This document shows positions 1 to 64,000 of a stretch of 64,000 bases of DNA, piece after piece. The translations under genes and the position numbers were made by a program. The notes under the pieces are model-generated. The model ran no database searches, was not told the DNA's origin, and worked only from the letters and a program-made list of their open reading frames with translations. Within the stretch, counting starts at the first letter, position 1; the number at the start of each line of letters is the position of its first letter. The stretch is taken from IMG/VR virus record IMGVR_UViG_3300048575_000193, one strand, 5' to 3'. The DNA is from a virus.

Positions 1-12
1 TGGTATCTCCGC

Positions 13-3000
13 GTGCTGGGCACCGATGAGCTAAGCTCTTCACCCATCCTGACCGACGTCAACCCAACCTCTCACCAGGTTACCAGCCCCACCACCGAGG
101 TCACGTTCACCACGACCGCAAGCCTCGGGCGATCCGTACTCTTCGAATCGAGAGCCTATCGGGCTGGCGTCCCCATCGTTACTACGACGTTCTCGGTCTA
201 CGTCCCAACGGCTGAGGGCTTGCGTGTAGGGTCAGCCCAAGAAACCGTAGAGGGCAACCCGGAGTTCGGTTGGGCAGCCATCATCAATCCCGCAATCCGA
301 CGTCCCTCGGGAGGTGGCTTCACAGCGGGCGGCGACCTTTCCGGAACGTCTACGAGCCAAGTTGTCACAGGTCTTCGTGGACGCCCCCTATCGGCAACGG
401 ATCCCGCCACGGGTCAAACCTATGTGTGGGACGGGTCCATGTGGACGCCCACAACCATCAGCGGGAGCTTCACCCCAGGGGGCGACCTCACTGGAGATGC
501 CACCGACCAGGTCGTGAGCTTCATTCGCGGGATCGAGAGTATGGACCCCGCCTTGGCGGCGGACAACCACTACGTCCAGATCAAGCGCAAGACCTACTAC
601 AGATACCCCTACGTGATCCACGTTGATGGGTCGGACATCTACGTGATGGAGGGCGCTCCGGGAGCCGAGCTTGCTTCCGGTGAGGCTACGACCATCTGGA
701 AGTTCCACGACGACGGAACAGGAACCGGCTGGACCTATGTCGCCAAGTACGACACCGTGACGGACTTCCCCACGCTGTACTCCAACGCGGACATGGCTTG
801 GGACGACAACTACCTCTATGTCGCAACGTACACGGGGAATCACGTCGCGATCATCAACAAGAGCGACATGACGATCGCGGGGTGGTGTTACAGCGATGCC
901 ACCGTCCTGAGTGTGTGCATTGATGGGTCCGGGGGAATCTACGCCTACGTCACGGCCTGGGCCAATCCCCGCATCCACAAATTCATCCTAGCAAGTTGTC
1001 TCGGACAACCCACCTTCACAGGCACCCCGGACACGGATGCGAAGACGGACGCTTCAACCCTCATCCGTTACGGGACAGGTTCTTTGTGGCTTGCGCGTGG
1101 ATGGGATAACGCCGTCAATCAGGTCGAGACGTCATACTTGACGCTGGTGGGGACATGGACCCCTTCGGATAGCTCAAACGTCACTTCCGCGATCTATGCC
1201 CTCGGATCGATCTGGGTTACCCGTTGGGATTGGAGTTCCATCTGCACCGTTGCCCGCGTCAACCCAGGGGACCTGACGTGGGTTGACATTCCTATGACGT
1301 ATGGGGCGATCACGCAACCATTCGTTTGCGAAGTCGGCCAAGACGTTCTGGGTGCCGATGCCATCTTCGTCTCGGACGGTGGGTGGAACTACAGGATCGG
1401 CCAGATTGATCCCGCAACCAATACCTACTACGGCTACTACGACGCCCCCACGAACCACGTTCCGTATTTCATGGCGTCCTCCCCGGCTGGTTATCTCTAC
1501 GCAGCGGGGTATTCTGGGTCCTACGCAAGCGTCAACTACATCAACCTGCCCTTGGGAATCTATTCCCAGACGCCCATCACGTACCCCTACTACCTGAGCT
1601 ATGCAGACGTCTGGCAGCTTGCTGGGCACGACCTCCCAACAGCCACCCCAACCAACGGCGCGCTGCTCTACTACAATAGCACGAGTGCTGCCTGGGAGAC
1701 GTCAGGGCTTTACGGGGATCTGACAGGAACTTACCCCTACCCGCAAGTCGCAGCTCTTCGTGGTTACCCCGTCCGAAACAGCATGCCGTTGAATGGGCAG
1801 GTGCTCACTTGGAATTCGACTAATTGGAGATGGGAGCCCCAAACACCCTCTAGCGGGGGGTTCACAGCAGGCGGGGACCTTTCAGGATCCTCAACGAGTC
1901 AGACCGTCATTCGGATCCAAAACCGGAGCGTCTCTGCATCGGTGCCTACTGACGGGCAACTTCTGCAATACAGCTCAAGCTCGGTCGCCTGGGTTCCAAC
2001 GACGCCCAACCAGATGACCGTGACGCTTGGCGAGTCAGCCAGCACAGACAATGCCATGTACCTTGACGAGAGCCGCGATAGCGCAAGCCCTGGTCTCCGG
2101 GCTTACCCCGTCAAGAATTCCGTCTACGAGCATTCGGTTGCCCTCGAGAACGCTACCAATTGGACGGGCGGGCCTACGCAGCCGTATGCCTACGACGCTT
2201 GCGCGCTATTGTCCGATCTCTACTTGGTGGCCTATCGCGTCAACGTCAGCGGCACCATCTACCTCCGCCTCCGGGCCATCAAGTACACCCCGGGGACGGG
2301 CGTCACGGTCGGAACCGCCGTTGACATCGATGTGGATGGCGCCTCCAATGAGGTTGCTTACGTCTCCTGCACGAAGTGCTCAAACTACAATGACACCTAC
2401 GTTGGTGGCATCGTTGCCTGGGCCAACCCGATAACGGGCCGAGGCTACATCCTCGGCCTTACGGTTTCAGGGACGACCATCACAGCGACGTCTGTGACGA
2501 CGTTCCGATCGACGGCCGTTGTCGGAACCGGGCTGGTCAACTACATGGTAGGTTACCCGCAACAAGGAGGCTTCGTCCTTGCCTGGGCTGACTCATCATC
2601 CAATACAGGGCTCTCCCAATGGGGCGATCTCTATATGGGATCAGGCGGCCCAACGCTGACGCTACACGGGAGCCCTGTGACACTCACAAGCATGGCGGCG
2701 GCCAATATAGGTCAGATCATCATGCGAAGCTCAGGGGGCAGCGGCGGCAACATCTGGGCGACATTCGGATACAATGAGCGTCGTGTTCTCAGCGGCCAGG
2801 TGTCCGCAGGTAGCTCGACAGAACTTCAATGGTACTATGCCGGAGCCGCGACCGAAACCGAAGCCCGCGTTGACGCCTACAACGATTACGGAGGAACCCC
2901 CGGCTACGTTTTGACCTCGAACCTCTACGGCACGGGAGACTTCCTTGCGGGCGGCAGCGCTGCTCACATCATCACCGGAACCCGGGCAGGCTTCACGGAC

Positions 3001-3663
3001 TACGCCTACCTCATTCACGTGCAACACGGTGACGAGGACGTGAACTACCAGGGGTCCTTCACGCATAACACGAAGGTCATCAATGGTGGCGTGTCCACCT
3101 CTTGGGGAGCTTCTCTTCAGCACATGACGCTCCGGGGCATTGGGCCGGACACCTTCATCGTGACATATTCCATGGCATCCTATGGAAACGCCATGTCTAT
3201 CGGTTACGGGCGTGTCTCGGCTCAAGGCGGGTTGTCCTTGGCTATGGGGATGTCCGTAGGGGCTCCGGCATACTATTCGATCCCCTTGGGAACGGCGCCC
3301 CAGCACTACATGCTCCCATTCCGGATCACAGACTACTTCTACGGGATGCTGCAATCCTGTCGTGAGACCGGGGGCAAGGACTACTTGAGGTTCTCGCTGT
3401 ACACCTTCAGCGACACCCGTCCGGGCTTCATTGGTTTCCTCCAATCCGGTGGAAGCCGAGGAGACAGCCGGGTCATAACCTTGCCTGGGGGCCTTCACAC
3501 CTTCGCCTCCACCATCAATGGTGCCCTTCCAGGCCAGCCCATCTACATCACCAGGTACGGCGGCATCACCCCGACAAGGAATCGCGCCGGGGGAGGCATC
3601 TTTGGAATCCTTACCGGGACCGCCAACCAGATCATCGTTCAAAAGCCGGGACGTTCGGTGTAG
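13..3663 (+). CDS. Tail fibre / virion appendage-like protein (frame open to the window edge, may be 5'-truncated)
   Basis: 1216 aa, G/T/S/Y-rich. Four copies of a G(D)L(S/T)G...Q.V...(L/I)(R/Q)G.P...GQ...W....W.P spacer module flank beta-rich domains. Confidence 0.7.
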   Translation: MLGTDELSSSPILTDVNPTSHQVTSPTTEVTFTTTASLGRSVLFESRAYRAGVPIVTTTFSVYVPTAEGLRVGSAQETVEGNPEFGWAAIINPAIRRPSGGGFTAGGDLSGTSTSQVVTGLRGRPLSATDPATGQTYVWDGSMWTPTTISGSFTPGGDLTGDATDQVVSFIRGIESMDPALAADNHYVQIKRKTYYRYPYVIHVDGSDIYVMEGAPGAELASGEATTIWKFHDDGTGTGWTYVAKYDTVTDFPTLYSNADMAWDDNYLYVATYTGNHVAIINKSDMTIAGWCYSDATVLSVCIDGSGGIYAYVTAWANPRIHKFILASCLGQPTFTGTPDTDAKTDASTLIRYGTGSLWLARGWDNAVNQVETSYLTLVGTWTPSDSSNVTSAIYALGSIWVTRWDWSSICTVARVNPGDLTWVDIPMTYGAITQPFVCEVGQDVLGADAIFVSDGGWNYRIGQIDPATNTYYGYYDAPTNHVPYFMASSPAGYLYAAGYSGSYASVNYINLPLGIYSQTPITYPYYLSYADVWQLAGHDLPTATPTNGALLYYNSTSAAWETSGLYGDLTGTYPYPQVAALRGYPVRNSMPLNGQVLTWNSTNWRWEPQTPSSGGFTAGGDLSGSSTSQTVIRIQNRSVSASVPTDGQLLQYSSSSVAWVPTTPNQMTVTLGESASTDNAMYLDESRDSASPGLRAYPVKNSVYEHSVALENATNWTGGPTQPYAYDACALLSDLYLVAYRVNVSGTIYLRLRAIKYTPGTGVTVGTAVDIDVDGASNEVAYVSCTKCSNYNDTYVGGIVAWANPITGRGYILGLTVSGTTITATSVTTFRSTAVVGTGLVNYMVGYPQQGGFVLAWADSSSNTGLSQWGDLYMGSGGPTLTLHGSPVTLTSMAAANIGQIIMRSSGGSGGNIWATFGYNERRVLSGQVSAGSSTELQWYYAGAATETEARVDAYNDYGGTPGYVLTSNLYGTGDFLAGGSAAHIITGTRAGFTDYAYLIHVQHGDEDVNYQGSFTHNTKVINGGVSTSWGASLQHMTLRGIGPDTFIVTYSMASYGNAMSIGYGRVSAQGGLSLAMGMSVGAPAYYSIPLGTAPQHYMLPFRITDYFYGMLQSCRETGGKDYLRFSLYTFSDTRPGFIGFLQSGGSRGDSRVITLPGGLHTFASTINGALPGQPIYITRYGGITPTRNRAGGGIFGILTGTANQIIVQKPGRSV

Positions 3664-3671
3664 CTGAGGCT

Positions 3672-4301
3672 ATGCCCATCGTCGTTGAGCTTGCGACTCT
3701 CCACAACATTGACTTCGCGATCGATGCCGATCGCGACTTCCCCACCCTCTCCGGTTATGTGGATTATCTCAACGGAGGCTCTCAAGGCTTCGCCCTTGTC
3801 ATTGACACGTCCTTCCTCATCCGCCTTCTCTACGTCTTCGACGCCCGAAGGCTGAGGCAGCTTGAAAACGATAGGTGCTACGTCAGACATGACTCCGAAC
3901 GCATCTACGGCTTTAGGAGCCGCGACGGATTGCGTGAGTTTGACATCGACACATGGCGGGCCTGGGCACGAGAGCGGTCGGACGCCAACGTTACCATGAA
4001 CGAGATGCGCTTCGGTACAGCCAGGACGGCAAGGCGCCCGGACGATGATGGTCCAAGGACGCGCCCGGTAGCGCCCCGACGCCCTGCCCCGCCTCGAGGC
4101 CCCTTCGAGACAGCTCTCGTGGATCCGCCCAACGCGGTTTCTGGTCCTCGCGTGCGCATTCGGCCACGGCCCGGGGACATTGGTGACACTACACGACAGC
4201 GTCTCGACGCAATGGCAGGGATCTTCACAGATAACGCGCCGGACGAATCAGACCTCAGACCGCCACCTGACTTCTTCGACCACCTCAAAGACGAAACCTG
4301 A
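3672..4301 (+). CDS. Hypothetical protein with C-terminal PPP-DFFDHLKDET tag
   Basis: 209 aa ORF starting 8 nt after a GGTGTAG box. Confidence 0.7.
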   Translation: MPIVVELATLHNIDFAIDADRDFPTLSGYVDYLNGGSQGFALVIDTSFLIRLLYVFDARRLRQLENDRCYVRHDSERIYGFRSRDGLREFDIDTWRAWARERSDANVTMNEMRFGTARTARRPDDDGPRTRPVAPRRPAPPRGPFETALVDPPNAVSGPRVRIRPRPGDIGDTTRQRLDAMAGIFTDNAPDESDLRPPPDFFDHLKDET

Positions 4302-4313
4302 AAGGACCTGAAC

Positions 4314-4811
4314 ATGAGACTAGCTCTACTTGCATTGATTGCTGTTGCCTTGGTTGGTTGCTCGGCTGACACGGGGGAAGCCCAGGAGGAGAGTATTGGG
4401 ACGGCCCAAGCGGCTCTCCGAACCCATATCGGCGTCGTGTACGACGGCACCGGCTATTGTGACAACTACAACTGCTACATCCGCAACGGAACCGAGGGGG
4501 GTGTTCGCCAGATCTGCACGAGCGCTTGTGCGTCTCAAGACCGTCTTGCGAACCGAACCTACGCATCATCGCCCCAATGTGACTACGTGTCCTCCACGGT
4601 ACAGCCCGTGTCAACATGCAGCACGGGAGGCCCTGAGCCCGATCCAAGCGAATACACCCAGTGGGAGTGTGACTGCTATTGCCTCCTGAATTCCGGAGGA
4701 GGGGGAACGCCTCCAGGGACGCAACAGCCCAACCCCGCCGAGTGTATCATCTCGCCCGGAAGCTATTGCCCCGCCTGGTGCAGCCGATGCACCACGACTT
4801 CGACGTATTGA
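4314..4811 (+). CDS. Cys-rich lipoprotein
   Basis: Signal peptide with lipobox-like VGC, then ESIGTAQAAL and many Cys. Confidence 0.75.
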   Translation: MRLALLALIAVALVGCSADTGEAQEESIGTAQAALRTHIGVVYDGTGYCDNYNCYIRNGTEGGVRQICTSACASQDRLANRTYASSPQCDYVSSTVQPVSTCSTGGPEPDPSEYTQWECDCYCLLNSGGGGTPPGTQQPNPAECIISPGSYCPAWCSRCTTTSTY

Positions 4812-4817
4812 GGGCTG

Positions 4818-5012
4818 CTATCCCTTGGCCGCAAGGGCCATCGGGATTTGGATGGGGCTTTGTACGACCTCGACACGCGCAGGGAGCACACGGATGCTTG
4901 ATTGCGTCCTTTGCCGGTCCAAGACAGCATCGTGAAAGACGGTGAGTAACCTCACCGTCTCCTGCGTTTCCTCAACAACCTCATGCAGGGCGTCCGCAAT
5001 GGGGTCGCTCAT
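4818..5012 (-). CDS. Hypothetical protein
   Basis: 64 aa, ATGA-type overlap with the upstream gene. Confidence 0.5.
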   Translation of the reverse strand: MSDPIADALHEVVEETQETVRLLTVFHDAVLDRQRTQSSIRVLPARVEVVQSPIQIPMALAAKG

Positions 5013-5584
5013 TGGCCACCTCTCTTGGGCGGACGTGCCGTCTCTTTGTTGTCAATGATGTCCATCGCGGTTAGCACCCCTCGAAGGAGCATGTTCGTCG
5101 CTGCCTGTGCATCCCTTAACATAGCGACCTCCTCAAGGATTCGCTTCTGTTCTGCGTCTACCTCTGCCCGGCTTATTCCGGCTCGAGGCTCTTCTCGAAG
5201 TCGATCGTCCATACGATCGATGCGTTCTTGAAAGCTACGAAGGCGGCTGTTCAACCGCTCCTCGTACTCCTGCTGAATCTCCATGTTGACCGTCCCTGAC
5301 CGCCCTGCGCGGGCGACAAGGCGCGTCAGCCACGCCGGGGGATCGTCCTCCCAAGAGTCGATTTCCTTCCGAAGCCGAGCCAGCGTCGTGTCAAGGATCC
5401 CTACCGTGTGGAAGAGACCCGTAGCAGGAGCAGTGTTGTGCGGGGGCGACCCGAGCCTCTCCTCAAGGATGGCTAGCCTGTTCCTGATGTCCCGAAAGGT
5501 GGCGAAGACCGTGGCGAGGGCCGTGGCGCCACCCGTCAACAATCCAGAAGCCAGGGACTCAACGATCTTCGTCCAGTCAGACAT
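5009..5584 (-). CDS. Membrane-anchored coiled-coil protein
   Basis: N-terminal hydrophobic segment (LASGLLTGGATALATVF) followed by heptad-rich helices. Confidence 0.65.
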   Translation of the reverse strand: MSDWTKIVESLASGLLTGGATALATVFATFRDIRNRLAILEERLGSPPHNTAPATGLFHTVGILDTTLARLRKEIDSWEDDPPAWLTRLVARAGRSGTVNMEIQQEYEERLNSRLRSFQERIDRMDDRLREEPRAGISRAEVDAEQKRILEEVAMLRDAQAATNMLLRGVLTAMDIIDNKETARPPKRGGQ

Positions 5585-6128
5585 CCTCTACTCCGTCAAG
5601 GCAGGATAGGCATCTCGGTTCGTATGCTTCAGCTCCCCCCACAAGTACAGTCTGACTGCTAGCCACAATCCGGTATGACCTGTTCGCGCCCTCACATCCA
5701 CAAACAGCACATCGTGCCCGGAGCTTCTTGACCTCATCAGCAAGCGCCAAGAAGGCAGGCATGGGGCCGAAGGGTTCACCCTTTGACGTGAGATCCAAGC
5801 CAGCAAGGATCACATGCGCGCCGTCATGCACCGCCTTCGCGATGACCGGCACAGCGTCAAGGGTCAAGAATTGCGCCTCGTCGAGAGCGATCACCTTGGC
5901 ATCGGTAGGCCAGGGCGTTCCATCCAAACGGACTATCTCCGCAGGGATGCGGGCGCCGTCATGGGAGACGATCTTGGTTGCGCTGTAGCGCGTATCGTTT
6001 TCAGGTTTCAAGACCCGGACGTCAACGCCTGCTTCCTTGAGCGCAAGGACCTTGGAGATCAGTGAGCGGGTCTTGCCCGCGAACATACATCCAGCGATAA
6101 CGTCTAGGCGGCCAGTGTGTGGTTGCAT
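5577..6128 (-). CDS. tdk: Thymidine kinase
   Basis: GCMFAGKT P-loop, IALDEAQF, LAGLDLTSKGEPF, CAVC...YEPRCLSC Zn site. Confidence 0.92.
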   Translation of the reverse strand: MQPHTGRLDVIAGCMFAGKTRSLISKVLALKEAGVDVRVLKPENDTRYSATKIVSHDGARIPAEIVRLDGTPWPTDAKVIALDEAQFLTLDAVPVIAKAVHDGAHVILAGLDLTSKGEPFGPMPAFLALADEVKKLRARCAVCGCEGANRSYRIVASSQTVLVGGAEAYEPRCLSCLDGVEDV

Positions 6129-6162
6129 TCTAGATCAATACACCACACAAGAGGGCTATTAG

Positions 6163-7260
6163 CTAAAGGGCCGAAGAGACAAGCTCAATGCAGAGGGAGT
6201 CAAGAGCACGGTTGTCCGGCCTTGCGGGAAGAGGGCTGGTTAGAACGATCTGGGCAAGCTCGTAGTTTTGCTGGTTTGCCCAAGCAACGAGTCTCTCGTA
6301 GCTCCAGGCGCCGTTACGCACCTCAAGAAGCTCGGCCGCGTCTGGGCGCCGTACCCGCAAGACGCCCTCCGTTAGGATCTCCCGGCACATTCGCAAGAGC
6401 CGGATGAGGTGCATGGCGTGCTTCGTATCGTAGCCCCACTTTGCCTCCAAGGCGGCCCGCGCAGGGTTTCGCTCCTTGAGCCACTTCTGATACTTCTTCC
6501 ACTCCCGGGCCTTCGCCGTGAATTGACGCTCCCGCTTGAGATACTCGATGAAGTTCTCGTCGAAACCGAAGGACCTCGCCGCGCCCTTCCACAAGTCGTC
6601 CATGTGGATCTGCATCTCGGTGAGCATCTCGAACATGGCCTCCTTGATCTCGATCCGGTAGGCGGGCTCAAGGTCTTGGAGGAAATTCATGTTCCATTGG
6701 TCGAGCTTCTTCTGGATCCCGGCGTTGACGGCCTCCAATTGCTCCGTTGGGATCTCCGGTTGGGGCGGCAATTCAAAGTCCGATCGCTCCGGCTTCTTGG
6801 TTGGAGGATTCTTGAGCCATCGGTAGTGCCCCTCAATCCGCCGCATCTGCGACGCGGCATACCCCGAGAACGTTCTCAAGGCCAAACGCGAGAGGAACAT
6901 GTCTCGGCATTCAAAAAGCCGCTTCGATGTCGCCGTCACGAACAGGTGATCCGAAGGATCCGTGAAGATGATCTCCAAGGCGTTCGGATTGCAAACCGCC
7001 GCGAGCTTCATGAACTTGCGAAGCTCGAAGATGACGAAGTCCGGGGCCACGTCGTCAGAGGTTGTCGCCGACGCCGTCTGATCGAAGTGAAGGTCGTAGC
7101 CGAGGTAGTACTCCTTGGGCGCGATGCAGATCCCCCGGATGTCCATATCGGATGTCGGGAGGTTCGTGCCATAGGCGTGCGATCCGTGGCGCGTAAGGTA
7201 GAAGGTCCGGTCTTTCACCCAGGGGAGCGCCCCTGGAGGCATGTTCCATTCGAATGTCAT
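6163..7260 (-). CDS. Pol-beta superfamily nucleotidyltransferase (RlaP-like)
   Basis: GSHAYGTNLPTSDMDIRG motif, CNPNALEI, YDTKHAMHLIRLL. Start taken at MTFEW. Confidence 0.85.
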   Translation of the reverse strand: MTFEWNMPPGALPWVKDRTFYLTRHGSHAYGTNLPTSDMDIRGICIAPKEYYLGYDLHFDQTASATTSDDVAPDFVIFELRKFMKLAAVCNPNALEIIFTDPSDHLFVTATSKRLFECRDMFLSRLALRTFSGYAASQMRRIEGHYRWLKNPPTKKPERSDFELPPQPEIPTEQLEAVNAGIQKKLDQWNMNFLQDLEPAYRIEIKEAMFEMLTEMQIHMDDLWKGAARSFGFDENFIEYLKRERQFTAKAREWKKYQKWLKERNPARAALEAKWGYDTKHAMHLIRLLRMCREILTEGVLRVRRPDAAELLEVRNGAWSYERLVAWANQQNYELAQIVLTSPLPARPDNRALDSLCIELVSSAL

Positions 7261-7514
7261 CGCGTTCTCTCTTTCCGGTAGGGCAGAGCGGGGAGGACCC
7301 CTACTTCCGTCTTGACGACCTCGTACTCCACGATCTCCCAAGAGGGCGGGATGGCTTTCTTGGGGCCGATCCAGCTAGCCGATAGCTGCGTCAGGTGGCT
7401 ACGGACGTGCTGTAACGCCTTCCACTCCTTGCCCTTCTTCTCGAAGGTTGGGTTGTAGCCTCCCGTTGAGAAAAGCCCCGTTGCCTTGTCCCGGATCTTG
7501 TAGACCGTCGCCAT
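7257..7514 (-). CDS. Hypothetical protein
   Basis: 85 aa, coupled to neighbours. Confidence 0.65.
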   Translation of the reverse strand: MATVYKIRDKATGLFSTGGYNPTFEKKGKEWKALQHVRSHLTQLSASWIGPKKAIPPSWEIVEYEVVKTEVGVLPALPYRKERTR

Positions 7515-7521
7515 ATCAACC

Positions 7522-7860
7522 TCAATTCAGGATAAGCCCTCCACGGAGGGCTTGTTTCGTTGCGCTTCGGGCAGCCTCGACCAGGGCTCTGGCCGTCCGG
7601 AGCCCGTTCCGGTACTTCAAGGTCTCAACGACAACCTCTTTCGAACCGGCCTCAATCACGTTCTCCAATCCCTTCCCCGCCTCCCAAAGCTCTGGGAGGA
7701 CCGCACCGAGCATCGCTTGTGCCTTCTCAACGCGGTAGGCATCCGTCATGGCGGGGAGCGTTCGGAACTTCTCCGCCACCTCGGCCATACCGACATGTTC
7801 CAATGCGGTCGGTACTGATTCACGGATACACTTGTCCAGATGCTGCTGATGCACGTTCAT
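7522..7860 (-). CDS. Hypothetical protein
   Basis: 112 aa from MNVHQQ, downstream of a class I promoter motif. Confidence 0.6.
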   Translation of the reverse strand: MNVHQQHLDKCIRESVPTALEHVGMAEVAEKFRTLPAMTDAYRVEKAQAMLGAVLPELWEAGKGLENVIEAGSKEVVVETLKYRNGLRTARALVEAARSATKQALRGGLILN

Positions 7861-7883
7861 GGGGATTACCTTTCTGGGGGATG

Positions 7884-7908
7884 TATGCCGGGGTAGCTGC
7901 ATGATCAA
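7884..7908 (-). promoter_or_regulatory. Class I motif TTGATC-N12-CGGCATA
   Basis: 23 nt before ATG 7860. Confidence 0.75.
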
Positions 7909-7930
7909 CAACTACCCCGACGAGGGCGGG

Positions 7931-9514
7931 CTATTTGTAGGATTCGATCGAGGCAACCCAACTCGAGGCGTCGCCGGAGACGAAGGCCCCGATGACGTTG
8001 AAGACCTCGTCCGAGAACCCGCCGACCTGAAGGATCCCAGGACGGCTTGGGACCTGGTGCGTGGACGAAGGCGTCACGTCGATGCAGATCAGCTTGGCCT
8101 TGGGGTTACGCTTGACGATCTGCTGCCACTCCGTGAGCATCCCAGTACCGTGCCCGTACTCACGATCAACCCATGACTCGTAGTCCGAGATGAAGATGAC
8201 CACATCCGGCGCGGCGTTCTCCTTGTTGAGCAAGGCCAGGGGCGCCGAGCAGTTGGTCCCGCCTCCGCCGATGGACGAAAGCTTCTGCGCGTTCGTCATG
8301 ACCGAATCGCGAGGATTGACCTTGACGCCAACCACGCTCTGCTCGAAGGGGATGACCCTCGCAGTCTGGTTGGTCCTCAAGACGCTCGCTGCAACCAAGG
8401 CTGCAACGTCAATGCAGGTGACCTTCGAAGGCGTCTTGCTGCCCTGACGTCCCGTGACGTAGGCTGACATGGAGCCCGAAACGTCCGGGCAAATCACGAC
8501 CGAACCCTCGAACACCGGGATGTTCTTGGTAGCAGCCTCCAAGGCGTCCTGCAACGCCAGGGTGATCTCCGTGGGCATCTCCGTACCCACGTTCTTGTAG
8601 GCCGCCAGGAGCTGGTAGGGGAAGCAGTGTGCCTTCGCAACCTCTTCCGCCGACCCGAGCTTGTCGGCCAGCTTCTTGGTGAGCCTCTTGTCCGAGAAGA
8701 CCCCGTGACGCAGGAACGTGTTGAGGTTCATACGGAGCTGCGTCCACGTAGCCCTCTCCGCAAGCTGCTTCCAGCCCTTCTCCGTGATGCCCTCAACACC
8801 GACGAGCATCTCGAAGGGGACACCCTTCTCCGGGACAGCAACCTTGGCCGGGTCCGCCTTGAATGCCAGGAAGCTCTTGACCTCTTCCGGAACATGCTCC
8901 GACGTCACCAGCTCCTGCCCCTGGAACTTGAACTTGTCCTTCCCAAGCAGGTAGGCATAGAGCGCCGAACGCTCCACCGTCCCCGGAACCGGCCGGATGA
9001 GCTTGATAACGTCCGCCATCGACGGATCGTTACCCGTGGAGTTCGTGAAGACCACTCCGTCCTTACGGCTTTCGAACCAGCTCTGGATCATCCTCTTCGG
9101 ACGCGTTCCGAAGCTCTTGCGCCCCAACGCGCCAGACCGGATGACCTGGACGAAGTTGCGGAGCATCTTGCCGTTGTTGATGACACGCGGGAAGATGGGC
9201 TCGAGGAGCGCCCCATTCATCGCAGCCAGGTAGGCCGCAAGAACCGCAGGCATGTCCTTCATGAAGCCCTTCTCGTGTGCGTAGAGCGCCACCTTCGCAA
9301 CGTACTCCGGATCGCACGCGACGGCTGCGTTCAAGACGGCCTCGAGCTGCATCTTGTCCGACACGTAGTACGTATTGGACAGGCACCCCGTCACCGCCAA
9401 TTGAGCCAGGGCCATCTTTGGCGTCATCTGGTACGCCGCCCCACCCGCCTCGTTGACCGTGTCCGCCGCCTGAACAGACGGCTTCGCCCCTGGGAACAGA
9501 ATCTTGCTTGCCAT
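7931..9514 (-). CDS. rsr: Ro60 / TROVE-vWA RNA-binding protein
   Basis: NEAGGAAY, LAQLAVTGCL, KDMPAVL, LRMNLNTF, MIDAS-like PDVSGSM, GGGTNCS, FISDYESW. SD GGAGG 5 nt before ATG 9514. Confidence 0.93.
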   Translation of the reverse strand: MASKILFPGAKPSVQAADTVNEAGGAAYQMTPKMALAQLAVTGCLSNTYYVSDKMQLEAVLNAAVACDPEYVAKVALYAHEKGFMKDMPAVLAAYLAAMNGALLEPIFPRVINNGKMLRNFVQVIRSGALGRKSFGTRPKRMIQSWFESRKDGVVFTNSTGNDPSMADVIKLIRPVPGTVERSALYAYLLGKDKFKFQGQELVTSEHVPEEVKSFLAFKADPAKVAVPEKGVPFEMLVGVEGITEKGWKQLAERATWTQLRMNLNTFLRHGVFSDKRLTKKLADKLGSAEEVAKAHCFPYQLLAAYKNVGTEMPTEITLALQDALEAATKNIPVFEGSVVICPDVSGSMSAYVTGRQGSKTPSKVTCIDVAALVAASVLRTNQTARVIPFEQSVVGVKVNPRDSVMTNAQKLSSIGGGGTNCSAPLALLNKENAAPDVVIFISDYESWVDREYGHGTGMLTEWQQIVKRNPKAKLICIDVTPSSTHQVPSRPGILQVGGFSDEVFNVIGAFVSGDASSWVASIESYK

Positions 9515-9526
9515 TTGATCCTCCAT

Positions 9527-9588
9527 GCGGCCGAAGCCGCCAAGTGTTGCCAGCATGCCCGTGTGGGCCAAAGTTACGGCACGGGCAT
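9527..9588 (-). promoter_or_regulatory. Two-hairpin structured 5' leader of Ro60
   Basis: 9-bp stem ATGCCCGTG/CACGGGCAT and GCGGC-TTCG-GCCGC tetraloop hairpin abutting the SD. Confidence 0.6.
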
Positions 9589-9623
9589 TACCTACACCGT
9601 TCCGAACCTTGGCGCCAGGGAAT

Positions 9624-9788
9624 TCACCCGCGATCGTTTGATAGCAGGTGCGCAGCCTGGATGATGTAGAAGGCGGCGGCGGCCCCCGTGATGTCATCCT
9701 TAGCCAGGATGCTCACAGCGACTTCGTCGCTGATTCCAAGGTCAAAAGCCTGGGCCATTCTTGCGATTTGGAAGTCGATGCTCTCCAT
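9624..9788 (-). CDS. Small hypothetical protein (MESIDFQ..., alternative start 9902)
   Basis: ATG lies 8 nt after a class I motif. Confidence 0.5.
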   Translation of the reverse strand: MESIDFQIARMAQAFDLGISDEVAVSILAKDDITGAAAAFYIIQAAHLLSNDRG

Positions 9789-9796
9789 GTGTCCAA

Positions 9797-9821
9797 CATG
9801 CCGGACGGGCTCCGTGATCAA
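9797..9821 (-). promoter_or_regulatory. Class I motif TTGATC-N12-CGGCATG
   Basis: 8 nt before ATG 9788. Confidence 0.6.
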
Positions 9822-9920
9822 CGGTTTTCTGGGTGCCCTCGGTCCCAATACCTCTGCATCAATGATCGCCAAGACAGCATCTGATTTCACGGTCAAATTC
9901 ATTTCCCCACCCCAAATACG

Positions 9921-9945
9921 TTGATCCCTCTACCCCACCGGCATA
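9921..9945 (+). promoter_or_regulatory. Class I motif TTGATC-N12-CGGCATA
   Basis: 38 nt before ATG 9984. Confidence 0.75.
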
Positions 9946-9983
9946 CCAGCCCCGGAAGAGAAACCTCTCGGAGACATGAACCA

Positions 9984-11300
9984 ATGCGTATCGAGCTAAC
10001 AATCAAAGTGACATACCTACCTACCTGGGGAGCTTATGAGGGGTTGCGCGAGCTGATTCAAAACGCCCGCGACGCAGAGGTGGAGCACAATGCCCCGATG
10101 TCCGTGGCCTACCAAGGCGGCAAGGTCGTTATCACCAATGAGGGCTCAACCCTCGACAAGCGGGACCTCCTCCTCGGTCAGACCACCAAGGTTGGCCGCG
10201 CTGACCTCATCGGCAAATTCGGAGAGGGCCTCAAGCTCGGCGTCCTTGCCCTTGTTCGCGCGGGGCACGCCGTCCGTATCGTCACCGGAGGCGAATCCTG
10301 GATCCCCGTCATCGAGAATTCCGAAACCTTCAACGAGCCGGTCTTGGTCTTCAAGACCCGCACGCTCCAGAACACCTACAACCGCGTCTCGATCGAGATT
10401 GACGACATCAGCCGCGAGGATTGGAAGCTGATGCGGAAAAACTTCCTCTTCCTCGAGGACGAAGGCACCACGGTCCAAACCGGCAACGGCACGATCCTCA
10501 TCAACCCCGAGAACAAGGGCCGCGTCTTCGTCCGAGGCATCTTTGTTCAGTACATGCCCGACTTGGCCTACGGCTACAACCTCAATGAGGCTGACCTTGA
10601 CCGCGACCGGCGTATGGTTGAATCCTGGGACCTCAACTATCGCATCTGCGCCATTTGGCAGGAAGCCGTCAACCGCCGCCCCGACCTATTCGAGAACTTC
10701 ACGGCCATGCTTGAGGATTCAGCCCGTGACTTGAGCGGGATCGATGAATACGCGGCGGGCTTCATGGACCGAGAACTTCGGCAGCAAGTCACCTCCGCCT
10801 TCATCTCCCGGCACGGTCAAGACGCCGTCCCCGTATCCAACCTCGCGGAGTCTGCTGAGATCGGCCACCTCGGCAAGCAAGGCATCGTCGTGAACAAGCC
10901 CCTGGGTGCAATCCTACGGAGCATCATGGGGACCACGGACGTCATCAAGGAGAAGCTCCGAAACGAGGCGACCGTGATCTACGGCTGGCACGCCTTGAGC
11001 CTCGATGCGCAAACACACCTCAAGCGGGCCATCGCTCTTCTTGAGCAGGCGGGGGAAGCGATCGGCTTGGCCGACATCGACGTCACGGATTTCCGCGACC
11101 CTGACATCCACGGGATGTGCAAGGACGGCCGCATCCTCCTTGCCAAGAAGGCTCTGGACACACAGAAGCAAGCGCTCCAAGTCCTCATCCACGAGCTTGC
11201 CCACAAGACCTCGGGGAGCGGCGACGGCACCAAGGCGCATGTCAGCGAGATTGAGCGCCTCTGGTCAAACGTCGCCGAGATCCTTCTCAATGCGAATTGA
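9984..11300 (+). CDS. GHKL (HATPase) ATPase with C-terminal HExxH metallopeptidase-like motif
   Basis: RELIQNARDA (N box), GKFGEGLKLG (G box), VLIHELAH. Confidence 0.8.
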   Translation: MRIELTIKVTYLPTWGAYEGLRELIQNARDAEVEHNAPMSVAYQGGKVVITNEGSTLDKRDLLLGQTTKVGRADLIGKFGEGLKLGVLALVRAGHAVRIVTGGESWIPVIENSETFNEPVLVFKTRTLQNTYNRVSIEIDDISREDWKLMRKNFLFLEDEGTTVQTGNGTILINPENKGRVFVRGIFVQYMPDLAYGYNLNEADLDRDRRMVESWDLNYRICAIWQEAVNRRPDLFENFTAMLEDSARDLSGIDEYAAGFMDRELRQQVTSAFISRHGQDAVPVSNLAESAEIGHLGKQGIVVNKPLGAILRSIMGTTDVIKEKLRNEATVIYGWHALSLDAQTHLKRAIALLEQAGEAIGLADIDVTDFRDPDIHGMCKDGRILLAKKALDTQKQALQVLIHELAHKTSGSGDGTKAHVSEIERLWSNVAEILLNAN

Positions 11301-11302
11301 GG

Positions 11303-11327
11303 TTGATCGCTGCCAGCCCCCAGCATA
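11303..11327 (+). promoter_or_regulatory. Class I motif TTGATC-N12-CAGCATA
   Basis: 8 nt before ATG 11336. Confidence 0.75.
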
Positions 11328-11335
11328 CTAGGGGC

Positions 11336-11620
11336 ATGATGAACCTCGAAGCCACCCACAACGCCAACATCAAGAGCACCATCAAAGCCAAGGCCGAGGC
11401 AGCCCACGCAGCGTACCCCCAGTACAAAAACCACTGGAACGGCTGGGCCTTGGTTCAAGTGACCAAGATCATCAAGACCAAATTCGGGGTGGCCTTCTTG
11501 AAGGGCGAGATGAGCCTTGGGAAGTACGAGCCCGAGACGGGCTTCTGGACGGTCTACAGCGTGAGCAACAAGATCGATACCTCGGTCAACGCCAAGCACG
11601 TCAAGGTCATCTCGGCCTAG
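11336..11620 (+). CDS. Hypothetical protein (MMNLEA start)
   Basis: 94 aa, leaderless-type start. Confidence 0.7.
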   Translation: MMNLEATHNANIKSTIKAKAEAAHAAYPQYKNHWNGWALVQVTKIIKTKFGVAFLKGEMSLGKYEPETGFWTVYSVSNKIDTSVNAKHVKVISA

Positions 11621-11868
11621 AGCCTACCCTCATAGTAGTCCTGCCACATTGCATCCCAGAATTCATGGTGCTCCTCAGCGCAAGCCCGACACAAGGGGAC
11701 GGGCGCATTCGGATCCGGAGGAGGCTCCCCTATGAGGTGGTCGAAGAAGTCAGGCTCGGGTTGAGCATACTCCGTCCTGGCATCCTCAAGCTGAATGCCC
11801 TCGGCTGCCCCACACCGGGCGCACACGGCGTCAGGATCTGCCAAGCAACCTCTGACGCAAGGCATCAC
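11617..11868 (-). CDS. Small Cys-rich protein with internal DFFDHL motif
   Basis: CxxC pairs, PEPDFFDHLIGE. Confidence 0.6.
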   Translation of the reverse strand: MMPCVRGCLADPDAVCARCGAAEGIQLEDARTEYAQPEPDFFDHLIGEPPPDPNAPVPLCRACAEEHHEFWDAMWQDYYEGRL

Positions 11869-12241
11869 CGTCCCCCTTGCAGACCGTCAGCATCCCCGCC
11901 AACCCGCCTCGGTTCCAAACCCGCACAACGTCATGACTCCCGACCGTCTCGACCGTGACGCTGGAGACCAGCCCAGCATCCTTGCCCGTGGGCTCGGGCA
12001 AGATGTCGTCCGCCATGAGCCTATCGAACGCCGTTTGCTCTTCCCGTGCCATCTCATCCTCAATGGGAGCGAAGTCCTCCCGGAATTGTGTAGCGTCTAC
12101 GGCCGACACCCTTCCGTTGTTTCGGATCGTGATGTAAGGGTACCCGTACATGTCCTCTTCGGTTGTATCGATTACCTCGTAGACCACGCCTGGGAAGTGT
12201 GGATTCTCCCAGAGGCTACCTACTGTGACGGGTGTCGGCAT
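11831..12241 (-). CDS. Hypothetical protein (VGSLW domain + AFDRLMADD motif)
   Basis: 136 aa. Confidence 0.65.
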   Translation of the reverse strand: MPTPVTVGSLWENPHFPGVVYEVIDTTEEDMYGYPYITIRNNGRVSAVDATQFREDFAPIEDEMAREEQTAFDRLMADDILPEPTGKDAGLVSSVTVETVGSHDVVRVWNRGGLAGMLTVCKGDGDALRQRLLGRS

Positions 12242-12290
12242 GGTGCCCTCGGCAGGAGTTGAACCCGCGACGCGCGGTTCTTGGACATCT
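12241..12290 (-). pseudogene. 3' half of a tRNA (T arm + acceptor 3' strand + ACCA) with no adjacent 5' half
   Basis: GCGGG-TTCAACT-CCTGC CGAGGGC A CCA, preceded by GTCCAAG AACCG. Confidence 0.7.
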
Positions 12291-12294
12291 CATG

Positions 12295-12386
12295 TGGTGG
12301 GCTCGGAGGGATTCGAACCCTCGTTGGCGGTATTACCCTGCGGCTGGGTTAAAATCAGCTACCTTCGACCACTAGGTGACGAGCCC
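12295..12386 (-). tRNA. Type II tRNA with Tyr-like body and anticodon TTA (ochre suppressor), CCA encoded
   Basis: Acceptor GGGCTCG/CGAGCCC, A73, CCA. D arm ACC/GGT with AGTGG. Anticodon arm GCTGA-TT TTA AC-CCAGC. 20-nt variable arm. T arm GAGGG-TTCGAAT-CCCTC. Confidence 0.9.
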
Positions 12387-13038
12387 GCATGTGCTTCCGT
12401 ACTGCATTGTCTGATACACCGAGCGCACGTGCAACCGCCAAGAAAGATGACTCCCGGACACGCCTTAGAAGCTCTGCATCCGGGGGCCACTCCGCCTTTG
12501 GGGGCTGGTTTCGAGCCTTAACCGAGCACGACTTGCAAGCCGTGCTTCGACGTTGGATCACGGCACCGCAAGAGCACCTCTTGTGATCCTTGTAGATGCG
12601 CCGGTTCCCACCACAATAGGTCTCCGTTTGGGAATCGCAGTTGGGACACAGGAAGCGCAAATTGGTGATCCTGTGATCCGTGCGTACGCCGTTCACGTGA
12701 TCTAACCGAAGAACTAAGGGGCGCCCATTCCACTCTGGGTCACGTCCACAAAGGGCGCACGTGTAGGGGATCAGGCGCTCTCGAAGCACAACCCGTTTGA
12801 CGACACTTGTAGCATGTACGCCATTTTCGATCAGCACTTGGGAGGATCCGACTTTCGGAAGGACCCTCCCAGCCCCGTTCCAATGGGACGTGTCAAGCCC
12901 AAGCCTGGCCGCTTCTCTTTTGACCAGCTCGACATTATTCCCCCCGACCGCCCGACCCAACAGGCGAACAAGATTTGAAGGAGACCGGCTAAGAGCCGCA
13001 AGCCGCGTGAACTCGACGTCATCACAGAAATAGCTCAT
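12355..13038 (-). CDS. HNH endonuclease (free-standing, homing-type)
   Basis: CALC, LRLDHVNGVRTDHRITNLRFLCPNCDSQT, C-terminal HTH-like LAVARALGVSDNAVRK. Overlaps the tRNA 5' end by 32 nt. Confidence 0.9.
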   Translation of the reverse strand: MSYFCDDVEFTRLAALSRSPSNLVRLLGRAVGGNNVELVKREAARLGLDTSHWNGAGRVLPKVGSSQVLIENGVHATSVVKRVVLRERLIPYTCALCGRDPEWNGRPLVLRLDHVNGVRTDHRITNLRFLCPNCDSQTETYCGGNRRIYKDHKRCSCGAVIQRRSTACKSCSVKARNQPPKAEWPPDAELLRRVRESSFLAVARALGVSDNAVRKHMRARHLVVEGS

Positions 13039-13089
13039 ACCCAGAACATAACACCGTTCTGGGTTCGAGTCAACCGATGACGATTTCCG

Positions 13090-13114
13090 TTGATCGTAAG
13101 AAGGCTCCGGCATT
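13090..13114 (+). promoter_or_regulatory. Class I motif TTGATC-N12-CGGCATT
   Basis: 8 nt before ATG 13123. Confidence 0.75.
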
Positions 13115-13122
13115 AACCCACC

Positions 13123-13581
13123 ATGATGAACACCAACGCCAGCCGCACCGCCAAGATCGAAAACCTCGCCAAGGCCCTCCGCGCGGAAGGCATCGATACG
13201 GACGCCCTTCACTTCGAAATCACCAAGATGGAAGCGGAGAGCCGCGAAGAAGCCGACGAAGACGGCCGCTACACTGTGACCGAGTACCGAGGGACCTGCA
13301 CGATCGTGATTAGCGAATGCATCAAGGCGACCATGAACATCGTCGACGACGATGTTGACTGCGAATTCACGGATACCGAGATCCTGATTGCCGACGACGA
13401 TGACGACCTCACGGTTTGGCTTGAGAACTACAACGTCGCCCCCTTGGCCGAGTACCTCACCTTGGTCAATGCCAAGGTGATCGGCGACGCCCAGAGCGAC
13501 GCGCGCTATGAAGAAGCCGACGCCGCCGACTTCAGCCGCGATGCCTACCGCTACTACGGCGTTAGCCGCCGAGACTTCTAA
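13123..13581 (+). CDS. Acidic hypothetical protein
   Basis: 152 aa, phage-like codon usage. Confidence 0.75.
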   Translation: MMNTNASRTAKIENLAKALRAEGIDTDALHFEITKMEAESREEADEDGRYTVTEYRGTCTIVISECIKATMNIVDDDVDCEFTDTEILIADDDDDLTVWLENYNVAPLAEYLTLVNAKVIGDAQSDARYEEADAADFSRDAYRYYGVSRRDF

Positions 13582-13907
13582 GCAAGGGCGAGGGGGAGGG
13601 ACCGTGTGATGGCGCGGGCATCCTCCCCCGGAGCGATTGCGATAGCCGTAAGAGCATCCCCAAAGTCTGGCTCCCGAAAGGCGGAGGCTTCAAGCCCCCG
13701 CCTTTTTGCCTTTCGAAGAACCTCCGCAAGCCGCGCCTCGTTTGGAACGGAGAGCAGGGCGAGGTAGTTGCTCTCCGTATGCCAAGCCCGCGCAGTGTCA
13801 GGGTGCTCCACGTTGAATTGCTGGAGCGCGTGAGCTGCTTGGACCGCCTGCGCCCCGGGCGCGAGGTCCGCCCGGGTCACGAGATAGAGCTTGTCATCCG
13901 GGCGCAT
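13578..13907 (-). CDS. PTH2-type peptidyl-tRNA hydrolase-like protein
   Basis: LYLVTRADLAPGAQAVQAAHA ... FREPDFGDALTAIAIAP. Confidence 0.75.
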   Translation of the reverse strand: MRPDDKLYLVTRADLAPGAQAVQAAHALQQFNVEHPDTARAWHTESNYLALLSVPNEARLAEVLRKAKRRGLEASAFREPDFGDALTAIAIAPGEDARAITRSLPLALA

Positions 13908-14334
13908 CGCCGTTCTCCTTGAGGAATTTTCGGAGCACAGCGACTTGCTGCATGATCTCCCGCGCCTCGTAGACCGCGTTGTTCACCTTGGACTCCGCAG
14001 GGTAGAGCCGGATGCAATGGTCGGTGCAGCAACCCTTGGGGCAGGGCTCCGACCACGTCTCCGACGCATACCAACCCGGGCCTTCCCACGTGACCTCTTG
14101 GACGCGGTACCAATCCTCGTTCCGTCGAAGCCAAACCTTGGCGTCCTCCTCCGTCTTGAACCAACGGAGCGTACAATTCCCAACCTCCGCCTCTTTGCGG
14201 CAAGCGTGCGTCTCGGCATAGTGCCTCTCGACCTGCTCCTTGTGGTCTGCGACGAATTCACACTCGTCGCATCCGTAGGTCGTGATCGTGACGTCCTCGG
14301 CCGGGACGGTCTTCGTTTCAGAGATGGTCCTCAT
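13894..14334 (-). CDS. Hypothetical protein with C2H2-like motif
   Basis: YGCDECEF...VERHYAETH. Confidence 0.65.
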   Translation of the reverse strand: MRTISETKTVPAEDVTITTYGCDECEFVADHKEQVERHYAETHACRKEAEVGNCTLRWFKTEEDAKVWLRRNEDWYRVQEVTWEGPGWYASETWSEPCPKGCCTDHCIRLYPAESKVNNAVYEAREIMQQVAVLRKFLKENGDAPG

Positions 14335-14708
14335 GCAGCCACCTCTTCGGTTGCGGGCATGGCGGGCGCTGCGCCGTCAACCCAGGCTTGAACCATCTCC
14401 TTGGTCACAAGGATCCCAGCCTCCTTGAGAAGGCTGGCGACGGCCCCAGCGTAGGGCTTCGACCCGTGCGCGCGCTCACAAGCGGCGTAGGAGCGCCCCC
14501 GGAGGTACGCAAGAGCGAGGCAGCAGTCACGCCGATCGGATTGGGCGTAGCGCTTCTCACCCCAGAGGTCCATGAGGGCAGCTCCCCGGGCAGGGCTCGA
14601 GGGCTCCATCTTCTTCTCTTGGATGCGGCGACGCGCCTCGTGGGCGGCGGCAACGTGGAGCTTGAGTGTTTCGCGGATCTTGAGAATTGCTTGCTTACGT
14701 GTTGTCAT
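14331..14708 (-). CDS. Hypothetical protein
   Basis: 125 aa from MTTRKQ, SD AGGAG. Confidence 0.7.
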   Translation of the reverse strand: MTTRKQAILKIRETLKLHVAAAHEARRRIQEKKMEPSSPARGAALMDLWGEKRYAQSDRRDCCLALAYLRGRSYAACERAHGSKPYAGAVASLLKEAGILVTKEMVQAWVDGAAPAMPATEEVAA

Positions 14709-14825
14709 CTTCGATCTCCTGTCATTTACTAAAAGACACCGTACAGTCATGGTGGAAAATGACTGGGAGATCGGTGGACCGCGTATTTACCAGAAGTGCA
14801 TCATGGTGGTTGCCTCACCGTAACC

Positions 14826-15227
14826 CTACACCGGAGAGCTGTCAACCTCGTCGAGAAGTTTTCCTTCGGGGAACGCGTGCGAGAATACTCTGGTTGAGGT
14901 CTTGGCGCGTTTGAGCCGGATGACCATATCAAAGGTGCCCTTTCCCAGGTTGGGGTCGTCATGAAAGGCAAGGGCTTCGTCGAAGGGACCCTCCTTGTCG
15001 AGCATCTCCTGATTGCGCAAGCGTCCTGCGGCATTGCCATAGGCGTCCCAGTTAGCCGGGTAGGGTCGGACATCGAAGCCGAGCTTTCTGCCGACCTTGG
15101 CGGCGATACGGTCAGCCCCATGCGCATCACCATGGACGAGGATCGTCCCCTTGGGGTACTTGGCGAGCACCTTGGCCACGAGAGCCTCGTCACACCATTC
15201 TCGTGAGCCGGTCACTAGAATCTTCAT
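14826..15227 (-). CDS. SLOG family protein (DUF2493/YspA-like)
   Basis: KILVTGSREW, LVHGDAHGADRIA, GNAAGRLRNQEML, GKGTFDM. Confidence 0.85.
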   Translation of the reverse strand: MKILVTGSREWCDEALVAKVLAKYPKGTILVHGDAHGADRIAAKVGRKLGFDVRPYPANWDAYGNAAGRLRNQEMLDKEGPFDEALAFHDDPNLGKGTFDMVIRLKRAKTSTRVFSHAFPEGKLLDEVDSSPV

Positions 15228-15236
15228 GTTCAGCCC

Positions 15237-15253
15237 CTACACCAACGGTGTAG
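15237..15253. promoter_or_regulatory. Palindromic pair of class II boxes CTACACC-AAC-GGTGTAG between divergent genes
   Basis: 9 nt to ATG 15227 (-) and 8 nt to ATG 15262 (+). Confidence 0.7.
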
Positions 15254-15261
15254 AACCCCTC

Positions 15262-16797
15262 ATGCCTGCTGATAACCCTGTCCGTGGTGAGGTCTGGAGT
15301 ACACAATCGTTCGAGGGTAACACGATGCTCGGTTGTGTCGCCGCGATATCCTCGGACGGTGACACTGCTCTTCTTATTTCACAAACGGGCCGCAGCACAA
15401 GTATGCCCATCCGGTCCATGCTTCACATGTGGCGGCTCGCGCGAATCACGCCCATACCCCAAGAAGGCGAGATCCAACTCTGTGAAGCACAAGGCTGCCA
15501 AGAGGTCTCCTTCTTGCGGCAGTCCGTTCAGGGCGTCATACGGAGGGTCTGTCACCGGCACATCTCCATCAACCAGCCTACGTACTTCCCCGGGGACGAT
15601 CCCACGTCAACGGTGATCCCGGGCATAACCGCTGCTGCCTCTCGGGAGGAGTTCCCTCCAGGACCGAACCTTTCTTCTTGCCCGTCTTGCGGATCACACC
15701 TTGAGGGCGTCCGCTCAACGTGCCCCCAATGCCAGGCCCAATGGCAGACCCTTGATAGCTCGGTCCCGATGCAGCGTATGGGGGACGCCGTCTCCCAAGC
15801 TCGCCGTCGCCTACGGGTCAACGGCCGTAACGCTACCTTCGTTCGCATGGACGAATCCACGTGCAACCTTGTCGTCTTGGATAACAGCCAGATCCCCCTG
15901 CATGATAGCGGGGGGATGCGTACGCTCGTCACAAGAGGGACCGTTCATGGCGGCGGGCGTATGTTCGCTGGGCTCCCCGTCATAGTCAGCCCAGGCCCCG
16001 TAACGATCGTCGCTGCCAATACGACGAACATCACCATGCCTCAAGGCGATCAATTCATTCGCCTCACGGACTACGTCGCCTATGCGCATCATTCCTTCGG
16101 AGGCTCCGGGCGTATCCTTGACCGCGTAGGGCACCACGTAGGTTCGGAAAGGATCGTCGTCACCCAGGAGGACTTCGAGCGTGGCTTCCGGCCTATCGCC
16201 GACGTGGCGCCACCAAGCGGCTCTATGTGGAGGAACCCCCGATCGGACGGCTCCTTCATCACAGTGAACGGGCACGGTCAAGGCTTGGGCGCTCCTTGTC
16301 AAGTCAACGTCACGGACGAGGCTGGAACCCAGGGGACCATCCCGCTCATGGCCTTCGTGCGTGACTACATCCGGTTCGACGAGGAAGCTGCCCCGCCAAT
16401 CGGAAGCATTTGGGTGTGCCGAGGCAATGGAGCCCTCGTGGTCATCACCGATTCGGACGTCGTCGAAGGGATGCGCCACGTGGCCGTCCGTAACGCTGAC
16501 GGGCACATCTTACGGATGCTGATCCCAGACTTGTGGCGTAACTACACGCAAGTCGAAGAACGCGTGATTCCTCTTGAATGCCACGTGGGTGAAGAGTGGA
16601 TTGACCAAAAGGGAGTGAGCTACACGGTCGCCCTCCTTGACCCTGCTCTGGGCATAGCCACCCTCGAGGATTCAAACGGCATCCGTGTGCAAGCCTCCGC
16701 CAGGGCATTTCTTGAGGGCGGCACGTGGAAGCGTGTGGAGCGAAAGGACGCATTCGAACGACTTGCTAACGAGGACCCGTTTGGGTGGGGGGACTAA
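15262..16797 (+). CDS. Multi-domain hypothetical protein (repeated PxxGxxW units, Zn ribbons, C-terminal DAFERLANED tag)
   Basis: 511 aa. VRGEVW, PPSGSMW, PPIGSIW, HVGEEW, CPSC..CPQC. Confidence 0.75.
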   Translation: MPADNPVRGEVWSTQSFEGNTMLGCVAAISSDGDTALLISQTGRSTSMPIRSMLHMWRLARITPIPQEGEIQLCEAQGCQEVSFLRQSVQGVIRRVCHRHISINQPTYFPGDDPTSTVIPGITAAASREEFPPGPNLSSCPSCGSHLEGVRSTCPQCQAQWQTLDSSVPMQRMGDAVSQARRRLRVNGRNATFVRMDESTCNLVVLDNSQIPLHDSGGMRTLVTRGTVHGGGRMFAGLPVIVSPGPVTIVAANTTNITMPQGDQFIRLTDYVAYAHHSFGGSGRILDRVGHHVGSERIVVTQEDFERGFRPIADVAPPSGSMWRNPRSDGSFITVNGHGQGLGAPCQVNVTDEAGTQGTIPLMAFVRDYIRFDEEAAPPIGSIWVCRGNGALVVITDSDVVEGMRHVAVRNADGHILRMLIPDLWRNYTQVEERVIPLECHVGEEWIDQKGVSYTVALLDPALGIATLEDSNGIRVQASARAFLEGGTWKRVERKDAFERLANEDPFGWGD

Positions 16798-17748
16798 ATG
16801 CCGGTACGTGACCCGCAGATCGGTGAACGCTGGATTCTCAACACAGCAACCCGAGTCATCGCCGCACAAGACACTCCAGCAGTCGCCTTGATTCTAGCCC
16901 GGAGTGATACGAACGTCACGATCATGCAATTCGGGGCGACCCCGGATCGACACTGGATCATCCCGCTTGAGGAGTTCTTCTTCTGGTACAGCTACCTGGC
17001 CCAGCTAACAGGGCGTCAATTTCGCAGCAACACGGGTGACACCCTCGTGGTTGTCGACAGAGACGACGGGAGCACTATCACAATCAGAAGAGCTGACAAT
17101 GACGACCGTGCGACAACCATCTCGTACCAGCTCCACAACTTCCTTGATAGGTTCATCATTGAGGACGTCGTGCGCGCCACCACGCCTTTCGGCGACGTGA
17201 CCCTTGAGGTCCCTCGCGAGATCCGAGACCAGATCCAGCGTGGTCAAGTCCACGGCGTCTCGATGGGGACCAGCGTTCAGATGCAGCTATGTCCCATCTG
17301 CTTTGAGCCACATGAGCCGGGACAATGCACCACCCTCCAAGTCTCCGCGTTCCGGGACGATCCCCCACCTGAACCATCTGAGGGGGTCACTTACATTGTA
17401 AGCGGCAACCCGTCCGGCGCCTGGTATGACCACCCTGACGATATTGTGACCTTCTGGAGAGGGGCGTGGTCATTCACTCAGCCGCGCCTCGGGCAGCGCG
17501 CTCGCATCAACGAGCTTGGAATCGTGTGCCGCTACACGGCGTTAGGGTGGGTCGCTCTCGACGGAGCTGAGATCGTCATGGCCTACAATGGGGAGACGAA
17601 CCGCTTTGAGGAGACCCCGATAGAGCACCCACCGGGAGCGGCGCCTTTCACACAGGTCCCGCTTGTAGGCTTCCAACGAGTCGCTCCTCCGCAGCCTACG
17701 GTGGAACCCCGTGACATCTTCGACCGCCTCATGGATGACGATGACTGA
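16798..17748 (+). CDS. Hypothetical protein (PQIGERW unit, C-terminal DIFDRLMDDDD)
   Basis: 316 aa, in frame directly after the TAA of the previous gene. Confidence 0.75.
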   Translation: MPVRDPQIGERWILNTATRVIAAQDTPAVALILARSDTNVTIMQFGATPDRHWIIPLEEFFFWYSYLAQLTGRQFRSNTGDTLVVVDRDDGSTITIRRADNDDRATTISYQLHNFLDRFIIEDVVRATTPFGDVTLEVPREIRDQIQRGQVHGVSMGTSVQMQLCPICFEPHEPGQCTTLQVSAFRDDPPPEPSEGVTYIVSGNPSGAWYDHPDDIVTFWRGAWSFTQPRLGQRARINELGIVCRYTALGWVALDGAEIVMAYNGETNRFEETPIEHPPGAAPFTQVPLVGFQRVAPPQPTVEPRDIFDRLMDDDD

Positions 17749-18112
17749 CGTGCGCCCAGGGCAAGTCTGGCTCCGCAAGTACCCCGAGGGGCGTCCTCCC
17801 GAGGCTACGGTCCTTTCTGTGGACGCTGAGCACGTCTTCCTTGAGGGTGACGCAACCGCCTGGTGCACATCCGTCTTCCCGGTCCTGTTCAGCTTCATCC
17901 GAGACGACTCCGATATCTTCGATCGCCTCAAGGATGAGGAGCCCTTTCGGATGCGACCCGAGCCACCGCCCCCGCCTCCAAGACCGCTCACGGCAGCCCA
18001 GCAGATCGCTTACGAGATTGATCTTGAGATCCTTGCTCAGCTTGAGCAGGCAGCAATGATCCAGCCTAAGCCCAAAGACGCCTGGGACCTTCTTGAGGAG
18101 GACGACGCTTGA
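17741..18112 (+). CDS. Hypothetical protein (VRPGQVW unit, two tag copies)
   Basis: DIFDRLKDEE and DAWDLLEEDDA. Confidence 0.7.
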   Translation: MTDVRPGQVWLRKYPEGRPPEATVLSVDAEHVFLEGDATAWCTSVFPVLFSFIRDDSDIFDRLKDEEPFRMRPEPPPPPPRPLTAAQQIAYEIDLEILAQLEQAAMIQPKPKDAWDLLEEDDA

Positions 18113-18444
18113 GCTACGGAACGACAGCCACTACTTGGGGCAATAGGCAAGACACGGACACGACGCTCTACACGAACTACGCCCCCGTCTTCGACACCAA
18201 TAAGCCTCTGGCGCGTAACCGGCGCGAGCGGCGCCTTTTGAAGCGTGGCCTACCGAGGCAGGCCAAGGTCTTGTGGCGGGTCTATTTGGAAGCCTGTCGA
18301 GACTTCGACAAGGCTAACGCGGAATTTTGGGACGCCCTGCTTTGTCCGAGACCACCAAGGGTTGTTGACGTCGCCTCAAGAGCGGCAGCTCTACCAAGTC
18401 CGCCACGACGACGGCGATGGCTACCCCAAGCACGATCAAAGTGA
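18109..18444 (+). CDS. Hypothetical basic protein
   Basis: 111 aa, TTG start overlapping the previous stop. Confidence 0.5.
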   Translation: MSYGTTATTWGNRQDTDTTLYTNYAPVFDTNKPLARNRRERRLLKRGLPRQAKVLWRVYLEACRDFDKANAEFWDALLCPRPPRVVDVASRAAALPSPPRRRRWLPQARSK

Positions 18445-18447
18445 ATA

Positions 18448-18735
18448 TCATGCGACCCTCCGAATGCTTGGCCCAACGTGTAGGCCAATCTCCTTGGAGC
18501 ACTCAAGGCAGAAGAAGACCCGGATGACACATCCTGGAGTCTTGAGCGTCTCCAGCGCAACCCAATCCCCTACAAAGATCGGGGATTGACATCGGTGGCA
18601 GCTTGCCCGACCGCTCCCTCCGCAAGCCGGGCAGTAGATGAGGTTCTTACCCGCGCACACAGAGCACGCAAACCGTGGGCGTTTAGCGCGGGGCATGGGG
18701 ATGCTCTCGCTTGTAGATCGCGCGTTCCTTGTCAC
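18448..18735 (-). CDS. Small Zn-finger protein (start uncertain)
   Basis: Four CxxC pairs. Confidence 0.55.
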   Translation of the reverse strand: MTRNARSTSESIPMPRAKRPRFACSVCAGKNLIYCPACGGSGRASCHRCQSPIFVGDWVALETLKTPGCVIRVFFCLECSKEIGLHVGPSIRRVA

Positions 18736-18922
18736 ACCACTCCCTCTTCGTCGGGACCTCAGAGGGCTCCCGCGTCTTGGCGCATTCCTGGCAACACGCT
18801 ACCTGCTCCCCTCCCTTGCGACCTAGCCCTACCGTCCAGTAAGGCGTAGGGGTACGGCAAAAGCAGCAGCACTCGTAGGGAGGGCCTCCCTGGTCCTTGG
18901 GTTCACGTCTGGTCTTGATCAT
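18683..18922 (-). CDS. Small Cys-rich protein
   Basis: CCCFC...CCQEC, 8 nt after a class I motif. Confidence 0.65.
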   Translation of the reverse strand: MIKTRREPKDQGGPPYECCCFCRTPTPYWTVGLGRKGGEQVACCQECAKTREPSEVPTKREWCDKERAIYKREHPHAPR

Positions 18923-18930
18923 GGCTCAAC

Positions 18931-18955
18931 TACTCCAGGGGCGGGCTTCGATCAA
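18931..18955 (-). promoter_or_regulatory. Class I motif TTGATC-N12-TGGAGTA
   Basis: 8 nt before ATG 18922. Confidence 0.65.
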
Positions 18956-18974
18956 CCCGCCCCGCCATCTTTTC

Positions 18975-19880
18975 TCACGCTGCCTCTTCTTCCTCGGCTG
19001 CAACCGTTCCTTCGAAGGCCTCAAGGATCTTGGAGGCCGCTCGAGCGATCCGGGTGCCGCATTGCTCGACCAGCTTGGTATCCCCGTGCGCCCAATGCTG
19101 GACGTAGGTGAAGCTGAAGCTGCTGGTGTCTACACCGAGGGCTCGGCACACGATGTAAGCCGTGCTCTCTGCCTCGACTTCCTTCTCCGGTCGGCTGTGG
19201 TAGCCGTCCTCGTCCTTGCCGTGGAGGATCGCGTGTGCGACCTCGTGAACCAAAGTCTGGAACTTCGCGGCTTCGGATCGGCCGTTGTCCATGACGACGA
19301 TCTCCTTGGTGGTCGGCTGGAACCAGCCAAGGGCGTCTGAGGGGTCATGCTTGGCGCGGTCGCGGATCTCAACCCCGCTCACGGCGTCCAGGCTCTTTGC
19401 CATTTTCACAAGCTCGGCCAAGGGGGCGGAGCCGTTGACCTCGGGGAGGCTTACGTTGAGGACTCCATCGGGGGGCTCGGCGCCTTCGGTCTGGTCGTAT
19501 GCGAACACGTAGAGGATCTTGAAGTAGATCCCGCTGACTTGCTCGTCTTCACCCTTGGCGTTCTTCTCGGTGCGCTTCCACACGTTCGGCTGAAGGATCG
19601 CAATCCCCTTCTCACCCTTCTTGACGAAGCGGCCGATGCCCTTCCACCTATTGAAAGTAGCAACCGCGTCCGCGCCGTCACGCTGGCTGGCAACCAGGAT
19701 CTGGTTGCGGAAGCTGAACCGCGCGGGGCTGAACTTTCCTCGCCGGGCCATACTATCCAAGAGGCGCGTCCAATCCTCACTGGTCTGGATGCTTTGGAGA
19801 CCCTCAACCAGGGCGGCCTTAGCGGCATCGATCTTGGCGTTGCGTTCTTCGGCGGTTTGCTTTTGGTAGGTGGTCTTCAT
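18975..19880 (-). CDS. ArdC-like ssDNA-binding / antirestriction protein with HExxH domain
   Basis: FSFRNQILV...VATFNRWKGIGRFVKKGEKGIAILQP, TLVHEVAHAILH, EVEAESTAYIVC. Confidence 0.85.
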   Translation of the reverse strand: MKTTYQKQTAEERNAKIDAAKAALVEGLQSIQTSEDWTRLLDSMARRGKFSPARFSFRNQILVASQRDGADAVATFNRWKGIGRFVKKGEKGIAILQPNVWKRTEKNAKGEDEQVSGIYFKILYVFAYDQTEGAEPPDGVLNVSLPEVNGSAPLAELVKMAKSLDAVSGVEIRDRAKHDPSDALGWFQPTTKEIVVMDNGRSEAAKFQTLVHEVAHAILHGKDEDGYHSRPEKEVEAESTAYIVCRALGVDTSSFSFTYVQHWAHGDTKLVEQCGTRIARAASKILEAFEGTVAAEEEEAA

Positions 19881-19888
19881 GCCCCTGG

Positions 19889-19949
19889 TATGCTCGGGCG
19901 ACCGATCAACAGAAAAGAAACCTGTTGATCCACACCAGGCAGCGGCATA
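19889..19949. promoter_or_regulatory. Back-to-back class I motifs: (-) TTGATC-N8-GAGCATA variant and (+) TTGATC-N12-CGGCATA (19925-19949)
   Basis: Each lies 8 nt before the ATG of a divergent gene, with the same CCAGGGGC spacer. Confidence 0.75.
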
Positions 19950-19957
19950 CCAGGGGC

Positions 19958-20272
19958 ATGATTAACGCCACCCTCGCTACCCTGATCGCCGAAGCCGTCA
20001 CCAACCTCGTCGAAGACCTCCTGGGCGACGACGAGACGACAGCGCCTTGGGCTTCCTTGGACGAGATCGCCAAGGACATCGGATGCGCGACCTACGCCGT
20101 CATCCAAGAGGCGCGCAAGCAGGGCCTCACGGTCGGTGAGCGCGGGGTGCCCCGAAAGGTCCGCACCATCAGCTCGAACAGCCACGACCGCTGGAGCGGG
20201 CCGGGCTCATGCGCGACCCACGGGGGATCTGGCTACGAACAAATCGCGGGCTTTGCAGGAGAAGAGGTCTGA
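19958..20272 (+). CDS. Hypothetical protein, possible HTH
   Basis: SLDEIAKDIGCATYAV. Confidence 0.6.
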   Translation: MINATLATLIAEAVTNLVEDLLGDDETTAPWASLDEIAKDIGCATYAVIQEARKQGLTVGERGVPRKVRTISSNSHDRWSGPGSCATHGGSGYEQIAGFAGEEV

Positions 20273-20273
20273 A

Positions 20274-20573
20274 ATGCCTGAAGCACACATCACAAACCAG
20301 GTTCTTGAATCCGGGATGATCGTCAGGATGGTCAATGCAGATGGGACAATGGAGCCCTTCTCGGATTGCGTCATCCTCAAGGTGGTCCACGCCCCCGGCG
20401 CCCAGACGATCTACACGGTCGGAAGGCCCTACGCCTTCGCTACAGGAACGCGAACTACGTCACCCTCGCCTCTTACCGGGGTAGAGACCTTTGAGGTCAA
20501 CGACGTCAAGATGGCCCGATCCTTCGTGCTCCCGCTCAATTCGCGCGGTGAGCCCTACGTCATGGAGATTTGA
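20274..20573 (+). CDS. Hypothetical protein
   Basis: 99 aa, SD GAGG. Confidence 0.7.
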   Translation: MPEAHITNQVLESGMIVRMVNADGTMEPFSDCVILKVVHAPGAQTIYTVGRPYAFATGTRTTSPSPLTGVETFEVNDVKMARSFVLPLNSRGEPYVMEI

Positions 20574-20574
20574 G

Positions 20575-20808
20575 ATGCTCTACATAGCCTTACATCTCGA
20601 GGGCTACACCCTCATCGACAAGAAAGTCTGCACAACACCGGAAGCAGCCGTGCGCCGCCTCGAGCGTATGGTCAAGGCTTCCGGAATGAGCCTCTACCTC
20701 ACCAACCCCAAAGACCTCGACGAGGGCAAGACTATCACCGTCACGACGGGCAAAACAACCTTCCTGGCCTTTCGAGCCGGGATCGAAAGGGACAGCCATG
20801 TTGGTTAG
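20575..20808 (+). CDS. Hypothetical protein
   Basis: 77 aa, coupled. Confidence 0.6.
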   Translation: MLYIALHLEGYTLIDKKVCTTPEAAVRRLERMVKASGMSLYLTNPKDLDEGKTITVTTGKTTFLAFRAGIERDSHVG

Positions 20809-21073
20809 CGGTACCACCACACTCGAATACAGGGGCGCGCCGTTCTCAATCGTCACGATTACCATCGAGAAGGACGACTCCCCCGATGACTTCAACGCAT
20901 GGTTCAAGGAATGGCGAGGAACCCCCGGCGTCGCTCGGAAGTTCCGGATCGATGTCAACCTTTGGGATAGGCGCCCCACGGTCTACAACGTCGTCATCAG
21001 CTCGGACTTCGAATTCGGAGCCTTCATGACAGGCTGGACCCTTCGCGGGATGTTTGAGCATCCTGGCAAATGA
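20798..21073 (+). CDS. Hypothetical protein
   Basis: 91 aa, coupled. Confidence 0.65.
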   Translation: MLVSGTTTLEYRGAPFSIVTITIEKDDSPDDFNAWFKEWRGTPGVARKFRIDVNLWDRRPTVYNVVISSDFEFGAFMTGWTLRGMFEHPGK

Positions 21074-21075
21074 CG

Positions 21076-21100
21076 TTGATCCCTTAGACCCTCCGGCATA
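21076..21100 (+). promoter_or_regulatory. Class I motif TTGATC-N12-CGGCATA
   Basis: 8 nt before ATG 21109. Confidence 0.8.
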
Positions 21101-21108
21101 CTAGGGGC

Positions 21109-21714
21109 ATGATGAACCTCGAAGCCTCCAATGACAACCGCCACGACCCCGAAGACTTTCGCATGGGCGAGACCAAGGAAGTCAAAGGCTGGCGGATCCA
21201 TCGCTACGCCGACAGCATCAAGGTCACCGAGCTGGCCAACGCAGGCAAGCGGGGCAAGACGGTCGGCATCGTCACGGTCTACAACTTCCGCAGCCGACTT
21301 AACCCCATGGAGAGCAACGCCCTTGAATTCGTCATGTGGGCGAACCGAGGGGCGGACATGGCGAAGATGATCGACATCGCCAATGAACAGTCAAAGCTCT
21401 TCAACGCTACGGTCGAGGTTCAATACGTCAAGGGGATCGAGGTGACACCGGCTGGATTCAAGACGATCAAGATCCACACGGAGCGACTCTACCTAGAGGC
21501 TTCCTACAGTGACTTCACCATCCGGGACGTCACTGACCATCACAACGTCCCCACGGCTATCCCGGCCATCTCGGGCGGCAAGAAGAGCATCCCGGCGCTT
21601 TACCGCTGGGTCCAAGCTAACGAGGCTGCGATCAAGGGGATGCGCTTCTACGAGCTTCTTGAAGCGATCCGAGCCGAGGGGATCAAGTACCATCAGTACT
21701 GCGCGATTGACTAG
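21109..21714 (+). CDS. Hypothetical protein (MMNLEA start)
   Basis: 201 aa. Confidence 0.75.
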   Translation: MMNLEASNDNRHDPEDFRMGETKEVKGWRIHRYADSIKVTELANAGKRGKTVGIVTVYNFRSRLNPMESNALEFVMWANRGADMAKMIDIANEQSKLFNATVEVQYVKGIEVTPAGFKTIKIHTERLYLEASYSDFTIRDVTDHHNVPTAIPAISGGKKSIPALYRWVQANEAAIKGMRFYELLEAIRAEGIKYHQYCAID

Positions 21715-22394
21715 CCCCGGACCTGGAACTCATCGAAGAAGCCGATCCGGACCTCTTTCGAGAAGGTCCGGAGGGCATTCTCCCAGCCCGATTCAATGAC
21801 GGTGCCCGCAAGCGCAAGCGCGTCGTGGATGGTCTTGCAATACGTGTGGAAGGCGTCGTCATGAACATCAAAGCCCCCGGGGCTGATGTCAATGCAGACG
21901 TCCCTCTTGGACGACCGGAGGATCGCCTTGAAGGGCCAGCGTGAGGGCGTCGTGAGCGCATAGAGCGGAAGCGGCCCCCATTGAATGCGGGTGCCCTTGC
22001 TATCGCCGTACCGCGTTACAAGCACAACAAATTCCGGGTTGACCGTGCCGTGCTCTTGGGTTGGGATCTTGACACCCTCTGGGATCTCGAGGGCTGTGTC
22101 CCTCCCCAATTGGACCTCCATGATCTCCAAGTCAAGCGCTTCGATGTGCGCCATGTACTCAACGAGACGCGCGAATCGCGCCCGCCTAGCCGCACCCTCA
22201 TAGAGATAGATCTCCCGAGGATCGTCAGGTGGCGTGTCAGATCGGGCGGGCTCAATCCGAATGACTCCGGACCCGTGGTCCAGCTTACGAATGTGCCAAG
22301 GGTAGTAGTTCTGGTCGAGGATCACTTCTTGGGCCGACAGCCCCTCCGTGCTTTCAACCTCGATCGTAATGCCCGGAATTCGCTTAACCTTCAT
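21711..22394 (-). CDS. Hypothetical protein
   Basis: ATG 9 nt after the GGTGTAG box at 22404-22410. Confidence 0.7.
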   Translation of the reverse strand: MKVKRIPGITIEVESTEGLSAQEVILDQNYYPWHIRKLDHGSGVIRIEPARSDTPPDDPREIYLYEGAARRARFARLVEYMAHIEALDLEIMEVQLGRDTALEIPEGVKIPTQEHGTVNPEFVVLVTRYGDSKGTRIQWGPLPLYALTTPSRWPFKAILRSSKRDVCIDISPGGFDVHDDAFHTYCKTIHDALALAGTVIESGWENALRTFSKEVRIGFFDEFQVRG

Positions 22395-22445
22395 GCCCAC
22401 CCCCTACACCGTCGCGAATCCTTCCATGGCAGCCCCCTTGGCAAC

Positions 22446-22643
22446 ATGCCCAACGTCATCCGTTACTTCGAGCGATCGTTTCCCGGAACCTACATCGAAG
22501 TCATCCGAGAGTATGACAACGCCCACAATCCCGTGAGCGTTCGCTACGGACGGAAGTTCCGGCTTGCAAGGGACAACGAGGTAGGAGAAACCGCGATCGT
22601 TCCGGATATGCACACGCCTATCCGGCTCACCCCGATCGCTTAG
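22446..22643 (+). CDS. Small hypothetical protein (MPNVIRYF...)
   Basis: 65 aa, fills the gap between minus-strand genes. Confidence 0.55.
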   Translation: MPNVIRYFERSFPGTYIEVIREYDNAHNPVSVRYGRKFRLARDNEVGETAIVPDMHTPIRLTPIA

Positions 22644-24019
22644 GTGAGGCTGAGCCCCCGAGACTCCAGCTCCTTCACGACATCGTCGTACATGTCGGGG
22701 TAGAGCTTACGGGTGATCTGGAGGCGCTTCTTCTTGCCTGCCTTGCCTGGCTGCGCCGCGACCTCCATGGCAAGCCCACGAACCGTTCTCGTATCCGTCT
22801 GAGACGGGCGATAGCGATCCTTGGGGTCAGGTGTCGTGACGATCGCCAAGGCCAGCTCCTTGAGGTCCTGGTCTTGGATCGACCGGGCAATCTGGATCTG
22901 CGATGCCGAGAACTTGAAATCGAGGAAGGCTGGATACCAGTCACGGACGTCGGGCGGGAAGTGTTCGATCATGGACCCGTGGCTGTGCTGAAGGTCGTTG
23001 GCGCGGTCAACGGCCGCGATAGCTGCCCGTCCGTGGGCTCGCTTGAGCATGTCGTAGCATTCTACCGCGCCCATCCATCCCTCACGATCTCCGGCCTTAC
23101 CGTAGCGCGCACGAAGCTCTTGGATAGCCGCCGCGACCGTCGTGATGTTCCGTTCGAAGTTAACCGTGACGTCGTCTCCTTGAACCACGAACTTGAATTC
23201 GTAAGGGACGCCCTGCCCCCGGCCGAAGTCCGTGAAGATCTTCGAGAAGCGGCTGATGTTCGACGGGAGCCATTCGTTGAAGAACCAATCGTGTGCGTCG
23301 AGGGATGGTGTGACCGGCTTGACCGTCCCTCGCTGAATGGCAGCTCCTGCGGAGGGCAGCTCATCTAAGGCCCGCTGGTCAAGGGTCTTGGTATGCCAAA
23401 CCGCGCCGTCGAAGTCGAACCCAAGGTCGCGCAGCTTCGCGCGGTTGGCAAAGGTCAAGGCGCTCTTGGGGATGACGTACTCCGCGCGCCCACGGTCATA
23501 CGTGATCGGAAGCGCCTCGAGGTTGGCGTTACGCTCCCCGGATCCCGCTTTCATGTACTCCATGCGGACGACCTTGAAGATCTTCTCGCCGATCGCGTCG
23601 ATCTTGTCCAAGACCAAGAATCGCGCGGCCTCTTCGGGGATGGACTTCGTGAGAGGCTCAGGGCGCCCCGAGAGCATGTTCGGAAGGCTCTCGACCCAAT
23701 CCCCCAAAGCGTCCTCCAGAGCCTTCATGGCCTTGGAGGATTGCGTCTTGTTGGCGCGGTTCAAGAAGACGTAGCCCAGCCAATCCGCAAACCGTGAGGC
23801 GTACTCTTCCGCGAGCTTGTCACGGAAGTCGGCGATCCCAGGGTGCTCCCCCGCCGATGTGTCGAAGAGGTACGTGGCAAGGGCGATGTCCTTGGAGCGC
23901 AAGCCCTCCAAGGGAAATCCTTTCAGAAGAGCGATTGCATCCTCACCTGGAAGCAGATCAATACCACCAGCAAGACGTAGCCGAGAATCACGTCGATCAT
24001 AGGAGTACCTGGAGCGCAT
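22640..24019 (-). CDS. Hypothetical protein
   Basis: 459 aa, SD GAGG. Confidence 0.8.
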   Translation of the reverse strand: MRSRYSYDRRDSRLRLAGGIDLLPGEDAIALLKGFPLEGLRSKDIALATYLFDTSAGEHPGIADFRDKLAEEYASRFADWLGYVFLNRANKTQSSKAMKALEDALGDWVESLPNMLSGRPEPLTKSIPEEAARFLVLDKIDAIGEKIFKVVRMEYMKAGSGERNANLEALPITYDRGRAEYVIPKSALTFANRAKLRDLGFDFDGAVWHTKTLDQRALDELPSAGAAIQRGTVKPVTPSLDAHDWFFNEWLPSNISRFSKIFTDFGRGQGVPYEFKFVVQGDDVTVNFERNITTVAAAIQELRARYGKAGDREGWMGAVECYDMLKRAHGRAAIAAVDRANDLQHSHGSMIEHFPPDVRDWYPAFLDFKFSASQIQIARSIQDQDLKELALAIVTTPDPKDRYRPSQTDTRTVRGLAMEVAAQPGKAGKKKRLQITRKLYPDMYDDVVKELESRGLSLT

Positions 24020-24050
24020 ACCTCAAGGCAATGAAAAGTGCTTTATCTCG

Positions 24051-24075
24051 TTGATCCCCTACACCCCTCGGCATA
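24051..24075 (+). promoter_or_regulatory. Class I motif TTGATC-N12-CGGCATA
   Basis: 8 nt before ATG 24084. Confidence 0.8.
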
Positions 24076-24083
24076 CAGGGGAC

Positions 24084-24566
24084 ATGCCTACACACGAAGC
24101 CCGCACCACCAAGATCGCAGAAACCCTCCGCAGCAGCACCATCGGCGAATGGACCGAGATCAAGGTTTCCAGGGTCGGCACCGTGTACGTCCACCGCCTC
24201 CCCAAAGCCTCCGCCGACCTCATGGGCGTCAACGAGATGTTCGTGAGAGTTGGCAGCGCAAGCCTCGCTGACTCCACGGCGGAGTTTCGCGGGACGGCCG
24301 AAGAGGTCGCCAAGAACCTCTGCCTGATGCTCAAGGCCCCCTCCAAGGCAGTCGAGACCGTCGCCAACGTCATCCTCGAAGCGGGCGGACACATCAACCC
24401 CGCTTGCGAACGCGGCATCGCCTCCCTCAAAGCCCCCGAAGCCGCAGCATGGCTCGGCCGCGACGAGGAGACGGTCTTCAAGGCTTACGACCTTCTCGAA
24501 GAACGCGGCATCGGCCGCTCAACCGAAACCGGCTGGCGCTACGCCGACGCCCCCTTCGCCTCTTGA
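24084..24566 (+). CDS. Hypothetical protein with C-terminal winged-HTH-like region
   Basis: EAAAWLGRDEETVFKAYDLLEERGI. Confidence 0.7.
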   Translation: MPTHEARTTKIAETLRSSTIGEWTEIKVSRVGTVYVHRLPKASADLMGVNEMFVRVGSASLADSTAEFRGTAEEVAKNLCLMLKAPSKAVETVANVILEAGGHINPACERGIASLKAPEAAAWLGRDEETVFKAYDLLEERGIGRSTETGWRYADAPFAS

Positions 24567-24591
24567 TTGATCCGACGCCCTCCCCGGAGTA
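24567..24591 (+). promoter_or_regulatory. Class I motif TTGATC-N12-CGGAGTA
   Basis: 8 nt before ATG 24600. Confidence 0.7.
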
Positions 24592-24599
24592 CTACCGAC

Positions 24600-24971
24600 A
24601 TGAAGACCGGAACCCTCGTAGGAGCACAAAGATGGCCCTGGGCAGCTTGCCACCCTGATTGCTGGGGCCGCCCTTGGGCCGGTCGCCTTCTCGCGATCGA
24701 CGACCCCCGCGCTTGGGCCGGAAGCATAGCCTTCCCTATGGCAAAGCCCAAAAGGGCCGACGTCAAAGCCCACGTCGCCTGGTGTAGATCCCAGGGCTTG
24801 CTTGATAACCGCGTCCCGGTCCTCTGGGACTTCGGAACCCGTGAAACGGTCTACTGGGAGGACGTAAATAGCCTCCGCCCCTACAAGGACGACGTTCAAG
24901 AGTGGGAGGAAGCCCGTGCCCGTAAGATGCTCGAATTGGGTCTGCCGCAAGACCTCAAGAAATGCGGCTGA
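24600..24971 (+). CDS. Hypothetical protein
   Basis: 123 aa. Confidence 0.7.
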   Translation: MKTGTLVGAQRWPWAACHPDCWGRPWAGRLLAIDDPRAWAGSIAFPMAKPKRADVKAHVAWCRSQGLLDNRVPVLWDFGTRETVYWEDVNSLRPYKDDVQEWEEARARKMLELGLPQDLKKCG

Positions 24972-25313
24972 AGCCGTCAAGCAGGGGTGGGGCTACGTCG
25001 AGAACACCTACGGCCAGAATGAGTACGTTTGGCGTTGCCCGGATCACCGCAAGGGCGACGAGGAAACCGAGCCCCCCGATGCCGAACCCACCGACGAGGA
25101 ATGAGATCATCGCCCGCTTCATCCACCGGGAATGGTCCGCTTTCATGACGTTCCTCTTCTCCCGCTGTACCCCCGGGCCGGATGGCTCCCTCGTCATCCC
25201 AGCCAAGCACGTAGAGCGCTGGCGAACGATCGCCGAGACGCCTTGGGAGAAGCTGTGGCCCGCCGAACAAGACACCGACCGCCAACAAGCCAAAGCGCTC
25301 GAGGAGGAGATCG

Positions 25314-25844
25314 ATGGGAATCCGCGTCCATAAGGCCATCGGCTGGGCAACACGTAAGGCAAAGATCTCCAATGAGACCATGGAGATGCTTTACGAGATG
25401 TCCTACCCTAAGTTCACCGAATGGCTCCGGGAGAACAAGGACGCCGTCTCCGCCGCGATCCCCAAGATCAAGGATCCCCGCTACACGCAAGCGTCTCCGC
25501 TTTCCAGTGTGGACTTCTACCTTTCCTGCGCCCCAACGCGATCGGTCATCCCTCACAGCATGGGCCGCTGCGTCATGCACGATCCAGAATTCGGGCTCAA
25601 GCGGCTTACCCTCTTCATTGACCCGCTTGAGTTCAAGACCTGGTTCCGCTACGACTCGACGCTGGACTGGATCGAAGAGACCGAGCGCCATAGCCAACGG
25701 CCTCGCTTCCACAAGGTCACACGTGGGCTCTATCCCTACGCCCTCGGACAAATCTCGCCCGGCGTCGTCGGCCTCTGCATCCTTGCCGGTGTACCAGAGA
25801 TCATCCCGAGCCTCCATGAGGGCCTCTACGTTTATTGGGGTTGA
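25314..25844 (+). CDS. Hypothetical protein
   Basis: 176 aa, SD GGAGGAG. Confidence 0.75.
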   Translation: MGIRVHKAIGWATRKAKISNETMEMLYEMSYPKFTEWLRENKDAVSAAIPKIKDPRYTQASPLSSVDFYLSCAPTRSVIPHSMGRCVMHDPEFGLKRLTLFIDPLEFKTWFRYDSTLDWIEETERHSQRPRFHKVTRGLYPYALGQISPGVVGLCILAGVPEIIPSLHEGLYVYWG

Positions 25845-25865
25845 TCACCCGCGAGGCTCGGCATA
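25841..25865 (+). promoter_or_regulatory. Class I motif TTGATC-N12-CGGCATA
   Basis: 8 nt before ATG 25874. Confidence 0.8.
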
Positions 25866-25873
25866 CTAGAGCC

Positions 25874-27220
25874 ATGCAAATCCCTCCCGAAGCACTCCGT
25901 ATCTGCCAGACCCTCCGCCGTGAGGGCTACGAAGCCTTCCTGGTCGGTGGCGCTATCCGCGACTTCATCATGGGCCGAGAAGCCCATGACTGGGACATCG
26001 CTACCAACTCCCGCCCAGAAGTCATGCTCCGCATTTTCCCCCGTGTCATCCTGACCGGCATCCAACATGGAACCGTGACGGCCATCGTGAACGGTTCCGG
26101 TTTCGAGGTGACGACGTACCGTGGGGACGGGGACTACACGGACGGACGCCGCCCCGACGCTGTGAACTTCCTCGACCGGATCGAAGACGACCTGGCCCGG
26201 CGCGACTTCACCATGAACGCCATCGCCTACGACCCGATCGACGACCGAACCGTCGACCCCTTCGGAGGTATGGCCGACATCGCAAACAAAGTCATCCGAG
26301 CCGTAGGCGACCCCCGCCGCAGGTTCCACGAGGACGGCTTGCGCGTCATGCGCGCCGCCCGATTCGCGGCAACCCTGGGCTTCAGCATCGAACCCGAGAC
26401 CCTCGAGGGTATTCGCCCAAACCTCGAAGTCTTCTCGAAAGTCTCGATCGAGCGCGTCCACGACGAACTCTTCAAGATCATGAAGGGCTCGGTCAAGCCT
26501 TCGGTCGCCTTCCGCGTCATGGCGGAGACGGGGATGCTCGAGGTCTTCATTCCGGAATTCAAGGCGAGCTTTGGGTGCGCCCAGAACAAGTACCACGCCT
26601 TCGACGTGTGGGAGCACACCTTGGTTACGCTTGACCGTGTCCCGGCTACGAAGCCCTTGCTGCGCTTCGCCGCCCTATTCCATGACATCGGCAAGCCCGC
26701 CGTGAAGGAGGCCCACCCGGTGACAGGAGACGCAACCTTCTACAACCACGAGGTCGTAGGGGCTGACATGACGCGGGAGATCTTGACCCGGCTGCGATTC
26801 GCCACGGAAGACTTGGAAGCGATCGTTCACTTCGTGCGGCACCACTACATCCGCTACGAAGCTGACCACGGAGCCCCCGCCGTCCGCCGCTGGGTCCGCA
26901 AGGTTGGGCTCGACAACGTCCCCGACTTCTGCACCTTGGCCCACGCAGACATCGACGGCAAAGGCCCCGCCAAGGTCGCCCTGGAGGAGACGCTCATCGA
27001 CGCCCTCCGCGATCGGGTCGCACGGATGAGCGTGACGGAGACCATCCCAACTTCCACGAAGGTCCTCGTCATCAACGGCCGCGACGTCATGGAGGCCCTC
27101 GGGATCGCCCCAGGCCCCCGCGTCGGCCGCGTCCTCAATGCACTCCTCGAATCCGTGACCGACGACCCCTCCCTCAACGAACGTGAAACCCTCCTCCGCC
27201 TCGCCAAGGAGATCCCGTGA
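25874..27220 (+). CDS. cca: tRNA nucleotidyltransferase (CCA-adding / poly(A) polymerase family) with HD domain
   Basis: LVGGAIRDF..HDWDIAT, EDDLARRDFTMNA, EDGLRVMRAARF, VWEHT...ALFHDIGKP. Confidence 0.92.
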   Translation: MQIPPEALRICQTLRREGYEAFLVGGAIRDFIMGREAHDWDIATNSRPEVMLRIFPRVILTGIQHGTVTAIVNGSGFEVTTYRGDGDYTDGRRPDAVNFLDRIEDDLARRDFTMNAIAYDPIDDRTVDPFGGMADIANKVIRAVGDPRRRFHEDGLRVMRAARFAATLGFSIEPETLEGIRPNLEVFSKVSIERVHDELFKIMKGSVKPSVAFRVMAETGMLEVFIPEFKASFGCAQNKYHAFDVWEHTLVTLDRVPATKPLLRFAALFHDIGKPAVKEAHPVTGDATFYNHEVVGADMTREILTRLRFATEDLEAIVHFVRHHYIRYEADHGAPAVRRWVRKVGLDNVPDFCTLAHADIDGKGPAKVALEETLIDALRDRVARMSVTETIPTSTKVLVINGRDVMEALGIAPGPRVGRVLNALLESVTDDPSLNERETLLRLAKEIP

Positions 27221-27909
27221 GAAAGACCCTCCGGCACCGGATCCTCAACATCTACGACCAAAACAAGTCGCACGACATCGACTTCGTCACCGTCGACCAG
27301 GCTACCCTACAGATCCTCGGCCCCGAGCCTATTGGTGACCTCATCGAGGTCCGTGTCTCGAATACGGACCTCCGGAGAGGCTTCATTCTCGTAGGCGCCC
27401 GGGGCTGGGTCTATGAGGGGCACGTCTGCTTCGACCCCAGAAAGCCGATCACGAAGGAATGCTGGCTTCGGGATTCCGAAGGCGTCATCCACCTCATGAA
27501 ACCCCGCATCGGCGTCGGCGTGCATTACGGGGAGGGCTACAACCTCCAACGACGCAACCTCGCGTCGTCCTACGACGATCCGCAGGAGCAGCACCTCTAC
27601 TACGAATGCGTGCTCTGCCACACCGTCGAAGAGGGTCAAATCTGGGCGCCCCCGGATATGCGCAAGTCTTACAGGATTGTGGCATCCCTAAGCACCATCG
27701 AAGAAGCCCCCGGAAGGATGGCCCGTATCCCCGTGGTTACGCTCGGGCTCCCCCGAAGCCCGTACCCACATAACGAGCCCGAATTCATCCAGGTCGCCCT
27801 CCCCGAATTGTACAACGATTGGAACTACGCGATCGTCGCCCCAACGCGGATGACCGCCGACCCCGTCCACACCGCTTACGACAAGCTCATGGACGAAGAC
27901 CTTTTCTAG
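27217..27909 (+). CDS. Hypothetical protein ending TAYDKLMDEDLF
   Basis: 230 aa, GTGA overlap. Confidence 0.75.
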   Translation: MRKTLRHRILNIYDQNKSHDIDFVTVDQATLQILGPEPIGDLIEVRVSNTDLRRGFILVGARGWVYEGHVCFDPRKPITKECWLRDSEGVIHLMKPRIGVGVHYGEGYNLQRRNLASSYDDPQEQHLYYECVLCHTVEEGQIWAPPDMRKSYRIVASLSTIEEAPGRMARIPVVTLGLPRSPYPHNEPEFIQVALPELYNDWNYAIVAPTRMTADPVHTAYDKLMDEDLF

Positions 27910-27918
27910 GAGATCAGC

Positions 27919-28563
27919 ATGATTGTAAACATCTCCCCCGAGAACTTCCACCTGAACCCTGCCAAAGATCGAACGCTCTCCGTTGTGATCTTTCCCCGCG
28001 ACCCGCATACCTCCGGAGAGGTCCTCCGAAAGGTCTCCTGCGGAGACGGGACGTCGATCTGGAAAGCGATCCCCAAGCGCGGCAGCTATGAAACCCTGAT
28101 CCCCGCTATCGAAGGGACCTACAAGATCGTCATCCCGGACGGGCCAAGCTACTACCTGGACCTTCGCAAACCGGCATCCTTCTGGACAGGGTCCATCCAA
28201 GCCATCGGCGTCCTGCTCCCCGGCATCTCCTTCAACCTCTCAAGGAAATTCGGATCGCCCCCATGCAAAAAGCAGAAGTCACGCTCTGCGTCCTCGGCCC
28301 GGACGCCCGCATCTACCCCTGCGGCCCAAACTACAAAGGCCCTCCCGGCCCCATCGTCGCCGTCGACGGCTACATCCAAACCGACGAGGACGGCCCCTAC
28401 CAGAACATCCGCTACTTCTACGGCGTCACCATTAGGGTCCCGCCCCTTGAAACCTGGCCCGAAGGCGCCAGCATCCCACGCCCCGACCCCCGTGAACGAA
28501 ACCCCCTCACCACCCGTAGAGACATCGAAACCATCCGGTCGACGCCCGAGGTCCGCATCGTGA
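27919..28563 (+). CDS. Hypothetical protein (C-terminal half overlaps the next ORF)
   Basis: SD GGAG. 3' part is low complexity. Confidence 0.5.
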   Translation: MIVNISPENFHLNPAKDRTLSVVIFPRDPHTSGEVLRKVSCGDGTSIWKAIPKRGSYETLIPAIEGTYKIVIPDGPSYYLDLRKPASFWTGSIQAIGVLLPGISFNLSRKFGSPPCKKQKSRSASSARTPASTPAAQTTKALPAPSSPSTATSKPTRTAPTRTSATSTASPLGSRPLKPGPKAPASHAPTPVNETPSPPVETSKPSGRRPRSAS

Positions 28564-28577
28564 CGGAGACCTTCTGA
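28263..28577 (+). CDS. Hypothetical protein
   Basis: 104 aa, protein-like composition. Confidence 0.6.
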   Translation: MQKAEVTLCVLGPDARIYPCGPNYKGPPGPIVAVDGYIQTDEDGPYQNIRYFYGVTIRVPPLETWPEGASIPRPDPRERNPLTTRRDIETIRSTPEVRIVTETF

Positions 28578-28777
28578 TGCCAAACGTCAACGACCGCGTC
28601 GCAATGGCGATCTATCGCGTAGACGGCGGCATGTCCGACGAGGACTACCTGGCCGCTACCGGACGCCCCCGAACCCCCTGGGATAGCCTCGAGGAGCACG
28701 AGAAGGACGAGTTTCGAACCATGGCCGCCGAAGCAATCAAGACCTACCGCAGGATCGTCTTCGGCCCTACGGTGTAG
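28577..28777 (+). CDS. Small hypothetical protein
   Basis: 66 aa, stop inside a GGTGTAG box. Confidence 0.65.
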   Translation: MPNVNDRVAMAIYRVDGGMSDEDYLAATGRPRTPWDSLEEHEKDEFRTMAAEAIKTYRRIVFGPTV

Positions 28778-28786
28778 TTCTCCACC

Positions 28787-29188
28787 ATGCTCATCTCCTT
28801 CGACGGACCCATCCGCATCATCCCCGAAGTCTACCCCGGCCGCCTCGTCATAGAAATCGACGATACGTCATTCCACGAGGGATCGCTCAAACCCTCCCCC
28901 GAATGCGGCGTCTTCCTCACAACCAACCTCGGAAGCAAAAGAACACGCATCCCATGCAAACGCACCAAAGGCCGCGTGCTCTACGAAGTCCCCCTCGAAC
29001 ACAACAAAGACGGCTACCATACACGCGAAGTCCTAACCGTAACCTCCTATAGAGCCGGGATGACTACCTTGACCTACGTAGGGGTCCTGTCTGAATATCG
29101 GCCTCGTCGTTGGTCGTTTAGCTATACGCGAACCGGGGATGGTGTTGCGACGACGGTAGCGATTCCTCCAATGCCAAAGCGCAAATGA
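28787..29188 (+). CDS. Hypothetical protein
   Basis: 133 aa, 9 nt after a GGTGTAG box. Confidence 0.65.
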   Translation: MLISFDGPIRIIPEVYPGRLVIEIDDTSFHEGSLKPSPECGVFLTTNLGSKRTRIPCKRTKGRVLYEVPLEHNKDGYHTREVLTVTSYRAGMTTLTYVGVLSEYRPRRWSFSYTRTGDGVATTVAIPPMPKRK

Positions 29189-29436
29189 TGGCGACACTAC
29201 CACAGAGAATCCTCCGCGAGCTTCAAACCGAAAGCCCTCTCTCCGCTACGCAAGTGGCCCGCCGCCTTAAGGCCGACCCCTCTTGCGTATCGACCGCGCT
29301 GACCCGCCTCGTCAAACGTGGCAAGGTCGTGCGAGCCAGCAAGCCCGGCCCACGCGGCGGACAAACCTACGCCCTCATGCCCGAACAACGCCCCTCCCTC
29401 TGGGAAGCTATCCGCATGAGCGAGGCTTGCGCTTGA
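29185..29436 (+). CDS. Winged-HTH DNA-binding protein
   Basis: LSATQVARRLKADPSCVSTALTRLVKRGKV...Y. Confidence 0.75.
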   Translation: MMATLPQRILRELQTESPLSATQVARRLKADPSCVSTALTRLVKRGKVVRASKPGPRGGQTYALMPEQRPSLWEAIRMSEACA

Positions 29437-29521
29437 CCCTCCTGCGCGTCGTCTTGCCCTACGCTTGCTTCGGCCTCCTCGTCGAGGGCAACACCATTGT
29501 AGAGGCCGCTCCAATAGCAAA

Positions 29522-30205
29522 ATGGTCCGAAGGAAAACCCGCAAGAAACGTCATCCTGTACTACCAAAGTCGAGGCGCAACCGTAAGCCGCGTCTCGCCG
29601 AAACCGACGTCGCAGCCCCCGTCGTCGCCTGGCTGAAAGACCTGGGCTGGGAGGTCTTCCAAGAGGTCGACTTCTTAGGCAACCGCGCCGACATCGTCGC
29701 ACGCCAAGATATGACCATCTGGGTCATCGAGGTCAAATGCAACCTCAACCTCGAAGTCCTCTCCCAAGCCAACCGCTGGGTCCCCTACGCCCAACGCGTC
29801 TCGGTCGCCGTCCCGTTCCGACGCAAAACCGACGTGACTCGCTTCGCCAAAGAAGTCCTCGTCTGGAAAGGTATCGGCCTCATCGAAGTCTCACGCAACG
29901 TCACCGAAACCCTCTCCCCTACCAACCGCCCAGGCTCCGCCCGCTGGCGCCTCCACGAAGAGCAGAAAACCTTCTGCCCAGCCGGTAGCCAATCCGGCGC
30001 TTGGACCCCCTTCAAGCAAACCGTCATCAACCTCACCGACTTCGCCAAGGCCCACCCCGGAACGCCCCTCAAAGACGCCCTCGCCCAAATCAAACACCAC
30101 TACAAGTCTACCCCCGGCGCCATCCGCCAAATCCAAAAGCTCACCGAAACCCGCGTCATCACAACGATCCGCTTGCGCGACGGTAAGGTCTTCCCCACGG
30201 TGTAG
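29522..30205 (+). CDS. PD-(D/E)XK nuclease-like protein (start uncertain)
   Basis: EVFQEV...RADIVA...WVIEVKCNL...QANRW. Confidence 0.7.
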   Translation: MVRRKTRKKRHPVLPKSRRNRKPRLAETDVAAPVVAWLKDLGWEVFQEVDFLGNRADIVARQDMTIWVIEVKCNLNLEVLSQANRWVPYAQRVSVAVPFRRKTDVTRFAKEVLVWKGIGLIEVSRNVTETLSPTNRPGSARWRLHEEQKTFCPAGSQSGAWTPFKQTVINLTDFAKAHPGTPLKDALAQIKHHYKSTPGAIRQIQKLTETRVITTIRLRDGKVFPTV

Positions 30206-30213
30206 ACCCCTAC

Positions 30214-30735
30214 GTGCATATCTCAGACGTCGACTTCACACCAAGAAAAGGCCAATGGTGGGCACGACTAAAGCCCCTCTCCCTCGCCCGTATCCTCGAA
30301 GACCTCGAACCCAACGGCTGCCTCTCCATTGAGTTCTTCGCCCCCGACGAACCCTACGGCAACGTCTGGAGCCTCGTCCCCCCCATAGGCTACCCCATCT
30401 TCCGCTACCTCTGGTGCCACGAAGAACGCCCCATCGAATGGTTCCGCTACGCTAGAACCGACGACGTCTTCGTCGTCCAGAAAACCGGCAACCTCTTCTT
30501 CACCGTCCGGGACCCCGATAGAAACATCTGCCTCTGCCTTTCGGATACGCCCCTCACCGACGACGATATCATCTCAAGCCGCCTCGTCCAACAAGGCCCC
30601 GAACCACCCCAAGGCCCCACCCTCTTCGACAAGCTCCGCGACGACAACCACTCCGCACCCGAACCACCCCTAAACCCTACAACCCCTCTCGAAATCGAAC
30701 CCCTCCCAATTGATCCCACCGACCCAGACGCATAG
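30214..30735 (+). CDS. Hypothetical protein (PRKGQWW unit, TLFDKLRDD tag)
   Basis: 173 aa, GTG 8 nt after a GGTGTAG box. Confidence 0.65.
   Translation: MHISDVDFTPRKGQWWARLKPLSLARILEDLEPNGCLSIEFFAPDEPYGNVWSLVPPIGYPIFRYLWCHEERPIEWFRYARTDDVFVVQKTGNLFFTVRDPDRNICLCLSDTPLTDDDIISSRLVQQGPEPPQGPTLFDKLRDDNHSAPEPPLNPTTPLEIEPLPIDPTDPDA
30710..30734 (+). promoter_or_regulatory. Class I motif variant TTGATC-N12-ACGCATA
   Basis: 8 nt before ATG 30743. Confidence 0.6.
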
Positions 30736-30742
30736 TACCCCC

Positions 30743-31057
30743 ATGAAGATCTCACTCGACCTCAACGTCACAACACAAACCGCCCGCGTCTACAAGACCG
30801 AAGAAAAGCTCGACACCGTTCGCGCCGAAATCACCGCCAAGGGGACCTACCAAAACCTCGCCGCCCTCGGCGACCTCATAACCGCTACCGCTAGAGCTAC
30901 CTGCCCCATCAGCGTCTGCATCCTCCAAGCCCACATCGACTACTGGAACGGATCAGCAACCCTCACCATAGACGCCGAAGGCGTCGACTCCAACGCCATC
31001 CCTACCGCTACCAAGGTCCTCAAAGACGCCCTCGCACGGTGTAGCATCCCAGTATGA
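30743..31057 (+). CDS. Hypothetical protein
   Basis: 104 aa. Confidence 0.65.
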   Translation: MKISLDLNVTTQTARVYKTEEKLDTVRAEITAKGTYQNLAALGDLITATARATCPISVCILQAHIDYWNGSATLTIDAEGVDSNAIPTATKVLKDALARCSIPV

Positions 31058-31470
31058 CCACCCTCTACATCCCAGCCTGCGGTGACCGTATCACCCTCAA
31101 CCTCCCATGGACCTTCACAGCCTACTTCGAACGCCGCAACGCCCGCTTCCTCCTCCTCCAAGGCGCCATCACCCAACCCCTCTCCTGGCGAGACTACTAC
31201 GTCGACCCAACCACCTGCTCCAAACGCCGAACAACCACCATCACCCTCCCAGCAGGTACCACCCTCGAGGTCGCCCGTGTCTACGTCCGCAATACCGCCA
31301 AGGCCGCCCCCTCCCGTGAAGCTAACTACGACTCCATCACCTGGACGATCGTCAAACCCAACGGCAAAGCCTCAACCTCCTTCTGGGCTAAGCTCTCCGA
31401 CGTCAACAAGATCAGCTTCACCCTAGAATCAACCTACGCCCAACGGAAAGCCACAAAGTGTCAACCCTAG
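31054..31470 (+). CDS. Hypothetical protein
   Basis: 138 aa, 9 nt after GGTGTAG at 31038-31044. Confidence 0.7.
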   Translation: MTTLYIPACGDRITLNLPWTFTAYFERRNARFLLLQGAITQPLSWRDYYVDPTTCSKRRTTTITLPAGTTLEVARVYVRNTAKAAPSREANYDSITWTIVKPNGKASTSFWAKLSDVNKISFTLESTYAQRKATKCQP

Positions 31471-31722
31471 CCGCCCTCGTTACCCTCGCCGCCTTGGCCG
31501 CCACCATCAGCCTCTTTATCACCCCTAGCGATTTTTGACTTCCGGGCCAAAATTCAGCCGGGCGAAAAATCCAGACCCTAACCCTTCAGGCCCCCCTTAG
31601 AAGAGACCCCCCCCATTCCCCCTTTTCAGCGTTTGCCGACCGCCCAACGTGCGCATACTCAACACGCCCCGTAGCCACCACCACAAACTCGAAAAAGATA
31701 ATCGAGCAGTTCTACAGTGGCA

Positions 31723-31938
31723 TCACTTTTGCGGGCCGAGGCAAACCTCCCCATCCTCCGACACGGTAGGCATAGGGATCCACCCGACTACATCAGGGTC
31801 CCTGGTCAGCTCACCCTCTACCGTCCACCGTTCATCCACGAACCAGTAGCCCCGATAGAACAACGGCGACCCACGCGTCAGTACCAACACCGCCTCCCCA
31901 GAAGGAGGACGCTCACTCACAGGGCGTAATCGTGACAT
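31723..31938 (-). CDS. Small DUF551-like protein
   Basis: PVSERPP...VLV...VVGWIPMP. Confidence 0.65.
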   Translation of the reverse strand: MSRLRPVSERPPSGEAVLVLTRGSPLFYRGYWFVDERWTVEGELTRDPDVVGWIPMPTVSEDGEVCLGPQK

Positions 31939-32042
31939 GAGAACTCCAGACTCTTTGTTGAAACCTGGACCTCGCCTCGCTCTAACCCCCTGTCAGAGTT
32001 GAAGGTGAGATACAGATCCGCTATAGGGGTTGATCTTCCATA

Positions 32043-32228
32043 CTATTCAACCAGGTGCAGCCCCTCAGACACGGCGTCACGGTTGGTCTGACGTGCGCGC
32101 TTACGTGATCGGCGGCGTGTAGCCTTGGGGACGTGGTATCCCATGGTCCCCTTGTGGACAGCCCCGCATGAGCAGCACCCGTAGTGGCAAACCAGGTTCT
32201 CGTGAGGCTTGTTACCGTAGGGCTTCAT
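32043..32228 (-). CDS. Small basic Cys/His-rich protein
   Basis: CHYGCCSC, RRRSRKRAR. Confidence 0.6.
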   Translation of the reverse strand: MKPYGNKPHENLVCHYGCCSCGAVHKGTMGYHVPKATRRRSRKRARQTNRDAVSEGLHLVE

Positions 32229-32239
32229 CGTGGTTCAAC

Positions 32240-32264
32240 TATGCCCCAGAGGGGCTGGGATCAA
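32240..32264 (-). promoter_or_regulatory. Class I motif TTGATC-N12-GGGCATA
   Basis: 11 nt before ATG 32228. Confidence 0.65.
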
Positions 32265-32379
32265 CCGGAAAATGAACGCCTACATCGGAGCCTCTTTTGT
32301 AGGCGTCCGAGACAATATCCGTGCCAATATCACCTTCCGTGGATTCGTGACCGTAGCCGAGAGGATGTTTGGAAACCGG

Positions 32380-32462
32380 CTGTTCTGAGGGGATGTAGGT
32401 AAGGGTGATCAGAGGTCTCTCCGTAGGGTTCTGACTGTTCTGAGGGGATGTGGGTAAGGGTG
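32380..32462. repeat. 28-bp direct repeat x2, 1 mismatch (CTGTTCTGAGGGGATGT[A/G]GGTAAGGGTG)
   Basis: Copies at 32380-32407 and 32435-32462, intergenic. Confidence 0.85.
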
Positions 32463-32493
32463 GTTCGGAGGGGGTTGCTCCCAGGGGGGCTGC

Positions 32494-32775
32494 TTACGGG
32501 GTCCCTATGGGGGCTTCTCTTGTGGCGGCGTAGGGGGAGGGTGGCCAGCGGTCTTCTGGTAGGCCGTAGGTTTTGGCGAAGTGTGACCAGGTGAATTGGG
32601 TGGTTGATTTAGCCAGGCCGATTTGGATGACGGCAAGGCGGTCCTCAAGGGGTATCTTCTCGAGGGCTTCCTTCATTTGGGAGACGCTTGGGAGGGCGTT
32701 GATCTGGGTGTAGGCGATGAGGTGCATGGCGTTGCCCCTGGGTTGGGTTATGAAGGGGTTGGGGATGTGTGTCAT
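32494..32775 (-). CDS. Hypothetical protein
   Basis: 93 aa. Confidence 0.55.
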   Translation of the reverse strand: MTHIPNPFITQPRGNAMHLIAYTQINALPSVSQMKEALEKIPLEDRLAVIQIGLAKSTTQFTWSHFAKTYGLPEDRWPPSPYAATREAPIGTP

Positions 32776-33227
32776 GGCAAGCAGTCCTCGAAGGGGCGTA
32801 GGGTGACGGCTGTAGGGGCTGGGGATTGGCAGGAGGCGAGGGTATTGCGTAGGGATTGGAGCTGGAGGTTGTCGGGGTCTTGGGCGATAGCTTCGTCGAG
32901 GGCTAGGGTGTAGGCGAGGGCGTTATCGCCTCGGATGAAGACGCCTGGCCAGTCGGTTCCGAACGCAAGGGGGCCGGTTTCGGGGCGTGTAGCTGGGGTA
33001 GCGAGGAGGGGCGTATTAGCTGGGAGGGGGAGGGTCAAGGTGATGACCCAGTTATCGCCTGGGGTTCCGGTGCCTTTCTGCATACGTTGGACGGCGAGGA
33101 TGGTTGCTCGTTGGCCGTCTTCGGTAGCGAGCCGCATACCGGGCGTAGGTGTGATCTCTGGACGGAAGATGGAGATCTGGGGTTGTCCGTTGTGGGTGAA
33201 GCTGAATTCGGCTGTGAGGGTTGGCAT
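32772..33227 (-). CDS. Hypothetical protein
   Basis: 151 aa, 9 nt after a GGTGTAG box. Confidence 0.7.
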   Translation of the reverse strand: MPTLTAEFSFTHNGQPQISIFRPEITPTPGMRLATEDGQRATILAVQRMQKGTGTPGDNWVITLTLPLPANTPLLATPATRPETGPLAFGTDWPGVFIRGDNALAYTLALDEAIAQDPDNLQLQSLRNTLASCQSPAPTAVTLRPFEDCLP

Positions 33228-33236
33228 GGTGTGGTT

Positions 33237-33671
33237 CTACACCGTGGGGTCGTTTTCGATGAGGCGGGCGTAGAGGTCGGGGTAGGTTTGGATAGCATGG
33301 CAGCCCTTTGGGGTTGTGCGGTAGAAGCCTCCTGGGCGTGTAGGTTGGGCGAGGCCGAGGGCTATGGCGTGTTTGAGGGCGATGGACTTGTAGTGGGCGA
33401 GGGCTTCGTCGTTGACGCCGCGACGGAGGAGAGTTTTGACGGGTTCTGAGATGTAGGGGGTCCCGGTGGTGCCTCTTGGGACGTTGGGGTCTGGGAGGAT
33501 AGCGGCGCCGAAGGCATAGCCTATGTAGGGGATGACGTCCCTATGTGTGTTGATATCGAACCAGCGGAAGCGTCTTAGGTGGTTGGCGAGGTAGCGGGCG
33601 TCTTTTGGGTTGAGGCTGATGACGTCGGCGTAGTGGGCGGCTCTTTGGATAAGGTTTTGGAGGCGTGTCAC
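33237..33671 (-). CDS. Hypothetical protein
   Basis: 144 aa, stop in a GGTGTAG box. Confidence 0.65.
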   Translation of the reverse strand: MTRLQNLIQRAAHYADVISLNPKDARYLANHLRRFRWFDINTHRDVIPYIGYAFGAAILPDPNVPRGTTGTPYISEPVKTLLRRGVNDEALAHYKSIALKHAIALGLAQPTRPGGFYRTTPKGCHAIQTYPDLYARLIENDPTV

Positions 33672-33985
33672 GGGTCGTCCTCCTCTTCGAGAAGCTTCTC
33701 GAAGAAGTCACTAGTCGGCACGGGCCAAGGAGGGCTACCTCTTGTGGGGCTGCTCGGGTGTAGCACGACGAGGGCGATGTCCATTTTGCCGAGGTACCAT
33801 CGGTAGAGGACGCCCAGGTGTTCGGTTTTGTCTTGGACTTTCTCGACGGCGAGGCGGTTAGCTTCTGGGGATTGGGCTAAGCCCCAGTGTAGGCAAGGGC
33901 TGTAGTTGCCGTAGGGGTCGAGGGCGTTGATGTAGCCGGGGATGTCGCGTGAGGGATTGGGGCATTCGTAGTAGCTTATGGGCAT
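33668..33985 (-). CDS. Hypothetical protein ending DFFEKLLEEEDDP
   Basis: 105 aa. Confidence 0.7.
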   Translation of the reverse strand: MPISYYECPNPSRDIPGYINALDPYGNYSPCLHWGLAQSPEANRLAVEKVQDKTEHLGVLYRWYLGKMDIALVVLHPSSPTRGSPPWPVPTSDFFEKLLEEEDDP

Positions 33986-34395
33986 TAGAAGAGGTCCTCG
34001 TCCATGAGCTTATCGTAGGCGTCGGGTTCCTTCACGGGGGGCTTCTTGGGCGCTTGTAGGGGCGTCTTGGGGGGCGCCCCGGGCTCTTGCATCCATGGAG
34101 GGGGCGTGAGGTTGCCTCCGAAGCGGTCGCTTAGGAAGATGTAGAATTCAAGGTCATATCGGAAGTCGTATGCGCCTCGGGCGATGTCACGCCACACCAC
34201 GTGGATGACGTCGTGTGGAAAGGCGGCTGTAGCCCGATTCACGGCATCCCTAGCGGCGACCTCGTCCATGACGTACCATCTAGGTTCAGAGGTGATGAAA
34301 AACCTTGAGCCTACGCATTCGACGTGGCGCACACGGTTCCGATCGACCCGGAACAGCCCCGATATGCGTCCTCCTTCGTGAAAGCACGGGTTCAT
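33985..34395 (-). CDS. Hypothetical protein ending DAYDKLMDEDLF
   Basis: 136 aa. Confidence 0.7.
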   Translation of the reverse strand: MNPCFHEGGRISGLFRVDRNRVRHVECVGSRFFITSEPRWYVMDEVAARDAVNRATAAFPHDVIHVVWRDIARGAYDFRYDLEFYIFLSDRFGGNLTPPPWMQEPGAPPKTPLQAPKKPPVKEPDAYDKLMDEDLF

Positions 34396-34399
34396 AGCG

Positions 34400-34585
34400 T
34401 CACCATTTGAGATCTTTGGGCATACGTTTGTAGATCTCGTCGCAGCGGGCCTCGAGGAGGAGGGCCTGGGCGATGCTTCCCTTAGCGCGGGCCTTCATGG
34501 CGCGGGCTTTGGTTCGGGCGTAGAGTTTGAGCCCGGGTTGCGACACGGCCTCAAGCTCGGTTATGGTCATGGCGTCGAGGTTCAT
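34400..34585 (-). CDS. Small hypothetical protein
   Basis: 61 aa. Confidence 0.65.
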   Translation of the reverse strand: MNLDAMTITELEAVSQPGLKLYARTKARAMKARAKGSIAQALLLEARCDEIYKRMPKDLKW

Positions 34586-34683
34586 GGGCGTCTCCGGATG
34601 AGGGCCTTCACGATGTCCTTAGTGAGGCGGTAGGTCATAGTTCCGAGGGCGACGCTGATACCGAGGAGGAGCAGGTTTGACAT
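34582..34683 (-). CDS. 33-aa hydrophobic peptide (MSNLLLLGISVALGTMTYRLTKDIVKALIRRRP)
   Basis: 8 nt after a class I motif, ATGA overlap downstream. Confidence 0.6.
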   Translation of the reverse strand: MSNLLLLGISVALGTMTYRLTKDIVKALIRRRP

Positions 34684-34691
34684 GGTCCTCC

Positions 34692-34716
34692 TATGCCGTT
34701 GGTCGTCGCCGATCAA
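34692..34716 (-). promoter_or_regulatory. Class I motif TTGATC-N12-CGGCATA
   Basis: 8 nt before ATG 34683. Confidence 0.75.
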
Positions 34717-34922
34717 CTCTGAATCGGCTTAGGCTTCTTCCATTGCACTTCTTTGGGATCGGTGTATTGGACGCCTTCACAGACGGGGCAGGTCCACTTA
34801 TAGAGCTGCCCATCTTCGACGGGCACTTCATGCCGGACCATCTCCACCACGGTCTCACAGGTAGGGCAGACGAACTCGGCTAAGTAGTCCTTGGGAGCAA
34901 TGCCTCTTCGAATGATTCTCAT
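34713..34922 (-). CDS. Small Zn-ribbon protein
   Basis: FVCPTC...WTCPVC. Confidence 0.7.
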   Translation of the reverse strand: MRIIRRGIAPKDYLAEFVCPTCETVVEMVRHEVPVEDGQLYKWTCPVCEGVQYTDPKEVQWKKPKPIQS

Positions 34923-34930
34923 GGCTTAGG

Positions 34931-34955
34931 TATGCCGTTGGTTCTCGGGGATCAA
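34931..34955 (-). promoter_or_regulatory. Class I motif TTGATC-N12-CGGCATA
   Basis: 8 nt before ATG 34922. Confidence 0.8.
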
Positions 34956-35200
34956 CCCCACCAGATCTTTTCTCCCACATTGGTGAAGCCCTTGGGGACG
35001 GTGTACAGGTGTGGGCCGTGGTGCCCGTCTTCAAGCTCACAGCGGAGGGAGACGGACTCCTTGCGTCCGGCAGGGCCTCGGACTCCGTTGTGTAGGGCGG
35101 GGCATCGGGGGCGCTTGGGTGGGCGTTTGGGTCGTCCGGTCCCATAGCCGAGGATGAATCCCACCAAGGCGGCGAACAGGGCGATAGCGAGAGTCGTCAT
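34952..35200 (-). CDS. Small membrane-anchored protein with C-C-H-H motif
   Basis: N-terminal TM helix, RCPAL...LRCELEDGHHGPH. Confidence 0.65.
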   Translation of the reverse strand: MTTLAIALFAALVGFILGYGTGRPKRPPKRPRCPALHNGVRGPAGRKESVSLRCELEDGHHGPHLYTVPKGFTNVGEKIWWG

Positions 35201-35625
35201 GGTGACTCTTTGGGGAAGTGTTGCGACGCTTTACAGGCGTGGCAAGTGACGCGGAGGTGGTTGAACGTGTAGAGCTGCTCGTCGGCCTCATAGACGCCCA
35301 GGGGCAAGTCCGTGGAATGGCTCCACACGTAGTGGTCGGTCTCGTCACAAGCGAACCGAACGTAGGGCTGGTCGGAGTAATGGCTGTAGTGAACGGGCCA
35401 CTCGGGCTTGTCCTCTTCGTTCCAAGGCCCCTCGGTCCACGCCTTGTAGGCTCCGTTGGCGACCACTTCACACGCAGCTTCACAGTCAAGCGGTAGCTCG
35501 GCGGTTTGGCAAGCCTCATCGTTGGGCTCGTCGAGCTTGAGGATGATAGCGTTACAGCCCCGGCATACGACCATGTCGATGCCTTCGTAGACGGGGATCG
35601 GGTTGGACCAGCAATGGCGTTTCAT
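35197..35625 (-). CDS. Cys-rich hypothetical protein
   Basis: 142 aa from MKRHCW. Confidence 0.6.
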   Translation of the reverse strand: MKRHCWSNPIPVYEGIDMVVCRGCNAIILKLDEPNDEACQTAELPLDCEAACEVVANGAYKAWTEGPWNEEDKPEWPVHYSHYSDQPYVRFACDETDHYVWSHSTDLPLGVYEADEQLYTFNHLRVTCHACKASQHFPKESP

Positions 35626-35626
35626 G

Positions 35627-36232
35627 TCACTCCTCGGTAGCGCAAAGGAAGAAGCCTCCATCGGGCGTGAGGAGGTGCCGTATGGTCGTAGCCCATGGGG
35701 CCTCCTCGGCGAGGCGCTTCTTGAGGAATTCGAACATCTCGGGGGATGCTGCTGGGCACGTGAATCCGGGGCAGAACTTGCCGGTCGCGACAACGGTTTG
35801 CCGGATCTCGTAGTTCCGGTCTATGTAGGCAACACGCGCACCGTCGTCCATGTCAAGGCATACGGCGTTGGAGGGGAGGGCCTCACGGATGCAAGCGGGT
35901 TTGACGTAGAGGGTGAATTCGATGCTTTCCGGGGCGCCTAGCTTGGCGCTCATGGCCTCGTAGCGCCGGAGGTCGAGCACGTTGTTTTCCTTGACCCAAA
36001 TAGCGGTTCGGAGGTCAAGGGCGCGGTTGAGCATATCCCTCCGGGTTGAGATGGCTGACTCGTAGGAGATCTCCATGTCGTGGTCCCCGCGATCGACCCA
36101 GCATCGGTGAGCCCCTTCGTGCCCGGCGTCCAGCTCACACCTTAGCCTTCCGCTTAGGGCGGGGCATCGGCTTGGCCTTGGCGTCAGGAGATTTTGCAGG
36201 GCGCTTTGGAGCGCTCGGAGTACGTCGAGCAT
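35627..36232 (-). CDS. Hypothetical protein (start uncertain)
   Basis: RCPALSGRLRCELDAGHEGAH motif. Confidence 0.6.
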   Translation of the reverse strand: MLDVLRALQSALQNLLTPRPSRCPALSGRLRCELDAGHEGAHRCWVDRGDHDMEISYESAISTRRDMLNRALDLRTAIWVKENNVLDLRRYEAMSAKLGAPESIEFTLYVKPACIREALPSNAVCLDMDDGARVAYIDRNYEIRQTVVATGKFCPGFTCPAASPEMFEFLKKRLAEEAPWATTIRHLLTPDGGFFLCATEE

Positions 36233-36464
36233 TGTTATCCCTCTTCGGCGGCTTGAGCCTAATCCTCACTTCGGCGGCGGCTTGAGCCTCTTCCCAGGTC
36301 CAGGCACATAGGAAATGGACGGTCCCGGTTTCCTTGTCCCAGCATGACCAGAAGTTGGTGATCTTCTTGCTCTGGTAGAGGTAGTAGCGGTCCTCTGCGA
36401 CCTTGATGGGCGTCGTCTTGCGTTCACGCCCTACCTTCATGTCAAAGGGGCCTTCCCATTTCAT
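36135..36464 (-). CDS. Hypothetical basic protein
   Basis: 109 aa. Confidence 0.55.
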   Translation of the reverse strand: MKWEGPFDMKVGRERKTTPIKVAEDRYYLYQSKKITNFWSCWDKETGTVHFLCAWTWEEAQAAAEVRIRLKPPKRDNNARRTPSAPKRPAKSPDAKAKPMPRPKRKAKV

Positions 36465-36754
36465 CCGAGGATCTCCTTGAGGTCGCGGAACTTGTTCCCG
36501 CAGGCTATGAGGTCGGCGATCTTGCTGAGAAGGACGGAGGCGTCACACTCGTCAAGCTCCTCCCAAGGACGTTTGGTGCAATCCAAGCGATAGCCCGCTT
36601 GGATCTCCGGCTCGCCGCGATCGTTGTCGCAATGCCTGACGATGAGGGGCGTCGTGTCGCTTGCTACTTCCAAGGTGACGAAGCCGTCGTTGCTCTTCTC
36701 CAAGATAATGAAGCCAACGCAGCCGCAATTGAATCGAACAAGGCGTGTGCTCAT
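36461..36754 (-). CDS. Hypothetical protein
   Basis: 97 aa from MSTRLV. Confidence 0.65.
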   Translation of the reverse strand: MSTRLVRFNCGCVGFIILEKSNDGFVTLEVASDTTPLIVRHCDNDRGEPEIQAGYRLDCTKRPWEELDECDASVLLSKIADLIACGNKFRDLKEILG

Positions 36755-37146
36755 CGTGATGCCTTCCTTTCGGCGTAGGCTATGGCGTCTGCCCAACCCT
36801 CGTCGCTTGCGGGGAAGCGAGCGGCGGGGCCGGGGGCTTCACGGGGCGGCAGGTTGTTACGGTTCTCCCGGAAGTGTGGGTCGATCTTGCGCCACCGGAT
36901 GATCTGTGACTCCGAAACGTCGAGGTAGACCATAACCTTGGTCCCCTCGTAGGAGCATCGTGAGCAGTTGGGATATTTGACCTTGAGGACGACGTGTGGG
37001 CCGCATCGGACCATGTCGATGATCTCGAAGCGCTCGGCGTCGGGCGTCTTCGCTTCTACCTCACGTCGGTATCGGTTTGATGGGTTGTCCGGGTGACTCG
37101 GGTGGCTTGAGCAGTTAGGGTCGCCTGGGGAGTGTCGGCAGGTCAT
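36751..37146 (-). CDS. Hypothetical protein
   Basis: 131 aa from MTCRHS, 8 nt after a class I variant. Confidence 0.75.
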   Translation of the reverse strand: MTCRHSPGDPNCSSHPSHPDNPSNRYRREVEAKTPDAERFEIIDMVRCGPHVVLKVKYPNCSRCSYEGTKVMVYLDVSESQIIRWRKIDPHFRENRNNLPPREAPGPAARFPASDEGWADAIAYAERKASR

Positions 37147-37150
37147 GGTC

Positions 37151-37657
37151 CTAAGACTCCGATGGGCGCTTGGGATCAACACGAATCGGACCCCAGAACA
37201 ACACGTCTTCTCTGAGCTTGTCCAAGGGGAACACGGATGGACCGCAATAGAAGCGGAGCGTGCCCTTGTCTTCCAGGATCTGGGCTACCTCGGGCCATTG
37301 GTGCCCTGTACGCTGGCAGAGATACATGCCTGGCCGCGTTGGGCGGGGGCAGCTAGGAATGCTCGTCGCGGGGTCATTCCAAGGCTCAAGCTCGGGGTTG
37401 AAGACGAATCCGTATGACTTGAGGATGTGGCGAACGATGTCCTCATGGGGGGCGTTCGGGACGTACCACGTGCACTCGGCGTCGGGCACGTCATTGAGCC
37501 AGGGGCAGGTGTTATCGATCAGCTTGATGTGATTGTCGTAGAGGCACCCCTTGGCGTCCCACCATTCTTTGGGGCAAAGGGTGACGCTCACATCGCCGGT
37601 TTCGTCGTCCTTATGGACGCCAAAGTACAGCTCGCTGGGCTTACAAGGTTTGAACAT
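37151..37657 (-). CDS. Hypothetical protein
   Basis: 168 aa. Confidence 0.7.
   Translation of the reverse strand: MFKPCKPSELYFGVHKDDETGDVSVTLCPKEWWDAKGCLYDNHIKLIDNTCPWLNDVPDAECTWYVPNAPHEDIVRHILKSYGFVFNPELEPWNDPATSIPSCPRPTRPGMYLCQRTGHQWPEVAQILEDKGTLRFYCGPSVFPLDKLREDVLFWGPIRVDPKRPSES
37155..37179 (-). promoter_or_regulatory. Class I motif variant TTGATC-N12-CGGAGTC
   Basis: 8 nt before ATG 37146. Confidence 0.6.
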
Positions 37658-37673
37658 GTCTACGGGGATCTCC

Positions 37674-37770
37674 CTAGAATTGGGCGCCCTGTGTGTGTTT
37701 CATGAGGGTAACAATCAAAACCCGTTTACGGATCTCCCGTAACACCATGCACACGAGGCGCTCAAACTAG
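37674..37770 (-). ncRNA. Candidate structured RNA / 5' leader (three-way junction)
   Basis: 5' and 3' ends form a roughly 20-bp interrupted stem enclosing two hairpins. Lies directly after the GGTGTAG box at 37772-37778. Confidence 0.55.
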
Positions 37771-37771
37771 T

Positions 37772-38284
37772 CTACACCGGGAGGGATCGGATCAGCGCGC
37801 CGAGGGCGTCAAGCCCCTCTTGCGTGTCAACATGATAGGCGTCGACGTCGCGTCTAACGTCCTGGCCGCCCGCAAACCCGTCGACGCGGACAACCTCTCG
37901 CCAGGTCTCGTTGAACTCCTTGGCGATTTCCAAGGGGACGGAGCGTTTGACCGTGTTGCAGCACCAGTAGTACCACGCCCGGCGAAACACCCAGCCATCC
38001 GCCTCGGCGGTCAAGTCGTAGAGCGTGACTTCCACGATGTCCTCGGGCTTTACCTCACAGGCACCATGGATGCCCATCCGGGCGAGCTTCCACGGCTCGG
38101 AGCCCTCCTTGTAGCACTTCCGGACCTCCGTCTTCTCGCGAAAGACGACGCCCGGGAAGGCGCGGCGAAGCTCTTCCTTGGCCTTCTCGTTGGCTTCGAA
38201 TGGACGGGGGCCGTCACCGATTACGGGAAGCCCCTTTCCCTTGACACTATTGCAGCTTGGATTGAGACTCATCACATACCTCAT
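37772..38284 (-). CDS. Hypothetical protein
   Basis: 170 aa, stop in a GGTGTAG box. Confidence 0.7.
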   Translation of the reverse strand: MRYVMSLNPSCNSVKGKGLPVIGDGPRPFEANEKAKEELRRAFPGVVFREKTEVRKCYKEGSEPWKLARMGIHGACEVKPEDIVEVTLYDLTAEADGWVFRRAWYYWCCNTVKRSVPLEIAKEFNETWREVVRVDGFAGGQDVRRDVDAYHVDTQEGLDALGALIRSLPV

Positions 38285-38609
38285 TGGGTTTGCGTGTTGT
38301 GTAAACGGTTGCCCTCCAGGCAGAATCGCCTACGGGGCTCCACCGATCGCGCGTTGAGTCGTGGGGCGGAAGGTTCAAGCCTTGGCTCAAGAGGCCCTCG
38401 AGGTTGAGCCTGTGGAAGCATTGCTCAACCAGGTGCTTGCGGGCGCGTAGCTGCGTCCCGACGTCCTCCGCAGTGACGTATGCCCCGTCCTTTTGAGCTA
38501 CAATGATCGCACGGACCGCCGTGAGGAGGCGGTCAAGTCGCCAGCGTCGGTAGGACGGCTTGAGCTTGTCGTGCTTGTCGCCGCAATGGCGACAATGGTG
38601 GCTCTTCAT
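38247..38609 (-). CDS. Hypothetical protein with wHTH-like region
   Basis: 120 aa. Confidence 0.6.
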   Translation of the reverse strand: MKSHHCRHCGDKHDKLKPSYRRWRLDRLLTAVRAIIVAQKDGAYVTAEDVGTQLRARKHLVEQCFHRLNLEGLLSQGLNLPPHDSTRDRWSPVGDSAWRATVYTTRKPNEVCDESQSKLQ

Positions 38610-39568
38610 AGCGACTTGTCCTCGAGCATCTTTCGGAAGAGCGGGCCAAGAACGCGGCTGATGGAGCCCTTATTGAGGGCCTCTTGGAAGGGCTTGTCTG
38701 GAGCGATCTCTTCCCAAACGCTCCGGCATTCCTTGTCGAGGTCGGCGATCATCTCGTCAAGCAGTACGGGCATGTCCTTCATCGTCATGGTGAGGGCCAC
38801 GCCTCGGTCCTGGAGGCGCCCTACGGCGTTCCGGACGCGTCCCTCGATCACACAGGTCAAGGCGAACTCATCGGCGGGCGTAGCCGATCGTGGGCCTTTC
38901 GGGGGCCGTTGCTTCGCGACCTCTGAGAACTTGGCAGCCTTGTGCTTGGCAATGAGCCATTCGCCGAAGACGTCACGGAAGAGCGGATTGCTCCGAATGA
39001 CGATCCCCTCGGCGATGTTGGCGGGGTCGTTGATTCCGTTGTGCTTGGCCTCGAGCGACGGGACCTCGAGGAGCTGGTCGAATGCCTCTTGGCTTGGTGG
39101 GCCTTTGTAGACCAGGTGGGCGCGGTTGAGCCCCATCTTGTCCGTGACTTCGACGAAGAGGTCATAGGTCAAGAAGTTGTCCCCGATCATGATATCGAAG
39201 GCGCGGAAGAGCATCTCAGTCCCCGTCGAATAGCGGATCCCCTTGGCTTTGATCCCAGGGCCGTAGGCTTCACCGTAAACGGTCGCCTCCGAGAAACCGT
39301 AGCTCTTGATGACGTCCCACATGGATTGCAAGAGGTTGGGCCGGGCCTTGAACCAGTTGACGGCGATGCCAAGGGGAAAGGGCTCACCGGGCTTCATCTC
39401 GACGTCATGGGAGCCGAATTGGACCTCGTCCAGGCTTGTCATGCCGCAGGGGAAGTGAATCCGGAAGTTGCTCCCGTGGAGCTTCTCGGTGCAAACGACC
39501 TCCTTGACGGCAAAGAGGTCTTGCCGATCGCGGAGGAGAACAATGGATGGGTATTTGTGAAAGCTCAT
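38606..39568 (-). CDS. RNA ligase 2 (Rnl2) family
   Basis: FHKYPSI, motif I TEKLHGSNF, VYGEAYG, FRAFDI, EGIVIR, IAKHK. Confidence 0.88.
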   Translation of the reverse strand: MSFHKYPSIVLLRDRQDLFAVKEVVCTEKLHGSNFRIHFPCGMTSLDEVQFGSHDVEMKPGEPFPLGIAVNWFKARPNLLQSMWDVIKSYGFSEATVYGEAYGPGIKAKGIRYSTGTEMLFRAFDIMIGDNFLTYDLFVEVTDKMGLNRAHLVYKGPPSQEAFDQLLEVPSLEAKHNGINDPANIAEGIVIRSNPLFRDVFGEWLIAKHKAAKFSEVAKQRPPKGPRSATPADEFALTCVIEGRVRNAVGRLQDRGVALTMTMKDMPVLLDEMIADLDKECRSVWEEIAPDKPFQEALNKGSISRVLGPLFRKMLEDKSL

Positions 39569-39578
39569 AGTGGTCTCC

Positions 39579-39998
39579 TCAGTACACCAGCATCTTGCAG
39601 CATTGACCCTTGGTGTTGCCGTAGTGCCCGCAGTGACGGGCGGATTCACAAGCGATCCAGACCTTTCGGCGGACCTTGTAGTTCTTGTCAGTTACGTCCA
39701 CGAGGCAGGGCACGCTATCAGCCGTGAGGTTGCCTCGGCAGTCAACATTGGCGCCGTAGATTGCCCCTCCGTTGGCTCTCCAAAGGACCTCATGGGCGAA
39801 GTGATAGGCGTTGTCGATCGAGTTGAACATGCACACGGGATCGCCGGGAGCCCAACGCGTCATCCGATCACGTCGAATGCCATCGGCGTCCGTCGAGACT
39901 CCGCAAGACATGGGGTCATCCATGATGGCGAGCGTGTCTTGCAGCGTGTCCCCATTCTGCGTGAGCAGTGACATGATCATGAAAGCCAGGCTAAACAT
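39579..39998 (-). CDS. Hypothetical Cys-rich protein
   Basis: 139 aa. Confidence 0.55.
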   Translation of the reverse strand: MFSLAFMIMSLLTQNGDTLQDTLAIMDDPMSCGVSTDADGIRRDRMTRWAPGDPVCMFNSIDNAYHFAHEVLWRANGGAIYGANVDCRGNLTADSVPCLVDVTDKNYKVRRKVWIACESARHCGHYGNTKGQCCKMLVY

Positions 39999-40012
39999 AG
40001 CGATCTCCTCGA

Positions 40013-41212
40013 TTACGGGTCGTAGAACCCCTCGCGTTCGTGTTCTTGGACTATGGCGTCGGCGACTCCAGCCAACGCTTGGAGGTACTGCTTGTGGTCA
40101 CGCCAGGCACCGCATTGCGGGCCGTTAGCGCTCCCTGGATGCCACTGGTAGCGGACGTTGTTGAGCACGTCCGTGATGTAGGCTAGCTCCCCGAGCGTGT
40201 TGATGACCTCTTCCTTCTCTTCGGCGGTCGGGTTCAAGCCGATGAAGACCTCGAGGGCCTCGGTGATCCCGCCTACGACCCCGGGGCCTTGGAGGTAACG
40301 GTAGAGCATGAATTCGTTGCCATGTCGAAGGTCTAGGTCAAGACGGAAGGCGTCCCGGGGATCCGCCTTCCGAATCTCCTCGAGCTTGGCCAGAACACCT
40401 CGAATGCCATCCTTGAACCATTGGAGGGGTTGTGACCCGCCTTCGTCCATTGGGCGGAGGTTGCAGAGGGCTTGCCACACGTCCTCACGGATCATGGCTT
40501 GGGCGACGTAGCGTGGGCGATGCAGATCCTCACGCAGCTTGGCGAAGGAGATGCCCTCGTAACGTCCTGGCTTCGGGCCAACGATGAGGTCACCGCCGTT
40601 GCTCAAATCCTTGGCGACCGTGATCATCGTGGCGTACTCAGTGAGGGCCTTGGCGGCCTTCTCAAGGTGCTCGATTTGGTTCTGGAATTCTGCGCAGCGT
40701 ACACGCACGAATCCCCTCTTCTGAAGGCTCACGAGGTAGCCCTGGAACTCCCCTTGGACGGTGAATCCCGCCTTTTGGAGCGCCTTGCAAACGCGCCGAA
40801 TGGTGGGGACTCCCTTCGGGGGCGCCTTTCGCTTCATCTTAACGCCGCTGGGCTGGTGGCCTACAAGCACCCTGCCCTCCCAGATGGCCTCAAGAAAGCC
40901 CTTGAATGACATGTCCCGCGTGACGGCGATGTCGTGACACTGGTTCTCCCCGACTCCACGGGTGATCAAGTCTTGCTTGAATTGCTCCGTGATGACCTTG
41001 ACAAAGATGTCCTCCTTGTAGTCCTCGATGGTCCCGTAGTCATTGTAATTTGCTCGGATCGGTATCGTCCGGGGCGCCCACCGACCGTCGATGTAGCACG
41101 CGTGCTCGGCGGGGTTGTGATGCGGGTTTTCGTTCAAGAGGAGATAGCGCACTCGATCCCCTCCGCCTATAGATAGGCCGGAAACGGCACATGTGTAGTC
41201 AAAACTTCCCAT
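40013..41212 (-). CDS. Hypothetical protein
   Basis: 399 aa, SD GAGGA. Confidence 0.8.
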   Translation of the reverse strand: MGSFDYTCAVSGLSIGGGDRVRYLLLNENPHHNPAEHACYIDGRWAPRTIPIRANYNDYGTIEDYKEDIFVKVITEQFKQDLITRGVGENQCHDIAVTRDMSFKGFLEAIWEGRVLVGHQPSGVKMKRKAPPKGVPTIRRVCKALQKAGFTVQGEFQGYLVSLQKRGFVRVRCAEFQNQIEHLEKAAKALTEYATMITVAKDLSNGGDLIVGPKPGRYEGISFAKLREDLHRPRYVAQAMIREDVWQALCNLRPMDEGGSQPLQWFKDGIRGVLAKLEEIRKADPRDAFRLDLDLRHGNEFMLYRYLQGPGVVGGITEALEVFIGLNPTAEEKEEVINTLGELAYITDVLNNVRYQWHPGSANGPQCGAWRDHKQYLQALAGVADAIVQEHEREGFYDP

Positions 41213-41232
41213 TTGGTCCTCGTTGGACCTCC

Positions 41233-41436
41233 CTACACCAGGTAGACCCCTACGGGCATTTGCCCCGAGAGGACCTCAAGCTCGCCGTTGTGCTCGACGG
41301 CGCTCCAGATCTTACCATCACGGGTTCGGGTGATGATCCCTCTGGCTTCCCCGTCGATCCCGAAGAGGACCTCGAGGTTGTAAAGCTCATGGTTGGGGCT
41401 TACTTCGATGGTCTTGTTGGCGAGATGGATCTTCAT
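41233..41436 (-). CDS. Small hypothetical protein
   Basis: 67 aa, class I start, stop in a GGTGTAG box. Confidence 0.7.
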   Translation of the reverse strand: MKIHLANKTIEVSPNHELYNLEVLFGIDGEARGIITRTRDGKIWSAVEHNGELEVLSGQMPVGVYLV

Positions 41437-41444
41437 GCCCCTAG

Positions 41445-41469
41445 TATGCCGGGGCATGTGATGGATCAA
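41445..41469 (-). promoter_or_regulatory. Class I motif TTGATC-N12-CGGCATA
   Basis: 8 nt before ATG 41436. Confidence 0.8.
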
Positions 41470-41660
41470 CCGTAAACGTTGACTCGGATGATCTTGACAG
41501 CCTTGCGGGGGAAGTGCTTGCGGGCGCGGAACCGGCCAACCTTGGCACCCTCCAGCGTCTGAAAGATGGCTGCATGGGCGCGGTATTCGCAGGCCCCACC
41601 AAGATCGTCCAGCCACTTGTCCTTGATCCGAATCCGGTAGTATGTCTCGACGATTGCCAT
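41466..41660 (-). CDS. Small hypothetical protein
   Basis: 64 aa, 8 nt after a GGTGTAG box. Confidence 0.65.
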   Translation of the reverse strand: MAIVETYYRIRIKDKWLDDLGGACEYRAHAAIFQTLEGAKVGRFRARKHFPRKAVKIIRVNVYG

Positions 41661-41668
41661 GGTAACCC

Positions 41669-42025
41669 CTACACCGGCTTGTCCGTGTCAGACGGCGTCC
41701 ACGTCGGGTCACGTCGGACCTCTTCGATCCAGGTAGCGCGGGCCTTAGCGTACCTCCTGTAGACCAACGTGCGACGAATGAGCACGCCGATGAGCTGCCC
41801 CATCCAACAAAGCAGCGCGGTTCGTAAGATGGCGCGGTCACTTGCCCCATTCCAAGAGGCCAGCCCCACGAGGGCCAGGACAAGTAACGTCTGGAGGAGT
41901 TGCGACCACCAATTGGAATTGACCGCAGATCGTTCGGTCTCGGCGTCATGTAGCTCGTCGAGATGAGGGTCATTGGGGAATCGGAATTGCGTAACGTCGG
42001 GGTGGGTGCGAACGGATACAGTCAT
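41669..42025 (-). CDS. Two-TM membrane protein
   Basis: 118 aa with two hydrophobic segments. Confidence 0.65.
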   Translation of the reverse strand: MTVSVRTHPDVTQFRFPNDPHLDELHDAETERSAVNSNWWSQLLQTLLVLALVGLASWNGASDRAILRTALLCWMGQLIGVLIRRTLVYRRYAKARATWIEEVRRDPTWTPSDTDKPV

Positions 42026-42033
42026 GAGGGCGT

Positions 42034-42052
42034 CTACACCGCCCTGGTGTAG
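42034..42052. promoter_or_regulatory. Palindromic pair of class II boxes CTACACC-GCCCT-GGTGTAG between divergent genes
   Basis: 8 nt to ATG 42025 (-) and 8 nt to ATG 42061 (+). Confidence 0.72.
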
Positions 42053-42060
42053 TGTACCCT

Positions 42061-42549
42061 ATGGACTACCGCGAACTCCTCACAAGGGACCACGTTCCCG
42101 ACCTGTGCGCCGTCTACTATGACTTCGACAAACCCATCTACATCCTTGGGATGGATGCGGATGCTATCCACATGGTGATCCGAGACGGACGGCATCCAAT
42201 CACACTGCACGCCAACCTTGACTTCAACCGAATCTTCAACGAGATGGTCAAGGCCACTCCGGCTTTTCAACGGGCCACGACGGTACTGCCCCCTGGGTTT
42301 GAAGGGACGCTCATGGACGCGCTCGAGAGCCAGGTTCAGGATCTCCGGATCACGACGCTCTATGTCTCCGGAGAGACGGTGCTGCCCCCTACCACGGCGC
42401 GTGTAGTCATTGCGCCGGAGTACGCCTTCCCCGATGGTGTCATTGTAGGTCTTCCGGAGCCAGAATTCCTCGGGATGAACCCCTGGTCCGAAGGGCGCGA
42501 TGGCATAGCCTTCGTCTTTGGTAACGTTGCTTGCGTGAGGCTGTCATGA
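42061..42549 (+). CDS. Hypothetical protein
   Basis: 162 aa. Confidence 0.7.
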   Translation: MDYRELLTRDHVPDLCAVYYDFDKPIYILGMDADAIHMVIRDGRHPITLHANLDFNRIFNEMVKATPAFQRATTVLPPGFEGTLMDALESQVQDLRITTLYVSGETVLPPTTARVVIAPEYAFPDGVIVGLPEPEFLGMNPWSEGRDGIAFVFGNVACVRLS

Positions 42550-42761
42550 CCGATAAACCCCCAAGTCCCGACGAGCTTGTCAAAGACGCGCTCAGCTCAG
42601 CCGAGGGGAGGACGCGCCTAGCGGCGTCCTTGCACGATGTCATCCGAAAGGAGCAGCATCGCCGAGCCTCTGAGCCCCTATGTCACCGGGTCTGCCATCC
42701 CTTCCTTGGCCGCAGCGGGTTCAAAGACACTTGCCCGATCTGCGGTTTCAAAGCTTCCTGA
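42546..42761 (+). CDS. Small Zn-finger-like protein
   Basis: CHRVCH...TCPICG. Confidence 0.6.
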   Translation: MTDKPPSPDELVKDALSSAEGRTRLAASLHDVIRKEQHRRASEPLCHRVCHPFLGRSGFKDTCPICGFKAS

Positions 42762-43119
42762 CCAGCTCCACGTTGATGTTCGGCCCTACCGGGCGGTGCA
42801 TCAAGACCTCTCGGAACGTCTCGTAATCAGGGTGAATCACGCAGAACGTGTAGCGATCCGGGTCCTCGCTGCACCCTGAATCTACGTGGAGGTACTCGTA
42901 CTCCCCTTTGACGTCCGTTGTGACGTAGTTCGGATCAGCGTCGTCACAAGGCACGTCCCCCGCCGCAAGGGATACGTGCGCGCCAACAACGACAACGTCA
43001 GGGTCATACGGCCCCGGACGAATGCCGCCTAGCTTACCCTCACCAACACGGCCTCCATCGATCTTGGCGTAGTTTCCGCAGGAGCAAAGGGCGATGAGAA
43101 TGGGGATGAGACGTCGCAT
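42748..43119 (-). CDS. Lipoprotein
   Basis: MRRLIPILIALCSC signal/lipobox. Confidence 0.65.
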   Translation of the reverse strand: MRRLIPILIALCSCGNYAKIDGGRVGEGKLGGIRPGPYDPDVVVVGAHVSLAAGDVPCDDADPNYVTTDVKGEYEYLHVDSGCSEDPDRYTFCVIHPDYETFREVLMHRPVGPNINVELVRKL

Positions 43120-43121
43120 GG

Positions 43122-43772
43122 TTAAATCCAATCTACCTCGAGGTGCTCGAAGAAGTCCTCTGGAGGCTTCGGCGGCGGTGGCGGCAAGGGCGGAGCCTTC
43201 GGAAGCGTGAATCCGTCCGTGTTGTTGTCTACGATGATCGCGAATTCAACCTGACGGTGGCCTAGTTTGGTGAGCTGGCGTTCCAATCCGTCAATGTCGA
43301 ATTGGAGGATGTCCACGAAGGCGAAGAAGAGCTTGCGTCCGCCGAGGGCCTCGCTTGCGACGCGGTAGATCTCGTCGAGGACGTCCCTCCAGTGTGACTC
43401 CGCTCGAATGGCCGCCATCATGTCCTCTGCGGCGTCGTCAGAGGAGTAGTATGGGACGGCGTTCGGATGGATATCGCCATCCTCGTCATAGACGCGCCGC
43501 CTTTGCCCAGGCTTGACGATCAAGCGAGCCCGGTCTTGGAAGAGGCTTGTGACGAGGCGCTGGATCTCTTCGCTTAGGTGCGTTTCTTTCGAGACGGCCT
43601 CTTGGGCCTTGAGCGCAAGGATACACACGAGGTCGTGGCCCTCGAAGTCTACGTCGTAGACGGGGATCCCAACCGCCCCGCCTTGGCCGATGTATGCGCG
43701 GACGTTTTCAACCGTGTCCTGGTAGACGCGTTGAGGCGGGCGGATCGTTGGGAGGAAGTCAAGGCTCGGCAT
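43122..43772 (-). CDS. Hypothetical protein ending PPPPPKPPEDFFEHLEVDWI
   Basis: 216 aa. Confidence 0.75.
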   Translation of the reverse strand: MPSLDFLPTIRPPQRVYQDTVENVRAYIGQGGAVGIPVYDVDFEGHDLVCILALKAQEAVSKETHLSEEIQRLVTSLFQDRARLIVKPGQRRRVYDEDGDIHPNAVPYYSSDDAAEDMMAAIRAESHWRDVLDEIYRVASEALGGRKLFFAFVDILQFDIDGLERQLTKLGHRQVEFAIIVDNNTDGFTLPKAPPLPPPPPKPPEDFFEHLEVDWI

Positions 43773-44109
43773 TGCTTGTCTCCAGCATCACGGTTCTGTC
43801 AGGGAAGACCACGGAGACGCGCTCTTGGTGGCAAAGCTCCATCAGCCCCTTTGCGATGGTAAGCGCCTCCTCTTCGATTCGCTCGATCTCCTTGGGGAAG
43901 CGTGGGTACCGGATCAGCCCGATGATAACCCCAGGCTCCGCGCCGTCCATGTAGATGAACTCCGTAGGGGTGAGGGTGACGCCCGTCTTCTCCCGGGTGC
44001 AATAGTCCTTCAGCCACCTTCGGACCACGTTTTCCGTCGTGTAGCTATTGGTGTACCCGTGTCGAAGGCCAACATAGACGTTGGCCGTGTAGGTCGGAAT
44101 GGTCTTCAC
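43759..44109 (-). CDS. Hypothetical protein
   Basis: 116 aa, SD AGGGGGAG. Confidence 0.7.
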   Translation of the reverse strand: MKTIPTYTANVYVGLRHGYTNSYTTENVVRRWLKDYCTREKTGVTLTPTEFIYMDGAEPGVIIGLIRYPRFPKEIERIEEEALTIAKGLMELCHQERVSVVFPDRTVMLETSNAEP

Positions 44110-44552
44110 TTCTCCCCCTTCCGTAGCGTGAAGGGTCCCCTATGTAGCGGGCAGGACGCCGGGAGCGTCCCGTCCTTCGGCATGTCCTTGATGACACTTC
44201 GCTGAAGCCCACAAAGAGGCCAGGGATAGGCAACGTGGCAAGGACACAGCGAGCATCGTGGGATGCTTGCCTCAAAGGGTAAGGTCCCCCGAAGGTAGAC
44301 GCTAACCCACGGGGGCTCGATGCCGGGGGATTCGGAAGAGATTGGCTTGACGGGCATCCCCTTGGGTTTGGTCGTCACGTACTTGCAAGGCGGGTAGTCC
44401 TTATCGTTCGGGCGCCCGTTGGACGTCGCGTTACATCCGCAGACCTTGCACTTGTAGACCGTGCTGTAGCCGTCCCCGGCGTCCCCCACATTGTCCCAAT
44501 GATGGGGCGCTCTGAGCTTGATCTTCGCGATGGGCATTTTAGTGTCAGACAT
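44106..44552 (-). CDS. Cys-rich hypothetical protein
   Basis: 148 aa from MSDTK. Confidence 0.6.
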   Translation of the reverse strand: MSDTKMPIAKIKLRAPHHWDNVGDAGDGYSTVYKCKVCGCNATSNGRPNDKDYPPCKYVTTKPKGMPVKPISSESPGIEPPWVSVYLRGTLPFEASIPRCSLCPCHVAYPWPLCGLQRSVIKDMPKDGTLPASCPLHRGPFTLRKGEK

Positions 44553-44862
44553 GACGCCTCCCCTCTTCAGCGGCCTTTTCGAGGACATCGTAGAGGTCCG
44601 GATCGTCCGCCGCGATCGTTGCAGCGGCCTCTTCAGCTCGCAACTTCTCCCAAGCCTTGAGCCGCGCGTCCCAATCGGCCTTATCCGGGTCGACGGGGGC
44701 CTCACGGATGAAGGGCGCGATCGGCGGAGGAAGCCCTCCAAGCTCGTTCGTCGTGTAGAGGCGCCGAGGCTTCCGGTTGACTGTCATGTAGTGGTACAGC
44801 GCGAACCAACCAGCCATGCCCAGCGCTACGCAAGCAACGAGGAAGAAGAAGCCCTCTAGCAT
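44545..44862 (-). CDS. Membrane-anchored protein
   Basis: N-terminal TM helix. Confidence 0.65.
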   Translation of the reverse strand: MLEGFFFLVACVALGMAGWFALYHYMTVNRKPRRLYTTNELGGLPPPIAPFIREAPVDPDKADWDARLKAWEKLRAEEAAATIAADDPDLYDVLEKAAEEGRRHV

Positions 44863-45062
44863 GGGGCCACCTTCGCTTGAGATTGGGCCTTCGCAGCCTT
44901 GGCTGCACACTCAGGGCACGTCCATTCGGCAGCAGCTCCAAGGCGCAAGAAGACGGGACGCCAGCCCTTCTTGCGGGCGGTCTCGGTGAGGGCCACGATG
45001 TCATAACCGGGACGAGAGAGGGTCTTTTGGCAGTACAGGCAGGATAGTGTTGAGGTGTACAT
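44856..45062 (-). CDS. Small Zn-ribbon protein
   Basis: CLYC...WTCPEC. Confidence 0.65.
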   Translation of the reverse strand: MYTSTLSCLYCQKTLSRPGYDIVALTETARKKGWRPVFLRLGAAAEWTCPECAAKAAKAQSQAKVAPC

Positions 45063-45085
45063 GAGGGGTCCTTTCTCGCGGGTGT

Positions 45086-45110
45086 TATGCCGCAAGGGGT
45101 GGGCGATCAA
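45086..45110 (-). promoter_or_regulatory. Class I motif TTGATC-N12-CGGCATA
   Basis: 23 nt before ATG 45062. Confidence 0.75.
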
Positions 45111-45120
45111 TCAGAAAGCA

Positions 45121-45621
45121 CTACGGTGTCATCGTTGGTAGGAGGACGAGACGCTTGGGGCAGCCTTCGTAGCTACCCGTGAACGGGGTCCTCCAAGCAT
45201 CTCCCATGAGGGCGGCAAATCCTAGAAGTCGTGGACCCGCCTTGTCTTTGGCAACCGTAAGCTCCCAAGGCGTGAGCTTGGCCTCACGGATCTTGAATTC
45301 ACGCTTCTTCGGCGATCGGACCGTGAGGACGCCGTCCTTGAACACTGCCTTGGCGTCAGGCGGGTTGTAGTTGTAGCCCGGGGAGATGTCGTGGTTGTGG
45401 TATGAGTACTCCACCATGAGGGCATGTAGGGAGGGGTAGTAACCGTCCTCTCCAACGGTATCCTCCGTCCAGAAGCCAAGGTCCGTGGCATGTAGGCGGA
45501 AGGATTGCCCGTCATCGGTCTTGAAGAGGCACACTCCCTCCGTAGCGTTCGCGGGTTCGACTGCGACGATGCGTTTGCCCACCAGGCGGTCTTGGAGATC
45601 TTTGAGAGCGTCCTTGCTCAC
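45121..45621 (-). CDS. Hypothetical protein
   Basis: 166 aa from GTG. Confidence 0.7.
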   Translation of the reverse strand: MSKDALKDLQDRLVGKRIVAVEPANATEGVCLFKTDDGQSFRLHATDLGFWTEDTVGEDGYYPSLHALMVEYSYHNHDISPGYNYNPPDAKAVFKDGVLTVRSPKKREFKIREAKLTPWELTVAKDKAGPRLLGFAALMGDAWRTPFTGSYEGCPKRLVLLPTMTP

Positions 45622-45968
45622 GCGGCGCCCCCATTCTTGGAACTGTCGATGACCTCGGGAGGGCCTACCTCCCCGTCCATGAAGTCTGCGGAGCACCAGA
45701 CGATTTGAAAGGCGTCACCCTCCAAGGGGGTGCAGATAGCCAGCCAGATGGAGGCTACGGCCCCCGATGCTAAATCCAAGGGACCTGCCTTGGCGGCCTC
45801 CGGGGCGGCCTCGGGGTCCTCGGCGATGAGCTGCTCCCGAGGGGTTGCATTGATGACGAGATTCTTGGTGCCCATCCATACGACCAAAACGTGGTCGGGA
45901 GGGCTGTTGAGCGCTACGGCTCGTATTGCGTTCCAGTTGTTGTGAATGAAGGCCGCGATATCTTGCAT
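45618..45968 (-). CDS. Hypothetical protein
   Basis: 116 aa, 9 nt after a GGTGTAG box. Confidence 0.65.
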   Translation of the reverse strand: MQDIAAFIHNNWNAIRAVALNSPPDHVLVVWMGTKNLVINATPREQLIAEDPEAAPEAAKAGPLDLASGAVASIWLAICTPLEGDAFQIVWCSADFMDGEVGPPEVIDSSKNGGAA

Positions 45969-45986
45969 GCCCTCATTCTACACCGC

Positions 45987-46169
45987 TTAGTAGCGGTAGA
46001 GCTTCTTTCGCGAGGGCTTCCAAGCCGCGCGGAGATCCCGATTGCCCTCATCCTCACCGATGCGCACAAGGTAACCTGCGGGGATGTCCTTGCGGCAACG
46101 GATCTCGGCGTTCCAGAGGTGCGCGTAGATCCCCTTCTTGAGGGTCTCCCGGTCGGTCACGAAGTCCAC
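45987..46169 (-). CDS. Small hypothetical protein
   Basis: 60 aa. Confidence 0.5.
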   Translation of the reverse strand: MDFVTDRETLKKGIYAHLWNAEIRCRKDIPAGYLVRIGEDEGNRDLRAAWKPSRKKLYRY

Positions 46170-46210
46170 GATATCGCGGCAGAACTTTCGAACGCAAGCG
46201 AAGTAAGGGC

Positions 46211-46290
46211 CAACACTCCAAAAGTGGCTGGCGACAGGCTCAACACTCCAAAAGTGGCTGCACTAAGGACCAGCACTCCAAGATGGGCTG
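46211..46290. repeat. 20-bp direct repeats at a 30-bp period (CAACACTCCAAAAGTGGCTG x2 plus one degenerate copy)
   Basis: Starts at 46211, 46241 and 46271, with unrelated 10-nt spacers. Confidence 0.9.
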
Positions 46291-46327
46291 GTGTAAATCA
46301 ACACCTGCTTGAGCAGGATGGGTTTTA

Positions 46328-46423
46328 GTTCTTTTGCTCCACCGGGGCAAGGGAGCAACGTTCTTTTGCTCCACCGGGGCAAGGGAGCAACGTTCTTTTG
46401 TTCCACCAGGGCAAGGGAACAAC
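46328..46423. repeat. Three tandem 32-bp hairpin-forming repeats
   Basis: GTTCTTTTGCTCCACCGGGGCAAGGGAGCAAC at 46328 and 46360, variant at 46392. Confidence 0.95.
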
Positions 46424-46448
46424 ATGCCCTATACGCAATATAGAAGGA

Positions 46449-46802
46449 TTAATGGTCTTGTGCGGGGTTGGCTTCGGCTTCAGAGGCATACAGCTCACTT
46501 TCTTCGAACACTTTCATGGCGCGTCCACCGGACACTTCATAGCGCACCCTACAGCCTCTTGAAGCACACTTGGTGGCCATCACACGTATGACCGTAAACG
46601 GTTCGGCCGACACCACCAACTCTTCCAACGTATTCTTTTCGCCATGGCACTCAGGGCACGTGAAGGTCTTACCTGTGATGACCGCCTCACCCGTGCTGTT
46701 GCAAATCACGCACTGCACGGGTACCTGTCGTTTCTTGGACACCCTTGCGTAGACTGTTTGGCCCACGTCGTACAGAAAGTTGAAGCTGTTTGTGCTTACC
46801 AT
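46449..46802 (-). CDS. Zn-ribbon protein
   Basis: CVICNSTG...TCPECHG. Confidence 0.7.
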   Translation of the reverse strand: MVSTNSFNFLYDVGQTVYARVSKKRQVPVQCVICNSTGEAVITGKTFTCPECHGEKNTLEELVVSAEPFTVIRVMATKCASRGCRVRYEVSGGRAMKVFEESELYASEAEANPAQDH

Positions 46803-46806
46803 TGTG

Positions 46807-48189
46807 TCACCTACCTGCGGGGAAGATGCCCCATTTGACCATCGCGTCTTTGGCGTTGAGTGTCATTTTGACACACATTTGGCTTGGAATCGAGATCCTG
46901 TGTGTCGCGTTGTCCCGTAGGAAGAACCTGGTCGTAGGGAATAGTCGGGATTTCATCCTGCTTGTGACCGTAGGCTTTCGACCATCCTCAAAAGGTGTCC
47001 AGACAGACTTGTTGAGCCAGATCAAGTCGTTGCCTTGGCTTATGTGTTTCGCCGGTATCCCTGTGATCGGCCGAATTCGTGGTGTTTCGTTTGGGCACTC
47101 ATGTAGTGCATACAGTGTGTACTGCGCCGGATCGTACCAGTTGATGCCTACGCGGTCTATCCCAACCGGCTTCACCAGAATTGCGTTGTGTGTGCTGTTT
47201 CCGCCGCTGATGCCGTGCAACCTGTAGAGACAGATCATGGACATCGAGCTGGCTCCGTAAGCAAGTAAACTGCGCACGATGCCCGTATAAGCGGTCTCAA
47301 ATTCCCACGCCGCCCTGTTGTTCTCGCAGATCGTTGCAAAGACTTTTCCATACCCTGTTGGTGGTGCTTCCCAATGCTGGAAGGCCCCCCCTGACATTGG
47401 GACCCATGTGGCCGTCGCGGAGTTGTACACCATACGGTCCCCAGTAGTGCTAAGGCTGTTTAGCGTAATGCCCTCTGTTGGCATGCCGTACCTTGTGCGA
47501 TTACTCCGCGTCAACCACAGCGCACGTTCCCTGTTAACGGCATAAGCTCCTGCGGGGAGGCCGAGACCTCGGCTGCATACAGCCTGGAACCAGTCTTCAA
47601 ACTGAGGCCAGTTGATCAGATCCCTACCCAAAGTCTGACGGTTGTCATTGTACCGTTTCCGGCCTTTGAGCATGGAATAGAACGTGTTGATCCCCCACAT
47701 CTTGTTGACGACAGGAATGGTAGCGTCCACCGTGTCATACACAGTCGCCATGATGTTGCGTGAATAGTACCCCCCAGTCTGGGCAGCATTGGCGGCCAGA
47801 AACGCGTATAGCGCACTTTCTGTCGAGAAGCTCAACCCGCTCCAACTGTTCCCCCCGATTTCGTAGATGTCCCACGAGCATCTACGGTAACGATCGAAGT
47901 TCAAACCCATCAGGTCAGGGTGTTGTTTCACCACGATACCCGAAAAGCCCAATTGGGTAACAGATGTCTTCGTGGCCTCAGTAAGACGAAGCGTCCCGTA
48001 TTCAAGCCGCGTTCGAGTCGAGCTTGTTGTTTGAGCATCCATGTAGGGCAAGCCGGTCCACTTGGTGGTGCCATCTCCGATTTTTGCCCTATCTGTGTCT
48101 GTCTCGAACCCAAGCTCCCCTTGGTTCATAACGGGATCACGTCCCAACCACTGAGACGCTGTCATCCGGCGAGATCTGAAGTATTCCAT
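46807..48189 (-). CDS. Tail-associated protein with Mtd_N / hyaluronidase-N-like N-terminus
   Basis: W..RDPVMNQGELGFETDTDRAKIGDGTTKWTGLPY. Confidence 0.75.
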   Translation of the reverse strand: MEYFRSRRMTASQWLGRDPVMNQGELGFETDTDRAKIGDGTTKWTGLPYMDAQTTSSTRTRLEYGTLRLTEATKTSVTQLGFSGIVVKQHPDLMGLNFDRYRRCSWDIYEIGGNSWSGLSFSTESALYAFLAANAAQTGGYYSRNIMATVYDTVDATIPVVNKMWGINTFYSMLKGRKRYNDNRQTLGRDLINWPQFEDWFQAVCSRGLGLPAGAYAVNRERALWLTRSNRTRYGMPTEGITLNSLSTTGDRMVYNSATATWVPMSGGAFQHWEAPPTGYGKVFATICENNRAAWEFETAYTGIVRSLLAYGASSMSMICLYRLHGISGGNSTHNAILVKPVGIDRVGINWYDPAQYTLYALHECPNETPRIRPITGIPAKHISQGNDLIWLNKSVWTPFEDGRKPTVTSRMKSRLFPTTRFFLRDNATHRISIPSQMCVKMTLNAKDAMVKWGIFPAGR

Positions 48190-48200
48190 GTGCTCTCCAG

Positions 48201-49565
48201 CTATTTGACACTTACGTCCATCAGAGATACCGGAAGCCCGCTCTTCCGCCTTTCCACACGAATACCTCGTGGGAGTGTCTCAGTTCGGATTCCTGTCTCG
48301 CTCTGTCTTAGGTAGAACGTGACAAGGTCTGGCCAGTTGTATGTGTCGATGCTTTCCGCCGAAGGTGTCGTGCGTGACACCACCCTCTTTAGGGTTTGCA
48401 CCACGCTTGGCAAATCTGTAACACGTATCCCATCTAGCCACCCACGGTCGAAGGTGAATCCCTGTTTGGTGAGGTTGGTAACACGCGGTTCCGTTTTCCA
48501 ATTGCGGCCACGCCCTTCGGCCAACAGCTCGTAGTTCGGCATCCCGATACTCAACAGGCCTATTTTCGTCACGCCCATAGGCTTGAGCAGAAAAGCGACT
48601 TGATTCGGGTCGTCCACGTCTCGAATGGCATATGCCAACATACCCTCGATAGGGTTTCCGGATTGAAATATTGCTCCGAAGCCTCGCAAGGACGTGTCAG
48701 GTTGCTCTAGGAACAGGGTTGTCCCGTCCACCCTTCGATAGACATGGCAGGGATTCTGCCTTAGCATACCCCCGTCGTTGAAGACCTCCCACCGGCTTCC
48801 AGGCGTCACCTGTGTGTAGTCAGACGCACCCCAGTTCCAACAGTACCTGAGCGCTGACAACCCACCGGGGTGAACAATCGTGATGTTCTGGTTTTTCGGC
48901 ATATTGTAAAGTTGTCGCTTGTTTGAGGTCCAACACACCTTGTTCTGGTCCCTACCAGGATCCAAGTTGTAGAAGTACTGCATCAAGCGTCTCTCAAGCC
49001 CTGGACCACCATGCCGCAAAAGAAAGCCGTCACTGTATCCTGCAAGAGTCCCTTGGTTTGGAGCTGTGCGGCCATGCCCACGGTCTGCCGTGTAACAAGC
49101 TCTCCCTCTAAATGACCCGTACACACCGTTCCAGCTATTGAAGCGCACAATCCCTTGTTGTGTATCGAACACTTCATACACTCGAATCAAGACATCTTCG
49201 TCGAACACCCCGCCCGTTGTAGGCACAACCGACGCGGCCCAAGTGTTCAAAGCGGCTAGGTCCATGTGCGCACGGCGTCCGAGGATGTTGCCTCCAACAC
49301 TCAGTATCTCTACAAACGCAAGATCGTACACACTGTCCCACTTAGGAAACAGGTGGCCGGGGGCTCTTTCGATTGCGATCGTAGTTGTGCTTCTGTCCAT
49401 GAGGTGCAGATACCGCTCCTGCACCCGTCGGAACTCAAGATTCTCACGACGCATCCACGCGCCGTTGGCGGAAACCCATTGCCAGACATGCTTCTGATCG
49501 TCTACGAATACCTGACCATCAAACGGGAGAGGTGCTTTGAGCGCTGTGCCCCAGTTGTATGCCAC
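48201..49565 (-). CDS. Paralog of the 46807-48189 protein with a different N-terminal module
   Basis: FDGQVFVDDQKHVWQW N-terminus, shared collinear blocks with the neighbour. Confidence 0.7.
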   Translation of the reverse strand: MAYNWGTALKAPLPFDGQVFVDDQKHVWQWVSANGAWMRRENLEFRRVQERYLHLMDRSTTTIAIERAPGHLFPKWDSVYDLAFVEILSVGGNILGRRAHMDLAALNTWAASVVPTTGGVFDEDVLIRVYEVFDTQQGIVRFNSWNGVYGSFRGRACYTADRGHGRTAPNQGTLAGYSDGFLLRHGGPGLERRLMQYFYNLDPGRDQNKVCWTSNKRQLYNMPKNQNITIVHPGGLSALRYCWNWGASDYTQVTPGSRWEVFNDGGMLRQNPCHVYRRVDGTTLFLEQPDTSLRGFGAIFQSGNPIEGMLAYAIRDVDDPNQVAFLLKPMGVTKIGLLSIGMPNYELLAEGRGRNWKTEPRVTNLTKQGFTFDRGWLDGIRVTDLPSVVQTLKRVVSRTTPSAESIDTYNWPDLVTFYLRQSETGIRTETLPRGIRVERRKSGLPVSLMDVSVK

Positions 49566-49566
49566 G

Positions 49567-50028
49567 TCACACCTCCAGCCAGACAGGGTAGTCGATGTCA
49601 GCTTGCCACACAAACAGCTTCAGCATGTCCGTGTCATACACCAGCGTGCCCGCTGTTGTAGATGGCGGCATGGCAATTCGCTGTGCTGTCGTCTTGAGCA
49701 AGACCCCAGGACCACCCCCAGACGATGCAGGGACCCACCTACCTGGCCCGCTTGCAGACGGACCTAGTTTTGGTTGTATGGCATTAACACCGTCATCCAA
49801 CGCAACTGATGTGGGATCCCATTGAAACAAGCCCACACCAGTGACAAACACATGCAACGCGGATTGGTTGTACCCGTCAGTGTCCACACAGCGTAGCGCC
49901 TCCGCGTTATCAAAAATCTGGCCGATGCCCGATTCGATAGCGTGTAAGGCCCGCTCAAGATCTCTGCTCAGATCTGCGGCACGTGTCTTTCGAACGTTGC
50001 GGCTAACAGGGTAACGCGGGGGAGCCAT
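49567..50028 (-). CDS. Virion-associated / adaptor-like protein
   Basis: GLFQWDPTSVALDDGVNAIQP...GRW, GTLVYDTDMLKLFVW. Confidence 0.6.
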   Translation of the reverse strand: MAPPRYPVSRNVRKTRAADLSRDLERALHAIESGIGQIFDNAEALRCVDTDGYNQSALHVFVTGVGLFQWDPTSVALDDGVNAIQPKLGPSASGPGRWVPASSGGGPGVLLKTTAQRIAMPPSTTAGTLVYDTDMLKLFVWQADIDYPVWLEV

Positions 50029-50073
50029 CGTTACCCTGTTAGTATAAGAGAATCAGCCAAGGTCCGCCAGTCC

Positions 50074-50973
50074 TCATCCAGGGGCTCCGGGGGCTTCTTC
50101 TTCGCCATGCCTCATAGCTACACCGCGTGAGTCAACGATCGTGAGCTGCCCGTCACGGAAGAACGTGCGCTTGCCGCCCCGGATGTCCCACGCGTTCGCT
50201 GTCTCAAGGAAACGTGGTGTGTCTGCTTCGATGAGGAGCTTCTGCATAAGCATGAGGTCGTAGGTGGGGATGTGCATGTCCGCCACGAGGCAGTATTCGA
50301 AGGCCGGGACGCCGTTGATGAGGCGGTGTACCCCGTGGCTGTGGTTCTTCGCGATCCGGTAGGTGTGCCCGTCTTGGCCTACGGTGTGAAAGTAGCTGTG
50401 CCGCTCAAGCTCTTCTCGCTGGATCTCATCAAGGTTGGCCCGGAGAATCCTGAGCGCCCTCTCTTCGACGTCACGCATCTCTTTCCGGAAGTCTGTCTCG
50501 TCGGCGTTGCTTTGGTAGCGTCGGACCGAGTCGACCACCATGGGATGGAGATCCCCCATACGCGCCCCACCATTGTGGAGCCGGAAGGTCTCGAGAATGA
50601 GTTGTCGGAGGACGGGCCAAGGGTCGCCTTGAAAGGGCTCCCCAAGGCTGGTATCGTGTGGGACGAAGGCCATGCTCCCAAGGACGAAGAGCATGGCCTT
50701 CTCCGATAGCCCGGTCGCCCATGCCTCAACGCCCCGGAGGGCGAAGATGAGCGTCCCAGGGTCGGAGAGGACCTCTTTGCCCGCCGTGAGGCTCTCATGG
50801 AACTTGGGAAGCGGATAGTCTACGCCAATGCAGACGAGGATCTTGTTGTTGCCTGTGGCCCGGCGCGGCTCCCAACCTACGTTCTCCTCGAGCTGGTAGT
50901 ACCTCGTCCCCGAGGGCAGGGGGTAGATCGGGACTTTCCCCAGTTGGACAAGATCAAGTAGCAGCCGATCCAT
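50074..50973 (-). CDS. Hypothetical protein with C-terminal Cys-containing domain (EYCL...P..D.ML.QKLL)
   Basis: 299 aa. Confidence 0.75.
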   Translation of the reverse strand: MDRLLLDLVQLGKVPIYPLPSGTRYYQLEENVGWEPRRATGNNKILVCIGVDYPLPKFHESLTAGKEVLSDPGTLIFALRGVEAWATGLSEKAMLFVLGSMAFVPHDTSLGEPFQGDPWPVLRQLILETFRLHNGGARMGDLHPMVVDSVRRYQSNADETDFRKEMRDVEERALRILRANLDEIQREELERHSYFHTVGQDGHTYRIAKNHSHGVHRLINGVPAFEYCLVADMHIPTYDLMLMQKLLIEADTPRFLETANAWDIRGGKRTFFRDGQLTIVDSRGVAMRHGEEEAPGAPG

Positions 50974-51175
50974 TGCCCGGCGTTCCTACGAATTCCCACT
51001 CCGGATTGCAACCGATCTCGGTTTTGGTGTTCTTGTAGACCACCTTGATCGTCGACTTGACCCCCATGGGCTCGATCCCCTGTGTTCTCGGGTGCTCTTC
51101 TGAGCATCGAATCATCTCGTCAACGGCCTTGGTGAATCCGTCGATCAGCTCGTCTCGATGGTCTTTGAGGCTCAT
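50954..51175 (-). CDS. Small hypothetical protein (MSLKDHR...)
   Basis: 73 aa, SD GGAGGA. Confidence 0.55.
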   Translation of the reverse strand: MSLKDHRDELIDGFTKAVDEMIRCSEEHPRTQGIEPMGVKSTIKVVYKNTKTEIGCNPEWEFVGTPGNGSAAT

Positions 51176-51177
51176 GC

Positions 51178-51498
51178 TCATCCTCCTACAGCAGGCGGGG
51201 TCGCCACGTAGTTGGCCTTGGGGTCGAACGTGTGGGCAAGCTCCCCACCTTTGTACACGAACTTGCCGGTGTTGCTGAAGTTGGCAACCTCCGCTCCTTG
51301 ACGTCCAAGGCGTGTGACCTTGAAGACGAGGAATCCCTTGGCCTTCATGGCCTTGAAATGCTCTTCGGCGGCGGCGACCTCTTCCGGCTTCCGGCGGTTC
51401 CAGTAGTACTTGATGTCTCCCGTGTGTCCCAATTCGGCCATGATGCCGATGTCGTCTTCCGCCGCCGTGGTTTCCTGTGGAACGATTAGCTTTGTCAT
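51178..51498 (-). CDS. Small protein ending in Gly-Gly (ubiquitin-like candidate)
   Basis: 106 aa, C-terminus YVATPPAVGG. Confidence 0.75.
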   Translation of the reverse strand: MTKLIVPQETTAAEDDIGIMAELGHTGDIKYYWNRRKPEEVAAAEEHFKAMKAKGFLVFKVTRLGRQGAEVANFSNTGKFVYKGGELAHTFDPKANYVATPPAVGG

Positions 51499-52271
51499 TC
51501 TGTGATCCCTTCAAATTCGGCGATGTCCGCCGCGTCAAGCTCTACCTGTGCCACGATGAGCTTACCCGGGCGCTCGTAGACTTGCAAGCCAAGGAGCCGC
51601 AACGCCGCCCGAACCTTGGCCTCCGTAAGCGGAAGCTCGAGGACTTGGACCCCTGTCACCGGGGCCTGTCCAAGGGTCTCGAAGACGAGCTTGTATTGGG
51701 CATCCTCGCTGAGGGACCGGAACTTCGCGAGGGCGGGTTGGTACTCCTCGGGGAAGAGGTCCGCACGCATCTCCTGAAGACCCCAAAGCGTCCTTGAGGC
51801 GCCATCCTCACCGTAGTCGTCGTGGCAAGAGTCTCGGTGCCGGATGAGCTTGACCAGGTCCTCTTGTGTGACCTCCGAGGCAACGATCTGCACATTGGCG
51901 TCCTTGACGATCGCGGCGATTCGCGAAAGCTGGTGTTGCGCGCCGCCCTCTTCGAACTGTAGCGCGTGGTCCAAGTCCGGGCTCCAAGTAGGTGGCCCCT
52001 CAACCCCGCCTACGCTGGCGGCCTCGTCTCCGGCGTAGTAGCCCTTGGAGGGGCTGTAGATAACCGCACCCCCCAACGGAGGCGTCTCCTTCGGAGCAAC
52101 CTCGCACATGGTGTCGAGGTACTTCTTGACCTCTTCTGCCTTCAGTTGAAAGCCGGGGCGCTTCCAGTCACGCACCGTGCAATGCTTGCCGTCGCGTGTG
52201 ACCCACCAGGTCTTTCCGTCAACGTGAAGCTGGAGGCTCTGATCCTCGAATGTGTAATCGCGTACTTGCAT
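51495..52271 (-). CDS. Hypothetical protein
   Basis: 258 aa, 9 nt after a GGTGTAG box. Confidence 0.75.
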   Translation of the reverse strand: MQVRDYTFEDQSLQLHVDGKTWWVTRDGKHCTVRDWKRPGFQLKAEEVKKYLDTMCEVAPKETPPLGGAVIYSPSKGYYAGDEAASVGGVEGPPTWSPDLDHALQFEEGGAQHQLSRIAAIVKDANVQIVASEVTQEDLVKLIRHRDSCHDDYGEDGASRTLWGLQEMRADLFPEEYQPALAKFRSLSEDAQYKLVFETLGQAPVTGVQVLELPLTEAKVRAALRLLGLQVYERPGKLIVAQVELDAADIAEFEGITE

Positions 52272-52355
52272 CGATCCCTCCTACACCAGATCCAGCCAAG
52301 CCTGCCACGCATCGGCGATCTGCTTGTCGGTCAAGGGTTCACCATAGTCGTCACC

Positions 52356-52694
52356 TCACGCGGCGTCCGGAAGATGAAGCTCAAGCCCCAAGGCGGTAAG
52401 GTCCACCCACTCGTAGGGGCCTCGCGGGATAGCATCCGGGTGTTCGGCCGCGAATGCCACGATCGCTTTGCGTACAGGGTGGCCCGCGCCCATGTCGCCC
52501 CACCACCCCGGGTGCCCCAAGTAGACCCAGTCCGAAAGGTCGGTCTGCTTCGACCCGTAGTGTCCTGGCCGTGGTGGCACGTAGTCGTCATGGGCCTTTT
52601 GGAGGTCGCGGGGGCTTTGCCCCTCACGCATCCGGTAGGGTATCCCGTAGAGCCCAAGGGCGTCTGGTTTTCGGTACAGGACGAAGATCTGCAT
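52356..52694 (-). CDS. Hypothetical protein
   Basis: 112 aa, SD GGGGGAG. Confidence 0.65.
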   Translation of the reverse strand: MQIFVLYRKPDALGLYGIPYRMREGQSPRDLQKAHDDYVPPRPGHYGSKQTDLSDWVYLGHPGWWGDMGAGHPVRKAIVAFAAEHPDAIPRGPYEWVDLTALGLELHLPDAA

Positions 52695-52703
52695 GGCTCC
52701 CCC

Positions 52704-53003
52704 TCAGAGGCTCAAGTAGAGCCCGGTTTCACGCTCGAAGAGCCCCTTGAGGCTGTCCGCGTAGATGTCCTTGAACTCGCCCTTGACCTTGCGGCTCGTC
52801 CCTCGAAGGGAGATGAACTCCACCGTGTAGGTGTCGCTCGGGTCAAGCACGATCCGGCAAGCGTTGGCGCCGTTGCGCGCCCGCGCCTTGAACCGGAAGC
52901 TCAGGCTGTTCTCTGAACCCACGAAGTTGTAGGCGCCAATCATGGCAACCATACGGTTGGCGCTGTGTCCGAGTTGCTGGGCGATAGTGTTGGCGACGAG
53001 CAT
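52704..53003 (-). CDS. Hypothetical protein
   Basis: 99 aa from MLVANT. Confidence 0.75.
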   Translation of the reverse strand: MLVANTIAQQLGHSANRMVAMIGAYNFVGSENSLSFRFKARARNGANACRIVLDPSDTYTVEFISLRGTSRKVKGEFKDIYADSLKGLFERETGLYLSL

Positions 53004-53010
53004 GCCCCTA

Positions 53011-53541
53011 TTACGCCGGAGCACCCTCTTGATCAATCCAAAGTGCATCCAGCCGTTGGATTTCCTTCCGGATCACGTCAAGCGCGTCCCCTTCATCCAA
53101 CGTCTCAAGCATGGCTAGGACGCGCCACTTGCCCCCAGACGTGAGGTTCTCCTTGTCGTAGACCGGAACGCCCCACTCGTCGACCGTGTTCGCCCGCTGG
53201 TCATGGGGCTCCGTCATGTAGATGGGCTCGACCTCGTGGCCGTCGTAGACGTAGAACGGGATCTTCGCGTAGGGCGTCCGCCGCCCCACCTTGATCGCCA
53301 TCCACCGGACAAGGGCGAAGATGTACTCACGCTCCCCACCGTAGGCGTTGTAGTCGAACCCGATGGACCGACGCCCGTTGTCGTAGCTTAGCTGTCCCGT
53401 GCGAAGGGGCCTGCTCGCGTAAGAGAACCACCCCGGCTCACCCATGACCTCCGGCCACATGCGGAAGTTCTTGGCGATGAATCGGTACATCTTCTCGAAA
53501 AGCTCTTGGCTCCGAACCGGAGCAGCAACGCTGTATCCCAT
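53011..53541 (-). CDS. Hypothetical protein
   Basis: 176 aa. Confidence 0.75.
   Translation of the reverse strand: MGYSVAAPVRSQELFEKMYRFIAKNFRMWPEVMGEPGWFSYASRPLRTGQLSYDNGRRSIGFDYNAYGGEREYIFALVRWMAIKVGRRTPYAKIPFYVYDGHEVEPIYMTEPHDQRANTVDEWGVPVYDKENLTSGGKWRVLAMLETLDEGDALDVIRKEIQRLDALWIDQEGAPA
53012..53036 (-). promoter_or_regulatory. Class I motif TTGATC-N12-CGGCGTA
   Basis: 8 nt before ATG 53003. Confidence 0.75.
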
Positions 53542-53547
53542 ACTGTC

Positions 53548-53829
53548 CTACCTGTAGGTTGTTGGGTGGATGCCCAAGAGGGCCATCTCCAAGGCATGCA
53601 CCTTTCGGAAGAGGGCGTTGGCGGCCCCTTGAGGTGTCTTGCGGGGAGGCCCTTGTAAGATGAAGCCCTTTTGGCGGAGGGTCCCCTGCCAGGTCTTCTT
53701 CGCTTGGTGGAGGACAACCTCGATCTTGATTCCCCGCACGACCTTGCTGTAGCTCGTCTGCCAACCGGAGAGCTTGGTGCCGTAGTGGAGTTGGTGCCCC
53801 GCGAAGTAGATCAAGCCTGCGGTCTTCAT
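53548..53829 (-). CDS. Hypothetical protein
   Basis: 93 aa. Confidence 0.65.
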   Translation of the reverse strand: MKTAGLIYFAGHQLHYGTKLSGWQTSYSKVVRGIKIEVVLHQAKKTWQGTLRQKGFILQGPPRKTPQGAANALFRKVHALEMALLGIHPTTYR

Positions 53830-53942
53830 GGGCTGCTCAAGTAGGCTGTAATCCCGGCGATGACGAGGGCTAGGGAGATGCCCAAAATGGCGACCACGAT
53901 CATCAATTCGACCAAGGTGAAAGCACGTTGTGGTTTTTGCAT
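53826..53942 (-). CDS. 38-aa type IV prepilin-like peptide (N-terminal methylation helix only)
   Basis: MQKPQRA|FTLVELMIVVAILGISLALVIAGITAYLSSP. Confidence 0.75.
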   Translation of the reverse strand: MQKPQRAFTLVELMIVVAILGISLALVIAGITAYLSSP

Positions 53943-53973
53943 GGTGTGTCTCTGATCTGGTCTACACCGGAGG

Positions 53974-54141
53974 CTACCAGTCGCGAGGCCGCCGCTCCCT
54001 ACGTCGCAAGAGCCACCAAACGAGCTTGACGATCTGCCGGTCGGACATACCGTCGATCTTGAGTCCCATCCAACGAGCAAGGCGCCGGAGCCCATCTGGA
54101 TTCCGACGCCTTGCCTCATTCAAGTCTGTTTTGGTTATCAC
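53974..54141 (-). CDS. Small basic protein (MITKTDLNEARRR..., 55 aa)
   Basis: Read manually, fills the gap, GTG start. Confidence 0.5.
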   Translation of the reverse strand: MITKTDLNEARRRNPDGLRRLARWMGLKIDGMSDRQIVKLVWWLLRRRERRPRDW

Positions 54142-54171
54142 CCGACACAACTACCCCGGATGGGGTATCAA

Positions 54172-54732
54172 CTACTCACGAAGCTTGATCGGCCCTGCCT
54201 TCTTCGTCTTGAATGCCTCTTCCGTGGCGGCGTTCGTCACGATGTCGAACTGGGAGAGGTCCTTCTTGGGGAAGCCCAACGTCCGCGCGACCATGCCCCC
54301 GGGGAACGTCCCAAGCGTGACCTCGTAGACCCGCTTCTTGTCCAAGAGGCTCTTCTGGTCCGCTTCGAAGCTGTTGCGCCCGGCCTCCATGGCTTGCTGG
54401 ATCGAGCGGTAGAGCGACGCGTCGACCGTGGGGTTCTTCTCTTGGATGAACTGGAAGACCGCCTTCGACCCCTCCGCCCCATACCGGCCCTTCATGGCGC
54501 CGTCGTAGAGCTTCTGAAGGTCCGCCGTGTACATGTCTGGAACTTGCGCCATCTCCTTGATCTTGTTGAAGTAGTTGGCGTAGTTGTTCCGATTCTGGTC
54601 ATATTGAGCTTGCAGCCCAGCTTCCTGTCGAATGCAATCGTTATTGACTCCGACGCACCCGCCAATGCCTAGTACGGCAAAGAGGACCACCATCGAGGCA
54701 CACCCGATAAATACCTTCATCCCTGTTGTCAT
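54172..54732 (-). CDS. LemA-like membrane-anchored protein
   Basis: N-terminal TM helix, helical body, ...[19 protein letters not shown]. Confidence 0.75.
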
Positions 54733-55262
54733 GTTGCGGACTCCTCGACTTGTCTACACCGAGCTATTTGACGCATCTTCTCTCGCCACGCCTCGGGTTT
54801 AGGTTTACCCCTACGCGCCAGGCTCATCTTCTCTCGCGTGCTTTCTGATAGCTGTTTACCCTTGTTATTCGGAGGCTTCCCCTTCTTTGCTAGGCTCATC
54901 CTCTGGCGCGTTTCCTCAGAATGGGGGTGCCCTTTACCAAGACGAGCAGATCGTATCTTCGCCCGTGCCTCCGGGCTCTGCTTGTGCCCGGATGTTCCCT
55001 GTCCACCAGCCGTTCGATTGCAACCTATACTGGATTGTCCTGCTAGAGTTCCCAGCGATGTGATTAGGGCTCGCTCCAGGTTGAGCGCTTCAGTCTCAAC
55101 AGATGTGGCCAAAACAACCTGTCTGTTTAAGCCGTATGCACGCGCAATCTCTGCGTGGTTGGCACTCCGCCTTTTGTCTTTCACACGGCTTGCTGTCCCT
55201 TTCCCCACATAAAAGGCTCGAGGATGTGCTTCGATTGTCCAGTCAACATATACGAACCACAT
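54729..55262 (-). mobile_element. GIY-YIG endonuclease with NUMOD3-type repeats (homing endonuclease)
   Basis: FVY...FYVGKG...R...EALNLE...NRTAGG, HSEETRQRMSLAKKG repeats, lower GC than flanks. Confidence 0.85.
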
Positions 55263-55271
55263 AGTCTTACC

Positions 55272-56393
55272 TCAGAAGTAGCGGCGCCTACGGAACCCGT
55301 AGGACCGCCGTTCATCCCCGAAAACATCGTAGCGCTGAAGGATAGCGGTGAGCGCCGCTGCTATGATAAGGCCGATTACGATCGCGACAACAAGCTGCGT
55401 GGTGTTTGGCTTGATGCTCGCCTGGAGGTACTCAAAGTCCTTCATCGGCTTGCGCTTGTAGTACTCCTCTGTCGTGTCATGTAGGACCTTGAGGGTCGCC
55501 CCCGGTGTGATCTCCGGCAGGGCCATGACGGCATCCCGGAGCTTGACCTCGTAGAGCTTCGCGGTGGTCCACGCCATGACTTGCGCCCAGGCAGGCTTGA
55601 GCGATCCCGGCTCGAGCCCTATGACCAAGATGGCGTCGTTCTTCTTGCCTCCAATCCAATCCTCCTCGAGGGCGTAGAACCACTCGGCGGGCTGGTCCGT
55701 GAGGACGACCGCCATGGAGACCTGCTTGCGCGCCCCGATGTCCGCGTTGATCCTCATCAAGCCTTCGTTCCATGCCACGGGGTCCGCTACGTTCACGCCC
55801 TGCAACACCAGCCGGTTGATCTTGTAGTAGTCGTAGATGCGCCTTGGGTAGCTCGGGAGCTTCCCGGCGTACTTGGCCTTAAGCCCCTGGTGCCGAAAGA
55901 GCGTGTCCGGCGCTGCCTTGATGTAGCTCGTGTAGCCATGCGGCCTCGCCGTTGGGTCCGCGACCTTGACCTGTGTCCACCGAGGCGGCTCACCCGTCCC
56001 TTGACGGTCAACACGATCGATCGTGATAGTCTCACGGTTTGATGTGTAGACGTTCCAATCGTAGTCGTGAAGATGCTCGTAACAGGTGTCGCAATGCGTC
56101 GTGGTCGAGCAGGTCTGACTCTTGCCCGACCCGGAGCACGTCGTCACGGGACGGCAGTTGCATTGGTAGGAATGGCTGCAAGATACCGTTTCCCTCTGCT
56201 TGTAGGTGACGAACCCACCCCAGATCTCCACGTCCCCCGTGTTCTTGGAGTAGATGATCCACGCAGAGATACCCGCGACGATGAGCTGGATGCCTACATG
56301 TAGGAGGAATTCCTTCCATGTGATCCCCTTGAGGACCACGAAGGAGAACACGGCGACGGCTACGGGTAGAACCAGCAGGATGAGTAGGGTCAT
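55272..56393 (-). CDS. Membrane protein with large extracytoplasmic Cys-rich domain
   Basis: Two N-terminal TMs, CSHSYQCNC...CDTCYEH, C-terminal TM. Confidence 0.8.
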   Translation of the reverse strand: MTLLILLVLPVAVAVFSFVVLKGITWKEFLLHVGIQLIVAGISAWIIYSKNTGDVEIWGGFVTYKQRETVSCSHSYQCNCRPVTTCSGSGKSQTCSTTTHCDTCYEHLHDYDWNVYTSNRETITIDRVDRQGTGEPPRWTQVKVADPTARPHGYTSYIKAAPDTLFRHQGLKAKYAGKLPSYPRRIYDYYKINRLVLQGVNVADPVAWNEGLMRINADIGARKQVSMAVVLTDQPAEWFYALEEDWIGGKKNDAILVIGLEPGSLKPAWAQVMAWTTAKLYEVKLRDAVMALPEITPGATLKVLHDTTEEYYKRKPMKDFEYLQASIKPNTTQLVVAIVIGLIIAAALTAILQRYDVFGDERRSYGFRRRRYF

Positions 56394-56962
56394 CAGCGTT
56401 CCCGCGAGCGGGACTCCTTGAGCATGTTGATGAACATGATGCCTTGACCGCGAGCGTCGTCGACGGCGACGTGGTTGTGCTCCCCTACGCCGTAGAACCA
56501 GCGCTTAGGCATGTGCTTCTTGACGCTTTCCCGGTAGGTCTTGCCCATGAGCGACATTGCGAAGGTCTTGATGTCGATCGCGGAGAAGCTGAAGGGCGAT
56601 GACCCGTGGAAGGCCATGAGGTACCAGTACACGAAGGTGAAGTCATACCCGGCCGGGTAGGCGACAAAGACAAGGCGACCGGGCAACCTCTCTGCCCATG
56701 TTGCGAAGTCGTCCATCGCATTTTTGGCGGAGACGGGGTTCTTTCGACACTCCTCCCAGGCTTCGGGCTGCTTGGCCCACCACGCCATGGTGTCAGGGTC
56801 GGGCTTGGCCTCGGGGAGGACCTCAAGGTTGCGGGAGAAGCTTCCAATCTCCTTGCCGGTCTCGTCGAAGGCGACGGCGCCGATCGAGAGCATGCTGTTG
56901 CGACCCGGGATAGGACCATCAGCTTCGATGTCAACGGATACGTAAATCTCTTGTGGGCTCAT
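56393..56962 (-). CDS. DEDDh 3'-5' exo(ribo)nuclease (Rv2179c-like)
   Basis: VSVDIEADGP, YDFTFV, IDIKT, HNHVAVDDA. Confidence 0.85.
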   Translation of the reverse strand: MSPQEIYVSVDIEADGPIPGRNSMLSIGAVAFDETGKEIGSFSRNLEVLPEAKPDPDTMAWWAKQPEAWEECRKNPVSAKNAMDDFATWAERLPGRLVFVAYPAGYDFTFVYWYLMAFHGSSPFSFSAIDIKTFAMSLMGKTYRESVKKHMPKRWFYGVGEHNHVAVDDARGQGIMFINMLKESRSRER

Positions 56963-57180
56963 GGCGTGGTCCTACACCGGAGGACTTTGAATCTGAAGAC
57001 CCTCTCGGTCTCACACTTCGGGCAATAAGCGCTGATCTCCCATATCCCCGGGGACGGGTTAGGGTTACCGCATTCAATGTCGTAGTCGTCAAAGTGCGTG
57101 GGGACCTTCGCCCGGCAGTACCGGCAGACGTGATTCTTCGGCGCGTTCAACATGACGGTGAGGTCGACTTGTAAGCCCAT
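56959..57180 (-). CDS. Small Zn-ribbon protein
   Basis: CRYC...YCPKC. Confidence 0.65.
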   Translation of the reverse strand: MGLQVDLTVMLNAPKNHVCRYCRAKVPTHFDDYDIECGNPNPSPGIWEISAYCPKCETERVFRFKVLRCRTTP

Positions 57181-57182
57181 GA

Positions 57183-57872
57183 CTACCGGATCCCTTTCGC
57201 ATTGAGGATGTCTTGGATTAGCTTGAATCGACGATGGCTTTCGGCCTTAAGCTCGGAGAGCGGGCGAACCTTGGGGGCGCGGTCAAGCCACTCGGTGAGC
57301 GTGTTGACCGGATCGTCCCCGAAGCAGAGGAAGTGTGCGTTGAGCCCTGTGAGGTTGCGCAGCAGCGATTTGCTATGCGTCACAACAACCGCGCCTAAGA
57401 GGTGCTCTGGGGCGTCCTCAAGGAAGGCGCGGATCTCCGCCCCTGCGGAAGCCGCCCAGCTATCGCTTAGGCCGATGTCCGGCTCATCCCAGAAGATGAC
57501 GTGCGAGCTGTCCCGCCCCTGGCTTGTTCGGATGGCGCCAAGGATCGTCTCCGAGGAGTTTGCCCCGGTGCTTTGCCATTCCTCGGAACCGTAGACGAAA
57601 CAAAGGCCAGGGTTGTAGGCGGTTTGACGCCGCCCCTCCATGGAGAGGTGGATGGTAGACGTTCCCGCTTGCGAACAGGTCCCTTGGACGACCCTTCGGA
57701 AGAATGACTTGCCCGAGGCGTTCTCTCCTACGGCGACGATGAGCTTGGACTTGCCAGGGGTGTAGCGGACGGGGATAGGCGTCACCCCGTCCGCGTTGGG
57801 CTCGAAGTACTCGAGCCCCAAACACCTGCGCACGAGGTCGCCTGCGTCCTTGATGGGGGGTTTCTTTGCCAT
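57183..57872 (-). CDS. Minimal ABC-type ATPase
   Basis: GENASGKS, STGANS, FWDEPDIGLS, VVTHS. Confidence 0.8.
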   Translation of the reverse strand: MAKKPPIKDAGDLVRRCLGLEYFEPNADGVTPIPVRYTPGKSKLIVAVGENASGKSFFRRVVQGTCSQAGTSTIHLSMEGRRQTAYNPGLCFVYGSEEWQSTGANSSETILGAIRTSQGRDSSHVIFWDEPDIGLSDSWAASAGAEIRAFLEDAPEHLLGAVVVTHSKSLLRNLTGLNAHFLCFGDDPVNTLTEWLDRAPKVRPLSELKAESHRRFKLIQDILNAKGIR

Positions 57873-57880
57873 GCCTCATC

Positions 57881-57905
57881 TACGCCGACGAGGCAGCCGG
57901 ATCAA
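57881..57905 (-). promoter_or_regulatory. Class I motif TTGATC-N12-CGGCGTA
   Basis: 8 nt before ATG 57872. Confidence 0.75.
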
Positions 57906-58207
57906 CCAGGATTGATGTAGTAAACGAGACGGCCGTAGACCTGGCGGGTCCAACCATTAACATGCCCCGAGGAGTTGGCGATCTGAAAGCGTCCGTCTTG
58001 GCCGATCGCCTTGACCATGTGGAGGAAGTGGCTGCCACCTACGCGGCAGAATACGATGTCCCCGACGGCTATCTCCTCGGGCTTTACTGGCGCCACGGTG
58101 ACTTTCACGCCGTCCTTGAGGCGTGGTGTCATCGAGTTACCGTGCTCCGTGTAGGTCACGGATCTCCCCGCCTGTAGCTCGGCGGCAAGCATTGCATATC
58201 GACTCAC
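57902..58207 (-). CDS. S24/S26 peptidase-fold protein (stand-alone)
   Basis: GNSMTPRLKDG...VGDIVFC...LHMV (His at the usual Lys position). Confidence 0.75.
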   Translation of the reverse strand: MSRYAMLAAELQAGRSVTYTEHGNSMTPRLKDGVKVTVAPVKPEEIAVGDIVFCRVGGSHFLHMVKAIGQDGRFQIANSSGHVNGWTRQVYGRLVYYINPG

Positions 58208-58509
58208 GAATCTTCTCCGAATTCCAATTGGTTTGGGGGGTCCGGGGCCTCCTCGACCTCATAGACCTCAAGGTCCATATCCTTGTCGAGGAAGATCCCG
58301 ATGACGCCCCGTCCGGTCTCACTATGCGCCATCCTCACGATGTCCCGCATGGTCTCCTCGGTCGGTGACTTGTTCCCGCGAAGAACGACGATGAGGGACC
58401 CCGCGTCGAAGCCCGTAGCCGATTCGAATTCATCGAGAAGTGGCATCTCCCGAGGAAGGGCTGCTTTGGGGACGGCGCGGAGGTAGAGGCGCTTGAACGT
58501 TTGGGGCAT
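58204..58509 (-). CDS. Hypothetical protein
   Basis: 101 aa. Confidence 0.65.
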   Translation of the reverse strand: MPQTFKRLYLRAVPKAALPREMPLLDEFESATGFDAGSLIVVLRGNKSPTEETMRDIVRMAHSETGRGVIGIFLDKDMDLEVYEVEEAPDPPNQLEFGEDS

Positions 58510-58520
58510 TGCCCCAAGAA

Positions 58521-59696
58521 CTACACCAGCTCAGGGCGGGCGTACTTGCCTTCGGGGGGCTTGCCTTTCACTGGAGGCATCCATCCTTCTGCCCGAGCCC
58601 TCGCATAAACATCCGCAAGCGGGGTGGCTTCGACAAAGGGCTGCACAGGCTTGTTCAAGAGGTTTGATAGGGCCGCCGTGGCTTGAGCCGCTGACAGGAG
58701 CCCTACCTCGACGTGGCGGCACAGGCGCCCCTTCCGGCGCGTAGCCGCGTCCATTTGAAGCGTCTCAGCATTCGTGGTCGCGAGGATCCGAACGTCAAGG
58801 ATCGACCCGAGGATCCCGTCCCCAAGGTTGAGCATCGACGAGATCGCGTCCATGTTGCCGTTGTCACGCTTCACAAGGCACCGATCCGCGTCTTCGATGA
58901 TGAGCATGATCGGCCCGTTGAATTCCTGCTTCGCCGACGTCAAGGCAGGCAAGATCTCCGGTGAACCAAGACTCTCAACGAGGTGCGGCGGAATCAGGAT
59001 GTAGGCGACCCGAGGCGCGTCCGCCAACAGGCTCCGCACTAGGTAGGTCTTGCCCGTCCCAGGGCTCCCACTAAGAATCGTGAGGCGCCCACACGGGCTG
59101 TCACTTGTCTGCTCTTTCACGATGTGGTCGTAGTCAGCAAGGACCTGCGGCGTGTAGTTGCTCCGGATGAGCAGGGTTCCTGCTGTACCTAGTCGTGTGA
59201 TGGAATAGCCCGTCATGCCCTTGGCAAGCGTGAAGACGAGCCCCTCATGGGGGTTGTCTGGCTGAAGCGCCCGTGAGAGGAGCTTGTTGACCTTGTCGGC
59301 AACCTCCTCGTCGGATGTTGCTAACGCCACCTCTCCCTCGGTCCCGGAGCTATAGATCGAGACGCTCAGCATCACCTTGTCGCCAGCGAAGGTGAAGTCC
59401 CCGTTACCGTTCCCACGATCTGCGATGCGAACAAGCCGAGCACCTGTGATTTCACAAAGGCCCTCGAAGAGGTTCTGAGGTGGTGTGACAAGACGCCCGG
59501 ACCAGGTGACGGTCCGCAAGGGCGGTCCGCCCTCGAGGGCTTCTTTGAAGATCGCGTGTCCGATCCATTGCCCTGGACCAAGACCTACACTATCTCCCAA
59601 GGTAGGGAATCGGAACGTCTTCCACCAATCAGCGGCAACTTTGATGAGCCCTGTCAAGGATGCTTGAGGAGAGGCTGCCTTCCAGCGGGGATCCAT
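58521..59696 (-). CDS. AAA+ ATPase
   Basis: GSPGTGKT, LIIEDAD, MLNLGDG, ATTN, RRKGR. Confidence 0.9.
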   Translation of the reverse strand: MDPRWKAASPQASLTGLIKVAADWWKTFRFPTLGDSVGLGPGQWIGHAIFKEALEGGPPLRTVTWSGRLVTPPQNLFEGLCEITGARLVRIADRGNGNGDFTFAGDKVMLSVSIYSSGTEGEVALATSDEEVADKVNKLLSRALQPDNPHEGLVFTLAKGMTGYSITRLGTAGTLLIRSNYTPQVLADYDHIVKEQTSDSPCGRLTILSGSPGTGKTYLVRSLLADAPRVAYILIPPHLVESLGSPEILPALTSAKQEFNGPIMLIIEDADRCLVKRDNGNMDAISSMLNLGDGILGSILDVRILATTNAETLQMDAATRRKGRLCRHVEVGLLSAAQATAALSNLLNKPVQPFVEATPLADVYARARAEGWMPPVKGKPPEGKYARPELV

Positions 59697-59720
59697 GCTC
59701 AGGCAGATCGCATAAGAGGG

Positions 59721-60482
59721 CTAAGCTAGGCGGCTGGACTTCCGGTAACGCTGCTTGGGGTTACCGTGCGCGTCAGTTACAATCTCGGTGGGGATGACCC
59801 AATTCCGCCGCGCGAGGGAGCCAAGCATAGCTGCAACATTCCGACCGCTTAAGGTGGTGGCCCTTGCCAGGTCTGTTGAGGTGAACTCCTCTCCGGGATA
59901 GGACCGGATGACGGCGAGAAGGGCCTCGGCTGGATCTGCCTTCTCTTGAGGGGCCTTGAGGGGTGTCCAAGACACCAGGCCGTGCTTTGTTTGCTTGATC
60001 TTGGACACACATCCGTCGCGGCTTAGGAATTCCAGTTGGATGGCTGTCTTGTTCATATCCGCGCCGAGGACCTTTGCGACGCTCAATGATGCTACCGGTC
60101 CCTTCTCGGCCGCCTTGACCAGGGCGGCGTAGACCTCATCCTTAGATGGCAGGGGTCCTTGGCTGGCTCGAGCGCCTGGCTTAAACTCCACATTGATGAC
60201 AGGCAGCGTCTTGGGGGACGCTTGCGCGGGCTGGGGTGCTTGCGTCTTGGGGGGCACTTGTGCAGGCTGGGTGTCAAGCAAGGCCGTAAGGGCGCCCTCA
60301 AGGATCTGCCCCGCGTTCTTGTTCTTCTCAATGTCGAGCCAAGCCGCGTGGATCTTGACCTCGAGCATGGTCCGATCCTCATCCATGTGCTTGGTCAAGC
60401 AATCGAATCGGCTTGTCTCGGTGACGATGCGGTTGATGAGTACGCGAAGGGCTGCTTGTCTGCGGATATCGTTGTTGTTCAT
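59721..60482 (-). CDS. Protein with two winged-HTH-like domains
   Basis: SVAKVLGADMNKTAIQLEFLSRDG and TDLARATTLSGRNVAAMLGSLARRN. Confidence 0.7.
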   Translation of the reverse strand: MNNNDIRRQAALRVLINRIVTETSRFDCLTKHMDEDRTMLEVKIHAAWLDIEKNKNAGQILEGALTALLDTQPAQVPPKTQAPQPAQASPKTLPVINVEFKPGARASQGPLPSKDEVYAALVKAAEKGPVASLSVAKVLGADMNKTAIQLEFLSRDGCVSKIKQTKHGLVSWTPLKAPQEKADPAEALLAVIRSYPGEEFTSTDLARATTLSGRNVAAMLGSLARRNWVIPTEIVTDAHGNPKQRYRKSSRLA

Positions 60483-60490
60483 GCTGGCAA

Positions 60491-60515
60491 TATGCCGCAT
60501 CCTCAAAGGGATCAA
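60491..60515 (-). promoter_or_regulatory. Class I motif TTGATC-N12-CGGCATA
   Basis: 8 nt before ATG 60482. Confidence 0.8.
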
Positions 60516-61132
60516 CAACCTTTTCGCTCTGGGAGCGTCGAATTCAGACGGCGTGCCTCCAAAAGATCCGTGAGGGCCGTGACAGTGGCTCGCAAATGCG
60601 GGAGGACCGTCTGCGCTACCGTCCGGCGAGCTACCCCACCCCGATCGAGGCGTTGAATGCATACGTGAATCATGCGGATGAGGTAGGTGACCTCATCTTC
60701 ACGAGGGATGCCACGGATCTCCCTAATTTGCCGGACCATCCATTGGTAGGTGGGAGGGTGGTGGAATTCAGCATGATAGGCACGTGCCCGCGACAGAAGC
60801 TCAGGCTGCTCGGAAGAACTCAAGCTCGATGCTTGGTTGGCGCCATGGACCCCGCAGACAGCGAAGATCTCTGGATGGATCCCTGCGAATTCCCCGTCAA
60901 ACAATCGAACATGCTCACGGTATGTTCTGGGAGTGATGCCGAGACGCTCTCTCCTGAGCATTTCGTCAAAAGAGTCGTAGAATTGCCCCCAAAGATGCCG
61001 ATGGTTCAGCTCATAGTCACGTAACCCCCGCGCTGCCTGGAGGTAGGTCTCCGATGACTGCCGGAACATGTTACGGTAGATTTGGAGGCTGTTTTGAAAT
61101 TGCTCGGTTTGGCGTGCTTGTGAGGTTGCCAT
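60512..61132 (-). CDS. Hypothetical protein
   Basis: 206 aa. Confidence 0.7.
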   Translation of the reverse strand: MATSQARQTEQFQNSLQIYRNMFRQSSETYLQAARGLRDYELNHRHLWGQFYDSFDEMLRRERLGITPRTYREHVRLFDGEFAGIHPEIFAVCGVHGANQASSLSSSEQPELLSRARAYHAEFHHPPTYQWMVRQIREIRGIPREDEVTYLIRMIHVCIQRLDRGGVARRTVAQTVLPHLRATVTALTDLLEARRLNSTLPERKGC

Positions 61133-61135
61133 GAT

Positions 61136-61690
61136 CTACATCCCTTCATACTTGCGGAATTCCGCTCTGATTGCCATTTTGTAGCGTGTCCAGTAGTTGA
61201 TTGAGACCGGGGTGTCCGTGAAGAACCCTCCCAGGATCAGCCCTCTGTCGGAGGCTTCGTCCGCAATGACAAGCTCGAGGTACTCAGGTGCCTTCGGATG
61301 TATGTCCTCGAGGCTGTCAACAAAGGCTGCGATTTCGGAGGGTGTCAGCTCATCATCCAACACAGCAGGTGCCTTCTCTGGAAGCGCCTTCATTTGCCCC
61401 CGCAAGGCCCTCTGTCGCGCTCGGACGCTCATTGTAGCGTGGTGCAATGCTGCGTTGTTGATATACCCCCGAGCACCCGAGTAAGGCATTCCCCTCAAGT
61501 AGTCCTTGGACATGAGCTTGAGCGCGAATGCCTGACACAAGTCGTCAACGTCGCCCGTCCCGTACTTCCGAAAGATGAAGACCAACCGCGCGCCGAGCAT
61601 CATGTTGGGGTGCTCAGGGCAGCCCGTCACGCCATTCTTAAGCATGTACTGGTGCAGGAATTCGGAGAGGACTTTGGCGGATCGTTCCAT
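61136..61690 (-). CDS. Divergent sigma-factor-like protein (ECF-type region 2 resemblance)
   Basis: LVFIFRKYGTGDVDDLCQAFALKLM...ARGYINNAALHHATMSVRARQR. Confidence 0.5.
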   Translation of the reverse strand: MERSAKVLSEFLHQYMLKNGVTGCPEHPNMMLGARLVFIFRKYGTGDVDDLCQAFALKLMSKDYLRGMPYSGARGYINNAALHHATMSVRARQRALRGQMKALPEKAPAVLDDELTPSEIAAFVDSLEDIHPKAPEYLELVIADEASDRGLILGGFFTDTPVSINYWTRYKMAIRAEFRKYEGM

Positions 61691-61698
61691 GCGGTGAC

Positions 61699-61723
61699 TA
61701 TGCCGATGGAGCTAGGGGATCAA
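61699..61723 (-). promoter_or_regulatory. Class I motif TTGATC-N12-CGGCATA
   Basis: 8 nt before ATG 61690. Confidence 0.8.
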
Positions 61724-61914
61724 CGAGAATCTGCTCCGGCGTCTTCAGGCTTCCAGCAGTCACAAGGCCCCCAATACGCCCCGAAGCAATACTGGTAGCC
61801 ATCGTAGCCCAACGTGCAGGAGCAACGCTGCCACGTGCCCCTTTCGCAAACCTGCGGGGGATCGTCTGGGCCACATGCCGTGAGGAGTAAGGCCAGGATC
61901 AAGAGTCGCTTCAT
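61720..61914 (-). CDS. Small Cys-rich lipoprotein
   Basis: MKRLLILALLLTAC lipobox, CxC/CDC motifs. Confidence 0.7.
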   Translation of the reverse strand: MKRLLILALLLTACGPDDPPQVCERGTWQRCSCTLGYDGYQYCFGAYWGPCDCWKPEDAGADSR

Positions 61915-62024
61915 CGCAGCTCCCCCTTCTCGTCGTAGACGATCGTCCGCGCCCATGGGAGCAGGCCCTGCGCTCCCATCTTGGGCGCTCGGGCACACTT
62001 CACAAAGGACCTCAATGTCCGGCC

Positions 62025-62912
62025 TCATGGCATCTCCAACACACGGTAGGAGGGCTTCCCTACAAGTCCCTCCATCACTTTGTCGAGGGCCTCATGGAGG
62101 TCCCAGGCGTCTTGTACGCGCTCGGATGCCGTCGTCGCGAGGCAACCCCGTAGGAGGCGCGCTAAGGGGGAGGGTACCGCCGATGGCAGCTCGTTGGTGA
62201 CAACGTTACCGCCGAGAAGCAAGACCCCGAGCTTGGCCGCCATGTAGATGTCCAAGGCAGGCGTAGGGAGTCGCTTCGCAAAGACCTCTGGCGGGTAGTA
62301 GTCCCGGAACCGCTTGACGATGACCTTGATGCTCTGCTTGTCCTTGAGCCGCGAAGAGTAACACCAATCGATGATCTTGGCGCCCCGCTCGGTCGGGTGG
62401 ACCAGGACGTGGGGAGGAAGCAGCGCGGCATGGACGAATCCAACGCTGTGCGCATAGCCAATCCCAGCGAGGATGCGCTTGAAGATCCAGGCGAAGTCAC
62501 GGATGTCGAGCCCGCTCGGATGGGCCGTCATGACCTCCTCAAGGGTGACCATCCCCTCCGCCCGGATCAAGACGTGTGTGGCTAAGTCGTCGTAGCTCGC
62601 CGGGAAGGAGATGAGCTTGGGGAAGTACCGGAGGAACTTCTCATCCGGAAGATTTGGAGGTCGGATGACCGTGAGGGCCGTCTTTTCTGCCAGCATGAGA
62701 TCCGTATCGGCGGTCCAGCGCTGCCGTTTGATGATGACGGGCTCGCGTGTCTCCCCGTCATCTGCCTCAAGCTGCTCGAAGAAGCCCCCGCCTGTGTTGG
62801 TCTTCGGCGCATGAATGACCTCCCCCATACGAAGAGCGCAGACGTCACCGTTGAATTCAGGCTTGCTGTCGTCGATCTCTACGTCGTGGCCTGAGTACTT
62901 TATCGTTGTCAT
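62025..62912 (-). CDS. Protein kinase-fold protein with atypical catalytic loop
   Basis: VIIKR, AEKTAL, VHAALLPPHV, IIDWCY, PPEV, DIYMAA. Confidence 0.8.
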   Translation of the reverse strand: MTTIKYSGHDVEIDDSKPEFNGDVCALRMGEVIHAPKTNTGGGFFEQLEADDGETREPVIIKRQRWTADTDLMLAEKTALTVIRPPNLPDEKFLRYFPKLISFPASYDDLATHVLIRAEGMVTLEEVMTAHPSGLDIRDFAWIFKRILAGIGYAHSVGFVHAALLPPHVLVHPTERGAKIIDWCYSSRLKDKQSIKVIVKRFRDYYPPEVFAKRLPTPALDIYMAAKLGVLLLGGNVVTNELPSAVPSPLARLLRGCLATTASERVQDAWDLHEALDKVMEGLVGKPSYRVLEMP

Positions 62913-63349
62913 GATTCCGCCGTCAGGTGATCGAAGAATCCACCTTCAGCTACACCGTCGACCCGCTCAACCCGCCCGTAGAGCGTCACGGTGGCAACGT
63001 GGAAGCCCGCGTTAAGCGCCTCCTGTTCGCGATTGATATCGTCCGCCGTGTCAGGTCCCTCCAAGGAGAAGCCTCGAACCTTGGCGACCAGCTCTTCGGG
63101 GATCTGGGCAAGGACCTCTGCGATGGACGGCTTGAAAAACCCAGGGTAGCCGTAGGTGTGTAGCGTTCGGATTCGCCCCACGATCTCCGTTGCCTGAACC
63201 TCTCCGTCAAGGACAGGATTCCACGTGAAGGCCACCTTGCGGGTGTCAATCCACTTGATGCAGTGGAGCTTGCCGTCTCGGTGAATCAGAGGACGGATGG
63301 TCTTGAGCATCTCACTGATGCGCGCGTCGGTAATCTTGGGGATATTCAT
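62909..63349 (-). CDS. Hypothetical protein ending GGFFDHLTAES
   Basis: 146 aa. Confidence 0.75.
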   Translation of the reverse strand: MNIPKITDARISEMLKTIRPLIHRDGKLHCIKWIDTRKVAFTWNPVLDGEVQATEIVGRIRTLHTYGYPGFFKPSIAEVLAQIPEELVAKVRGFSLEGPDTADDINREQEALNAGFHVATVTLYGRVERVDGVAEGGFFDHLTAES

Positions 63350-63999
63350 CGGACATCCTTCGGTGAGGGGCCGTAAGACTTGTAGGCCACCGGAGCCTTG
63401 GCGATGCGGGCCACCGTGTGTTCGATCGTTTCAGGGCGATTCTCGTAGACCGGCTGGGCAATGGCGAGGTCCCGCCCATTAGCCTGCTGGTCACGCAAGT
63501 CGCGTGGAAGGTGGTAGTTTGGGACGAGGTTACCATCGAGGCTATGTCGGGTGCAGACCTTGCCGCTGGGGGTCTTGTCGCAATGCGTGAGGCTGATCTC
63601 GTCAACCCCTCCGCAAGCCTTGATGGCATACCGGAGCAGCGTGTGGTCAAAGTGACCAGCTCGGAAGGCGTTCTGCCACACGTTCCACTCGTTATGCGCC
63701 TCAATGTAGCCGTTGCGAATAAGCTCGGGATCCTCCGAGGGCATCGGCCCCGCCCCGTGGCGCGTGAGGTACGTCCGAAGGACGCCGACCCGGGTGAAGT
63801 TCAAGTGCCCCTTCATGAGCAGGTAGGCATTGTTGAATGTCGTCGTGCTCCGGGTGCAATGCGGCATGAAGCCCATGAATTGGTCTAGGAGGACCCCTTG
63901 GGCGCCTTCGAACACGATGGTACCGTCCCCCGCAAGCTCCTCGTCGAGCCAATCCTCGTTGACGATGTGAACCTTGGCCCTTTCAATGAGGATCTGGGC
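63346..63999 (-). CDS. Adenylosuccinate synthetase-like protein, C-terminal part (5' end outside the window)
   Basis: FEGAQGVLLD, TYLTRHGAGPMPSE, FRAGHFD...RYA, LTHCDK. Frame is open to the window edge. Confidence 0.85.
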   Translation of the reverse strand, partial: AQILIERAKVHIVNEDWLDEELAGDGTIVFEGAQGVLLDQFMGFMPHCTRSTTTFNNAYLLMKGHLNFTRVGVLRTYLTRHGAGPMPSEDPELIRNGYIEAHNEWNVWQNAFRAGHFDHTLLRYAIKACGGVDEISLTHCDKTPSGKVCTRHSLDGNLVPNYHLPRDLRDQQANGRDLAIAQPVYENRPETIEHTVARIAKAPVAYKSYGPSPKDVR

Positions 64000-64000
64000 G

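Follow-up and report, generated by a model that had tools for sequence, protein, structure and literature searches.

Type IV pili rank among the major receptors for phages, and they drive motility, DNA uptake and virulence. Their subunits, the prepilins, sit in the inner membrane by the alpha1-N segment and are cleaved on the cytoplasmic side by PilD (PMC13170266). Slower processing by PilD is by itself enough to produce resistance to pilus-specific phages, and membrane pilins that are unassembled or unprocessed act on the sensor kinase PilS, with repression of pilA as the result (PMC13170266), a repression for which the relevant passage of PMC6058289 cites Kilmury and Burrows 2016.

Full-length viral pilins have been described in F10-like Pseudomonas prophages (P-FimU; PMC12952977) and in the archaeal provirus SNJ2 (PilA1/2; PMC12426801), and protection by P-FimU against tip-binding phages has been demonstrated experimentally (PMC12952977). 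Virulent Pseudomonas phages encode a truncated P-PilA of ~60 aa (Sztanko et al., bioRxiv 10.1101/2024.03.29.587342; Cell Rep 2026, PMC12952977), for which either co-assembly or a block of assembly has been proposed (PMC12952977). PfsE of the Pf filamentous phages, a protein of ~30 residues, abolishes type IV pili and so brings about superinfection exclusion, by means of an aromatic motif, YAWGW, with which it binds PilC (PMC8764522). Lastly, Geobacter has a head-less pilin, PilA-N (GSU1496), which consists of the whole alpha1 helix (~61 mature residues) and assembles into filaments; it lies adjacent to PilA-C, which resembles the beta-sheet C-terminal part of a full-length pilin (PMC5174107).

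The phage record and the gene neighbourhood

The locus described here is on the 312,295-bp IMG/VR record IMGVR_UViG_3300048575_000193, of an estimated completeness of 67%, and all positions given below refer to the stretch of 64,000 nucleotides that was analysed, called the window. The gene content of the record is that of a jumbo phage, including tail-fibre-like proteins, a CCA-adding enzyme, a Ro-like RNA-binding protein, a homing endonuclease, an exonuclease and an ochre-suppressor tRNA, and its GC content is uniform (0.57-0.61). The prophage framing of the original prediction is not backed: no tyrosine integrase was found in the 312-kb record, a complete phage of 407 kb, with direct terminal repeats, is among the relatives, and the element looks like a virulent jumbo phage instead. 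It is to be noted that IMG/VR labels the record 'provirus', which is at odds with the missing integrase, the uniform GC and the terminal repeats of the 407-kb relative, and this call may be an artefact. Also missing from the 312-kb record were Peptidase_A24 (the prepilin peptidase), the T2SSE ATPase and the T2SSF platform protein. As the phage record thus carries neither pilus machinery nor the peptidase, a pilin-like product of this phage can act only through components of the host. The features of the window that concern us are the following.

12295-12386, minus strand: tRNA with anticodon tta, an ochre suppressor and the only tRNA in the window (ARAGORN)
53548..53829, minus strand: coupled 93-aa ORF, an orphan with no signal peptide (sequence, ATGA overlap)
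53826..53942, minus strand: mini-pilin gene, 38 aa (translation, Pfam N_methyl and TIGR02532, codon usage, three contigs)
53943..54171, minus strand: 229-nt spacer from the LemA-like gene to the mini-pilin, with a long hairpin (RNA fold)
53962..53968, minus strand: GGTGTAG box, 19 nt before the mini-pilin ATG (over-represented motif)
53974-54150: doubtful 58-aa ORF with a TTG start, inside the spacer (coding score only 0.08)
54172..54732, minus strand: LemA-like membrane protein, phrog_1383 (PHROG E 3.6e-60; Pfam LemA weak, E 0.007)
54729..55262, minus strand: homing endonuclease with NUMOD3, phrog_314 (Pfam NUMOD3 E 2.5e-16)
55272..56393, minus strand: 373-aa membrane protein, phrog_2087 (PHROG E 1.2e-102)

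Upstream of the mini-pilin, the phrog_2087 and LemA-like genes make up a two-gene membrane module (54172-56393, minus strand; the loci bearing on it are L007-L016, L124 and L200), which is found at 63-78% identity in 10 viral loci. The two genes are adjacent in all 10 of these related loci; the homing endonuclease splits the module in the window and in L008, and is absent from the other relatives. The phrog_2087 family is represented in 500 phage records. The module as a whole was seen in hundreds of large phages, among them T4-like Aeromonas phages, Vi01-like phages and Xanthomonas jumbo phages.

Between the module and the mini-pilin lies the 229-nt spacer, which folds better than its shuffled versions (z = -2.64), forming a hairpin of roughly 18 bp, and matched no Rfam family; in place of a gene, this spacer may contain a structured leader or a terminator. 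The GGTGTAG motif within it occurs 31 times in the window (other copies are at 52281-52287 and 56972-56978, for example) against 4.45 expected, i.e., a seven-fold excess that was reached in none of 100 shuffles. It is phage-specific, and a candidate for a regulatory signal of either the promoter or the translation type.

A genuine gene of 38 codons

The minus-strand ORF at 53826-53942 translates as MQKPQRA-FTLVELMIVVAILGISLALVIAGITAYLSSP, followed by TGA. Against this peptide, the Pfam model N_methyl (PF07963) scored 34.9 bits (E 9.6e-9; gathering score 21.2 bits) and TIGR02532 scored 28.5 bits (curated cut-off 16.3 bits), whereas the PilA, GspG/H and ComGC models gave weaker matches to its N-terminus and ranked below TIGR02532. 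In a six-frame search of the 312-kb record the mini-pilin was the sole N_methyl match, at an E-value of 7e-9 per genome, which places the match far beyond chance.

Codon usage was scored as log-odds by a model for which 89 long ORFs from this record served as the training set. The mini-pilin scored +0.44 per codon in its own frame, and -1.5 and -0.25 in the other two; in-frame chunks of 38 codons from this genome averaged 0.55 (sd 0.29), and just 0.2% of off-frame chunks reached 0.44. The same open frame extends a further 59 codons upstream, and these scored -0.30, for which reason the ATG at 53942 was taken as the start. The extended ORF of 97 aa, with its ATG at 54119, was accordingly rejected: its extra 59 codons are non-coding by this score, and a leader of 66 residues would be unprecedented. 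Gene calling yielded this same 38-aa protein, without any difference, on three contigs of up to 341,626 bp, which makes an error of a single assembly unlikely. No classical Shine-Dalgarno sequence was seen before the ATG, and GC3 was 0.68 in the mini-pilin versus 0.80 in its neighbours, a difference that we count against the role in pilus interference considered below.

Taken together, these results confirm that the 38-codon ORF is a genuine gene. The description in the original prediction, namely a leader and an alpha1-N helix followed directly by a stop, was exact in translation, and both profile cut-offs were passed; the GGTGTAG box and the coupling to the next gene were likewise borne out, the former lying 19 nt upstream and the latter taking the form of an ATGA overlap.

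The prepilin signature and the point at which the protein ends

The N-terminus, MQKPQRA followed by FTLVELMIVVAILG..., has K3 and R6 in a leader of seven residues and then F1, E5 and G14 of the predicted mature peptide, which would run for 31 aa from F1 to P31. The class III prepilin signature is therefore present, i.e., a basic leader, a small residue at -1, Phe1, Glu5 and ~20 hydrophobic residues, and the best 19-residue hydropathy window reached 2.95. The residue at -1 is Ala in place of the usual Gly; Ala is also found at this position in natural full-length pilins, as a minority variant. In the mutagenesis of Strom and Lory, Ala at -1 was reportedly cleaved less well than Gly, which would favour a role as a decoy. 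With Ala there, cleavage of the mini-pilin may be slower than usual or may not occur, which is a point against pilus interference.

The closest full-length pilins are 61-69% identical to the mini-pilin over its 38 residues, and run on beyond its end as '...AYLSSSKAAEAKNNIG...' or '...SYIATAKTAEAK...'. The stop after mature residue 31 falls where the membrane-embedded alpha1-N gives way to the amphipathic alpha1-C, and the amphipathic 'K-T-A-E-A' part of those pilins begins where the mini-pilin ends. Consequently, both the alpha1-C and the globular beta-sheet head of a complete subunit are missing. By comparison, 54 complete bacterial ORFs share the same 14 residues at the N-terminus, and every one of them has at least 102 mature residues. 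As a side observation, four database matches (P0003, P0004, P0006 and P0015) had two complete prepilin N-termini in a single ORF; these metagenomic ORFs are probably tandem pilin genes that were fused by gene-calling or frameshift errors.

The coupled 93-aa ORF and the question of a broken pilin

The stop codon of the mini-pilin overlaps the ATG of the next ORF as ATGA. This ORF of 93 aa has a codon score of 0.54, matched nothing in Pfam, NCBIfam or PHROG, and was itself the sole match among 5.8 billion proteins. Neither a signal peptide nor a hydrophobic segment was found in it. Its AlphaFold model (AF2, single-sequence; pLDDT 66) is predicted to have six beta strands and then one C-terminal helix, which is unlike a pilin, since a pilin would begin with the alpha1-C helix; no pilin was among the Foldseek matches of the model, and BLASTP against the best full-length pilin gave an E-value of 0.063.

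A frameshifted full-length pilin was considered and rejected. When seven pilins were compared with positions 53000-54200 by tblastn, only the N-terminus was recovered, the best match elsewhere having an E-value of 0.036 in what is a tiny database. No remnant of a pilin head was found in any frame around the mini-pilin, and the 93-aa ORF has no family match and no pilin fold. The original prediction had pointed to a full-length pilin in relatives as the sign of such a remnant, and this sign did not appear, as the 10 related loci lack any pilin motif and the 1.2 kb around the gene lack a head remnant. The mini-pilin does not look like a frameshifted full-length pilin. Extension of the protein at its stop codon was also rejected: read-through would meet a second in-frame TGA four codons on and gain only four residues, and the sole tRNA of the window reads UAA, the stop of the mini-pilin being TGA.

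It was also observed that the 93-aa ORF begins with M-K-T-A (53826-53832, minus strand), and that K-T-A follows 'YLSS' in the closest pilins. The tripeptide lies in a shifted frame relative to the pilin consensus, and its frequency in this genome is 1.4e-4 per position. This coincidence, noticed post hoc, may be a relic of a junction or frameshift inside captured pilin DNA; as such, it bears on the origin of the stub and not on its present role.

Related phages, the variable region and the host

No orthologue of the mini-pilin at 50% identity or more was found among 15 billion proteins. A word-based search of short proteins returned the query alone, and an exhaustive phmmer search against 1.84 billion representatives returned only the N-termini of longer pilins. 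Scans with the neighbours of 93 aa and 176 aa found no relatives either. Among the related phage loci that share the LemA-like neighbour, none of 10 had the pilin motif, and none of five whole related records had an N_methyl match. These negative results in the relatives are credible because the positive controls were recovered, the same N_methyl search finding the single stub in each of Aeh1, PX29, PAK_P3 and ValKK3. In fact, everything downstream of the module is absent from the relatives, i.e., the 58-aa ORF, the mini-pilin, the 93-aa ORF and the 176-aa ORF. The mini-pilin is therefore located in a lineage-specific, variable region, among orphan genes. With no orthologue, there is no conservation of the same short length among related phages, and the gene is known just as an identical copy on three contigs; we have counted this singleton status, and likewise the setting in a variable region, against pilus interference.

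The original prediction had also placed the phage in a myxobacterial setting, for which the evidence proved to be divided. The exact N-terminal 14-mer was found in 58 genomes, including Myxococcota, Planctomycetota, Verrucomicrobiota, Nitrospirota and Proteobacteria, and the whole peptide is equally similar (64-66% identity) to the pilins of Sorangium/Polyangia and to those of Anaerohalosphaeraceae, i.e., to Myxococcota and Planctomycetota alike. The tail of the peptide aligns slightly best with Sorangium and Polyangia pilins, and Ala at -1 is found mostly in pilins of Phycisphaerae and Anaerohalosphaeraceae. A myxobacterial host is possible on this basis but not established.

Comparison with head-less pilins of other phages

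Short pilin-like genes are present in several other groups of phages. Stubs of 28 aa in Aeh1 (Aeh1p044) and 31 aa in PX29 (gp038) are described in GenBank as 'similar to N-terminal part of pilin'. Stubs of this Aeromonas phage family adjoin nrdB, share 75-100% identity across Ah1, Aeh1, avDM12, AsFcp_1/2/4 and PX29, and span two phage genera. The PAK_P3-like Pseudomonas phages have a stub of 59 aa (e.g., PAK_P3 gp139), the KVP40-like Vibrio phages have stubs of 61-67 aa, and a further stub of 63 aa was seen on three IMG/VR contigs. Several short pilin-like families in PHROGs have profile lengths of 59-72 aa, and the Atlas has clusters of 33-39-aa N_methyl proteins, which may include contig-end fragments. 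In the viral contig L124, the gene order is the same as in the window: phrog_2087-like and LemA-like genes and other membrane genes (SPFH-like, TerC-like) are followed by a short pilin-like gene.

We also compared mature lengths between viral and bacterial ORFs, the viral sample consisting of contigs that share one N-terminal pilin pattern and the bacterial set having been chosen by a different one. Among the viral matches listed, 100 ORFs were complete, of which three had a mature length of up to 40 aa, six of 41-70 aa and ten of 71-100 aa; in the bacterial set, none of the 54 ORFs had a mature length of 100 aa or less. Up to 70 aa, the difference was 9 of 100 viral ORFs (among the matches listed) against 0 of 54 bacterial ones (Fisher p = 0.027), and up to 100 aa, with the viral count again taken among the matches listed, it had a Fisher p of 0.00018. 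Short forms were thus enriched in the viral contigs, a result that is only indicative as the two sets were drawn by different patterns.

The mini-pilin is of this kind: it stands in a phage context, is the only N_methyl gene of its record, lacks a head, and is unaccompanied by pilus machinery. The stubs of the other phages are analogous and not orthologous to it, and match it in shortness. Nearest in size are Aeh1p044 and PX29 gp038, which similarly consist of the leader and alpha1-N only and are the sole N_methyl gene of a large phage. The Aeromonas stubs, however, have Gly at -1 and Pro22, lie next to nrdB and are conserved across two genera, whereas the mini-pilin has Ala22-Gly23 and a 'YLSSP' tail, follows the LemA-like module and is a singleton. 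P-PilA of the PAK_P3 type is also phage-encoded and single-copy, with a prepilin leader and alpha1-N, no head, and no pilus machinery in the phage; its proposed role, a block of the pilus or the removal of sites to which phages bind, may by analogy extend to the mini-pilin. Unlike P-PilA, the mini-pilin is 38 aa long and not 59, has no polar tail after the membrane helix, and has Ala instead of Gly at -1; the two are 39% identical, with nothing shared beyond the universal motif, and the Pseudomonas family has orthologues whereas the mini-pilin has none.

The remaining systems differ more fundamentally. PfsE offers the best functional precedent for a protein as small as the mini-pilin, but it is not pilin-like, and its YAWGW motif is absent from the 38-aa sequence. 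Geobacter PilA-N is likewise a type IV pilin without a head, and a coupled gene comes after it too; in the window, however, the mature stalk has only 31 aa, and the partner is unrelated and without a hydrophobic segment or a pilin fold. P-FimU and PilA1/2 of SNJ2 share with the mini-pilin their viral origin, their membership of the pilin family and their use of host machinery, but they are full-length, are incorporated without harm to pilus function and alter the pilus surface. A head-less stub cannot act by such a change of surface. Nonetheless, the premise of the original prediction that phage-encoded pilus components block pilus-dependent phages is sound, having been shown experimentally for P-FimU and proposed for truncated PilA (PMC12952977). 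In summary, head-less phage pilin genes have already been annotated and discussed in print, and the mini-pilin adds to them an example at the short end that has no orthologues.

Possible modes of action

In the reading that we favour, the mini-pilin interferes with type IV filament systems of the host, i.e., with type IV pili and possibly type II secretion. This reading seems to us evenly poised between right and wrong. In its favour are the prepilin signature and the codon usage, the end of the protein at the limit of the membrane segment, the record without pilus machinery, the surroundings without a pilin head, the conserved stubs of other phages together with the enrichment of short forms in viral contigs, and the precedents set by P-FimU, truncated P-PilA, PfsE and the repression of pilA through PilS. 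Interference would be expected because the stub has the stalk of a pilin without the alpha1-C or the head. The 38-aa product would insert into the host inner membrane via its pilin-type alpha1-N helix, where the prepilin peptidase of the host would recognise it and probably cleave it after Ala-1. Three routes may lead on from there: the mini-pilin could enter the assembly platform or the filament and poison elongation; it could occupy the prepilin peptidase (PilD); or it could mimic a full membrane pilin pool, so that a PilS-type sensor would switch pilin expression off. The data do not rank these three routes, nor do they favour a terminator of the pilus over a sink for the peptidase. A peptide that consists of alpha1-N only would retain exactly what occupation of PilD and signalling to PilS require. 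For the phage, the benefit would be fewer pili on the infected cell, such that superinfecting phages would be excluded, or progeny would not be wasted on cells already infected. It should be added that we infer the processing, the target and the phenotype, while the gene, its completeness as a stub and the lack of pilus machinery on the record are direct observations.

A more specific form of this idea, which we put forward tentatively and regard as rather unlikely, is that the ultra-short stubs (28-38 aa) are a distinct class of phage anti-pilus peptides, separate from the forms of ~60 aa and acting purely within the membrane. Such stubs would keep exactly the intramembrane part of the pilin and could serve either as decoy ligands of a PilS-type pilin-sensing kinase or as substrates whose slow turnover blocks the prepilin peptidase. 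Loss of pili, and possibly of type II secretion, would then follow even though no stub becomes part of a filament, and Ala at -1 as well as the lost Pro22 would be adaptations that make the mini-pilin a poor substrate and, thus, a long-lived decoy.

Alternative explanations

Among the alternatives, the one that survives best is a neutral remnant, formed either by recent capture of the 5' end of a pilin gene from the host or by a frameshift or recombination junction that truncated such a gene, and left as a translatable ORF without a selected function. A singleton without orthologues, in a variable region and flanked by orphan ORFs, is what this explanation would lead one to find; the GC3 below that of the neighbours is in line with it, and the K-T-A of the next ORF suggests a junction inside pilin-derived DNA, although no resemblance to a pilin continues past that tripeptide. 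Nevertheless, the ORF starts cleanly at an ATG, resembles the phage in its codon usage and has the ATGA overlap, is identical on three contigs and is cut exactly at the end of the membrane segment, and stubs of the same size have been kept under conservation in other phages. On balance, we consider a neutral remnant unlikely.

The position of the gene, 229 nt downstream of the conserved phrog_2087/LemA-like module, raises the further alternative that it encodes a generic small membrane peptide of a phage envelope-gene cluster, its pilin-type N-terminus being an insertion signal only. Such a peptide might work together with the LemA-like and phrog_2087 proteins, or else be a factor in the timing of lysis. 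The arrangement in L124, where a short pilin-like gene follows the same module among the SPFH-like and TerC-like membrane genes, would agree with this. The mini-pilin, however, has kept more than hydrophobicity, namely the full signature (basic leader, A/F site, Glu5 and Gly14). Moreover, the module occurs without a stub in the 10 relatives and in XacN1, and in Aeh1 the stub is beside nrdB at ~40 kb while the phrog_2087 gene is at ~196 kb. This alternative is therefore distinctly doubtful.

A split pilin of the Geobacter type, in which the 38-aa stalk would join with the 93-aa protein in one subunit able to assemble, for a filament built or decorated by the phage, is very improbable. It is true that the two ORFs are translationally coupled, that their combined 131 aa are within the range of small pilins, that PilA-N and PilA-C of Geobacter are adjacent genes (PMC5174107), and that an archaeal provirus pilin assembling on host machinery exists. 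But the 93-aa protein lacks both a signal peptide and a hydrophobic segment, is predicted to be beta-rich at its N-terminus, where alpha1-C is expected, and matches no pilin in either sequence or fold; the stalk, for its part, is without alpha1-C, while the truncated pilins of Geobacter keep the whole helix. Finally, that the mini-pilin is a chance open frame and not a gene, as its very short length and the absence of a classical Shine-Dalgarno sequence before the ATG might suggest, is scarcely credible in view of the HMM E-values of ~1e-8 per genome, a codon-usage score matched by 0.2% of off-frame chunks and its prediction by gene callers on three contigs.

Implications

If it is true that a bare stalk of ~31 residues switches pili off by interference with the host system, it would be the smallest known inhibitor of the mimic type, and a peptide such as the mini-pilin would be a handy tool or lead. 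The copy in the window is one more independent instance of a phage stub and, being without orthologues, adds little beyond that. Such stubs recur in large virulent phages that are unrelated to one another and infect Aeromonas, Vibrio and Pseudomonas, as well as in several giant phages not yet in culture, and this recurrence suggests a putative common strategy.
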